Positions 1 through 64,000 of a stretch of 64,000 nucleotides of DNA are shown piece after piece. The number at the start of each line of letters is the position of its first letter. Within the stretch, counting starts at the first letter, position 1. Source of the stretch: Macrostomum lignano (taxonomy: Eukaryota); the NCBI GenBank assembly GCA_002269645.1, contig NIVC01001105.1:1-64000 (forward strand), given 5' to 3'. Under the pieces are notes generated by a model. It made no database searches. It worked only from the letters and a program-made list of their open reading frames with translations, and was not told the origin of the DNA. The position numbers and the translations under genes are program-made.

Positions 1-260
1 GCCCAGCCTATCCAACCTATGTCTATGGCCAACCTATCCAACCTATGTCTATGGCCCAACCTATCCAACTATGTCTATGGCCCAACCTATCCAACCTATG
101 TCTATCGCTCAGCATATCCAGCCTGTCTATGGCACAGCCTATCCAACCTATGTCTATGGCTCAGCCTATCCAGCCTGTCTATGGCCCAACCTATTCAACC
201 TATGTCTATGGCCCAACCTATTCCAACCTATGATGGCACAGCCTATCCAGCTTGTCTATG
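1..260. repeat. ~27-bp minisatellite (CCCAACCTATCCAACCTATGTCTATGG), truncated by window start
   Basis: Tandem copies visible; ORF track repeats the 9-aa unit MSMAQPIQP = 27 bp. Confidence 0.85.
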
Positions 261-749
261 ACCGACAGACTGACAGACAGACTGATAGACAGACAATTAT
301 GTCTAATGGTTAAGCCACTGCACTTTCCCACAGACTGCAAGCCAAGCCAGTAATTTAAGTTAAGGCTATCTTAAGTAAAAATCTCAGCTTAAAAGACAAT
401 TTATTAGAGAAGTTCAAAGCAACTATTGTGATTGCAGAACAGGATTTCTAGCACACGGTTCTGATTTTTAATAGGATTGCTCGCTTAATAGATTTTTTAT
501 TTTATTGACTTTTTAGACACGGGTCGAGAGTATATTCTAGTTCTGTTAGCAAAAAACGAATGGCGAAATGAAGCCAGAAAGGTCCCAGTGCTACGAAAGG
601 ATTGCCACTTAATTGCGTTGCATTAGTCAGTAATGCATGATGACAGGTTTAATGATTAACGGATCTGTTGCGATAAACCACGCTTCTATACGAAACAAAT
701 CATACTTGCTAGACGATAATATTGAACAAGTATACATAGACTCAAGTTT

Positions 750-1024
<275 letters not shown>

Positions 1025-1284
1025 CTCGTTCGCAAACTTCAGCAAGCGCTCAGCAAACTTCATTAATCCCTGACTAGGATTGAGATCTTGTGTTTTCGGG
1101 AGAGAGGTGAGATCGCGCGAAATTCTGTCGTCACCTGAGATCCGTTTTGCAAAATGAAGGAGACAGGTGCGAACAGGTGGGATCAGTGTTCTGTTGGCTG
1201 ATTTAGCATCCTTCGATTAATGAGAGTAAAGACATTAATTCACAGAGAGCGGGTGCGGTAACTCTACATTTGTGAAAGTGTGCT

Positions 1285-1304
1285 GCAGACAGATAGACAC
1301 ACTA

Positions 1305-1368
<64 letters not shown>

Positions 1369-1374
1369 GACAGC

Positions 1375-1450
<76 letters not shown>
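1285..1450. repeat. (GACA)n microsatellite
   Basis: Direct inspection. Confidence 0.97.
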
Positions 1451-1451
<1 letters not shown>

Positions 1452-1954
1452 GTGACAATAGAATACAAAACTTACTGTAGATCAATCTGCTCAAGCAACA
1501 ATTAAAAATTAGACAACAACCTGCGCCTCGGCGAAGTCAAGGTTTGAAAGGAAGGATTTTACGTCGATATTTCAATAAATTACTCTGTTAGACAGCGCAG
1601 CAGGCAGTCCTTAGTTTGTTGCTTTTTAGTATCCTTGAAACACCGGCGCCTGTACATCAGCTGATACCAATGCCCTTCCTCAGTAGTGGACATCGGCAGT
1701 CATTGGCTGAGCACAGAGTTTTTTTGCATTGCATTTTGCATTGCATTTTCTGCCCCGGTTTCAGTATTTCTGCATTTCTGCACAACTGAGCTAGTTTGGC
1801 ATTTTCGCAGCAACATTTTTTTGCAATGCCTATTGTTCTTCGCCTTTAAAGCCTCTGTCCCATCTGTTCATAAGGAATAGGCAGGGGAAGGGAAGCGATG
1901 TGTGCCTCAGGAAACAGGATCGCGTGTTTTGAATGAGTAGAGAAAGTTTCCATT

Positions 1955-2848
<894 letters not shown>

Positions 2849-3518
2849 CAGAAAATAGATAGGATAATAATAGAAAAACCCAAAAAATCAATCAGTACTA
2901 TTTTGTGTGTCGGCACGAACACCGGACGGCACCAGAGCGCAACACAGAAGCTGAGCATGGTATATTATACATTAGCACAAGCATAGGGCATTGGGCCTTC
3001 GCTCGAGGCTATAAATGATTTGAAGCGATCAATCAATAAAACGGACGGCATTGAATCATATAAAACGTCTTCTAAATAAAAATTTTTTTACCAGCATTTC
3101 TCATCCGGTCATGAGATTTTCCTCGGGGCAAAATATTTCAAAGAGGAAAATTTTAGTCCTGCCTGCGGGAAGAAAGCAACATGAAATCTTGCTCAGTCAA
3201 AGAGAAACACTCTCAAGGATGTATCCGATACACAATTTCTTAGAAAAGGGATGATGTGAAGGGTACTGGGCCTGGAACTGCCGCTCGCTATGCATCCTGA
3301 TATCTTGATGGAATACGTGATTCCCAGATCCCTGCCTAGGCCCGTCGAATCGCAACAATCAATAACGCAAAGAAAATAAGAAATGCACCTCCGATCTCCC
3401 GTCACGCAGCGATGACCAAGCAGCAATTGAATCCCGAACGACCGGTCATTGGGATACCACAAAACGTCATGCAGGCAGGAAATGCAGAATATTAAGCTAT
3501 TTAATGTTTCTTCTTTAA

Positions 3519-6500
3519 TCAGTCGCTGGCAAGATCCACGAAATTGTCCGAGTTCACTTTCGCAGCGCCGCCCTGGCCGGTGAAACCGCCGTTCACGTCG
3601 CCCTCTGCTGTCGGCTGCTGCAGTTCTCTGAGAAGCGCCTCCGGGTTCCTGATGCAGGCGGTCTCCAGGTCTGTTAATAAAGCATTGCTTCAGTCAGCTT
3701 CACAATTCAAAAATAAATCATTAGTTTTGGCGTAACTATTGTTGAGCTCAACATTTCTGCCTCCCCTGCTGTGCGAGCGCGCTGCTTTTCCTCTAATTAT
3801 TATGGGCAACAGCTGACTTTGTAAGATGTCAACCTAATCCCCACTGGCCATCTTACCGTCTCTGTACCTGCCTGTCTGTCTGTCTCCGCCTCACCTGCGT
3901 AAAACAATGATAAGTTTTTTCTAGCCAATGCAACGCCTACTTCGCCTTGCCTATTGAGAGTAGCTTATAATAAGCCCTTCGATTTTTCTTTCTTTGCACG
4001 TTGCATATAAATTTTGTGTCGAATTCTGGTGAGGTCTGATCTCTTAAAGTACAGCGCCTCTGATGATCTACTTGAGTTCTAGTCTAATGCAAGACTGAGT
4101 GTGAGCTTTATCAACATGGATTCTCAAGGCAATTTGAATCTCTACGCGGTTCTTTACCCCCTCTTGGATATTGAGTAAGGAAATTAGTTAGCGATAGGAT
4201 GAGAGCGGAATGGGAGCGGAATAGGGGCGGAGCTAAATGGAGGCGGAGCGGAACGGAATGGGGGCGGAGCGGAGCTGAATGGGGGCGGAGCGGAGCTGAA
4301 TGGGGGCGGAGCGGAGCTGAATGGGGCGGAGCGGAGCTGAATGGGGGCGGAGCGGAGCGGAATGGGGGCGGAGCGGAGCTGAATGGGGGCGGAGCGGAGC
4401 TGAATGGGGGCGGAGCGGAGCTGAATGGGGGCGGAGCGGAGCTGAATGGGGGCGGAGCGGAGCTGAATGGGGGCGGAGCGGAGCGGAATGGGGGCGGAGC
4501 GGAGCTGAATGGGGGCGGAGCGGAGCGGAATGGGGCGGAGCGGAGCTGAATGGGGGCGGAGCGGAGCTGAATGGGGGCGGAGCGGAGCTGAATGGGGGCG
4601 GAGCGGAGCGGAATGGGGGCGGAGCGGAGCTGAATGGGGGCGGAGCGGAGCTGAATGGGGGCGGAGCGGGCTCACCGCGCACAACAAAGCCGGAGTCCAT
4701 GATGGTCTTGCCGCCCGACCGCCAGACGGTGTGCAGGCGCTGCAGCAACGCGGCGTAGACGTCCAAAAACGTTGCCAAAGGGTCTCCGCTGGAGTTGATG
4801 AGGCGATTCAGACTCTGGTGCCGCAGGGCGATGAGCACAGCTCTGGTCAGGTTGATGCTCATCACGCAGAATGGATAATTCTGCTCGGCGTCTAGCGATA
4901 GGCGGAAAGCGTCGGCGCGGAGGCTGGCGAGGCGCGGTGACGTCACCAGGTGCAGCAGGCAGAGCGGGCCCAGCATGCCGCAGCCGCGAAGGTCAGTGCT
5001 GGGGTCGCTGCCCTGCGGCGGTTGGCGAAATGATGCGGTGGATTCCTCGATTCCCCATCCTCGATTCCCCATCCTCGATTCCCCATCCTCGATTCCCCAT
5101 CCTCGATTCCCCATCCTCGATTCCCCATCCTCGATTCCCCATCCTCGATTCCCCATCCTCGATTCCCCATCCTCGATTCCCCATCCTCGATTCCCCATCC
5201 TCGATTCCCCATCCTCGATTCCCCATCCTCGATTCCCCATCCTCGATTCCCCATCCTCGATTCCCCATCCTCGATTCCCCATCCTCGATTCCCCATCCTC
5301 GATTCCCCATCCTCGATTCCCCATCCTCGATTCCCCATCCTCGATTCCCCATCCTCGATTCCCCATCCTCGATTCCCCATCCTCGATTCCCCATCCTCGA
5401 TTCCCCATCCTCGATTCCCATCCTCGATTCCCCATCCTCGATTCCCCATCCTCGATTCCCCATCCTCGATTCCCCATCCTCGATTCCCCATCCTCGATTC
5501 CCCATCCTCGATTCCCCATCCTCTTTCAATGGCTAAATTATGGTATTCCAAATTACAACTATCCGGAAAGTGCGTCTGTTTTCAAGAAATAGCGGCCGTT
5601 TGCAAAATCGCCTACTAACTGAATACACTCAGTAGCATAACTAGACTTCACTAGCAACACGTAGAAAATAAGTAAAAATGGAATCAAAAAGGCTCACTTG
5701 AAAGCCGACAGCCTCCCAGTGGGCACCGAATCTGGGACACGGCCGGCGAGGGTCTTGCAGGAGGCCGCGGTACACCGTGGCAAGCATCCGCTGGTGAACT
5801 TCGTCTCGCTCGTCGAACGGACCTGAAATGCGGTGTCAAGTTGTTGTTTCAGGGGTGTTAAGCTGAGTGTCAGGGGGGTGGCAAACTCTTTTTTAGCTAT
5901 CTGTTGCAACCTACAGGGTATCTGTGGGGTGCCTCATTGGGTATTTGTGGGGTGCCTCATTGGGTATCTGTGAGACGCCTCATTGGGTATCTGTGGGTGC
6001 CTCATTGGGTATCTGTGGGTGCCTCATTGGGTATCTGTGGGTGCCTCATTGGGTATCTGTGGGTGCCTCATTGGGTATCTGTGGGTGCCTCATTGGGTCA
6101 TTGGGTATCTGTGGGGTGCCTCATTGGGTATCTGTGAGATGACTCATTGGGTATCTGTGAGATGCCTCATTGGGTATCTGTGAGATGCCTCATTGGGTAT
6201 CTGTGAGACGCCTCATTGGGTATCTGTGGGGTGCCTCATTGGGTATCTGTGGGGTGCCTCATTGGGTATCTGTGGGGTGCCTCATTGGGTATCTGTGGGG
6301 TGCCTCATGGGGTATCTGTGGAGTGCCTCATTGGGTATCTGTGGGTGCCTCATTGGGTATCTGTGGGTGCCTCATTGGGTATCTGTCGAAAATCGCCTTT
6401 GCCACGCTCACAGCAGGCCAGGCAGAACACGAAGTCTCTCCGGTCTCTCAACGCCCCCCTCAGGCGGGGCGGCCCGCACAGAAAGTTGCGCAGCGCGGCC

Positions 6501-9031
6501 AGGCCCCTCTGCTCCACCCGGGTTTGAATGCCGGCCCTGTACTGTCCGAGAATTCCTGCCGCTTCGAAGTGGGCCACGCACTCGGCCAGGCTGGCGGCCG
6601 GAGCCGCCTGCCCGACGGCTGCTGCAGACGCCTCCTCGTCCTCGTCCGACTCGTCTTCCACTGTTTGAAAATTTATTGCAGTTTAACAAGATGAAAAAAA
6701 TCTTTTTTTAGAAGAATTTTGAAAAACTAGCTTTTAAAAAAATTGCCAAGGACCACTGCACTCGTAGTATAGCAGGAGATTATGAAATGGCAAGAAAATA
6801 TTATATGAAAATTTGGGTCTACGACGTTTGCCTGCGGGACGTTTGCCTGCGGGACGTTTGCCAGCCGACATTTGCCAGCCGACGTTTGCCAGCCGACATT
6901 TGCCTGCCGGAAGTTTGCCAGCCAAAATTTGCTAGCCAATATAAAGCCAGTCAGTGAAAAATTTGATACTGAAATATTCGCAGTTTAGCGGTTTGACAAA
7001 AACCATTTTTACTCCAACTTTTTGACAGTTATTCGCATATATACAAGTTTGAAAGCAAAATATATAAACCCAATGTTCATCTTTTGATATGTTGAGCCAA
7101 AATCGTTGGTAAACTAGATATTAGACGTTAGACTGATGAACTGCATAATTTATATATTTTGCTTTCAAACTTGTATATATGCGAATAACCGTCAAAAAGT
7201 TGGAGTAAAAACGGTTTTTGTCAAACCGCTAAACTGCGAATATTTCAGTATCAAATTTTTCACTGACTGGCTTTATATTGGCTAGCAAATTTTGGCTGGC
7301 AAACTTCCGGCAGGCAAACGTCGGCTGGCAAACGTCCCGCAGGCAAACGTCGGCTGGCAAACGTCCCGCAGGCAAACGTCGGCTGGCAAACGTCCCGCAG
7401 GCAAACGTCGGCTGGCAAACGTCCCGCAGGCAAACGTCGGCTGGCAAGCGTCCCGCAGGCAAACGTCGCTATCCCGAAAATTTAAGCTTTACTACACGGC
7501 TAAACATAAAATTGCCAGTTAAAAGAATGACAATCTTCACTGCCCCAGATCAGATGCAATCATTAATATGATTTTTTCCTATCTCCGCAGTGTATTTTTC
7601 CAGGAATTTGGTCCTCAAAAAGTTACACGATCTTTCATTTTTACGTATTGTCACACTATTGTATTGTTGTACAGGGATCCTTTAGCAAAGCGCGTCTCAT
7701 TTCTGCACAGATTTTTTGCGAAGCTTTTTTTAGTCAAAAGCAGCCCGTGCAGCCCATGAATCTGCCTAGCTCAGCAGTTGTACTTTTCTGGAAAAGCAAG
7801 GCCAAATAATCTCACCTTCATCTTTGGCATATTTGAGCGTTACTTGCGGCACATTATTCCAGTCGGAATGACCAGATTCGAGCTCGGGCTGCAGCTCCGC
7901 TGAAGGCGCTTCATCACTGAAGTTGGCCGCGGTGGCGGCTGTGGCATATTTTGAAGGGCTACTCGAGTCGGTCTCTGCTGAGGCGGCTGCGGTTGCCAGC
8001 GACTTAGTGACTGGACTTGGATAACTGGATAGTGGACCAGTAGTAGGTCCAGTTGTAGGACCAGTATGATCAGTTGTAGGAACAGTTGTAGGGCCAGTTG
8101 TAGGGCCAGTTGTAGAGCCAGTAGGACCAGTTTTAGGACCAGTTGTAGGGCCAGTTGTAGGACCAGTAGGACCAGTTGTAGGACCAGTTGTAGGACCAGT
8201 TGTAGGGCCAGTAGGATCAGTTATAGGGCCAGTTGTAGGGCCAGTTGTAGGGCCAGTTGTAGGGCCAGTTGTAGAGCCAGTAGGACCAGTTTTAGGACCA
8301 GTTGTAGGGCCAGTTGTAGGACCAGTAGGACCAGTTGTAGGACCAGTTGTAGGGCCAGTAGGATCAGTTATAGGGCCAGTTGTAGGGCCAGTTGTAGGGC
8401 CAGTTGTAGGACCAGTTGTAGGGCCAGTAGGATCAGTTATAGGGCCAGTTGTAGGGCCAGTTGTAGGGCCAGTTGTAGGGCCAGTTGTAGGGCCAGTTGT
8501 AGGGCCAGTAGGATCAGTTGTGGGACCAGTAGGACCAGTTGTGGGACCATCCCCAGGACCAGTTGTTGAACTCTTAGCGGGGCTATTAATCTCGACAGAT
8601 TTTGCTTCAATTTCTGTCCCAGTTGCCATTTCGACAGCCCCGCCAGCATCCATAGAATCAGCGGTTGGCGCCTCATCGCTGCGCAATCCAGCTAGTAGGT
8701 CGATCGGCTCAAGTCGACTTTGCTGCTCCTGCTCGTTGGTCTGCTCCCGAGCTGCCTGCTGCTGGTCGGCAAAGTTCAGCTGAAAGTCAAATTCGTCGTC
8801 TCCGGCTGCTGACTGCTGCTGCTGCTGCTCAGCCAGTCGGTAGGGGCTGTCGGACCGGGCAATCCCGTAGCCGCTGGTGCCATTGTCGGCGTCAAAGGTT
8901 GTGCTGGCATTTGCTGGCGGCTGAACTGCGGCCGCGTCAAAGTCGACAGCAAAGCCGCGCTGCAGTCCCATGCCAACGTCCTGATCGACGCTGTTGAATC
9001 CGAATGGATCGGCGCTGCGACCGAAGTTCAT
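3519..9031 (-). CDS. ELMOD3: ELMO-domain protein 3-like (ARL/ARF GAP), ~692 aa, 5 coding exons
   Basis: Exons 9031-7816, 6660-6412, 5822-5698, 5012-4676, 3670-3519; all GT-AG with matching phases (1,1,0,1). Spliced product has [15 protein letters not shown] and [20 protein letters not shown] (ELMOD GAP motif with catalytic Arg), plus [12 protein letters not shown] and [10 protein letters not shown]. Start ATG is the least certain point. Confidence 0.88.
4200..4670. repeat. 21-bp G-rich minisatellite (GGGGGCGGAGCGGAGCTGAAT) in ELMOD3 intron 4
   Basis: Tandem copies run to within about 5 nt of the GTGAG donor at 4675. Confidence 0.95.
5040..5522. repeat. 14-bp minisatellite (TTCCCCATCCTCGA) in ELMOD3 intron 3
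   Basis: Near-perfect array ending about 27 nt before the acceptor at 5013-5014. Confidence 0.97.
5915..6386. repeat. ~22-bp minisatellite (CATTGGGTATCTGTGGGTGCCT) in ELMOD3 intron 2
   Basis: Tandem copies starting about 25 nt after the donor at 6411. Confidence 0.95.
6815..7475. mobile_element. Foldback/MITE with long TIRs containing tandem subrepeats and 8-bp TSD (MULE/Phantom- or Merlin-like)
   Basis: GGG...CCC termini; both flanks read GAAAATTT (6807-6814 and 7476-7483); about 250 bp inverted arms (GCTAGCCAATATAAAGCCAGTCAGTGAAAAATTTGATAC and its reverse complement); tandem CGACGTTTGCC subrepeats; no ORF. Superfamily is inference. Confidence 0.85.
8030..8570 (-). repeat. In-frame Thr/Gly/Pro (TTGP)n repeat inside ELMOD3 exon 1
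   Basis: 12-bp-based repeat keeps the minus frame open (ORF 7766-9094). Confidence 0.75.
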
Positions 9032-9309
9032 AATGACAGGGTTCGCGATTGATAGCGCATTAAAGTGTGGATTGGTGCTGCATATTTTCCACAATGCAAC
9101 TTTAAGCTTAAAAAGGAGTGCAATTCATTTTTAAATATAATTTTTTGAAAAGAACAAGCAATTCTGTTTTTAACTCTTAGGCCAAATAATACAGAAATAT
9201 CCAAAAGGCTTTACAAAAGACAGATACCATACAAATAGTTTTAATTCAGAATATACAACGAAAAGACACATAAACAAAGTTCTTAAATTATTCAACGACA
9301 AGACTGGTC

Positions 9310-9813
9310 TTTTAAATGTCCTGTCTATCTTTCTAAAATGAATATAAAATCAAGAAGCTTGTCTAAAGTGAAATGTTAACAAATATGAAAGGTAAAAAGT
9401 TCCACTGCTGAAAAATTATAAGCTAAGTTATTTTTTGTTTTGAATTTTTGATGATTTCAGATTATTTTTAGCATTCATTAAGACAGTCAACCAATGAATT
9501 ATAAAAAAGAATACAAAAGTCAATTGAGAATTGAAAACACTCTTAGACAAACAATTGTTTACAATTATTCACAAAATAGATAAGTTAAGTTCATCTGACC
9601 ATAAAAGTCAAGTTAATGTGACGCAGTTCTATAATAAAATCATATTTACTAAAAAAATAAGTAGACAAACTATAGCTAGGAAGCTAGTAAGCTAGCCCAA
9701 TCAAGAATAGTTTGGATTTTAAATGTCCTGTCTATCTTTCTAAAATGAATATAAAATCAAGAAGCTTGTCTAAAGTGAAATGTTAACAAATATGAAAGGT
9801 AAAAAGTTCCACT
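9310..9813. repeat. 97-bp perfect direct repeat (9310-9406 and 9717-9813)
   Basis: TTTTAAATGTCCTGTCTATC...AAAAAGTTCCACT occurs twice. Confidence 0.85.
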
Positions 9814-10656
9814 TTATTGTTGTTTAGATAAACTTATTAAAATTGAAAATTAAAATTAAAATTAAAATTGTTTAGATGAACTTATTGTTTTAGTTCTTCC
9901 CTATTATAACTAAATTGATAAAATAAAATGGATTTCGGAGCATACTAGCAAGGAAATCGACAGAAGCCAAAAAAGTCTTGCATTACTTGAGTGGAGGACT
10001 TCAAATGAACAAGATAAAAGCAAAATGTCAAGACTAGAGGGATGCAAATGTTTCCAAACCTTTACGTTAAACAGCAGCCTTCCAATGTAAATAGTACAAT
10101 GTTTTATCAGGTTATTCTGAATACAAAGTATATTTCCATCACAGAAAAAAAACTTTTGCAAAATATGCAAAACATTCATAACATTACCAAACCAATAATG
10201 TTTCTACGTTTCTTTTGTTGTTTAACCGTTTAAATTAAAGTAAATATTTTTAACTTTTTTATTTTCCTGGAAAGAACCTAACGACAATCACGAAAACAGA
10301 AAAATAACTGGCAAACAAGTGTTTTTACTTCTTTATCTGACCCAGTAAAAACTGTTTAAAGCTGTTTTGTTTGTTAAATCTGGTAATCGCGCTATTACCT
10401 AGCTTGAGTCTTCATCTTATTCATGCCTAGTTTTGCTGTATGATATTAACTTAAAACCTATAATTGTATTAATTGCTTCTATTAGTTTAGGTAGGTATTT
10501 TAAAAGACGTTAACACTACACAAATTTCAAACAGATCCAGTTTTAAGGACTGGATCCAGTTTTAAGATCTGCGGTTTGAATCCGTTGGGTGACGATTTTT
10601 GATTGATTTCAGCTAATTTTCGGCAGATATTTTGGTTTACCTTTTTCTTTTGAATA

Positions 10657-16533
<5,877 letters not shown>

Positions 16534-16924
16534 TTCAATCTCTGCGACTGTCCTGACCTCTGCAGCTCTTCTAGGTTCAGTTCAGTAACAAATCCTATGC
16601 TTTATAAAACTGTTTTAGATTATCAATGCGCGATAAGTTTTCGATAGTACTCAGTAGTTAGTAGTAGTAGTATGATGTGCGTATTGTTTTGAACAGCTTT
16701 TTCCTTTTTTGATTTAGACAACGCTTATTTTGAATCTCTAATTATAAGATTTGAATCTAGCGAGTTTCCGGCTATATTAATCGATGGCAATGCAACATTT
16801 AACTATAATCAGTGTTGTGTACTTTTGCTTTCATTTTTGTTGTTTTGTACGCTTTATGCAAATATGTAAATGTATTGAGATTTGTAATTTGGGGGGGGGG
16901 GCGCAATTATATTTTAGTGGGTGT

Positions 16925-17200
16925 CATTTATTTTAGGGAGTACTTTTTTTTTGAGGGGTGCCATTTTTAAGTTGAGAGGGTGCCATTTTCTTTGATAGGG
17001 TGCCATTTTCTTTGATAGGGTGCCATTTTTAAGTTGAGAGGGTGCCATTTTTAATTTGAGGGGTGCCATTTTTAAGTTGAGAGGGTGCCATTTTATTTGA
17101 GAGGATGCCATTTTTAATTTGAGGGGTGCCATTTTATTTGAGAGGGTGCCATTCTATTTAAGGGGGTGCCATTTTATTTGAAGGGTGCCATTTTATTTGA
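16925..17200. repeat. ~21-22-bp degenerate minisatellite (GAGGGTGCCATTTTTAAGTTGA)
   Basis: Direct inspection. Confidence 0.85.
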
Positions 17201-19109
17201 GGGGCGATAGCGTCCGCGGCGTCAGCCATGGCGGGTTGCCAAAGCCATCCTGTAAGTTGGTTCAATATGCATGTACTTTTGCCAGCTATTCAACTGTTTG
17301 CATCTTATGCTGAAGATTATTGCAATTGTTAAATCGTACGACCTCTCTAGCTGTCTCATGCTTTATTTGTTCTTAGTCTTTGACTCTTTGTTTCTTTTCT
17401 TTTTATCAAACGCTTTTTACTGCAGACAGTTTTCAGTAGCGTAGAAGACCGGAATTTCTAGAAGTATCGTTTTTGCGCGATTTGTTTAAATTAATTGTTA
17501 AACTGTTGGGTGTTTATTGTTTGGCTTACGTGCTGCGACAGAAACAGGCTCTCTTGGCATTGAAGCATATTGCTACTCGTGCTATAATTTATTAATAGTA
17601 AAGCGAACCACGCTGCATGTGTAGGCACTCTGTTCTGAGAATCCCCAAGTAAGCATTGCTGATGAATTTAAAGTCAAGTGCATGCAGCTTACTCGTAAAG
17701 AAGCCCAGCTAACCCTACCCCTATGTGTGTACATCCGGCCTGCAAAGGGCTTACCCCAATGTACGCACGCAGCCCAGCACGCCCTGATCCTACCCCTGTG
17801 TGCACTCACGCTGATAGACAAACCCTATCCTTATGTACATGCGAGGTGGTAAAAGCCTTACCCCAATGTACGCACGTAGCCCAGCAAACCCTACCCCTCT
17901 ATGTACAGTCAAGTTCCTCCCTCTGACTCTAAAGTACTACATAAAATCAATTAGATTTTGTATCTTTTTGACGATAAACGAGTACGAGTACTTGTACCCT
18001 CTATAGTAGTTCCTCTATTAGCAGCGTTTAAAGTGTTTTGCAAGTACTGAAATTCACTCAAACCATTACTCTTTCATATTTAACCCGAATTTTGGAACCG
18101 ACTCGACAATATTAGCATAAGATAATTGCCGCCCTGAATTGTTTTGCCTTTGTAGTTGCTATTGCGCAATCTGTAACCTTCAATTTTCTCCACAATTAAC
18201 TTACCACCAGAGAGATATAAACGAATTGACCAGCTCATAATTAAATGAGGATTTTCTCCTTTTTTCTGGTGTAAAAACTAGAGCCTTACACGCACTGCAG
18301 TTTTTTGTTATATTTTTTTCTGAATCGATTGAAGTTAGAGAATTAAATTAAGTAGTTTTAAAAGTGTTTATAATAAAAGGAGTGAATTAAATTCCATAAA
18401 CGCAACTCAATTTATACCCAATAGCCACGATAGCGTAATAATGTTCCTCATAATAGCATCAATTTGCACGGATGAAGATGCGCCGATATATTGAATTAAA
18501 AACAGCACTGTTTTGATGTAATGAAACATAAAAAACTTTGTTAATAGGCATTCGATTTGATGTTAGATAAAGCCAAGTCAAGCATGCACTACAAGCATTC
18601 TTTCTGCAATAACATGACACCATACGTTATCCATAAATATATGCACTAAAGATTCATAATTTTACTATATACGAGCATAATGACGAACAAAGCCATTTGG
18701 ATTAAAAAAACTGGATTCAAAAGCAATCGAGATTACAATAATATAAATATTCAGTACTCGCGGAATGACTGGCTGGACACCTGATAAAAAGCATGATAAA
18801 CGAACAAACCAACAGGAAATTGAAACAACATACACATGTTGTTTGACGAAGTTAAAGCGTTCGGAATATAAAGAAAAAGACGAAAAACTTTTTTAAAACA
18901 TCAAAATATCAGATCTGAAATCACCTGTGACCCGCAGTTTAAGATACGTAAGTGTTGATCTTTAATAATATATATTGTGACGTATGCTTGAGTCAAAAAC
19001 AACGAATTCATTTTTATAAAGAAAGGCACTTCATTAGCTTAATTGAATAGAGCCGTTGTACGATAATAAAAAGGAGTGTTGATCTGAAAGAATGTATATC
19101 GAATTGGCC

Positions 19110-19325
19110 ACTGCAGCCTAGCGCGGCCGAGTGTACATTGGGGTAAGGGATGGTTGGGGTTAGCCTAGCGCTGCCAAGTGTACATTGGGGTAAGGGATGG
19201 CTGGGGTTAGCCTAGCGCGGCCGAGTGTACATTGGGGTAAGGGATGGCTGGGGTTAGCCTAGCGCGGCCGAGTGTACATTGGGGTAAGGGATGGTTGGGG
19301 TTAGCCTAGCGCGGCCGAGTGTACA
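19110..19325. repeat. 46-bp tandem repeat, ~4.5 copies
   Basis: AGCCTAGCGCGGCCGAGTGTACATTGGGGTAAGGGATGGYTGGGGTT repeated head to tail without spacers. Confidence 0.9.
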
Positions 19326-19986
19326 TCTGGTAACGACACGTGGAAATATGATTCAAACCACTAAATAGTCTTCCAGAAACAAGTAATCAATAGATCAATA
19401 GGATTCAATAGGCTAGCTGTCCTAAATAAGCGTAAAGCCAACAGCGACCGTACACTCGCACAGCAAACGATACAAAACATTGAAGGAGCTACATAGACTA
19501 AGAGCTTAAGCTTAATACTCAACATGCCAGCTTAAAGCAGAAATAAGTTGAAATCAAAAGAACGTTTTTTGAACAAACGCATTATTAATACGCTTTACAA
19601 ATTACGAATTTGTGTTCTTTATAATGTTCTAGGAGCAGGTTACTGATATGCTGCTTACAATAATGGCCTTAAATAATAAGTGCCTGTGGAGCTAAGCGCA
19701 AACAACTTTCACCAATACAGTATTACTGGCTTACCAAAAAATTCAAATTCTCGCCAAAAAAGCGTCATCTAACACGTCATCTAGTTTTCAAAATATTATA
19801 TCACACACTACTATGAATAAAATTAGGGCTAAAACAAAAAGCTAACAATTACTAAACCGTACCGCGAGTTTAAATAGAAAAAAGTAGCAATTTTGCTATA
19901 AAAAGCTTAAAGAGAATAAATCTATCTGAAATCCATCAATTAGTCATTCGAAAAATATGAAATTATTCGATCATTCCGACGCATGC

Positions 19987-21966
19987 TCAAGCAGCGGCTG
20001 TATCAGCTGCAGCAGCATCTTCGTCTGCGGCAGCCTCCGCAGTCGCCGCGCCTATCGGCGTCTCAACGCCAAAGCTGATCAGCAGGCTGTCCATGTTCTC
20101 AACGAAGCTGCGCATGTCGTCAAGAAACGGTTCCATAGCTGCGTAGATCTGCGAATGCGGCAGTTCGACGTTGCCATAGGCCAGCTTCTCTATCAGCTTG
20201 CTGCGGTAGGGCGACGCCGAGGACACCAGGTTGAATGTTTTGCGCATGAACCAGCCGTGCCGGTGCCTCAGGGTGCAGTCGTAGGCTTTAACGCTGAGCT
20301 CCGAGGTGCCGAAATCTTCCACTCGATCGCGGCTCTCGTATATTAGTGTTAGCAGCTTGCATATATATTCGAGGGCGCGCTTGAACCACAGCAGGCCGAT
20401 GGTCCCGCTTGGGTCTTTCTTGTCCGCTTTTGTGTCCGACTCGCGCTGCAGCAGCTCGCCAATCTGCGGCGGAGGGTGGTATATAAATGTCCGTATAGTC
20501 TAGCTTATGGCAAGCATGATCTTAGTAAGAGATTAAGGCGGAATTCAAATTAATTTCTTAATCCCGAATTAACAACCCGTGTTTTTCAGTGTATTTTTCC
20601 CAGCTTCTTTGGGTAAGAGAGCCTCAGCAATGTCAAGGGTAGGGTGGAGATGTTTCTGACTGTCGCTAGCTGGCACTATGAATCTTACGCTTAAAAAGCT
20701 CAGTAATGGACGGTTATAAGCGCCAGTTTGCAAAGTTTTAACGTCTTGCTGTCCGTCCGCCTTAGTGAATGTTTTGGTGTCATAATGCCTATTGATGCCT
20801 GCTTTATCATCTGCCTGCCTGTCTTAGTGTTTGTCTGTCTGTCTGTCTATCTGTCTTGTTAAACGAGGACGGAACCTGGGAGCTACCCGCGGATCAGCCC
20901 AGAGAAGGGCTTTGCTGCTGAATTATAGTGGGGCTATACTGCCAGGGGCCAAAGCCCGAGAGGCCCAGATTGGGACTAGGACTAAAGGCCTGGTGAAAGC
21001 CTTATTGGGTGCTACTAACCCAAGCCTATGGACTAAGACACCGCCAACCCAACTGTGGAATCAGGGACGGTGCAAGGACCGAATCCACCCAAGCCACCCC
21101 CCCAATGACAAAACCCGTGTGTGTGCGCAAAAAATTTCCAAAAGTTTTGGAAAGCGGTTCGAGAGCGGGAGAACCCGAAGTCTACGGAAAGATGCTTTAG
21201 ATTGGGGCGAGTCTGGGCAGCTAGTTTACCAAGGATGAGTTTCCTGTCAGGTAGGCCCCTCGGAAGACCTCCTATAGGGCTGCAAGCCTCAAGGCTTTTT
21301 CGCTATCGAGCTCTAATAAGGCCAGGCCAAGGGGTCGGAGAGAGGGCACAAACCAGACTCAGCCGGTTTTCCCCGATTCGGGACGAACATCAACCCCAGG
21401 ACACCAATCCAATGTCAGAGATGAGAGCCAAGACACAATAAGCAGGGAGACTACCAGAGGAGCCAGCAGATGGACCAAGGCGAGCAAGATGGACCAGGAA
21501 GTGCAGAGCTCATAACTCAAAAGATTGGGCGGCTGAAATGCCAGGGATAAAAGCACAAAGCTAAAACACAAAGGACTAAAAAATGACCTGAACCCTTATT
21601 CTGGGGCTCAGCCTCAGGGCTGGCATCTAATGGGCTCTACCGTACATTTTGTGAATGGTCGTCTTTCCTGCAGGGCGGGTACGACCGGGGGACTCAAGTC
21701 CCGATCTAGCCACACTGCAGTCCAGAGTCCCACTCACTCCAGGTACACCCTCCTAAACCAAGGCAGGGCCGAAAATTAGAAAAAGTACAGGGTCTATTTT
21801 TAGATGTGTACATCGCCTCCGGCGAGGACACTTAAGATTGGGCTACTCGATAGATAGGCCAATTGGATTGCGCACAACCCGAGAAATGCCGCCAGAAGGC
21901 AGCCAGGGCAAAAGCAGTTAGAGACCGTCTTTACGGCTATTACGTCTATCTGTCTTAGTGTCTAAC

Positions 21967-22061
<95 letters not shown>

Positions 22062-24793
22062 ATCTAACACTCGGAAACATTATTGTTACCGCACTCGCTC
22101 TAGTTTTACTGTCATCAACTAGATGCTATAGAATCCCAGGTGACGACAGAATTTCGCCAATCTAGCTCCTCCTCTGAAAACTCAAGATCTTAATCTAGCC
22201 AGGGATTAACCCTCAAACGATAAATGGGGTCCATTGTACCCCACAGAGAAATAAGCAAATAAAATAACTAATTCTAGGGTCTGTATATGCACGTAAAGTA
22301 ATAACACTGTCATGTACAGAAGCTTCAATAATTAAGCTTATTCGGTTTCTGATTTATGGGGTCCATTGGACCCCAAGTATCTATGGCCAAGTATATAATA
22401 AGTGAATGTCTATGGCCAATGCACCAGCAATAAAGGCCATTGCAAAGCAAACCTCATTACTTTCGACCACGCCAGCTTTGACAAAAAGTTTTTCTGACGC
22501 TGTAGTGCCGCTTCTACGTTGTGACAAGGATGGCCAGACCAATGCGGGAAGCCAAATCTCGTGCGCTGTAGACAATTCTTTCTCAAGACGTTAGCATTCC
22601 CGATGCACATGTTGACTTAAAAGAGTCTGACCAAGAGGAAGCTCTGTCTGACATCGAGGAGGCGGAGCTTGAGGTGGAGCTTCATGGTGCTCCCGGAAGC
22701 TCATCCAGTGACTCTTCCAGGACGGAGTCACCAGAGCCTGCAGCACAGGCCGGAAATGTGGCCGGAACTGTGGGCCATCGCTACGTGAGCCCAAGCGGTC
22801 AGGCCTGGAGCACGAATCCACCACCACGAGTTGGGCAGAGGCCAGCAGCCAACATTCTGCGTCTCCGGCCTGGCATAACGCAGTTCGCCGCAGCAAGACT
22901 GCATGATGAAGAGTCTGCCTTCAAACTCCTGTTTGACACCGACATGGTTGTCATTGTTGTCGAAACGAATCGAGAGGCCACTAGAGTTCTCGGTCGCGCC
23001 TGGTCTCCAACAACAAGAGACGAGATATACTGCTACATCGGCCTTTGCATCCAAGGTGTATTCAAGGGCATATGGAGAGCATTGAGGAGCTTTGGAGCAA
23101 GGACTATGGGTGAAAGATCTTCTCCGAGACGATGAGCTTGTCTCGCTTGAAGAGCCTTCTCCATTTCCTTCGTTTTGACAACCGAGTAACGAGGGAAGCG
23201 CGGCTGCTGAGAGACAAGCTTGCAGCTGTTCGCCTCCTGCTCGATGGATTTGTGAGCAACTCCCAAAAGTGTTATGTTCCATCTGGAGCGGTGACAGTTG
23301 ATGAACAACTATTCCCTTACCGAGGCCGCTGCCGGTACATCCAGTACATGCCAATGAAGCGGGCAAAGTACGGTCTCAAGTTCTGGTGCCTGAACGATGC
23401 AGCCAACGCCTACTGCTGGAACCTGGAGATGTATGCCGGACGTGACGAGCATCAAGAGGTCAGTCTTGGTGAACATGTGGTGCTGAAGTTGGCTGAAGGC
23501 CTGCGAGGATCAGGTATAGGGATCACGGTGGACAATTTTTTCTGCTCACTCAGCCTGGCACGAAGTCTTCAACACTGGAACCTTACTCTTCTAGGCAGCA
23601 TGCGAGCACATCGCCAAGAGGTGCCGCTGCAGATGCGAACCTGCCGAGGCAGGTAGCTTCACTCAACTGAATTTGCCTACACGGAAGAGGACAAAATTCA
23701 GTTGGCTACATACAAGGCCAAGGCAAATAAGCTGGTGCTGATTCTGTCATCGCAGCACAGCAGTCCACACATTTCGACGCATCCAGCCCAGAAGCCTCAG
23801 GTCATCCTCGACTACAATGCAACGAAGGGTGGCACAGACCTGATGGATCAGATGACATCCTTGTACTCAACTAAGTACAAGTCGAGGCGCTGGCATGTGG
23901 CAGTGTTTTGCAACCTTCTGAACATCGCCAGTCTGTACGCTTTTCTGCTCCACGAGGCTGTCTTTCCAAACAGCTAATGCTCCCTATCGACGCAGGCTAT
24001 ATCTGGTGGCATTGGGCAAGACTTTGACGCAGCCACTGAGGCACCAGGTAGAAGCTGTTAGGCACATGCCCGCTTCAGCACTTGCAGTTCAGAAGGGCAG
24101 GTGCCACCTGTGCAGCCGCTCAGCTGACCGCAAGACGCGAACGCGATGTGCCAACTGTCAGAAGCATTGCTGCGCTGAGCACTTGGAACAAATATGCCAG
24201 GCCTGCATTGGGGACAATGCAGCTAAGTGATTTTATCCTGCAGTCATTTACCATTTACAGATTTAGTTTTCGTGATGTTTTTGCAATTTTAGCCTCCCCA
24301 TTGAGTTTTATTTATGCAGTTCAGCCACGACAGTGACAAATAGGCAAAATTGGCTTGCTATCATGCTCCAGATAATAACTTTTTAATAAATAGCGTTTAT
24401 ACTGAGCCAGTAATAATTATGTTAGCCTTTAATAAACTAATAATGACTGATTTAACTTATCATTAATGAAGTCTATCAGTCAGTCGGAACAGTCTCAGTC
24501 AGCCTCAAAGCAGCAATCTCAGGCACTATTATTATCACAGCACCAAAAACACTCACCGTCCGTCGTTCGTTGGGCTCAGCTTCAAACGAGTTGCGGATCT
24601 TTTTTAGATTTCCGGCAACATCGTTGCGCACGGGCTTGAAAGCGAAGCCGAGCAAATCAAAGAATTCAATTAGCAAAGCGCCGACGTCGCACATTTTCTC
24701 AACATTAATGTCGCGACCGTGATCCTTACTGAAGACTATGCTCCAATCAACGGCGTGAAAGAAACTTATCGGCTTGGCTCCCGCTGCTGTCAT
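19987..24793 (-). CDS. GLTP: Glycolipid transfer protein family (GLTP/FAPP2-like), 237 aa, 2 exons
   Basis: Exons 24793-24557 and 20463-19987, phase 0; FFDLLGFAFKPVRNDVAGNLKKI, GLLWFKRALEYI, AYDCTLRHRHGWFMRKTF, SPYRSKLIEKL are GLTP signature segments (D, N, K, W, R, H of the headgroup site). Confidence 0.9.
20862..21937 (-). pseudogene. Decayed ~350-codon reading frame capped by a spliced-leader-like 24-mer, inserted in a GACA/GATA microsatellite
   Basis: Minus strand starts GCCGTAAAGACGGTCTCTAACTGC (21937-21914); one frame reads as protein-like hydrophobic sequence across the element, interrupted by stops many of which are explicable as CAG/CAA/CGA to TAG/TAA/TGA; AAGACAGATAGAC on both sides. 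Product not recognised. Confidence 0.55.
21945..22062. repeat. (GTCT)n microsatellite
   Basis: Direct inspection. Confidence 0.95.
22210..24230 (+). mobile_element. Decayed piggyBac (PGBD4-like) transposon in GLTP intron; left end only
   Basis: TTAA|CCCT left terminus at 22206-22213; GGGGTCCATTG(T/G)ACCCC motif twice; ORF pieces with VDEQLFPYRGRC, KYGLKFW, VDNFF, YNATKGGTDLMDQ (DDD triad) and C-terminal Cys-rich CHLC...CANC...C..H...C..C; several stops and frameshifts; no right TIR found before the GLTP exon. Confidence 0.9.
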
Positions 24794-24919
24794 GGCTGGC
24801 CGTGGTGCTGCAGATAATTGATAGTGAGCAAAATTGCTGAGATGTGGTGGGGGAATTACTGAAATGCTTTGGCTGTTGGGGGGATTGATGAAATGTCAAA
24901 GCTCACATTTTAGTGTCTG

Positions 24920-25138
24920 TTATACTGTCTTTCTGTCTGTCTTAGTGTCTTTCTGTCCCTCTGTCTGTCTTAGTGTCTTTCTGTCTCTGTCTGTCTGTCA
25001 GTATCTGTCTCTCACTGTCTGACTCTCACTAATCTGTCTTAGTGTTTTTCGTCTGATGTCTCTCTTTCTGCCTGTCTTAGTGTCTGTCTGTCTGTCTGTC
25101 TGTCACTCTCTCTCTCTCTGTGTCACCCTCTCTCTCTC

Positions 25139-25229
<91 letters not shown>

Positions 25230-25380
25230 GACTATCTTAGTGTCTATCTGTCTGACTGTCTCTCTGTCTGCCTGTCTTAGTGTCTGTCTATCTGTGTTAG
25301 TGTCTATCTGTCTTAGTGTCTGTCTATCTGTCTTAGTGTCTGTCTATCTGTCTCAGTGTCTGACTGTTTCTCTGTCTGTG
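24920..25380. repeat. Compound (GTCT)n/(CT)n low-complexity tract
   Basis: Direct inspection. Confidence 0.9.
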
Positions 25381-25721
25381 TTTACTTGGACATTTCGTCA
25401 GTATTTTTCCCTCCTTACATGGATCACCAATGTTATCTGGACCCCCCTTACATGGTCCACTCTATATTTCTTCGACATAAAAAGCTAAAACTTTTTAAAT
25501 AGACCTAAAATGGAGTCTAACAAATTTTAAATAGACCTAAAAATGGAGTCTAACAAAGGTGGTCCTCAAAGTTGCTCATTCAAAGTGCTGTTGGTTCCAA
25601 GTTACAAGAGTTTCAGTTTACTTGGATCCTTCACGCGGTCCATCTAAACCGAGGTCCACGAAAATCAAAATTTCCCACAACCCATTTTCAAAAAATGGTG
25701 TCTGTTTTGTATCTGTTAGGC

Positions 25722-26070
25722 AAATTGGTAGCTAAATTTCCCGAATGACTGGCCTCTACTTATCTGAAAAAATATGTTGCAACTGTGTCTTAAATACTAG
25801 AACTACGAGATAATAAACTTGAATGTGCTGTCCAACCAATCTGGCATAGCTTAAAGGTACAAAACACCTTTTTATCGGCTTCATTAAGACGCTATTGAGT
25901 TGGCAAAGGTTGGAAAACTAATGCTCACTATCGAAGCCGGCCAATTTGACAAGCTGAAAGGGAAAACCATCGATCAAATCCATCTGGAAGACATTGATGC
26001 TACAGTTGAGGAAAAGGAAAATAACCTATGCGAAGAACCATTGCAAAGTGCTGCAAGATCTTATTACTAG
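25722..26070 (+). pseudogene. Decayed C-terminal fragment of a tyrosine-recombinase-like transposon protein
   Basis: With frameshift repair reads AKFPE*LASTYLKKYVATVS*ILELRDNKLE(W)LSN(H)LGHSLKVQNTFYRLH*DAIELAKVGKLMLTIEAGQFDKLKGKTIDQI, resembling the STKLRKxxAT...LGH....H..FYRL....ELAK.SKLL family of animal YR-like repeat proteins (recalled). Confidence 0.6.
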
Positions 26071-27571
26071 GACATTTCTGCCAACAAAGAGGCGTCAAAA
26101 TGACACATCAAATAATGCAAAGCAAGCTAGAACTTCGGGCCGCCCCAATGAAGCCAGGTTGTTAGGTGCAACAGGAAACTCCTGTTGACTTTTGCAGTGC
26201 TCTGCTATTTATCAAGCAAATTGGAAAACAGAAACGTAAAGAAGTAAGGAGTATGGACAGTGACAATGGCAATAATAACAATGGCTCTAATAGAAGGGTG
26301 AATAGCTGAAAACCAGAGCTCATTGGGAACTGCTGAGATGTCAAAACTCATGAGGGGATTAATGAAATGCTGTGGCTCATGGGGGATTGCTAAGATATAA
26401 AGGCTCATTTTGAAAATTGCTGAGATAGCAAGACTCACAGGTGGAGTCACTACTCACTAAGGTAGAAAAACTCACAGGTGGAGTTGCTAAAATGTCAATG
26501 CTCACTGAGGAACTGCTAAGATGCCAATACTCGTGAGGGGATTGCTGAAATGGTGTGGCTTATGGGAGGTTGTTAACATGAAGTTGTTGGTAGGCCAAGC
26601 CAAAGGTATATCAAATGGAGTTAGGGTTAAGCCATGGCTTAAAGAGAAGCTTTGATCTCAAAGCTCACAGAGGATTCCGATATAATAGGCTAGACAGCTA
26701 GCTTTTAGGTTTCTTGCTTTAAATATATATTTTCTTATAGGATGCCAACAATAGTGGATGTACAAGGTCAAAATACCTATACCTAGCTCATTCAAGAAAA
26801 TATTCTTTTCTTATCCAACAAATGCAGTGCAGATTGCTAGTATATAGCTAAAAATGCAGCGCTATGTTATGTAAAAGAATTATTACTATATAGGTGTATG
26901 CAAGTCATAGAAAAGGAATAGAATCAATGTTACTAAATTTTTAGACTTTTTAGCAAGTATTGCCCTTTTCTTTTATCTTTGTTCTTATCTCTATCTTATT
27001 CATCTTCCCATTTATCACAAATTGAGCTGATGCATAGAAGTGGGAATTTTTTTATGAATTTTGGTTTTTATAAAAAGTATAGCTTAATCAATTCATATAA
27101 AAATCTTTTAGTGTAGTAAATAAGCAGTTTCTTAATTTAATCTATACTGATGCATCCTAATGGACAAGGTGCCCAAACACTAATAAGCCTTGGTATTGCT
27201 CTGCCATAGCTACTAGATCCTTGAGTGTTATAAATTCAGCCTTTGATATGCACATAGCTTTTTATCACATACTTTAATTCTTACCAATTTTTATCTTATC
27301 ATTGAGAGTTTTGAAGGCTAGACTTTTAGATTTTTATCTAGCACTAACTCTGAATTAAATCAAGACTTTTTTAAAGTACTTAGCTATTATAAAATAATTC
27401 ATATACTAATACTATGTGCATATCTTTTTTAATCACTTTAGACCCTCTGGCAATTTTGATTATTCATGTCAGCTTCCTATGAAAAAGTAACTTTATTTGC
27501 CATTTTGCAAATATAAATCTTTAGTCTGTGTGGCTATGGTTTTTAATATATTTGCATTTTTTGAATAAGAG

Positions 27572-28103
27572 CAGTGGTGTGATTGGAAAGTTTGCCAAAT
27601 TTCGCGCCGACTGAAATTTTTTGCGCCATGCCAATAATATTCTATTGACAGCCAAATAAGTCAATTGATGACACTTTTGAAGATGCGTCTGGCTACCAAT
27701 TAGCATGTCTCTTAAGTCACAGCCGTGTCCCCCCCTGAACTTCTTGTTGGCGATGTCTGCAGGCAGACGACTGCTCGTGCTGGTGATTGACGACGTTGAC
27801 AGCAGCTCAGCAGCCTTGCGCTTCAAGACGAGCTCAGCTAGCTTCTCTGCCTCCTTCTGCTTCTTCTTCTGCACATTCTGCTGCTGACGCCTGAGATTGA
27901 ACTCAGTTTGTTAGATTAATCTCCTAAGCTATGACATTCTTGTATTTCATACTGTCTGACAAGAGAATAAGTGTAAAAAGCAGAAAATAAGAATGCAATT
28001 TTCCCGCCCATGGTTCCACAAAATTTCGCGCCAGACCCCCAGGATTCGCGCATTCGCGCCATTTTCGTGCCTGGCGCGAATTCGCGCCTGAATCACACCA
28101 CTG
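27572..28103. mobile_element. 532-bp hAT-type MITE, TIR CAGTGGTGTGATT, 8-bp TSD AATAAGAG
   Basis: Perfect 13-bp TIRs and identical flanking 8-mers (27564-27571, 28104-28111); CpG-rich relative to the flanks. Confidence 0.92.
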
Positions 28104-30033
28104 AATAAGAGATATACTTCTCTCTTTTCTTTTTTCCTTTGACCTAGAGTCTTAATAATATAGATTTTTATCTAGCTGTTAAAGAAAGTTTGTCAACCCC
28201 TAATAACCTATTAAGCTTAAGCCTATGCTAGATTAGTATATTTAATAGTTAAACACAAAGCTTACATTAACAAAGTCCTAAGATATTCCTGGGCCAAGAT
28301 AATAGGCCCTATAGGCTATAGGTCATAATAAAAAACATTGCCTTTGTCAAAAAAACAAAACAGAACAAAAACAAAAAAGTTCTTAGGCCTTACTTTCCTA
28401 TGTGCAAACAAGTAAATCAGACCTAAGAATGTTGCAAAGAGGGTAGTTACACTAATATATTGCTATGGATAGATGCAAGAGTATTTACAAAATTCTTCAC
28501 TTTTATAGAATTGACAAGTAGTCCAACTTAATTAGGCCTAATGTTAGTTTTGTATTGAATATAACTTTTTTCATATATCCCAGAATTAATTTAGGGAATT
28601 TTAAGAATTTATAGACACATTTCAGTTGGCTATTGATTAGACCAATTATGTGAGCATGTTGCAGTTCTATTATAATCAAAATTCAATAACTAGTATCTTT
28701 GCTTTTACAGAAGCAGATGCCTTTAATTTTTTTGTACTCTTATATACTTAGTTTACTCATTCACTTTCATATATTTCTCTTCACGCCACCCCTTTCAACT
28801 CTGTCTAATGTCCACTATTCTCTCAAAACTTAAAAAGATTCTCTCTATTATACTCTCTTCACATGCTACATATATTGTATGACAGGCCTTGCAAGCCATC
28901 TTCCCTATAGTCAGGCTTCAAGGCTGCCTTTTTCACTATGCATAGGTAATATTTTGTTGCATTTAGTATCTAGGAGTATAACAGGCCTACCTGATAGAGA
29001 TAGACCCATGTACAAAAAAAATCACTAGGATACCCATGGGCCTGCTATATTTACCATACTAGCATATGAACAATAACCTGGTACAAGTTATCACTAGAGT
29101 ATAATATAAGCACCACTTTTACTGGACCTGGCTAAGTACATCAATAGTATTTGACTGACCAACCCTATACATTGCATTGATGAAAAAAAAAACATTTTTA
29201 TGGCCATTGGCCAGTTTATCTAGACAAACAAGGTGGAAGGTTAGCATTAGTGACTAAAGCAGTAGGCTGAGAGTGCAACTCACCCTATACCCTCTCATTC
29301 AGCTGCTCTACAGGGAGATGCTACTAGTATCTATGCATGCCATACTAATGCAACAAGGACTATAAGAATAACATTGGGTATGGTAAAAGCAGCTGCAAGT
29401 ACAAATGGAGCAGTAGAAGAAATAGTACTACAGCAGATATTTTTTATTTGTATATTCTTGCTCGGCTATATAATACTTAGTAACTTAGCCATATTCTGTA
29501 TTTTGTGAACAAAGCAGAACAATAGCAATAGCAATACTAATAGTAATACCTAAATTGCAGCTAAGTGCAAGACTTTTAAATGACTTGTATACATATACTT
29601 TCTAATATGAATGACTTCTGGTAACCACATGGCTTATATCCACTTGCACTTATTGCTTATATGCATTGTTTTGACAAAACTTAATGATTTGTAAAGTTCT
29701 TATAAAATTTATAATTCATTAAATTTCAAAACATTGCATTTTACATTTGGTTTATAATAAACCTGATTATAATGTAAACATTCACTGTGTGGCATGCATG
29801 TATGTATACTACATGTACAATATATATGTATACAGATCATGCTTGGGTGCAACCTAGGGATTCACCTGGGAATAGGCCCTATCACTTAGGGATAGGCCCT
29901 ATCTTCCTATTTCAATACTTGACCACAATTACAAGGACTTTTCGACTTGATATGTATAAAAGTATATAAGTATATAAATATTATATCAAGGCTTTGTCAT
30001 TATGGTCAAGTATTGAAATAAGATTATTTGTTA

Positions 30034-30625
30034 GGCAGTGCTTATCCCCACGGTACCGTAGGAATAATTTCTGTCTTATTCCAACGGTACCGTGGGGATA
30101 ATTTTCTGCTTATCCGCACGGCACATTGACGAGATAGCTGCCCCATCTTCTACATATGCCGTGGGAATAATTTTCTGCTTATCCGCACGGGTGAATTGTT
30201 GAAGCAATGCAATAATCTATACAAACAAATTGAGAATTTACATGTCTAGTAAGAAGTCTACAGAAGCAGCGGCAATGGACTTTTCGGGGATGTCGGGATT
30301 AGACTAGTTGCTAAAAGTTCTTAAATTGTAAACAATTACTAGAGCAATTCATCTTAAATCATACGTCATAAATACAAAAAAGTGTTTTTTTGCGTAAAAA
30401 GGCCATTAAATCTTTACTTCTATCAAAATAATAGCCAAGCAAAGTTATGTTGTTATATTGCACTCAAACCGTAAGTACTAAACTAAATTATGAACCCACG
30501 GCATATGTAGAAGATAGGCAGCTATCTCGTCAGTGTGCCGTGCGGATAAGCAGAAAATTATCCCCACGGTACCGTTGGAATAAGACAGAAATTATTCCTA
30601 CGGTACCGTGGGGATAAGCACTGCC
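30034..30625. mobile_element. 592-bp MITE with ~130-bp TIRs (GGCAGTGCTTATCCCCACGGTACCG...), possibly PIF/Harbinger-like
   Basis: Long near-perfect inverted arms; flanks TTA/ATA, so the TSD is not exact and the superfamily is uncertain. Confidence 0.8.
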
Positions 30626-31280
30626 ATAAGAAAAATATTAACAAATCGAAAACTGATATCGGCCTAGTAGGAAATTGTTTAGTAGGACTATAATAGGATA
30701 GAAATAGGCCCTAGGGCGTAGGGCCTGGCCTAATAAAGTTAAGCTAAGCAGACTGCAGTAAGCTCCCAATTCTATTCTAAAACCTGGTCAAAGTAAAAAA
30801 CAAACTTGCGCCATTTTATTACGGATGTTTCTTGACGTAGAGCTGTATAGCCTGCAATACTAGTAGGTTTGCACCGGCTGCATGCATTTGTTGGGCTAAA
30901 AAGCCCCGTATATCTCGTGTACACAAGATTAGAGTCTTTGGACTATATATAGTCCATATGGACGCGGTTGAACTGCCAGTCAAATAATAAGATCGTCACC
31001 ATTTATCCAGTTATTGTTATTAATTTTAGATTTTCAAGTTTTTTATAATTGTAAATGTGAATCATCAATACAAATTATAATACATTAGTGCGGTAAAATC
31101 ACATTACTTGTCATTTAGTTTGTTTTACTGTATTTAGATTTCTTTAATACTCCGGAAGTACAACCTGCTGCCTTCGCTCAACAACCTTCGACTCCAACAA
31201 CTCTATCTTTGCACGGCCGTACGTTAATTTCAATTTTTAAGCTTAATTACAATATAAGCTTGCATTGTTTTAACTTTTTA

Positions 31281-31438
<158 letters not shown>

Positions 31439-33330
31439 TTAGTCAGCCAGTCAGTCAGCCAGGGTTGCTTAGTAGGTTAGCGTTAGGGCCTCTAAAAATA
31501 CACTGCTCAGGTGGGTGTCACAATAAATATTGCAGTCGGCTCGCCACTCATTCTAATGCCTCGAGGGAGCTCTAACGGCAAATTAGGGTGTAGACAGGTG
31601 AGCCACTCATGCTGGCTGTGAGTGATTGGGTATATGCGACGCAGGTTTTGAATATCAAGTTTTGAAGAATATAGCTTGTGCGGAGTTGCCAGCTGCAGCA
31701 AATTTAACAGTTCGGAAGGAGACTCTCTCTTAATTAGATTCTCTTCAAGGCTGACAGTAATTGTATTTTTTATGGTCAGCTATAATTTAGATAGCTCACT
31801 CATTTAAAGTGCATGCGATACCTCAAGCTTTATTTTTTAAACTAAAGATGCATTCAGCGTATCTTTTTCTGTCTTAAACTTTGCTTATAGTATCTTCCTG
31901 ATCTACTCCTATTCTAATTAAATTTCATTTCATAATCGCCATTCCAAAACAGAAGCTCATGCAGGTCATAGATGCGGGGGTGTTTCGTATTATAGGACTT
32001 GTATTTGTGGCCTCACAGGTGCGACGTGCGAAAATTTACGCATGATTTTTGTTTCATAAATTTTAACAAAAGCTACTACATGTAAATGTAAGTTCCTACA
32101 AGCTGCAAGAGAGTGGTTACAAGTTCGCGTAGTGCAAGCCTTTTGTTTCATATACATTTAGCGTCTATGTTTACAAAGCCCCAACGCTTTGCACAAGCTT
32201 GTAAATTTGTTTTAAAAGCACACATTCTTCCACAACTTTCTTAGCATTGTTATCACCGAGATGAACTGGCTAAACAAAAGGTCCTTTGACTTGCGTATCT
32301 TCTCTACGATCGCCTTTCTTTAGGCTTTAAAAGTTTTAATAGCAGGCCGTTTGGGGGCCATGACTGCTTGTATCGATTAATTTTTCCATATAGCTTTTGT
32401 TGACAGCTAGCAGCCCTTTAGCCATTCGTGTAGTACATTGCAGTCTTCGTGGCATGCTTAGCACCAATGGCATCGGCTTCAACCCAACGATGTCAGTGCG
32501 TACACAACGAGCTGGCCACTCGGGTATAAAAGCCACTATAATGACTGTATTCCGATGCAAGCTATATATGTCTATCCAAGCTCCCATTGCAGTTCGCTAT
32601 AATTGTCTAGAGTTGGCAAAGCGAGAGAACAATTCCAGCTCAGCTTCTCTGCTCATTTATCTTTCTTGAATTGGCGATGTCCCAACAGTGTTTTGCATAC
32701 AGCATATTGGAGCTATATATATGTATATAATGAAGAATGAAGCTGGGATGGGTCAGAAAATGGGCAAGCAGAGTAAACTGCTGCTAGAGTCGTACGGACT
32801 CCACACCAGCGAGTGCTACAGTACCTTGCCGTTCAGCCATGCCAGCTAGCTAAGAACGGTGACAGCGGGAAAGGCTTGGGGCGGTTCAAGTTGCCACTGC
32901 CTCGTTATAGTTTGGCCTCTCAGAAACTTCGTTCCTGGCAGCCTACTCTTTCGATATTGTAGCTCATTTTTTCGACTCCATCTTTCGCTCTTATCTCTAT
33001 CTTTTTCATTGTGCCCAACTCTGCCGCACTGCATCAAAGAGGTGATAGTCTAGAGAAGAAAAAAGCAACGCAGACAGACGAAAGACGCAACACAAGCGAG
33101 CCAGTTTTAAGCGAAAGAATTAGCGGGTTAGATAGAGACACGGTACGCAGGACCAGTCTCGAAGACTTAGCATAAAAGTGGGAAAATTTGCACAGAATAA
33201 AATCATCAACGAATCCCGCCGAACAGAAAAGCTGGTCATATTGTCTGAGCAGGTTCCCTAATAGCAGGAAAAATTTATTCTGGCCTCATCAGTCTGGCAA
33301 AATATCGCCAAATACCTGCGCCAATAGTGA

Positions 33331-34875
<1,545 letters not shown>

Positions 34876-35869
34876 TCAAGCAGCTGCATCACAAATTCAT
34901 ACGAGTAATTTGCGTTTGCGGCCTTCAATAACAACGGTCGCTTCATAGAATCACCATGCACGCACACTTATAGGCTTCGTACAGGACATTGCGCGCTGTG
35001 CGGTGATGATGCTCGGCCGAGGTCTGTTTAGTCAGCTGCCTCTCTCGGATTCATCCCTATTTAGTCCTGTTGCTTCATCGTCTTAAATAATTTGAATTTT
35101 GTTTCTCCCACCAGAGGTTTAATTAATAAGTACACATGCACATTCGATTACTTTTTTTCCTTTCTGTGTTTTTGTTTTTCGTTTAATTGAAAAAATCCCA
35201 ACCTGTGGATGCGGAAGCTTAATTAATGAGTGTTTTTACGTACAGTCAATTGTAGAAGATGGGATTCTATGAGTACTGAATACGCGGCATGTACTGTACT
35301 TGCAACTTAATTAAATTAACCAAGGGCCGCATGTTTAAGAAAGTTGTGATTGACAGTTGTCAGTTGAACGGCAGCAAAAGAGCTAGGAGACACGTACGAA
35401 GCTACTGTAAGAGTGTATCAATTTCTATTGAGCCATGGACACGCGCACAGATCCAGATTCCAGATTGTTATTTAGTTCCTAACATTTATAAAGATATAAT
35501 AATTTTTATGAGGACGCACTTTTTTCCAAATCCCGCGCTAGCACATGGGCTCTACACTTATTGGCCTACTATAACAGTGGGCAATGGGCATTTTTCGGTC
35601 ACTGTGGATTACCTGGTCTCCGGCTGTTGAGTTTCTGATTGGTTGCATGGGTGAGAGGCTACCTAGACTTGCTTGATTGGATGATCCCTTATCTGCCCCC
35701 TGTTTCAGTAGCTGGATTAGGCGCACACTTTTGCTCATTTTGTTCAGTAGTGCTGTTGCTGAGGCAGAAGTCATTCAATAATACTGCTAGTAGTCTAAAC
35801 TCCAATTCAATCTGAAGTGTGAAGTGATCTAAGGAGAAGGTTAAATCTAACAGTTATTTTTATCGGTTT

Positions 35870-36650
35870 TATTTCTTTGTTCGCCGATGGCTCAGATGAG
35901 TAGCTAAGCTAGTAGGCGCCGGTCACAGTGGACCAATGGCAAGGCAGTTCTCAGTCGATCAAACTACCAAATCAGTGAGCAAAACTGCCAGAAGTGCAGA
36001 ATCGGCGCCAGAGATGTACTTTGTGCACTCTAGGTTAGCCAAGCGGCTCGGGTAAAGAATCATGCGGTCTCTGAAGTTCAAGTTAGTCTATCATCAGCGC
36101 TATGAGAGGCTAGTTGGCGCGTTGAAGGCCAAAAGTACATATCTTCATATTTAGCAATGTAATAGTACATGTAGCTACCCCATAGACTCGCCACTGCAAG
36201 AATCCCCTGCACAAGTCCCCTCTGTACAGCTGCTGCATGGCCAATGCGATCTAGTCCCAGCAGTGTCCCTTATATCATCGGCTATGACTTCGAGATAGAC
36301 AGCAAAAAGACACTAGTTGGCAGGTAAGTGCAAAGCCCCTTCTAGTCGGAAGCCCGATTTCGAGAGTCCCGGTGTGGTGAGCCAGGGCGCACGGGCTGGT
36401 GGCAGCAAGTTAGTTGATCTGCGGATTGGCTAATTTCTACTTTCAAAATTCTCCCTGCTCGTCTCTCGCTGTCCCTCTCTTAGCTATAGGACCTAGACTG
36501 CTCGCCACACGATCAAGCTACCATGGGGCTGACCATCTGACAGGAGTGGGGGGCCAGGTCTCTAATTGATTTATTTCTGAGACCTGAGGCCCGAAGGCTT
36601 CCCCACAAGGGGCCGAAAGGTCGAAACCCATCTATTTATTTACTATAAAC
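35870..36650 (+). mobile_element. Decayed 3' end of an RNase-H-bearing (I-group-like) LINE
   Basis: Frameshifted FADGS...GAG...SAE (RNase H-like) at ~35880-36010 and SPL.SC...CPLY (C-terminal zinc-knuckle-like) at ~36210-36280, followed by a structured tail and TATTT repeats. Heavily eroded. Confidence 0.4.
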
Positions 36651-39301
36651 TAGCTTGCACAATCCTACAAACTTTTCCATGGCATATACATTAATATACC
36701 TGTCGGTATTATTGTACGTTATACCTGTACATTGCAATGTGTACATTCACCAGTTTCAAACGCACGTACATGTAACGTAGGCATCAAATTTGACCAACTC
36801 CTTATACATGTACGAATACAGCTTTTTAATTTCTTGAATTTTTTCTCACCAGGCATTATATTTGTGGTTTGGTCCTCATTTAAGGCGTACCCTATTCGCA
36901 ACCAGTTGTTGCAAGATAATCTGACGACCTACTGTAAAAGTGCGAGGATCACTAGGAGGTTAGACTTTAACTCCGATAGTGTTCCCAAAGGAGTATACTT
37001 AAGTAGAAGAACGGGAAACTACTTTTCTTTCAAAAAAATTAAGGGGCTGCTGGTTTTCACTGAAGAATACGCTGCGGAGATTAGCTTTTCAATGTTTTTC
37101 AAATTAAAATTGTTTGACAGCACTTAACAGCATTGACAGCATTTTCAAATGGTCATTTTTTGGAAATTCCGTTGCGCGCACGCACGAACTTGTTGACAAG
37201 TTGACTGGCATCATTTTTTAATTTTACAGTAGTTGTACTGTTTAAAACTTGAACAATAAGTAACAAGCACCACAAATAATAGTGATAGCTTGGCTTTTGC
37301 AAGTAATTTTAGAAATCTCTAAACGCATTTTTTGCAAAGCTTTATCACTTAGTTAGCCCCTATTAGCTATTATTTCTTGTTCGATTAGGCCTACTAATTT
37401 TCGCTATTGTACCCCCTACCGACACAATGGCTTACTTTTATGTAATTGTAAAGTTAAGTGTCATATTGTATTGTCAGACATATATTGTCTCACTGTCTGT
37501 ATTGTTTAAAAATCGACCTACATATATAGACCACACCACCAGTAGGCCTAATATTATCTAAAATGACAAGACAACTTGCATCTAGTAATTTATTATGGAT
37601 TATAATTTTGAAATATGAATAGGTCTATAAAGTAGGCCCTATTGCTGAATGACATCATAAGTAATGAAATGGCATTGTTAAAACACTCTTCAAACAGTCA
37701 AACTCAAGAAATCTTATAAGTTATACTCAAAATAGATATGTTTATATAAAGTGTTTTATACCCTACATATAAATCTCCTATGCCATGGGCATGGCTAAGG
37801 CCACTAGGCCATCTATAGGCCTAGGCCTAGTCCAAACTATAAGGTGGCTTTTATGCCAAAAATTATGTTTTTAGCCCTTCACTTAGAATACCATAGGCCT
37901 AGAATCTTGGCATACACTTAGCTGATTTAGGGTATAGAATTTTCAGGTATTGTTATATATAAATATCATGTTTTGTTTGTTATTGGCCCTAGAGACTTTA
38001 GTGAGTTTATTGCATTAGGCTAGTTAGTTTAAAATAACAAAACACAAAATATATTAAACTTAAAAATTTAAATTAAAAATATTAAACATTGATATAGTTT
38101 TGTAAAAAACTAACTAGTTAGGCTAGCCTATGAGCTATGTAAATCTTAGAAATACCTAATATAATAGATATAGAGCTCTTACAATTCAAAATTTGTATTT
38201 GTAATAAAAAGAATTGCCAAAGACCATAATTTGAATTTTCAATCAATAGGTGCTGAATCAAAGTGGCAAACCCTTATGACAAATCTGATGATGCGACAAT
38301 TTATTATACATGTATATTAGTTAATATTGAGAAATAAAACAAAGAGTATGTTATAAACCAGTTATACAAACTTTAAATTATAAATATATATAGTAAAAAG
38401 TATAGTAAAATATAAATAGAATACAAATACAAATAATGCATACTGTGAAGTAAGTACAAAATAGGATTACTTTTAAAATAGATATAAAGTCTTTATATAT
38501 ACATTACATATATTTTATATATACATTTTATTTAGTATTATAAAGCACAATTTAAAATAGTTTCATTTTGGCATTGCTTATAAATAAAAGAGGTAAGTAG
38601 GCCCTATATAGAAATACATATATTTTACTTTTGAATAGCTATATTATTTAGAGAATTGAATATTGTTATATTGATAATTATTCTATTTTTTAATTATATA
38701 ATTATATAAAACAATACATAATTAAGTAAATTCTAAAAAGTTTATGCCTTACAATCTATATTAACATGTTATTTATTATATTGTGTATATACAAAAAGTA
38801 ATAAAAGTATTGCAAAGCTATAATATGCCATTTATGCAACTTCTATTTAAATAAGTAAATTAGGTTTGTTTGATTTCACTTAGTTCTATATGAATATATG
38901 ATGCAATATTATATGGTAATAGTTGAATCTGACTGCCTTATTTCTATATCAACTAGGACTCACATTGCAACCTATTTGTCTGCCAGATAACAAATAAATA
39001 ATTTGCCAACAGACAACTAGAAATTTAGTAAAGAAAGAGGGGGCAGATCCAAAATGTGAAGACCTAAACGGAGGGCAGAGGGTTAGGCCTGTTGGTCCTA
39101 CTTGCATTTTTTCTGGGTCTCTATCAAAGTGGGGGCAGGTACCCCTCCCCTCCCTAGTTGCACCATGGGTCTTAGGGTTCAAGTCTACTTTCCACAGAAC
39201 TCATATTAATGTGTCTTTTTTCATGTACAGTGCCTGAAGAGTTCTTACAGATTTGATCAATCTGAATCAGAACAACAAATACTTCATGACTAGACTAGGC
39301 G

Positions 39302-39841
39302 ATGCAGTCTGCAAACGCTATACAGCAAATTGAATCAATGCGCCAAGAGTACATTAGGGACACGCTGCAGCTGGTGCCCAGACAGCAGGACTCTGTGCTG
39401 CAGGACTGCCAGCTGCTGTTAGCCAGGTATTACGAAGCGGCTGACAAAGAGGAGCGACGCCAGTCCCGACTGCCAGACTCTGACGGCTGGGTGACAGTCA
39501 GTTATAAGAAAAGTGGCTCAACGGCCAAGCCTGATGCTGCTGAGGCTCAAGCTGAAGGGACTAAGGCTAAACCCGAGGACACGCCGGCTGCAGAGACAGA
39601 GGACGCCGCCAGAGCGCTGGTGTTTGGCCGGGGTCAATCGCGCGCCAGGCGCCAATTAGAGCGCCAGCGTAGGCGCGAGAAGCTCGCCGCAGCCGAGTTG
39701 CAATTGGCTCTGGGCGGCGCCAAAGCGCCAAAAGCGACGCGAGCGGAGGAGCAGCGAAACCGGCTGGGCGCGCTGCGGGCCAGCTTCGCCGAGAAGCTGC
39801 GGGCCATCGCTGAGCAGCGCAAATTCCGGCCGGAAGGCTGA
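39302..39841 (+). CDS. RRP7A: Rrp7 C-terminal-domain protein (RRP7A-like), 179 aa as seen
   Basis: PDSDGWVTV and terminal AEQRKFRP match Rrp7 C-terminal motifs; upstream RRM-like exons not found. Confidence 0.7.
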   Translation: MQSANAIQQIESMRQEYIRDTLQLVPRQQDSVLQDCQLLLARYYEAADKEERRQSRLPDSDGWVTVSYKKSGSTAKPDAAEAQAEGTKAKPEDTPAAETEDAARALVFGRGQSRARRQLERQRRREKLAAAELQLALGGAKAPKATRAEEQRNRLGALRASFAEKLRAIAEQRKFRPEG

Positions 39842-39904
39842 ATTTCAGTTTTGGAACTGCTTTTATCTCTGCTGCTGGGGGATCTTTTATAAGCTCGAAT
39901 TGTT

Positions 39905-39970
39905 TATTAGAGGTAAGGGGTTGTGTGCACCCTGGTGCACTTTAAGCGACATTGCCCCATTCTGCCCGAT
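39905..39970 (-). mobile_element. 5'-truncated copy of the SINE tail seen at 12007-12070
   Basis: GGGGTTGTGTGCACC.TGG.GCACTTTAAGCGACAT shared with 12028-12063. Confidence 0.7.
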
Positions 39971-40689
39971 GAGAACGTTACCTAGGCTAAGAAGCGTCCC
40001 ATTGTCACTTGCGTCGTTTTGACTTTAGACGACTTTATTATAAAACAAGATGTCGCCGTACAAGTTGCCAAAAAGTCGTCAAAGAGTCGCCTAAGTGTCA
40101 ATTTGGGGCGTTTTATTGTCTAAAAATTTGAAACCACTTTGGAACTGTAAAGTCGTATCTGTAGAAGCACTGAGTTGCGACTAAAGTGCGTATCTGCATC
40201 AGCTATTGAATTTGATTTCCACCTTTATTCCCAGATACTTTCCACCTTAGACTAAATCCTCGCTTTGAATGCTTATCAAGTTGAGTGGTTTATTGGTAAT
40301 TAACGTTTAATTACGGCTCGTTTATAACAAAGGTGGTAAGATATCTACGAGTATTGACAGTTAGTCAAATCCATTTTATTTACCGGTAATTCAAATTTGT
40401 GCCAAGCGATAGGTCTAGTTTCTAATATGCGTCAATGCTGGCGTCTATTTGAATTGGATTTAATGCATGCAAGTTTTCAAGAAATAAAAAAACTGTCTGT
40501 TTTCCAGCTGTCAGTTTACACTTTGTATATGCGTTAATAAATGCTCTTGCCATGCATTTCTCTGTTACCTGATTAACTGTTCTAATTTTTCTGCTTTCAT
40601 TTTTTTATTTTTAGCCTTAGAATTGGTCAGGAGTCTGACATGAAGGGTGGCTATTGAGTAGGTTTTCTTGTGTAGTGTGTCTTTAAGTG

Positions 40690-41740
40690 TCTTGTGTAGA
40701 TTCAGGTGACTCTTTTGTAGTTTCAGGTGACTCTTTTGTAGTTTCAGGTGACTCTTGTAGTTTCAGGTGACTCGTGTGTAGTTTCAGGTGACTCTTTTGT
40801 AGTTTCAGGTGACTCTTTTGTAGTTTCAGGTGACTCTTTTGTAGTTTCAGGTGACTCTTTTGTAGTTTCAGGTGACTCGTGTGTAGTTTCAGGTGACTCT
40901 TTTGTAGTTTCAGGTGACTCGTGTGTAGTTTCAGGTGACTCTTTTGTAGTTTCAGGTGACTCGTGTGTAGTTTCAGGTGACTCTTGTGTAGTTTCAGGTG
41001 ACTCTTGTGTAGTTTCAGGTGACTCTTGTGTAGTTTCAGGTGACTCTTGTGTAGTTTCGGGTGACTCTTGTGTAGTTTCGGCTGACTCTTGTGTAGTTTC
41101 GGCTGACTTTTGTGTAGTTTCATGTGACTCTTGTGTAGTTTCAGGTGACTCTTGTGTAGTTTCAGGTGACTCGTGTGTAGTTTCGGGGGACTCTTGTGTA
41201 GTTTCGGCTGACTTTTGTGTAGTTTCATGTGACTCTTGTGTAGTTTCGGGTGACTCTTGTGTAGTTTCGGGTGACTCTTGTGTAGTTTCGGGTGACTCTT
41301 GTGTAGTTTCGGGTGACTCTTGTGTAGTTTCGGGTGACTCTTGTGTAGCTTCGGGTGACTCTTGTGTAGCTTCGGCTGACTTTTGTGTAGCTTCAGGTGA
41401 CTCTTGTGTAGTTTCGGGTGACTCTTGTGTAGTTTCGGGGGACTCTTGTGTAGCTTCGGGTGACTCTTGTGTAGCTTCGGGTGACTCTTGTGTAGCTTCA
41501 GGTGACTCTTGTGTAGTTTCGGGTGACTCTTGTGTAGCTTCAGGTGACTCTTGTGTAGTTTCGAGTGACTTGTGTAGTTTCGGATGACTCTTGTGTAGCT
41601 TCGGGTGACTCTTGTGTAGTTTCGGGTGACTCTTGTGTAGTTTTGGGTGACTTGTGTAGTTTTGAGTGACTCTTGTGTAGTTTCGGGTGACTCTTGTGTA
41701 GTTTGGGGTGACTCTTGTGTAGTTTTGGGTGACTTGTGTA
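40690..41740. repeat. 21-bp minisatellite (GTAGTTTCAGGTGACTCTTGT) upstream of the ARMC6 acceptor
   Basis: About 50 copies, with a gradient of variants along the array. Confidence 0.97.
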
Positions 41741-41927
41741 GTTTCCTTCTCGATTTTCAGTTGACTTAAAAAATCATTAAAACGCTAGTTTTGCTACTGA
41801 AAGTAGCATTACTCTCGTCTACTGTACAGGTTTGTGATTCCAGTTTTTATGCTACTTTAATTTCAGTAGTATTGTAAGCTTATTATGACTATCTATTGGA
41901 TTTATTGCAGCTCAAAATCAGCTTGAA

Positions 41928-44900
41928 ATGTCCCGGCCAGTGTCGCAGGACACCTACAACAGTCTGGTACGCGAGAATATTGACGAATTCGACATGCCGC
42001 CAGATGAAGCAATCGAAGATGCTGTTAAACAGCTGGAGGCTCAGAAAGCTTCTATTGGTTTGATAGTGCAGGACTTGCCGCTTTATCCGGAGGGTCGGCA
42101 TCCTCTTGTGCTGGCTGTTAACGCTGTCGTGTTGTCAGCTGACTCTGTGGCTACTCAAACCAAGGACCAGCTACTCAGCCAGATTGGCGAGCTGTCCCAT
42201 CAGCTAGCTGCCGGCTTGCCTCATCGGGTTCTGGCTGCCCAGCTTCGCGTCGCGCCCGCACTGCTGAGCCTGGCTTCTGAGCCGTCGGATTCCTCCGTAG
42301 CCTGCGCCGCGCTGCGCTGTCTCCGACGCCTATTGAAACAGCAATCGGATGCGCTGAATTCTGATCAGCTGATCGGCCTGCTGGCTAGGGCTAAGCTATT
42401 GGCTGGAGTGGCTGATACTACTGCTGATGGAGAAGTAGTAGTAGCGGAAAATGCTGTGGCCGAGACTGGCGATGCGTGTGTTGAAGCCGAAGAGGAGGAG
42501 GCGGCTGACGAAGGCACGCCTGAATCGGCTGCTGAGCTCACCGCCCTGCTAGGCGTCCTTGGCAGCTCGTGTGTGCTGAACGAGGCCAACCGTCAGCTGT
42601 TGGTGCTCAACGGCCTGGTGCCAATGCTGGCTCGACTGATGAGAACTCAGCCAGGAAGGGAAGCTTTGATCTGTCAGGCCTGTCGGCTGTTTCGCCTGCT
42701 CACTCTGGACGATGATGTTCGGGCGGTTGTTGGCCAGGTGAGTATGGGATGTCCGTGATATCAGCTGTCTTGGGAGCTCCTAACTGGGAGTGCCTGTTTG
42801 GTAATGCGAGCTCTTGAGCACTGTGTAGATTTTTGAGTAGGTTTGTGTGATTATTGAGTAGTTTTGTGTGATTATTGAGTAGGTTTGTGTGGTATTTGAG
42901 TAGGTTTGTGTGATTATTGAGTAGTTTTGTGTGATTATTGAGTAGTTTTGTGTGATTATTGAGTAGGTTTGTGTGATATTTGAGTAGGTTTGTGTGATTA
43001 TTGAGTAGTTTTGTGTGATTATTGAGTAGTTTTGTGTGATTATTGAGTAGGTTGATGTGATTATTGAGTAGTTTTGTGTGATTATTGAGTAGTTTTGTGT
43101 GATTATTGAGTAGGTTTGTGTGATTATTGAGTAGTTTTGTGTGATTATTGAGTAGTTTTGTGTGATTATTGAGTAGTTTTGTGTGATTATTGAGTAGGTT
43201 TGTGTGATTATTGAGTAGTTTTGTGTGATTATTGAGTAGTTTTGTGTGATTATTGAGTAGGTTGATGTGATTATTGAGTAGTTTTGTGTGATTATTGAGT
43301 AGGTTGATGTGATTATTGAGTAGTTTTGTGTGATTATTGAGTAGTTTTGTGTGATTATTGAGTAGTTTTGTGTGATTATTGAGTAGTTTTGTGTGATTAT
43401 TGAGTAGGTTTGTGTGGTATTTGAGTAGGTTTGTGTGATTATTGAGTAGTTTTGTGTGATTATTGAGTAGTTTTGTGTGATTATTGAGTAGGTTGATGTG
43501 ATTATTGAGTAGTTTTGTGTGATTATTGAGTAGTTTTGTGTGATTATTGAGTAGTTTTGTGTGATTATTGAGTAGTTTTGTGTGATTATTGAGTAGTTTT
43601 GTGTGATTATTGAGTAGTTTTGTGTGATTATTGAGTAGGTTTGTGTGATTATTGAGTAGGTTTGTGTGATTATTGAGTAGGTTTGTGTGATTATTGAGTA
43701 GGTTTGTGTGATTATTGAGTAGGTTTGTGTGATTATTGAGTAGGTTTGTGTGATTATTGAGTAGGTTTGTGTGATTATGGAGTAGTTTTGTGTGATTATT
43801 GAGTGGGGATCAGTGATCATTGGTTAGGGTTCAGTGATCATTGGTAGGGTTCAGTGATCATTGGTTAGGGCTCAGTGATCATTGGTTAGGGTTCAGTGAT
43901 CATTGGTTAGGGTTCAGTGATCATTGGTTAGGGTTCAGTGATCATTGGTTAGGGTTCAGTGATCATTGGTTAGGGTTCAGTGATCATTGGTTAGGGTTCA
44001 GTGATCATTGGTTAGGGTTCAGTGATCCAATGGGTAAACTTATACCACTAACCAATGCTCTGGCCAGGCTCACGAACGAGCTCGCCAAGTGATGTCGGAG
44101 ACCCCGGCTCTCGCCCTACTGCTGCGCCTGTGCCGCCGCTACAATCGGCCAGAGTCGGCCCGCACAGTGGCCCGAGTGTTCGACACCTTAGCCTGTCTGG
44201 CCGTGCGCGACGAATTCTGTCAGCGAGCTTTAGAACTGGGCGCCTGCGATTTCATTGTTGGCGCAATTTACGCGCACAGCCAGGAGCCTCAGCTGGCCGC
44301 CTCCGGCATGGGATTATTGCGCAATCTGGCCCGCAACGATCAGGTTAAACGGGCGGCCGCTGAGCACCTGCCCGTGCTGCTGGATGTGGCTACCAAGTGA
44401 GTTCTACTGCAGCTGGTAGCCCGCCAGCTTTTGAGTCCTCCAGTTTTCCGCCCCCTTCACCCCCAGTTTCCGCCCCCTTCACCCCCAGTTTTCCGCCCCC
44501 TTCAACCCCCAGTTTTCTGCCCCCTTCACCCCCCAGTTTTCCGCCCCCTTCACCCCCAGTTATCCGCGCCATTCGGTCCCCAGTTATCCGCCCTATTCAG
44601 TCTCCAGTTATCCGCCCCATTCACTCCCCAGTTATCTGCCCTATTCAGTCTCCAGTTATCCGCCCCATTCACTCCCCAGTTATCCGCCCCCTTCACCCTC
44701 AGTTTCCACCCCCTTCAACCTCCAGTTTTCCGCCCCCTTTACCCCCAGTTATCCGCCCCATTCACTCCCCAGTTATCCGCCCTATTCAGTCTCCAGTTAT
44801 CTGCCCTATTCAGTCTCCAGTTATCCGCCCCATTCACTCCCCAGTTATCCGCCCCCTTCACCCTCAGTTTCCACCCCCTTCAACCTCCAGTTTTCCGCCC

Positions 44901-45447
44901 CCTTTACCCCCAGTTATCCGCCCCATTCACTCCCCAGTTATCCACCCCATTCAGTCCCCAGTTATCCGCCCCATTCAGTCCCCAGTTATCCGCCCCATTC
45001 AGTCCCCAGTTATCCGCCCCATTCAGTCCCCAGTTATCCGCCCCAAAATTGCGCAGATTCGCCAAGCAGGCCCCGGTGGCGCACCAGTTCCTAGGCCTGG
45101 CCGCCAACCTGTGCCTCCGTCAGCCGGCCACGGCCCGCCGATTTGCCGCCGAGCTGCCCGGCCCGGCGCTGCTGTCCCTGCTGGCCGCTCTTCACCGGCC
45201 AGACTCCGCCCTGATGCGCCAGCTCTGCCTGTGCGTTCGCAATGTGGCCGCTCGCGACGACTCAGCGGATTCTGGCGGCCTGGTTCGGCCCGCGCTGCTG
45301 GCGCACGGCATGGAGTCGCTGATGAACGGCCTGCTTGCCGTCTGCAAAGACGAGGCCAAAGCGGCTCTGCTGGCGATGGGCTGCGATGTCAAATTTGAGC
45401 CAATGCTCTGGACCGGGAAAAATGGCCAACTACCTAGGGGCGATTGA
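41928..45447 (+). CDS. ARMC6: Armadillo repeat-containing protein 6, 509 aa, 3 exons
   Basis: Exons 41928-42737, 44068-44396, 45057-45447 splice in frame; VSQDTYNSLVRENIDEFDM, LTLDDDVRAVVGQAHERAR, LAVRDEFCQ, AKAALLAMGCDVKFEPMLWTG match ARMC6. Confidence 0.92.
42835..43800. repeat. 21-bp minisatellite (GTGTGATTATTGAGTAGTTTT) in ARMC6 intron 1
   Basis: Direct inspection. Confidence 0.97.
43808..44026. repeat. 21-bp minisatellite containing TTAGGG (GATCATTGGTTAGGGTTCAGT) in ARMC6 intron 1
   Basis: About 10 copies abutting the previous array and ending ~40 nt before the acceptor. Confidence 0.95.
44440..45045. repeat. C-rich ~22-24-bp minisatellite filling ARMC6 intron 2
   Basis: CCCCAGTTATCCGCCCCATTCAGT units from ~45 nt after the donor to ~10 nt before the acceptor. 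Confidence 0.93.
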
Positions 45448-45454
45448 CAGCGTT

Positions 45455-45712
45455 GAGACAGGCTCATGATGGTTTAGAGTGATGAGACAGGCTCATGATG
45501 GTTTAGAGTGAATAGGGAATCAATTATGGTTTTGAGTGAATAGGGAATCAATTATGGTTTTGAGTGAATAGGAAGAGTCCATGATGGTTTTGAGTGAATA
45601 GGGAGAGTCCATGATGGTTTTGAGTGAATAGGGAGAGTCTATGATGGTTTTGAGTGAATAGGGGGAGTCCATGATGGTTTTGAGTGAATAGGGGGAGTCC
45701 TTGATGGTTCTT
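45455..45712. repeat. 30-bp tandem repeat just 3' of the ARMC6 stop
   Basis: GAGTGAATAGGGAGAGTCCATGATGGTTTT units. Confidence 0.9.
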
Positions 45713-46274
45713 AGGAACTTGTGAAACCTCTGTCGTTAGTTTAAACTCGTAAAAACTTAATAGACATTAAAATTTCGATTTTAGTTAGAAATCCAGGTAC
45801 CTGAATGTTGAAATTTTATGTTAAAATCGTCAGAATCGAGATGAGGTGAGCAGTGGGCTTCAGTTTTACAAATATTCAGCTAAGGTGAAACGTGATTCTT
45901 TCGTATTCGTAACATGTTTTTATGCCTTTTTGCAAATGAACTTAAATTCAGAAATTAATGAAAACTTTTCTCTCGCAAAACGCTACTAGCACTACTGAAA
46001 TCCGCTGTACGCTTTTTATTGACTTTCTTTCTTTATTGTCTGATACTTTCATTTTTTATATGCTATTGTCTGCCTAGCCAGGTTAGTGCTTGACTCAAAT
46101 GCTCCCCGAACACATTCTGTGACAAACTTCGTAATGTTGAGTTGTCAGATTTAAAGGTTTTGAATTGGTCCCACCTTTTTTTGACTTCCCTCCACTTACG
46201 ATTCTGCAAAATTTTCATTATTTACTTTTTGTATATTTTCATGTAGATGTAGAGTTGACTGTAGAGGACTTAAG

Positions 46275-47550
46275 ATGGGATATTGGGAATAAAGGATGGG
46301 ATTATGGAGATAAAGGATGGGATATTAAGGATAAAGGATGGCATATTGAGGATAAAGGATGGGATATTAAGGATAAAGGATGGAATATTAAGGATAAAGG
46401 ATGGAATATTGAGGATAAAGGATGGAATATTGAGGATAAAGGATGGCATATTGAGGATAAAGGATGGGATATTGAGGATAAAGGATATGATATTAAGGAT
46501 AAAGGATGGGATATTAAGGATAAAGGATGGCATATTGAGGATAAAGGATGGGATATCGAGGATAAAGGATGGCTATTAAGGATAAAGGATGGGATATAAA
46601 GGTTAAAGGATGGGATATCGAGGATAAAGGATGGGATATCGAGGATAAAGGATGGCATATTGAGGATAAAGGATGGGATATCGAGGATAAAGGATGGGAT
46701 ATTGAGGATAAAGGATGGGATATTGAGGATAAAGGATGGGATATAAAGGTTAAAGGATGGGATATCGAGGATAAAGGATGGGATATTGAGGATAAAGGAT
46801 ATGATATTAATGATAAAGGATGGGACATCGAGGATAAAGGATGGCATATTGAGGATAAAGGATGGGATATTGAGGATAAAGGATGGCATATTGAGGATAA
46901 AGGGTGGGATATTAAGGATAAAGGATGGCATATTGAGGATAAAGGATGTGATATCAAGGATAAAGGATAGATATTGCGGATGAAGGATGGGATATTAAGG
47001 ATAAAGGATGGGATATTGAGGATAAAGGATATGATATTAAGGATAAAGGATGGGATATTGAGGATAAAGGATGGGATATTGAGGATAAAGGATGGGATAT
47101 TGAGGATAAAGGATATTAAGGATAAAGGATGGGATATCGAGGATAAAGGATGGCATATTGAGGATAAAGGATGGGATATCGAGGATAAAGGATGGCATAT
47201 TGAGGATAAAGGATGGGATATTGAGGATAAAGGATGGGATATTAAGGATAAAGGATGGGATATCGAGGATAAAGGATATGATATTAAGGATAAAGGATGG
47301 CATATTGAGGATAAAGGATGGGATATTAAGGATAAAGGATGGCATATTGAGGATAAAGGATGGGATATTAAGGATAAAGGATGGGATATTAAGGATAAAG
47401 GATGGGATATTGAGGATAAAGGATAGATATTGCGGATGAAGAATGGGATATTAAGGATAAAGGATGGGATATTGAGGATAAGGGATGGGATATTAAGGAT
47501 AAAGGATGGCATATTGAGGATAAAGGATGGGATATCAAGGATAAAGGATA
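46275..47550. repeat. 21-bp minisatellite (GAGGATAAAGGATGGGATATT) upstream of the ING acceptor
   Basis: About 60 copies. Confidence 0.97.
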
Positions 47551-47613
47551 GGAGGCTCAAAAGTTCCCTGACCTGACTGTTCAGGATTTCGTGTATCTCC
47601 TGTCACTCCGCAG

Positions 47614-48564
47614 TCGGCGACTGTGGCAGACCGCGACGGCGCGACCGCCCTGACCTCGGCAGCAATCGGGGGCCTCGAGACGGGCTCACCTGAGTGGCAC
47701 CTGCTGGTCACCTACCTGGAGGACGTGCTGGACTGTTGCGAATCGCTGCCAGGCGATCTGCAGGCCTGCCTATCCCAGTACCGAGAGCTCGACGCTCGCT
47801 GCCACGCCTCGGTGGCCGATTTAGAACGTCTAGCAGCTTCGTCGAATTCGTCAGAGTCGTCAGCTGCTGTCGGCGTCTCAGTGCAGCGCGCCGTAGCGCG
47901 GCTACAGGAGCTCGGCGAGGAGAAAATGCGCCTAGCCGGCCTCGTCCAGGAGCTGCTCGACGGCCGCCGCACTCGGCTGGATGATGGCAAGAGAAACCTG
48001 CTGGCTAGGATTGAAGCTGCGGCCGCCGCGGCGAGGGCTGCCAGTCCGGCCTCGTCGACACAGCAGCAGCAGCGGCGCCAGCATCATCAGAAGCGAGCCT
48101 CGGCCGGTGAGAGACGACGCTCGGCCGCCGCCGCCGCTGCCGCAGCATCCGACAAAGATGAAGCGGCATCTTCAAATGCCAGTAGCAGTAGTCGGGATCT
48201 GCTGACTTCAGTCGGTGGCGGCGCGGCGGCAGCAACGGCAACTGCGGCGACATCGTCGAAGCGTCGGCGAGTCCGTCAGCAGCAGCAGCAGACGCCAGCC
48301 AGCGCACCGAAGAAGCGCCAGCAGCAGCAGTCGCAGCAGAAGGCGTCAAAGAGCCAGCAACAGCAGCAGCAAGGCGGATCAACTAATGAGGAGTCCCGAC
48401 GCTACTGCATCTGCAACAAAGTCTCATTCGGCGAGATGATCGCCTGCGACAATGCCCGCTGCGCCATCGAGTGGTTCCATTTCCGCTGCGTGAAGCTCAC
48501 CTCTGAGCCCAAAGGCAAATGGTACTGCCCGGACTGTCGCAAGGACAAGCAGAAGAAAGCTTAA
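47614..48564 (+). CDS. ING1: Inhibitor of growth protein (ING1/2-like, PHD finger); start codon not in this exon
   Basis: [17 protein letters not shown]...RELD (ING N-terminal helices) and [30 protein letters not shown]...[10 protein letters not shown] (H3K4me3-reading PHD); phase-0 acceptor CACTCCGCAG at 47604-47613. Confidence 0.9.
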
Positions 48565-48996
48565 ATTGAACTCTGATTAGCTTTTTTTTCTAATTGTAAT
48601 TATTTATAAATATATACCGAGTACCGGTCTGCGCCGGTGTTGGGAGGTCGTGTAAAAAAGTAATAACTGAATTACGCAATCCGAACCATTTAAACAAAAA
48701 AATCGTGCGCCGTGTACTCTTTGTCTCTCTCTCTCCAAACTGGATCGCAATAAATGCTCTCGGGTGTCGAGCAATCTCTCAGGGGGGGGGGGGGGAACAC
48801 TGGTTGCATAAATTAACAAAACAACTCATTTTTCCTGTGCTTGCCTAACAGTCAGTGGTCATAAAAAATCTCGCAAGCAAGTCATGCGCGCAAATCACTG
48901 AGCAATCCAACTAATTACCGCCGGCTATTTAAGCTTGCCGGAACGCAAAAGCAAACAGTGGAGAGTGGCGCTTTTAGCTGAAGGCTAAGCAGAAAA

Positions 48997-51176
48997 ATGG
49001 CCATGCCAGTTTTTGATCGCCTTCGAATTGGCAGCCGGCTTTGCCGGGTAGCCTTGGCCGAACTGGCCGCCACCTTCTTGCTGGTGTCCCTGTGCCTGTC
49101 CGCCTCAGCCAACTGCCTGGTCTCGCGGCACTCCAGCAGCAGTTCAGGCGGCGGGGCAGAGGACGCCTCCGTCTTGATGGCCACCATCGGGTCCGGCCTG
49201 GCGCTGGCGTTGGCTGTGTACGCCAGCTTCGGCGTGTCTGGCGGCCACGTCAATCCGGCCGTGTCGCTGGCTTTGCTGGCCGTGGGCCGGATGACCCTGC
49301 TCGACTTCCTGGTCTATCAGGTGGGTTCTACCAGCGGAATGCGTCAGTCTGTAGAATTCCTTGAAACTTCTGGTTTAGAGCTAGCACTGAAAATGTGCTG
49401 ACTGTCTTTAGTACCGTTAGATTACCGGTTTTACTGGGTGTCTCACCTGTTCTACTGAGTGTCTTACCTGTTCTACTGAGTGTCTCACCTGTTCTACTGA
49501 GTGTCTCACCAGTTCCGCTGAGTGCCTTACCTGTTCTACTGAGTGTCTTACCTGTTCTACTGAGTGTCTCACCTGTTCTAATGAGTGTCTTACCTGTTCT
49601 ACTGAGTGTCTCACCTGTTCTACTGAGTGTCTTACCTGTTCTACTGAGTGTCTCACCTGTTCTACTGAGTGTCTTCCTGAGTGTCTCACCTGTTCTACTG
49701 AGTGTCTCACCTGTTCTACTGAGTGTCTCACCTATTCTACTGAGTGTCTTACCTGTTCTACTGAGTGTCTCACCTGTTCTAATGAGTGTCTTACCTGTTC
49801 TACTGAGTGTCTCACCTGTTCTACTGAGTGTCTTACCTGTTCTACTGAGTGTCTCACCTGTTCTACTGAGTGTCTCACCTGTTCTACTGAGTGTCTTCCT
49901 GAGTGTCTCACCTGTTCTACTGAGTGTCTCACCAGTTCCGCTGAGTGTCTCACCTGTTCTACTGAGTGTCTCACCGGTTCCGCTGAGTGTCTCACCTGTT
50001 CTACTGAATGTCTCACCGGTTCTACTCAACGTCTCACCTGTTCTACTCAATGTCTCACCTGTTATACTGAGTGTCTCACCTGTTCTACTTAATGTCTCAC
50101 CTGTTCTACTCAATGTCCAACCTGTTCTACTGAGTGTCTCACCTGTTCTACCGGGTGTCTTACCTGTTCTACCGGGTGTCTCACCTGTTCTACCGGGTGT
50201 CACCTGTTCCGCTGAGTCTCAACAGTTCTACTGAGTGTCTCACCTGTTCTACTCAATGTCTCACCTGTTCTACTCAATGTCTCACCTGTTCGACTGAGTG
50301 TTTCACCTGTTCTACTAAGTGTCTCAACAGTTCAACTGAGTGTCTCACCTGTTCTACGGGGTGTCTCACCAGTTCTCTTGAGTGTCTCACCAGTTCTCTT
50401 GAGTGTCTCACCGGTTCTACTGAATGTCTCAACAGTTCAACTGAGTGTCTCACCTGTTTTACTGAATTTCTCACCTGTTCTACCGGATGTCTTTCCTGTT
50501 CTACTGTCGCCGGTTGTACTGCACTTTAATATTTCGTCGATAGGCCGCCCAATACCTTGGCGCGTTCGCTGGCGCTGGCGCAGTGTACACATTCTACGCC
50601 CCGATGCTGGACGCCATTGACGGCGGCCGCCGTGTCGCTTTCGGCGCCAACGGCACCGCCGGAGTGTTTGTCACTCTGCCGCACCCGAGTGCCAGTCTGT
50701 CCATTGTTCTGGCCAATCAGCTGTTCACCTCCGCCGCCTTCATGCTGGCCGTTCGCGCCGTGACCGACGGCGCCAACGCAAATCCGGCCACCGGTCTGCA
50801 GCCGCTGCTGGTCGGCCTGTCGGCCACCTGCCTGCTGCAGTGCACCCTGCCCGTGTCCGGCTGCACCCTCAACCCGGCCAGGGACTTTGCGCCTCGCCTG
50901 TTCGCCAGCCTGGCCGCTGGCTACGGCCTGCCGCTCCTGCCGGCCGTCGGGCCGCGCGCCTTCTGGGCGCCGCTAGTCGGGCCCTATCTGGGCTGCGCGC
51001 TGGGCTCGCTGGTTTACGAGCTGTGCTTCCACCGGCAGTTGAAAGTATTCGGCAAGTCGGCCGGAGTCAACGAAGTCGCCGATGACGAAGCTGCAGACGG
51101 TAGAGGCGATGGCGAGCTCAAGAAGCTGATGATGGTTGACAGGGCCACCTCAAAAATGCAGATTTCGGATGAGTGA
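48997..51176 (+). CDS. Aquaglyceroporin (AQP3/7/9/10 class), 318 aa, 2 exons
   Basis: Exons 48997-49320 and 50544-51176, phase 0; SGGHVNPAVS and GCTLNPARDFAPR (NPARD glyceroporin signature). Confidence 0.93.
49430..50500. repeat. 21-bp minisatellite (CTCACCTGTTCTACTGAGTGT) filling the aquaglyceroporin intron
   Basis: Direct inspection. Confidence 0.96.
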
Positions 51177-51384
51177 TAAACTACTCTGATGAAGAACAAA
51201 TTTACTCGCTAATTAAACTGAAAACTTTATTACAATAATATCAGTATAGTGTGGAATTCTTTTAGTGCTTTACGGTTATGGTGATCGGTTTTTTACCATC
51301 AAAATTTGTGTTACTATTAGGAGCTATGTAACATCCTTTGTTGAAATGGCCATGGGCTTGTTGTGTCTTTTTAATGACTTCAGT

Positions 51385-51925
51385 GGGAGCAGTGTGAAGG
51401 GAGCGGGGGCTTCGTGAAGGCAGTGGTGAGTGAGCAGGAGCAGTGTGAAGGGAGCGGGGGCGGTGTGAAAGGGGTGTGAAGAGAGCGGGAGCAGTGTGAA
51501 GAGAGCGGGGGCAGTGTGAAGGGAGCGGGGGCAGTGTGAAGGGAGCGGGGGCAGTGTGAAGGGAGCGGGAGCAGTGTGAAGAGAACGGGGGCAGTGTGAA
51601 GTGAGCAGAAGCAGTGTGAAGGGAGCGGGGGCGGTGTGAAAGGGGTGTGAAGTGAGCGGGAGCAGTGTGAAAGGAGCGGGAGCAGTGTGAAGAGAGCGGG
51701 GGCGGCGTGAAGGCAGTGTGAAGAGAGCGGGAGCAGTGTGAAGAGAGCGGAGGCAGTGTGAAGTGAGCGGGAGCAGTGTGAAGGGATCGGGGGCGGCGTG
51801 AAGGCAGTGGTGAGTGAGCGGGAGCAGTGTGAAGGGATCGGGGGCGGCGTGAAGGCAGTGGTGAGTGAGCGGGAGCAGTGTGAAGGGATCGGGGGCGGCG
51901 TGAAGGCAGTGGTGAGTGAGCGGGA
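51385..51925. repeat. ~20-bp degenerate G/A-rich minisatellite (GAGCGGGAGCAGTGTGAAGG)
   Basis: Direct inspection. Confidence 0.9.
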
Positions 51926-52372
51926 GCTTTCAACTTCTATTTTATAAAAAGGCAAAGCACAGCCGCTGTGAAAAGCAGAAGTCATGCCAGGAACGAAAGC
52001 TGAACAGATCGTCGCCGCTCATGCATGACATCTTAGCTTAGCCTGCCTTAGCGTCCGCAGTTTCCGTTCGTGCCGCATCTCTTTCAGGATGTCTCTCTAA
52101 GTCTAATGTGCCTGCCTGAATGAAAAACAGGCTTCTCATGCCAGGGTTACCTGTAATTACAGCCGGGGCACCGTCTGCATTAGCGAGTTTCCCTTTCATC
52201 AAACCAGGAAGCCATCAAAGCTCCATCAGCAGTCAGTGCTGTCATGCTTGATGCCTTCCGGCCCAGCTCAGTCCGCTGTTCTATATAAACAAATTTTCAA
52301 ATAATAGACTTTGTCTACTTTCTTTTCCGTTGCAATATCAAATATCTACGAGCATAGCTAGCATTTTCCGTA

Positions 52373-54278
52373 ATGGAGAAAATCAGTCTGACAGAGCAGG
52401 AGCAGCGAGTCATCAAGGCCGACTGGTTGGCAGCTACCAGGGACAAAACCGCTCTGGGTGTGGCCGTGTTTCTCAAGTGAGTAGCGAGTGAGATTGTACT
52501 CGCTAGCTGCTGGATGCTACATGAATTCTTCAGGAATTGTCTCAGTTTTGGTGTGTCAGTAGGTCTCAATCATCGTGTGACTATCAGGGCTGCCACTTTT
52601 CGAGCTAAGTTAAGGCACAAATTCAAGTGCCAGGGGCACCAACTCAAGTGTGTCAGGGGAAACAAGTCAAGTGTGTCAGGGGAAACAAGTCAAGTGTGTC
52701 AGGGGAAACAAGTCAAGTGTGTCAGGAGCGACAAGTCAAGTGTGTCAGGGGAAACAAGTCAAGTGTGTCAGGGGAAACAAGTCAAGTGTGTCAGGGGAAA
52801 CAAGTCAAGTGTGTCAGTGGAAACAAGTCAAGTGTGTCAGTGGAAACAAGTCAAGTGTGTCAGGGGAAACAAGTCAAGTGTGTCAGGGGAAACAAGTCAA
52901 GTGTGTCAGTGGAAACAAGTCAAGTGTGTCAGGGGAAACAAGTCAAGTGTGTCAGGGGAAACAAGTCAAGTGTGTCAGGGGAAACAAGTCAAGTGTGTCA
53001 GGGGAAACAAGTCAAGTGTGTCAGGGGAAACAAGTCAAGTGTGTCAGGGGAAACAAGTCAAGTGTGTCAGTGGAAACAAGTCAAGTGTGTCAGGGGAAAC
53101 AAGTCAAGTGTGTCAGTGGAAACAAGTCAAGTGTGTCAGGGGAAACAAGTCAAGTGTGTCAGGGGAAACAAGTCAAGTGCGTCAGTGGAAACAAGTCAAG
53201 TGTGTCAGTGGAAACAAGTCAAGTGTGTCAGTGGAAACAACTCAAGTGTGTCAGTGGAAACAACTCAAGTGTGTCAGGGGCGACAATTTAAGTGTCATCA
53301 AGCGCATCTGCTTTATCAGCGGCCGCCCGCATCCCTCAGGCTGTTCCAGCTGTACCCGGAGGTGCAGGTGAAGTTTTCGAACTTCCGCGACCGGCCCCTG
53401 TCTGAGCTGGCCGGGCTGCCCGCCCTGCGCGCCCACGGCCTCCGCGTGGTGAACTCGATGGACTCGGTGATCGCTTCGTTGGGCAGCTCCCATCCGGAGG
53501 CCTCAGCGGAGACCTTGCGGCTCATCGGCGAGTCGCACCTCAATCGAGGAGTTAACGTTGATCACTTCCTGGTGCGGCGGGGACTTCTGTGTGCACAATG
53601 TACCTGCAGTTTCCTAGAATTTTATTTGATTGAACAACAGTTTTGCATTGTTTCTAAGAATTCTGCAAGGTTTCCAGGAATCTATTGACGCAGCAAAACG
53701 CGCAGATTGAATTTCGTATTAGGTTTCCTGGAATTTCATATCTTTTTCTTAGAATTATAAGATTTGATTAAGTTTCTTGGAATCTGACACGGTTCCCGAG
53801 TTTTTAATTGCGTTTCTTGGAATTTCACATGGTTTTTTGGAAGCTAGTTTTTGCTAAAATTCTACTGTTTTTTCCTAGAATTAATTGTTTTTATTTACCT
53901 GGGTTTCTTAGAATTTCACGGAGTTTCCTGGAAGGCTTTTTAGTTTCCAGTGAATTTTATAGCTTTCTTAGAATTAGAATACTATTTGTCTTCAGGATAT
54001 TAGAATTGGCTTCGGGTATCTTTTATTGGTTTCTAGGAATTCTAGTTTTCTTAAATGTCTGATATAAAATAAGTTAACAATATATACATATTTAAGTATC
54101 AGGAAACACCCCCAACGTCAATTCATTGATTCAGGCTCTCAACAACGTCCTTGACGCGGTGTTCCAGGACAGACTGGGCAGTCAGTACGCCGCTAACCGC
54201 CCCATCTGGCTAAAATTTCTGCAATCGATTGTGCCGCTGATCGTTGAGGGTCTCAATAGGGCCCAGTTTCTGGCCTAG
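52373..54278 (+). CDS. Globin, 159 aa, 3 exons with canonical B12.2 and G7.0 introns
   Basis: Exons 52373-52476, 53340-53571, 54135-54278 splice in frame: A-helix W, GVAVFLKLF, YPEVQVKF (C2 Pro, CD1 Phe), LRAHGLRV (E7 His), GESHLNRGV (F8 His). Confidence 0.92.
52632..53280. repeat. 23-bp minisatellite (GAAACAAGTCAAGTGTGTCAGGG) in globin intron 1
   Basis: Direct inspection; 23-aa period in the ORF track = 3 x 23 bp. Confidence 0.97.
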
Positions 54279-54409
54279 CGATTCTGTCGATTTTATTTAC
54301 TGCTGTTGCTAAAAATAGAAACTTTGACGCCCCACCTCACTCCCGTGAAATCTGATTGGCTGCAGTAAATATGCTTTTTTTAACGCTCAGATATTGTGTG
54401 CGGAGGACA

Positions 54410-54640
54410 TGAGGGTAGCCCCGTCAGAGGTTAACGCATCTTAATATCAAGTTATAGGACCCGAGTTCGAATCCGAATGCGGTCATAGTAATTTGAAGCT
54501 TGATTTGCCATGGAAATTTACCTTGCTCTGCAATTCACGCCCCGATGGCCGACCCCCCCCCCTAAGGCACAGAGAGTGTACATGCAAGGATCAGCGGGTC
54601 TGCTTAACTGCTTGCTGAATAACTGACTATACATAGAAAA
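54410..54640 (+). mobile_element. tRNA-headed SINE-like element
   Basis: GTAGCCCCGTCAGAGGTTAACGCA (A-box-like) and GAGTTCGAATCC (B-box, 54463-54474); body motif AAGGCACAGAGAGTGTACATGC resembles the 12.2-kb SINE body. Confidence 0.55.
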
Positions 54641-55324
54641 TCATCATTTTTGCTATTGATACTACTGAAAACAGTAATACTATAGATTTTTTCTTAATTT
54701 CTAATTAATAAATCGAAACACGAGCTGCACATTTTTGCTGTATTAAAAATTTATTGCAAAGCTACTACTAACTTTACGACCTGATTACGAGCTATGATTA
54801 TGTGTTGTGTTAGTGTACTTTCCTTGACCTTGATTGCGTGCTGTGGCACATTTTCTCCAGCTAATGATTGCTCATCCCTAATTAGTCACTGCGCAGCTCC
54901 GATCGAGTCAAGAAATAAAAAAGCACAAGTTAACGAACAAGATTTTGAGCACATGTGAGTGCAATGCTTTTTCACGAGCTTGCTTTGTATATAATTATTG
55001 TATGTGCAAACACAGTCTGTGTGTGTGTGCAAGCCACTTTCTCAATGAAAAAATAACAGGCAGACAAAGTTGGTAAAAGTTGGTCAACTTTGCTTTTAGC
55101 AAGCAAATGCCGAGGCTAAATATTCTGGCATAGAATTGATTAAAAACTCTGCTGAAAAAATCTTATGATAACAAAATTCACAAAGTGGAGGGATAGAAAG
55201 TCATGTGTGAGGGTTATTGTGACAGGGGAATGAATTTAGTTTAAACCTTGTAGGCAACTAACGGAAGGTGAAGGCTTATAACAATATTTGCCATTTTAAA
55301 ACATTGTCAGACGGTCAAGGCGAG

Positions 55325-56090
55325 GGAGAGAGGAACAGGGACTCAGCACGGTCAGATAAGAGAGGAACAGGGACTCAGCACGGTCAGGTGAGAAAGAGAT
55401 GAACAGGGACTCAGCACGGTCAGGTGAGAAAGAGATGAACAGGGACTCAGCACAGTCAGGTGAGAGAGAGATGAACAGGGACTCAGCACAGTCAGGTGAG
55501 AGAGAGATGAACAGGGACTCAGCACAGTCAGGTGAGAGAGAGATGAACAGGGACTCAGCACAGTCAGGTGAGAGAGAGATGAACAGGGACTCAGCACAGT
55601 CAGGTGAGAGAGAGGGGAACAGGGACTCAGCACGGTCAGGTGAGAGAGAGAGGAACAGGGACTCAGCACGGTCAGATAAGAGAGGAACGGGGACTCAGCA
55701 CAGTCAGGTGAGAGAGAGAGGAACAGGACTCAGCACAGTCAGGTGAGAGAGAGAGAGGAACAGGACTCAGCACGGTCAGGTGAGAGAGAGAGAGGAACAG
55801 GGACTCAGCACGGTCAGGTGAGAGAGAAGAACAGGGACTCAGCACGGTCAGGTGAGAGAGAAGAACAGGGACTCAGCACGGTCAGGTGAGAGAGAAGAAC
55901 AGGGACTCAGCACGGTCAGGTGAGAGAGAGAGGAACAGGACTCAGCACGGTCAGGTGAGAGAGAGAGGGGAACAGGGACTCAGCACGGTCAGGTGAGAGA
56001 GAAGAACAGGGACTCAGCACGGTCAGGTGAGAGAGAGAGGGGAACAGGGACTCAGCACGGTCAGGTGAGAGAGAGGAGGAGCAGGGGATC
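55325..56090. repeat. ~30-36-bp minisatellite (GAACAGGGACTCAGCACGGTCAGGTGAGAGAGA) just 3' of HS3ST
   Basis: Direct inspection; variable GA-run length between units. Confidence 0.93.
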
Positions 56091-56147
56091 GGGGTCAGGA
56101 CTCGCTTGATCATCGGAGGTGAATCCGGTTAAATTCGCTGCCATTCA

Positions 56148-57107
56148 TCACAGGACAGGATTTGAACCCGCGCCCAGCTGCTCCGCCCGCCCCATCCAGG
56201 CAAAGCGCCGGCCCGTCAGCTCCGCCAGTCGGAGGTTGTGCGGTTCAAAGTAGGCGCGCAGCTTGGCCAGAGTCACCGGCGACACCGGCGGATGCTGGCG
56301 GCCCTTCTCGCTGCCCAGACAGCGCTGCCGCTGCCGCCGGCCCCGAACGCAGTAGAATCCCTTGGTAGAGTTGAACACGAACTGCTCCGGCCGATTGAGG
56401 AAGCTGGGCAGGCTGAGGAACTGCTCAACCAGGCGGAGCTCTTCGTGCGGCTCGCCGATCAACCGGTCGCCGTCGACAATGTGCAGCCGGTCGGCGGGAA
56501 AGTGGCGCAGCCAGCGGCGCAGATGCCGATGATAGACGGAAGTTTGAATCATCCGGGAGCGCGGGTTCACCCGGCCGGAGCCGGACAGTACAAGCCGTTC
56601 CAATGGACGGGCCGGCCGTCCCGCTTTGGCCCGACGGTGCAGGTGCTGGGCGTAGTCGCTGACAACCCGGGTCACGGGGTCGCGCAAAATCAGCAGCAGG
56701 CGCAGATTGGCGCCAAGCTGACGGCGCGCCAGCCGCGGCGCCGCCTCGGTAACAAAATAGGCGGGCGTCTTCTCGATCGTGAACTGGCCGGGCCGGCTGC
56801 GGGGCATCTGGCCGCGGTACCAGCTGAGGCCCCGCCGCAGCCTGTCCGTCTTGTCGAAGTAGTGAATCTCGCTTCTGGCCGCGGCCACGTTCGGATGAGC
56901 GTCTAGAAAGTCCAGGAGGGCGCGGGTGCCGCACTTCCTGGCGCCGATAATGATGCAGTGTGGCAGCTGCTGCTGCGGCGGCGGTGGGGGCGACGGCGGC
57001 GGCGTCCGGTGACCGCGGAGGAGGACAGCGACGGTCAGGAGTGCCGCGGTGGCCAGCAGGGCTGCCAGGCCGATCCGCAGCAGCAGCCGCCCGCCATGGC
57101 CGGACAT
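56148..57107 (-). CDS. Heparan sulfate glucosamine 3-O-sulfotransferase (HS3ST1/5-like), 319 aa, single coding exon
   Basis: N-terminal TM anchor and Pro-rich stem; LPHCIIIGARKCGTRAL (5'-PSB), EIHYFD, EKTPAYF, RDPVTRVVSDY (3'-PB), FNSTKGFYC, CLGSEKGRQHP. Confidence 0.95.
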   Translation of the reverse strand: MSGHGGRLLLRIGLAALLATAALLTVAVLLRGHRTPPPSPPPPPQQQLPHCIIIGARKCGTRALLDFLDAHPNVAAARSEIHYFDKTDRLRRGLSWYRGQMPRSRPGQFTIEKTPAYFVTEAAPRLARRQLGANLRLLLILRDPVTRVVSDYAQHLHRRAKAGRPARPLERLVLSGSGRVNPRSRMIQTSVYHRHLRRWLRHFPADRLHIVDGDRLIGEPHEELRLVEQFLSLPSFLNRPEQFVFNSTKGFYCVRGRRQRQRCLGSEKGRQHPPVSPVTLAKLRAYFEPHNLRLAELTGRRFAWMGRAEQLGAGSNPVL

Positions 57108-57394
57108 CCTCGTGTCGCACTGCTCGCTGATCGTCTGCTCGCAGCTGCTGTCCGCCTTTTTTCTGCTCCTGCAATTGTTGAGAACGCTGGCGAGCTTGCT
57201 GCACCGAGTTGCATAAACTCCTCCTCTCTTTGTCTGGCTCTCTCCATTCCTCTCATTCCATTGAGCTCACTCGCTTTCTTATTATGCGTGTCTGCGCGAC
57301 CTCGCGCACTTCAGGCCGAGTGGGTTAGAGGGGTACCCGGTGCAAGGACCTCTAGATATAAATCTTTAGACTGGAGGCCTAAACTTCATCAATC

Positions 57395-58870
57395 CTTAAC
57401 TTCACCAATCCTAAACTTCACTAATACTAAACTTCACTAATCCTAAACTTCACTAATCCTAAACTTCACTAATCCTAAACTTCACTAATCCTAAGCTTCA
57501 CTAATCCTAAACTTCACTAATCCTAAACTTCACTAATCCTAAACTTCACTAATCCTTAACTTCACTAATCTTAAACTTCATCAATCCTTAACTTCACTAA
57601 TCATAAACTTCACCAATCCTAAACTTCACTAATCTTAAACTTCACCAATCCTTAACTTCACTAATCATAAACTTCACCAATCCTAAACTTCACTAATCCT
57701 AAACTTCACCAATCCTAAACTTCACTAATCTTAAACTTCATCAATCCTTAACTTCACTAATCCTTAACTTCACTAATCTTAAACTTCACCAATCCTAAAC
57801 TTTACTAATCCTAAACTTCACTAATCCTAAACTTCACTAATCCTAAACTTCACTAATCCTTAACTTCACTAATCTTAAACTTCACTAATCTTAAACTTCA
57901 TCAATCCTTAACTTCACTAATCCTTAACTTTACTAATCCTAAACTTTACTAATCCTTAACTTCACCAATCCTAAACTTCACTAATCCTTAACTTTACTAA
58001 TCCTAAACTTTACTAATCCTTAACTTCACTAATCCTAAACTTCACCAATCCTAAACTTCACTAATCCTAAACTTCAGTAATCCTTTACTTCACTAATCTT
58101 AAACTTCATCAATCCTTAACTTCACTAATCCTTAACTTCACTAATCTTAAACTTCACCAATCCTAAACTTTACTAATCCTAAACTTCACTAATCCTAAAC
58201 TTCACTGATCCTAAACTTCACTAATCCTAAACTTCACCAATCCTTAACTTCACTAATCTTAAACTTCACCAATACTAAACTTCACTAATCCTAAACTTCA
58301 CTAATCCTTAACTTCACCAATCCTAAACTTCACTAATCCTTAACTTTACTAATCCTAAACTTTACTAATCCTTAACTTCACTAATCCTAAACTTCACCAA
58401 TCCTAAACTTCACTAATCCTAAACTTCAGTAATCCTTTACTTCACTAATCTTAAACTTCATCAATCCTTAACTTCACTAATCCTTAACTTCACTAATCTT
58501 AAACTTCACCAATCCTAAACTTTACTAATCCTAAACTTCACTAATCCTAAACTTCACTGATCCTAAACTTCACTAATCCTAAACTTCACCAATCCTTAAC
58601 TTCACTAATCTTAAACTTCACCAATACTAAACTTCACTAATCCTAAACTTCACTAATACTTTACTTCACTAATCTTAAACTTCATCAATCCTTAACTTCA
58701 CTAATCCTTAACTTCACTAATCTTAAACTTCACCAATCCTAAACTTTACTAATCCTAAACTTCACTAATCCTAAACTTCACTAATCCTAAACTTCATCAA
58801 TCCTTAACTTCACTAATCCTAGACTTCACTAATCCTTAACTTCACTAATACCAAAATTCACTAATCCGAA
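57395..58870. repeat. 16-bp minisatellite (CTAATCCTAAACTTCA), ~1.5 kb
   Basis: Direct inspection; higher-order repetition of variant blocks visible. Confidence 0.97.
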
Positions 58871-59394
58871 ACTTTATTAATCCGCCCTTAGTGATTATAA
58901 AATCGACCAGTCAAGTTTCTAGTCCAAGTGTCAAACGCTCCCTGGATGGTGTTGAGGCCAAGTGGACTGAGAAGAGCTTTTCCAATTTTCTATCGTAGGG
59001 GGTGGGGTGGGTGGGGTGGGTGGCAGCAGGCAGCCCAGAAAAAATTCTCACGCAGGCAATTATGGGGGGGAGTCTTTGGCAGCCAGCAGTAGCAATATCT
59101 ATTGCGCTAGTTATGCAAATTTCGGATACAGCTGCTAATAAAGCTTTTAATAAACTTTCATTTTGAAGATGAGTGAACGGGGAGTCAAAGGGTCAGCTAC
59201 CCCCCCCCCCCAATTCAAGAACAATATTGGCATTAAAATATTATGGTCAGCGGGACTCTCACTGCTCCTGCCGTTCGGTTGACTCATTTCATTAATTACA
59301 ACCCAGGTGGACCGCTTTCTTCATCAGCTTCTAACGCTTGGTAGGTTGTAAAGTGGCTAACAGAAAAGGTGTACTCCTTATTAGTGAGTACTCA

Positions 59395-59745
59395 TGACCC
59401 CTGAGTCCTGACTCACTGAGTCCTGACCCACTGAGCCCTGACCCACTGAGTCCTGACCCCACTGAGTCCTGACCCCGGAGTCCTGACCCCCTGAGTCCTG
59501 ACCCCCTGAGTCCTGACCCACTGAGTCCTGACCCCACTGAGTCCTGACCCCCTGAGTCCTGACCCACTGAGTCCTGAGTCCTGACCCCCTGAGTCCTGAC
59601 CCACTGAGTCCTGAGTCCTGACCCCCTGAGTCCTGACCCCCTGAGCCCTTACCGCCAGAGCCCTGATCGTCCTGACCCCCTGAGCCCTGACCTCCTGAGC
59701 CCTGACCCCCTGAGCCCTAACCCCTGAGTCGTGACTCCGGAGTCC
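59395..59745. repeat. ~15-16-bp repeat (CTGAGTCCTGACCCC)
   Basis: Direct inspection. Confidence 0.9.
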
Positions 59746-60789
59746 TCCAGTTTAGCGCCCTAAGTTGGCGCCTCAAATTAGGCATAACCAGTGTGGCGCC
59801 CCCCCCCCGAGAAACTTCAAGCTTATTATGGTGCACCTATGCATTTCTATAGTAAAAGAAAGAAGCCTATGCTGTCTCTTTCCTTGCTATTTTCTTTATC
59901 GATTGATGCCGTCCTTCGAGAGGCTGGGAGGGTCGCCAGATTGCAGTTAATATGTTGGGGAGCGGTTGCTATGCGGTAGGGGGGGGGGGGTGCTGCCTGC
60001 TGGGATAATCGAGCGGACAGCGCCGGTGGACCGTGGGTTGGCACACGGAGCCCGAGCAAAGGACACGAGCTGCTGCTCATTCGTTCTGTTTCTCACTTTT
60101 TAAAGCAGACACACAAGCGCGCCAATGCAGTACGCGGGCACGCGCTCATGTACACCGCCCACACAGGGTGTACGGGACAAGACCCGACTAATGTGCCAGC
60201 GCACGGAAAATCGAACCAAGGGGTCGCGTAGCGCGAGAGGCGGCGTTTACCTTAGCAACAGAAACTGAGAGCTGGGAAACGCAGCCAGGTGAAAACTAAA
60301 AACTAAGTGCCGGAGTAAAACAGTGTGCAGAGAGCCCAGAGCAGAAGACACTCAGGAAATAGGATGCCAGCAATTGCTCTCATACTGTTCCCTTCTCTCG
60401 CTCTCTCTCTCTCCCGTTTCTGGCGCATTCCTGCAGTGTCCGTCTCTAGCCCCATCCTTTTTTTCCCAGTTGCCATCGATACAGCCGTGCCGTTCCCTTT
60501 CCCACTGGGACACTGGCCATTTTGTCAGCGAGTAAAACAGTTCAACTTTTGCCAACCACTGAGGAACTGAGCTGTGTTTAACTCAATAGATGTCTCAAAT
60601 CCAGCAGTAAATAAAGACTTCTTGTGCAGTAGAAGCTCTTGCCAACCTGATATGCGTTTATTCTTACGAGTAGAATTGAATGCTTTCAAAACTTAACAGC
60701 ACACTTGTGCGAAAGTTTTCTTGAGAAGAGAAATCAAAAAGGGTAAAAGTGCAGCCAAAATTATTTAGATTAAGTCGCTGTACAAACGA

Positions 60790-61750
60790 GAAGAGAGGGA
60801 GAGGGGAGAGAAGGAAGAGAGGGGAGAGGGGGAGAGAGTGAGAGGGGGAGAGGGGAGAGAGAGGGGAAAGGTGAGAGGTGGAGAGGGGAAAGGGGAGAGG
60901 GGGAGAGAGGGAAGAGAGGGGAGAGGGTGAGAGGGGGAGAGAGTGAGAGAGGGTAGAGAATCAAAGAGGGAGAGAGGGGAGAGAGGGGAGAGAGTGAGAG
61001 GGGGAGACGGGAGAGAGGGGAGAGAGGGGAGAGAGTGAGAGGGGGAGATGGGAGAGAGGGGAGAGAGGGGAGAGAATGAGAGGGGGAGAGGGGAGAGAGA
61101 GTGAGAGAGGGTAGAGAATCAAAGAGGGAGAGAGGGGAGAGAGGGGAGAGAGTGAGAGGGGGAGAGGAGAGAGGGGAGAGAGGGGAGAGAGTGAGAGGGG
61201 GAGATGGGAGAGAGGGGAGAGGGGGAGAGAGTGAGAGGGGAGAGGGGAGAGAGAGGAGAAAGGTGAGAGGTGGAGAGGGGAGAGGGGAGAGGGGGAGAGA
61301 GGGAAGAGAGGGGAGAGGGTGAGAGGGGAGAGAGTGAGAGAGGGTAGAGAATCAAAGAGGGAGAGAGGGAAGAAAGGGGAGAGAGTGAGAGGGGGAGAGG
61401 GGAGAGAGGGGAGAGAGGGAAAAAAGGGGAGAGAGTGAGAGGGGGAGAGGGGAGAGAGGGGAGAGAGGGAAAAAAGGGGAGAGAGTGAGAGGGGGAGAGG
61501 GAGAGAGGGGAGAGAGTGAGAGGGGAGAGGGAGAGAGGGGAGAGAGGGGAGAGAGGGGAGAGAGTGAGAGGGGAGAGGGGAGAGAGGGGAGAGGGAAGAA
61601 AGGGGAAAGAGTGAGAGGGGGAGAGGGAGAGAGGGGAGAGAGGGGAGAGAGTGAGAGGGGGAGAGGGGAGAGAGGGGAGAGAGGGGAGAAAGTGAGACGG
61701 GAAGATGAGAGAGAGGGGGAAGAAAGGGAGAGAGAAGGTGAGAAAATGAG
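60790..61750. repeat. Polypurine (G/A) low-complexity tract
   Basis: Direct inspection. Confidence 0.95.
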
Positions 61751-62299
61751 AAGTCAGCAATCGCGCTACTCCAAATGGTTGGAGATTTTTCTATTTCTAA
61801 AAAGGGTTTGAATTCTCGCTTGAGTTCAAAGTTCTCAATTCAGCCTATTCAGATACTCAATACTCAACACCAGCCGACAAATGGAAGATTCAGCCTCACC
61901 TCCTTGACTTGCTGCTCCTAAAAGAGTGCATGCGTCTCTTATTTAAAAAAGGGCCAATTAGTGAAGACGACCGTTTTTTGTTCCGAGAGCCAGAGCAGAG
62001 GAGTCTTGAGCACAGGTCGATAGATTTGACAGAATTCAGCTACTTTCAACTCATCTCCCCTCTCTTCTGCTTCTTGTATTGCTTCTGCCTCTGCCTGCTG
62101 CTTCTGCTAAATTCTTGCCCTATTGGAATCGCTGGCTTCTTTGATTGGCTTCTCGCGTCCTGCTTCTGTTTTGGCCTCAGCCATTGGCATTGGCAGTGGA
62201 TGGAATTGTCAATGCGATGCCTCAACTTGCATCTGGAAATGAAATGTACTTTTATTAGTTTACACACTTTTTAGTTCGTTTCGGCCCAGGAAATCAAGT

Positions 62300-62812
62300 G
62301 GGAGAATGAGAGGGCTGGAGAGAGGGAGGGAAGGACGGAGAGGTGGAGCAGTGAGGAGAGGAGAGAGGAGAAAGAGGAGAGGAAAGATGAAAGAATAGAG
62401 AGGATAGACGAGAGAGGGAGAGCAAGGGAGGAGAGGGAGAGCAAGGGAGGAGAGGGAGAGCAAGGGAGGAGAGGGAGAGCAAGGGAGGAGAGGGAGAGCA
62501 AGGGAGGAGAGGGAGAGCAAGGGAGGAGAGGGAGGGAAAGGGAGGAGAGGGAGGGAAAGGGAGGAGAGGGAGGGAAAGGGAGGAGAGGGAGGGAAAGGGA
62601 GGAGAGGGAGGGAAAGGGAGGAGAGGGAGGGAAAGGGAGGAGAGGGAGGGAAAGGGAGAAGAGGGAGGGAAAGGGAGGAGAGGGAGGGAAAGGGAGGAGA
62701 GGGAGGGAAAGGGAGGAGAGGGAGGGAAAGGGAGGAGAGGGAGGGAAAGGAGGAGAGGAGGGAAAGGGAGGAGAGGGAGGGAAAGGGAGGAGAGGGAGGG
62801 AAAGGGAGAACA
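62300..62812. repeat. Polypurine tract with a GAGAGGGAGGGAAAGGGAG unit
   Basis: Direct inspection. Confidence 0.95.
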
Positions 62813-63349
62813 CTGGATCGAACAGAGTCCAAGTGTCTGAGCTCAGCGGGAATTGATGAATTCAGTTAAAATGGATTCAAATCTGCGCCAGAATCGGTAC
62901 ACGCTCCGGCCGCAAGTCCTCGGGCTGTTTAGAAAAAGTCTTTTAGCTTTATATTTTAGCTTTAAACAGCCTTGCCGTTCCCATTGAAGCCCTGCAGGCT
63001 TGCGCTATTGCAGTTCGCTTGTGAGCTTGTAGCATGCAGTACGGGATGGACATCAAAGCTGCCCATTGATGTCTTTATCTAGCAAAATAACTGTCTGAAT
63101 TGTCTTCTCCTCCAGTTTCTTGTCGCCCAAAACTGTCTTGATTTAGTATTTCTGATTTTTTTCTCTACCTTTGCTACCTTTTGTTAGAACACTCTGGTCT
63201 CTGTGGCAACCGCTGGGCGACTTCAAATTGAGTTTTTGCTTTATTACAGCTCGCATTATGAATGAGTCTCCATTTCTTCCCTGCACTTTTCTTTCCTCTC
63301 TGGCTCCATCATTCTTATCATCATCCTTTCCCTACAACACCTACTCTCT

Positions 63350-63950
63350 CTATCCTTATCTTCTCTCCTCTCCCCTCTTTCCTCTCTCTCCTTGCCTATC
63401 TCCTCTCTCCTCTCTCCTCTCTCTCTACTCTCTCCTCTCTCCTCTCTCCTCTCTCTCCTCTCTCTCCTCTCTCCTCTCTCCTCTCTCTCCTCTCTCTCCT
63501 CTCTCTCCTCTCTCCTCTCTCCTCTCTCTCCTCTCTCCTCTCTCCTCTCTCCTCTCTCCTCCGGTCTCTCCTCTCTCCTCTCTCTCCTCTCTCCTCTCTC
63601 CTCCGCTCTCTCCTCTCTCCTCCCCTCTCCTCTCTCCTCTCTCCATTCTCCTCCCCTCTCTCCTCTCTCCTCTCTCCTCCGCTCTCTCCTCTCTCCTCCC
63701 CTCTCCTCTCTCCTCTCTCCATTCTCCTCCCCTCTCTCCTCTCTCCTCTCTCCTCCCCTCTCTCCTCTCTCCTCCCCTCTCTCCCCTCTCCTCTCTCTCC
63801 TCTCTCTCCTCTCCCTTCTCTCCTCTCTCCTCTCCTCTCTCCTCCCCTCTCTCCTCTCTCGTCCCACCTCTCTTTTTCTCCCCTCTCCTCTCCTCCCCTC
63901 CCCTCACTTCTCCCTTTCTCCTCTGTCTTTTCTCTTCTCTCCCCTTAATC
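63350..63950. repeat. Polypyrimidine (CT/CCT) tract
   Basis: Direct inspection. Confidence 0.95.
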
Positions 63951-64000
63951 TCCCATCCTTGTCTATACTGCCCACCCACTCGCACGCGAAGGCGTATTCA

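What the first reader, a model, noticed from the sequence alone, without database searches (positions are those of the whole stretch)
20862..21937. Retro-inserted element capped by the 5' half of the flatworm spliced leader
Seen: the minus strand starts GCCGTAAAGACGGTCTCTAACTGC (a CCGT-loop-ACGG hairpin) and runs into a ~1.05-kb stop-riddled but single-frame, hydrophobic, protein-like sequence; the whole sits inside a GACA/GATA microsatellite (AAGACAGATAGAC on both sides) in the GLTP intron, with no poly(A). Known (from memory, must be verified): flatworm spliced leaders begin with this CCGT...ACGGT hairpin, and the Macrostomum lignano SL is CCGTAAAGACGGTCTCTTACTGCGAAGACTCAATTTATTGCATG, a 22/23 match. 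The odd point is that the 5' half is kept and the 3' half with the AUG is missing, the reverse of an ordinary retrocopied trans-spliced mRNA. Inference: an SL-RNA/mRNA template-switch chimera (like U6-L1 chimeras), an SL-targeting or SL-headed retroelement (NeSL-like logic), or an undescribed SL variant.
Basis: partly seen in the sequence, partly recalled or inferred. Interest (0 to 1): 0.8.

Follow-up and report, generated by a model that had tools for sequence, protein, structure and literature searches.

The report
Fossil retrocopy with half spliced leader
A 1.09-kb stretch of non-coding DNA, copied long ago from RNA into an intron of a Macrostomum lignano gene, starts with exactly the first 24 of the 45 bases of the worm's spliced-leader RNA. 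It is a dead, neutrally drifting relic, of interest mainly as a record of a reverse transcriptase picking up a small nuclear RNA.

Summary
The core observation holds. On the minus strand, 21937-21914 reads GCCGTAAAGACGGTCTCTAACTGC. That is 23/24 identical to nt 1-24 of the published Macrostomum spliced leader, including the +1 G. It heads a 1,086-bp insert (20858-21943) bracketed by AAGACAGATAGAC, with no poly(A). The insert lies in the single intron of a GLTP gene.

The window is M. lignano NIVC01001105.1. Two other ~98%-identical copies of the locus carry the same insert and the same junction, so it is real, old and drifting neutrally.

The "protein-like, single-frame" claim fails. Stop counts match shuffled sequence, and there is no Pfam, Rfam, tRNA or credible protein homologue.

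Similarity to a genuine SL RNA gene stops at nt 24, the last G-C pair of stem I.

My best reading (about 0.4): a target-primed retrocopy in which the reverse transcriptase jumped from the copied RNA into an open stretch of SL RNA and ran to its cap. U5/L1 and U3/L1 chimeras form this way.

The main rival (about 0.25): an off-target copy of an element that lives inside SL RNA genes and is transcribed from their promoter, as SLACS and NeSL are.

I could not search the M. lignano genome, and that search is the decisive test. Interest is moderate.

The parts
21944..21956 (-). Upstream copy of the 13-bp direct repeat AAGACAGATAGAC (putative target-site duplication)
   Evidence: Exact match. Sequence context.
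21938..21943 (-). Six filler bases, GTAATA, between the repeat and the SL +1 G. They do not match the upstream flank of a real SL RNA gene (AACTCTTT in L001).
   Evidence: Identical in all three copies of the locus.
21914..21937 (-). Head: copy of SL RNA nt 1-24 (GCCGTAAAGACGGTCTCTAACTGC). It is 23/24 identical to the Macrostomum SL, with T19A.
20858..21913 (-). Body: 1,056 nt of non-coding sequence of unknown origin. It starts TTTTGCCC and ends GTTTAAC. It has no poly(A), no ORF signal and no homologue.
20845..20857 (-). Downstream copy of AAGACAGATAGAC. Its first five bases, AAGAC, equal SL nt 26-30.
21957..22059 (-). (AGAC)n microsatellite in which the insert sits. The same repeat type continues at 20809-20856.
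22060..22198 (-). Repeat 'X', which carries the (AGAC)n array at its 3' side. A second copy lies at about 1100-1300 (+). It is context only, not part of the insert.
   Evidence: X1 against X2 scores 20, against 10.3 +/- 2.0 for shuffles.
19987..24805 (-). Host GLTP gene (BOX15_Mlig032270g1), with exons at 24805-24557 and 20463-19987. The insert is in its single intron, in sense orientation.

Best explanation
This is a dead, RNA-mediated insertion in three parts: SL RNA nt 1-24, four T's, and a 1.05-kb non-coding body.

Proposed sequence of events:
1. A retrotransposon reverse transcriptase nicked the (AGAC)n-type microsatellite and primed on the 3' end of the body RNA.
2. It copied that RNA to its 5' end.
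3. It then switched template into SL RNA, entering at the A/U-rich open top of stem I (nt 25-40).
4. It ran on to the capped +1 G.
5. The 5' junction was sealed with six filler bases. Staggered cuts left the 13-bp duplication.

The TTTT at the junction may be non-templated A's added to the cDNA, or a U-tail on an SL RNA fragment.

What is shown: the head is SL nt 1-24 starting at +1; homology ends at nt 24; the body is non-coding; the insert is old and evolving neutrally.

What is inferred: target-primed reverse transcription, the template switch, and the entry point in the RNA.
For: - The head is 23/24 identical to SL nt 1-24 and begins at the same G that begins the SL exon in a real gene.
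- The 13-bp flanking repeat and the filler at the 5' junction only are classic features of target-primed reverse transcription.
- Homology to a bona fide SL RNA gene (metagenome contig L001) stops exactly at nt 24.
- In the predicted SL RNA fold, nt 16-24 pair with the splice-donor region. C24-G41 is the last G-C pair and nt 25-40 form the weak apical part.
- In mammals, U5/L1 and U3/L1 chimeras carry 3'-truncated snRNA heads formed by internal template switching. The snRNA truncation points also cluster in single-stranded segments (PMC4476161).
- Three ~98%-identical copies of the locus share the junction, so this is not an assembly artefact.
- Variable sites make up 1.6% of the insert, against about 1% in the neighbouring piggyBac remnant and 2% in exon 2. 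There is no sign of constraint.
Against: - The parent of the body is unknown. I could not show that it exists elsewhere without an SL head.
- No poly(A) or recognisable LINE 3' end marks the body as a substrate for retrotransposition.
- The body's 3' end does not resemble the (AGAC)n-tailed repeat X next to it.
- There is no microhomology between SL nt 25-28 and the body's start.
- The SL break is followed in the SL by GAAGAC, and the target duplication starts AAGAC. A pure template switch does not predict that coincidence, whereas the rival model does.
- The stem I boundary rests on the minimum-free-energy fold of a single sequence from a related species.
Confidence: 0.4

Rival explanations
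1. An off-target or non-autonomous copy of a retroelement family that lives inside SL RNA genes. The family would insert after SL nt 24 and be transcribed from the SL RNA promoter, so its RNA starts with SL nt 1-24. This is the logic of SLACS/CZAR/CRE in trypanosomatids and NeSL-1 in nematodes. Here the RNA would have landed in a microsatellite site that mimics the SL target (AAGAC).
For: - Keeping the 5' part of the SL and losing the 3' part is exactly what a promoter-driven co-transcript of an interrupted SL gene predicts.
- In the SL the break is followed by GAAGAC, and the duplicated target here begins AAGAC, preceded by ACT (compare SL ...ACTGC|GAAGAC).
- SL exons are a known target of site-specific non-LTR elements. 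The NeSL-related LIN/R5 lineage in flatworms has diversified its targets to 28S, tRNA-Arg and tRNA-Glu genes (PMC4640811).
- The absence of poly(A) fits R2/NeSL-type elements.
Against: - This copy has no reverse transcriptase or endonuclease ORF, and no protein signal at all.
- No second copy occurs in 64 kb plus about 22 kb of unrelated M. lignano DNA.
- The rest of the SL does not follow the 3' end. Only 5 nt match and G25 is missing.
- The AAGAC match was noticed after the fact, in an AGAC-rich microsatellite.
- No SL-specific element has been reported in flatworms.
Confidence: 0.25
2. An ordinary retrocopy of a trans-spliced RNA (full 45-nt SL plus transcript) that later lost SL nt 25-45, adjacent sequence and its poly(A) through deletions.
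For: - SL-bearing retrocopies exist. The M. lignano sequence first published as 'SL RNA' maps to the 5' end of a protein-coding gene in the genome (PMC8629364).
- Partial leader sequences next to LTR and LINE elements are common in parasitic flatworm genomes, at 597 loci (PMC12582326).
- The insert is old enough to have suffered deletions.
Against: - It needs a deletion breakpoint inside a 45-nt target and a separate loss of the poly(A).
- The head is only 1/24 diverged, yet the body matches no annotated M. lignano protein.
- All three copies of the locus share the same junction, so any deletion was early.
Confidence: 0.1
3. Read on the plus strand, the insert is TG...CA, then AAA, then the reverse complement of SL nt 1-24. 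That layout resembles an LTR followed by a primer-binding site. It would be strong-stop DNA of an LTR retroelement primed by a 24-nt SL RNA fragment and captured at a break, or a 5' LTR plus primer-binding-site remnant.
For: - A non-coding unit of about 1.06 kb fits an LTR.
- The plus-strand ends are TG and CA, with a 3-nt spacer before the SL-complementary block. The copy ends exactly at the primer's 5' end.
- Internally cleaved RNAs can serve as primers. Copia uses a tRNA half (my own knowledge).
Against: - A 13-bp duplication is unlike the 4-6 bp left by integrases.
- The filler lies at the SL end, as expected for the 5' end of a target-primed insertion.
- There is no terminal inverted repeat beyond TG/CA, and no TATA or AATAAA motif on either strand.
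- No retroelement is known to use SL RNA as a primer.
- TG and CA are weak evidence, with roughly a few percent probability by chance.
Confidence: 0.05
4. A functional or recently functional variant SL RNA gene, or other SL-like small RNA gene.
For: - The 5' CCGT...ACGG hairpin half is the part most conserved among flatworm SLs (my own knowledge).
- Rfam cannot judge either way. It does not detect even the genuine Macrostomum SL RNA gene.
Against: - There is no ATG-ending exon, no GTAAG donor, and no similarity to the Sm-site or 3' hairpin region of a real gene.
- T19A breaks the pairing with the donor.
- The upstream flank is a microsatellite, not a promoter.
- Divergence among the copies is neutral.
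Confidence: 0.02

Closest known systems
snRNA/LINE chimeric retrocopies made by reverse-transcriptase template switching (U6/L1, and especially U5/L1 and U3/L1)
   Same: - A small Sm-class nuclear RNA forms the 5' head, starting at its own +1.
- The head is joined directly to an unrelated RNA copy.
- The whole unit is flanked by one target-site duplication.
- In U5 and U3 chimeras the small RNA is 3'-truncated at single-stranded segments (PMC4476161).
   Different: - The head is an SL RNA, which mammals do not have.
- Only 24 nt are kept.
- The 3' partner is not a recognisable LINE and has no poly(A).
- The responsible retrotransposon in M. lignano is unknown.
SL-gene-specific non-LTR retrotransposons (SLACS, CZAR, CRE1/2 in trypanosomatids; NeSL-1 in C. 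elegans)
   Same: The 5' part of the SL exon lies directly upstream of the element body, as expected for elements inserted in the SL exon and transcribed from the SL promoter. There may also be target mimicry (AAGAC).
   Different: - No RT or endonuclease ORF.
- Not located in an SL RNA gene.
- The remainder of the SL does not follow the 3' end.
- Only a single copy was seen.
- No such family is known in flatworms.
Genomic SL relics from retroposed trans-spliced transcripts (dinoflagellate 'recycled cDNAs'; partial-leader loci next to LTR/LINE elements in parasitic flatworms)
   Same: SL sequence is encoded in the genome at the 5' end of a retroposed unit. Calvelo et al. 2025 report 597 partial-leader loci associated with mobile elements.
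   Different: Those cases are explained by trans-splicing and so keep the 3' (splice-junction) end of the SL. Here the 3' 21 nt, including the ATG, are missing and the cap-proximal half is kept.

Membership tests
Functional Macrostomum SL RNA gene | Complete 45-nt SL exon ending in ATG, followed by a GTAAG splice donor | tested here: not met
   Only nt 1-24 are present. The alignment to the real gene in L001 ends at nt 24. The SL 3' half is absent from the window.
Functional Macrostomum SL RNA gene | Intron part with an Sm-like site and 3' hairpins, and exon-donor pairing in stem I | tested here: not met
   No similarity beyond nt 24. T19A disrupts the UCUUAC/GUAAGA pairing seen in the fold of the real gene. 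The first 150 nt fold no better than shuffles (z = -1.5).
Processed retrocopy of a trans-spliced mRNA | Full SL at the 5' end, joined to the transcript at the trans-splice site | tested here: not met
   24 of 45 nt. The junction is not at the SL 3' end.
Processed retrocopy of a trans-spliced mRNA | Poly(A) tail and a body derived from a coding parent | tested here: not met
   No poly(A). Coding signal equals shuffles. No protein or Pfam hits.
Target-primed (LINE-mediated) retro-insertion | Target-site duplication of about 7-20 bp flanking the insert | tested here: inconclusive
   Exact 13-bp repeats abut the insert. The same 13-mer recurs in a related minisatellite at 25302 and 25322. No empty site was available, because all three copies of the locus are filled.
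snRNA/LINE template-switch chimera | Small-RNA head begins at its transcription start (+1) | tested here: met
   The head starts with the G that starts the SL in M. cliftonense transcripts and in the L001 gene.
snRNA/LINE template-switch chimera | The 3' partner is a LINE, SINE or other RNA shown to be retrotransposed on its own | not testable with these tools
   The M. lignano genome could not be searched. No other copy was found in the window or in L005. There is no similarity to the 3' end of repeat X.
SL-gene-specific non-LTR retrotransposon (SLACS/CRE/NeSL type) | Encodes a reverse transcriptase and endonuclease | tested here: not met
   No Pfam domain in six frames, and no protein homologue. 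At most this copy could be a non-autonomous derivative.
SL-gene-specific non-LTR retrotransposon (SLACS/CRE/NeSL type) | Many copies inserted at one position of SL RNA genes, flanked by both SL parts | not testable with these tools
The synteny route through the ATPase-beta gene next to the SL gene of L001 gave no M. lignano hit. Here only AAGAC (5 nt) follows the 3' end.
LTR / strong-stop DNA with primer-binding site | TG...CA termini, a 4-6-bp duplication, and a primer-binding site complementary to a tRNA | tested here: not met
   TG and CA are present on the plus strand. However, the duplication is 13 bp and the 'primer-binding site' is complementary to SL nt 1-24, not to a tRNA.

The most novel reading that the evidence does not exclude
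The insert is a stray copy of a so-far undescribed flatworm retroelement family. That family would reside in SL RNA genes after nt 24 and hijack the SL RNA promoter, so every transcript begins with half a spliced leader. It would be a third, independent invention of the SLACS/NeSL strategy and the first in Platyhelminthes.
Probability: 0.25. Interest if true: 0.7.

Novelty: new variant of a known kind. Interest (0 to 1): 0.4.

Why it matters
- If it is a template-switch chimera, it shows that flatworm retrotransposon reverse transcriptases capture the SL RNA as mammalian L1 captures U5, U3 and U6. SL heads would then be usable markers of retrotransposition history in trans-splicing animals.
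- Half-SL heads are also a trap for pipelines that locate SL RNA genes or SL-bearing retrogenes by BLAST.
- If it derives instead from an SL-gene-resident element, it would reveal a new site-specific retrotransposon lineage that parasitises the trans-splicing machinery of a regeneration model organism.
- For the GLTP host gene it is simply intronic ballast.

Tried and rejected
1. Decayed coding sequence. Six-frame translation, comparison with shuffles, Pfam, a 2,173-aa six-frame query against 5.8 billion proteins, and phmmer of the longest ORF against 1.84 billion representatives. All negative or chance.
2. Known RNA family or tRNA-derived SINE. Rfam at gathering and E <= 10 thresholds, and ARAGORN, were all negative. 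Rfam also misses the true SL RNA gene.
3. Other copies. None in the window, in an unrelated M. lignano locus or in viral contigs. The single metagenome hit is an intact SL RNA gene, not a copy of the insert.
4. Empty site. The two other M. lignano copies of the GLTP locus both carry the insert.
5. Reaching the M. lignano SL loci through synteny with the ATPase-beta gene beside the SL gene of L001. No M. lignano orthologue was returned.
6. Exact look-ups of window ORFs in the contig index. Not on record.
7. Shared 3' end with the (AGAC)n-tailed repeat X, which would point to a common stringent-LINE partner. Similarity is at shuffle level.
8. Special RNA structure at the ends of the insert. z-scores are about -1.5.
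9. Cryptic splice donor at SL nt 24|25. The sequence is C|GA, not GU (read directly from the sequence).

Full report
WHAT IS THERE

Read on the minus strand, the region runs as follows:
- an (AGAC)n microsatellite (22059-21957);
- AAGACAGATAGAC (21956-21944);
- GTAATA (21943-21938);
- GCCGTAAAGACGGTCTCTAACTGC (21937-21914);
- 1,056 nt of unique sequence, starting TTTTGCCC and ending GTTTAAC (21913-20858);
- AAGACAGATAGAC again (20857-20845);
- more AGAC-type repeat.

There is no poly(A).

Grudniewska et al. give the M. lignano consensus as CCGTAAAGACGGTCTCTTACTGCGAAGACTCAATTTATTGCATG (PMC5173321). The M. cliftonense SL assembled from reads carries one more 5' G (PMC10468722 supplement). The head therefore equals SL nt 1-24 at 23 of 24 positions, leading G included. 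By my own arithmetic a match this good is expected about 3e-8 times by chance in both strands of the window. The SL 17-mer occurs only once in the window, and the SL 3' half is absent even with three mismatches.

WHERE IT IS

A GLTP query built from the flanking exons hit M. lignano proteins at E = 4e-144. Fetching their contigs showed that locus L004 (NIVC01001105.1, 9987-34805, reversed) is 100% identical to the window at those same coordinates. The window is therefore the first 64 kb of that Mlig_3_7 contig.

The GLTP gene (BOX15_Mlig032270g1) has two coding exons on the minus strand, 24805-24557 and 20463-19987. Its single 4.1-kb intron holds three things:
- a decayed piggyBac-type transposon (TTAA at 22195-22198; PF13843 spread over three frames);
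- a small repeat, 'X', ending in the (AGAC)n array, with a second copy at about 1100-1300;
- the SL-headed insert, in the same orientation as the gene.

REAL, OLD AND NEUTRAL

Two further contigs carry the same locus: NIVC01000445.1 (L002) and NIVC01001106.1 (L003). They are 98.2% and 97.8% identical to the window over the 1.6 kb around the insert. Both have the identical junction AAGACAGATAGAC-GTAATA-GCCGTAAAGACGGTCTCTAACTGCTTTTGCC. This rules out an assembly artefact and dates the insertion, and the T19A change, before these copies diverged. It also means I had no empty site to compare.

Across the three copies, the insert shows 17 variable sites in 1,092 columns. The piggyBac-containing stretch shows 21 in about 2,150 ungapped columns, and exon 2 shows 9 in 454. 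Nothing suggests constraint on the insert.

WHAT THE BODY IS NOT

All six frames carry 10-16 stops, and the longest open stretch is 126 codons. In 500 composition-matched random sequences, 71% had a frame with as few stops as the best observed frame, and 29% had an open stretch at least as long. Other searches gave:
- no Pfam family in any frame at E <= 1;
- nothing at E <= 1e-3 among 5.8 billion proteins for a concatenated six-frame query;
- two hits for the longest ORF against 1.84 billion representatives, which are about 27-bit segments repeated five times in a repetitive subject, and so chance;
- nothing credible from Rfam, though Rfam also fails to detect a genuine Macrostomum SL RNA gene;
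- no tRNA and no other copy in the window.

The 'protein-like, single-frame' part of the finding is therefore rejected.

COMPARISON WITH A REAL SL RNA GENE

It holds an intact Macrostomum-type SL RNA gene:

GCCGTAAAGACGGTCTCTTACTGCGAAGACTCAATTTATTGCATG|GTAAGACACCGGTGATCCAATTCTGGATCAGTATTTTTAGCAGCCCTTTCATGGGCTTCC

The insert aligns to it over nt 1-24 and nowhere else. The gene's upstream flank (AACTCTTT) differs from GTAATA. So the copy starts at the RNA's first base and not in flanking DNA. That is the main argument for an RNA intermediate whose reverse transcription ran to the cap.

Folding the SL RNA pairs nt 16-24 with the donor region (UCUUAC with GUAAGA, UGC with GCA). C24-G41 is the last G-C pair, and nt 25-40 form the A/U-rich top. 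The break at 24|25 thus falls where the stable helix gives way to an open segment. This rests on a single-sequence prediction, although exon-donor pairing in stem I is a general feature of SL RNAs (my own knowledge).

MECHANISM

The 13-bp duplication, the clean 3' junction, the filler at the 5' junction and the 5' end at an RNA cap site together fit target-primed reverse transcription. Two routes can produce a half-SL head.

(a) Template switching. The enzyme copies the body RNA and then jumps into SL RNA. Doucet et al. show that U5/L1 and U3/L1 chimeras carry 3'-truncated snRNA heads, because switching into these Sm-class RNAs is internal. They also show that snRNA truncation points cluster in single-stranded segments (PMC4476161). 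That is the pattern seen here. The TTTT at the junction could be non-templated A's on the cDNA or a U-tail on an SL fragment (inference).

(b) Co-transcription. An element resident in SL RNA genes after nt 24 is transcribed from the SL promoter, as for SLACS/CZAR/CRE and NeSL-1. SL exons are a documented target class, and the NeSL-related LIN/R5 lineage has diversified its targets in flatworms (PMC4640811). In favour of (b), the SL continues GAAGAC after the break and the duplicated target begins AAGAC. That could be target mimicry or priming by read-through sequence. However, it is only 5 nt, was noticed after the fact, and lies in an AGAC-rich repeat. Against (b), this copy has no ORF and I saw no second copy.

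I rate (a) at about 0.4 and (b) at about 0.25.

Less likely readings:
- Later deletion from a full SL retrocopy (0.1). Such retrocopies exist in this genome, and partial leaders near transposons are common in parasitic flatworms.
- A plus-strand reading as an LTR plus primer-binding site, or strong-stop DNA primed by an SL fragment (0.05). TG...CA-AAA-revcomp(SL 1-24) is suggestive, but the 13-bp duplication and the position of the filler argue against it, and no promoter or poly(A) motifs are present.
- A functional SL variant (0.02).

LIMITS

I could not search the M. lignano genome for the body or for interrupted SL genes.
- The synteny route to the M. lignano SL loci failed.
- An unrelated 22-kb M. 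lignano locus held nothing relevant.
- The 3' end of the body does not resemble that of the neighbouring (AGAC)n-tailed repeat X, so I could not tie it to a partner LINE.

VERDICT

The object is a fossil SL-RNA-headed retrocopy. It is a new variant of known chimeric or SL-relic retrocopies, with a one-in-four chance of pointing to an SL-gene-resident retroelement family. A genome-wide BLAST would settle this quickly.

Noticed in passing
window 22195-24230 (+): Decayed piggyBac-type DNA transposon in the same GLTP intron. It has a TTAA target, a terminal CCCTCAAACG... repeat with sub-terminal GGGGTCCATTG repeats, and a transposase (PF13843) broken across three frames. I did not find the 3' end of the element.
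   Followed up: partly
window 1100-1460 (+) and 21957-22198 (-): Two homologous copies of a short repeat, 'X' (...GCGAAATTCTGTCGTCACCTG...AGAGCGRGTGCGGTAAC...). Each is followed by a long (AGAC)n array, which suggests a retroelement or SINE family with a simple-repeat tail. Related ACACTAAGACAGATAGAC minisatellites lie at 24900-25400.
   Followed up: partly
L001 (JGI metagenome contig Ga0302322_100095745), 615-720: An environmental metagenome contig carries an intact Macrostomum-type SL RNA gene with a 45-nt exon identical to the published SL. It lies about 1 kb upstream of a Na/K-ATPase beta-subunit gene. A partial duplicate of the SL start (GCCGTAAACTCTTT) sits immediately upstream of +1.
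   Followed up: partly
L002, L003, L004 (= window 9987-34805): The GLTP/G-alpha/Erf4 region exists as three ~98%-identical copies on separate Mlig_3_7 contigs, all sharing the same transposon insertions. This is consistent with the recent genome or large-chromosome duplication reported for M. lignano.
   Followed up: partly
window 6881-7336: Near-perfect inverted repeat: 188-nt arms, 98% complementary, 80-nt spacer. It could be a MITE or a foldback element.
   Followed up: no
window 57250-58720, 40727-41650, 1950-2850 and elsewhere: Very dense micro- and minisatellites, including arrays with 16-nt and 21-nt periods of 80-90 units and about 0.9 kb of (GATA)n. They generate many long spurious ORFs in the mechanical ORF list.
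   Followed up: no
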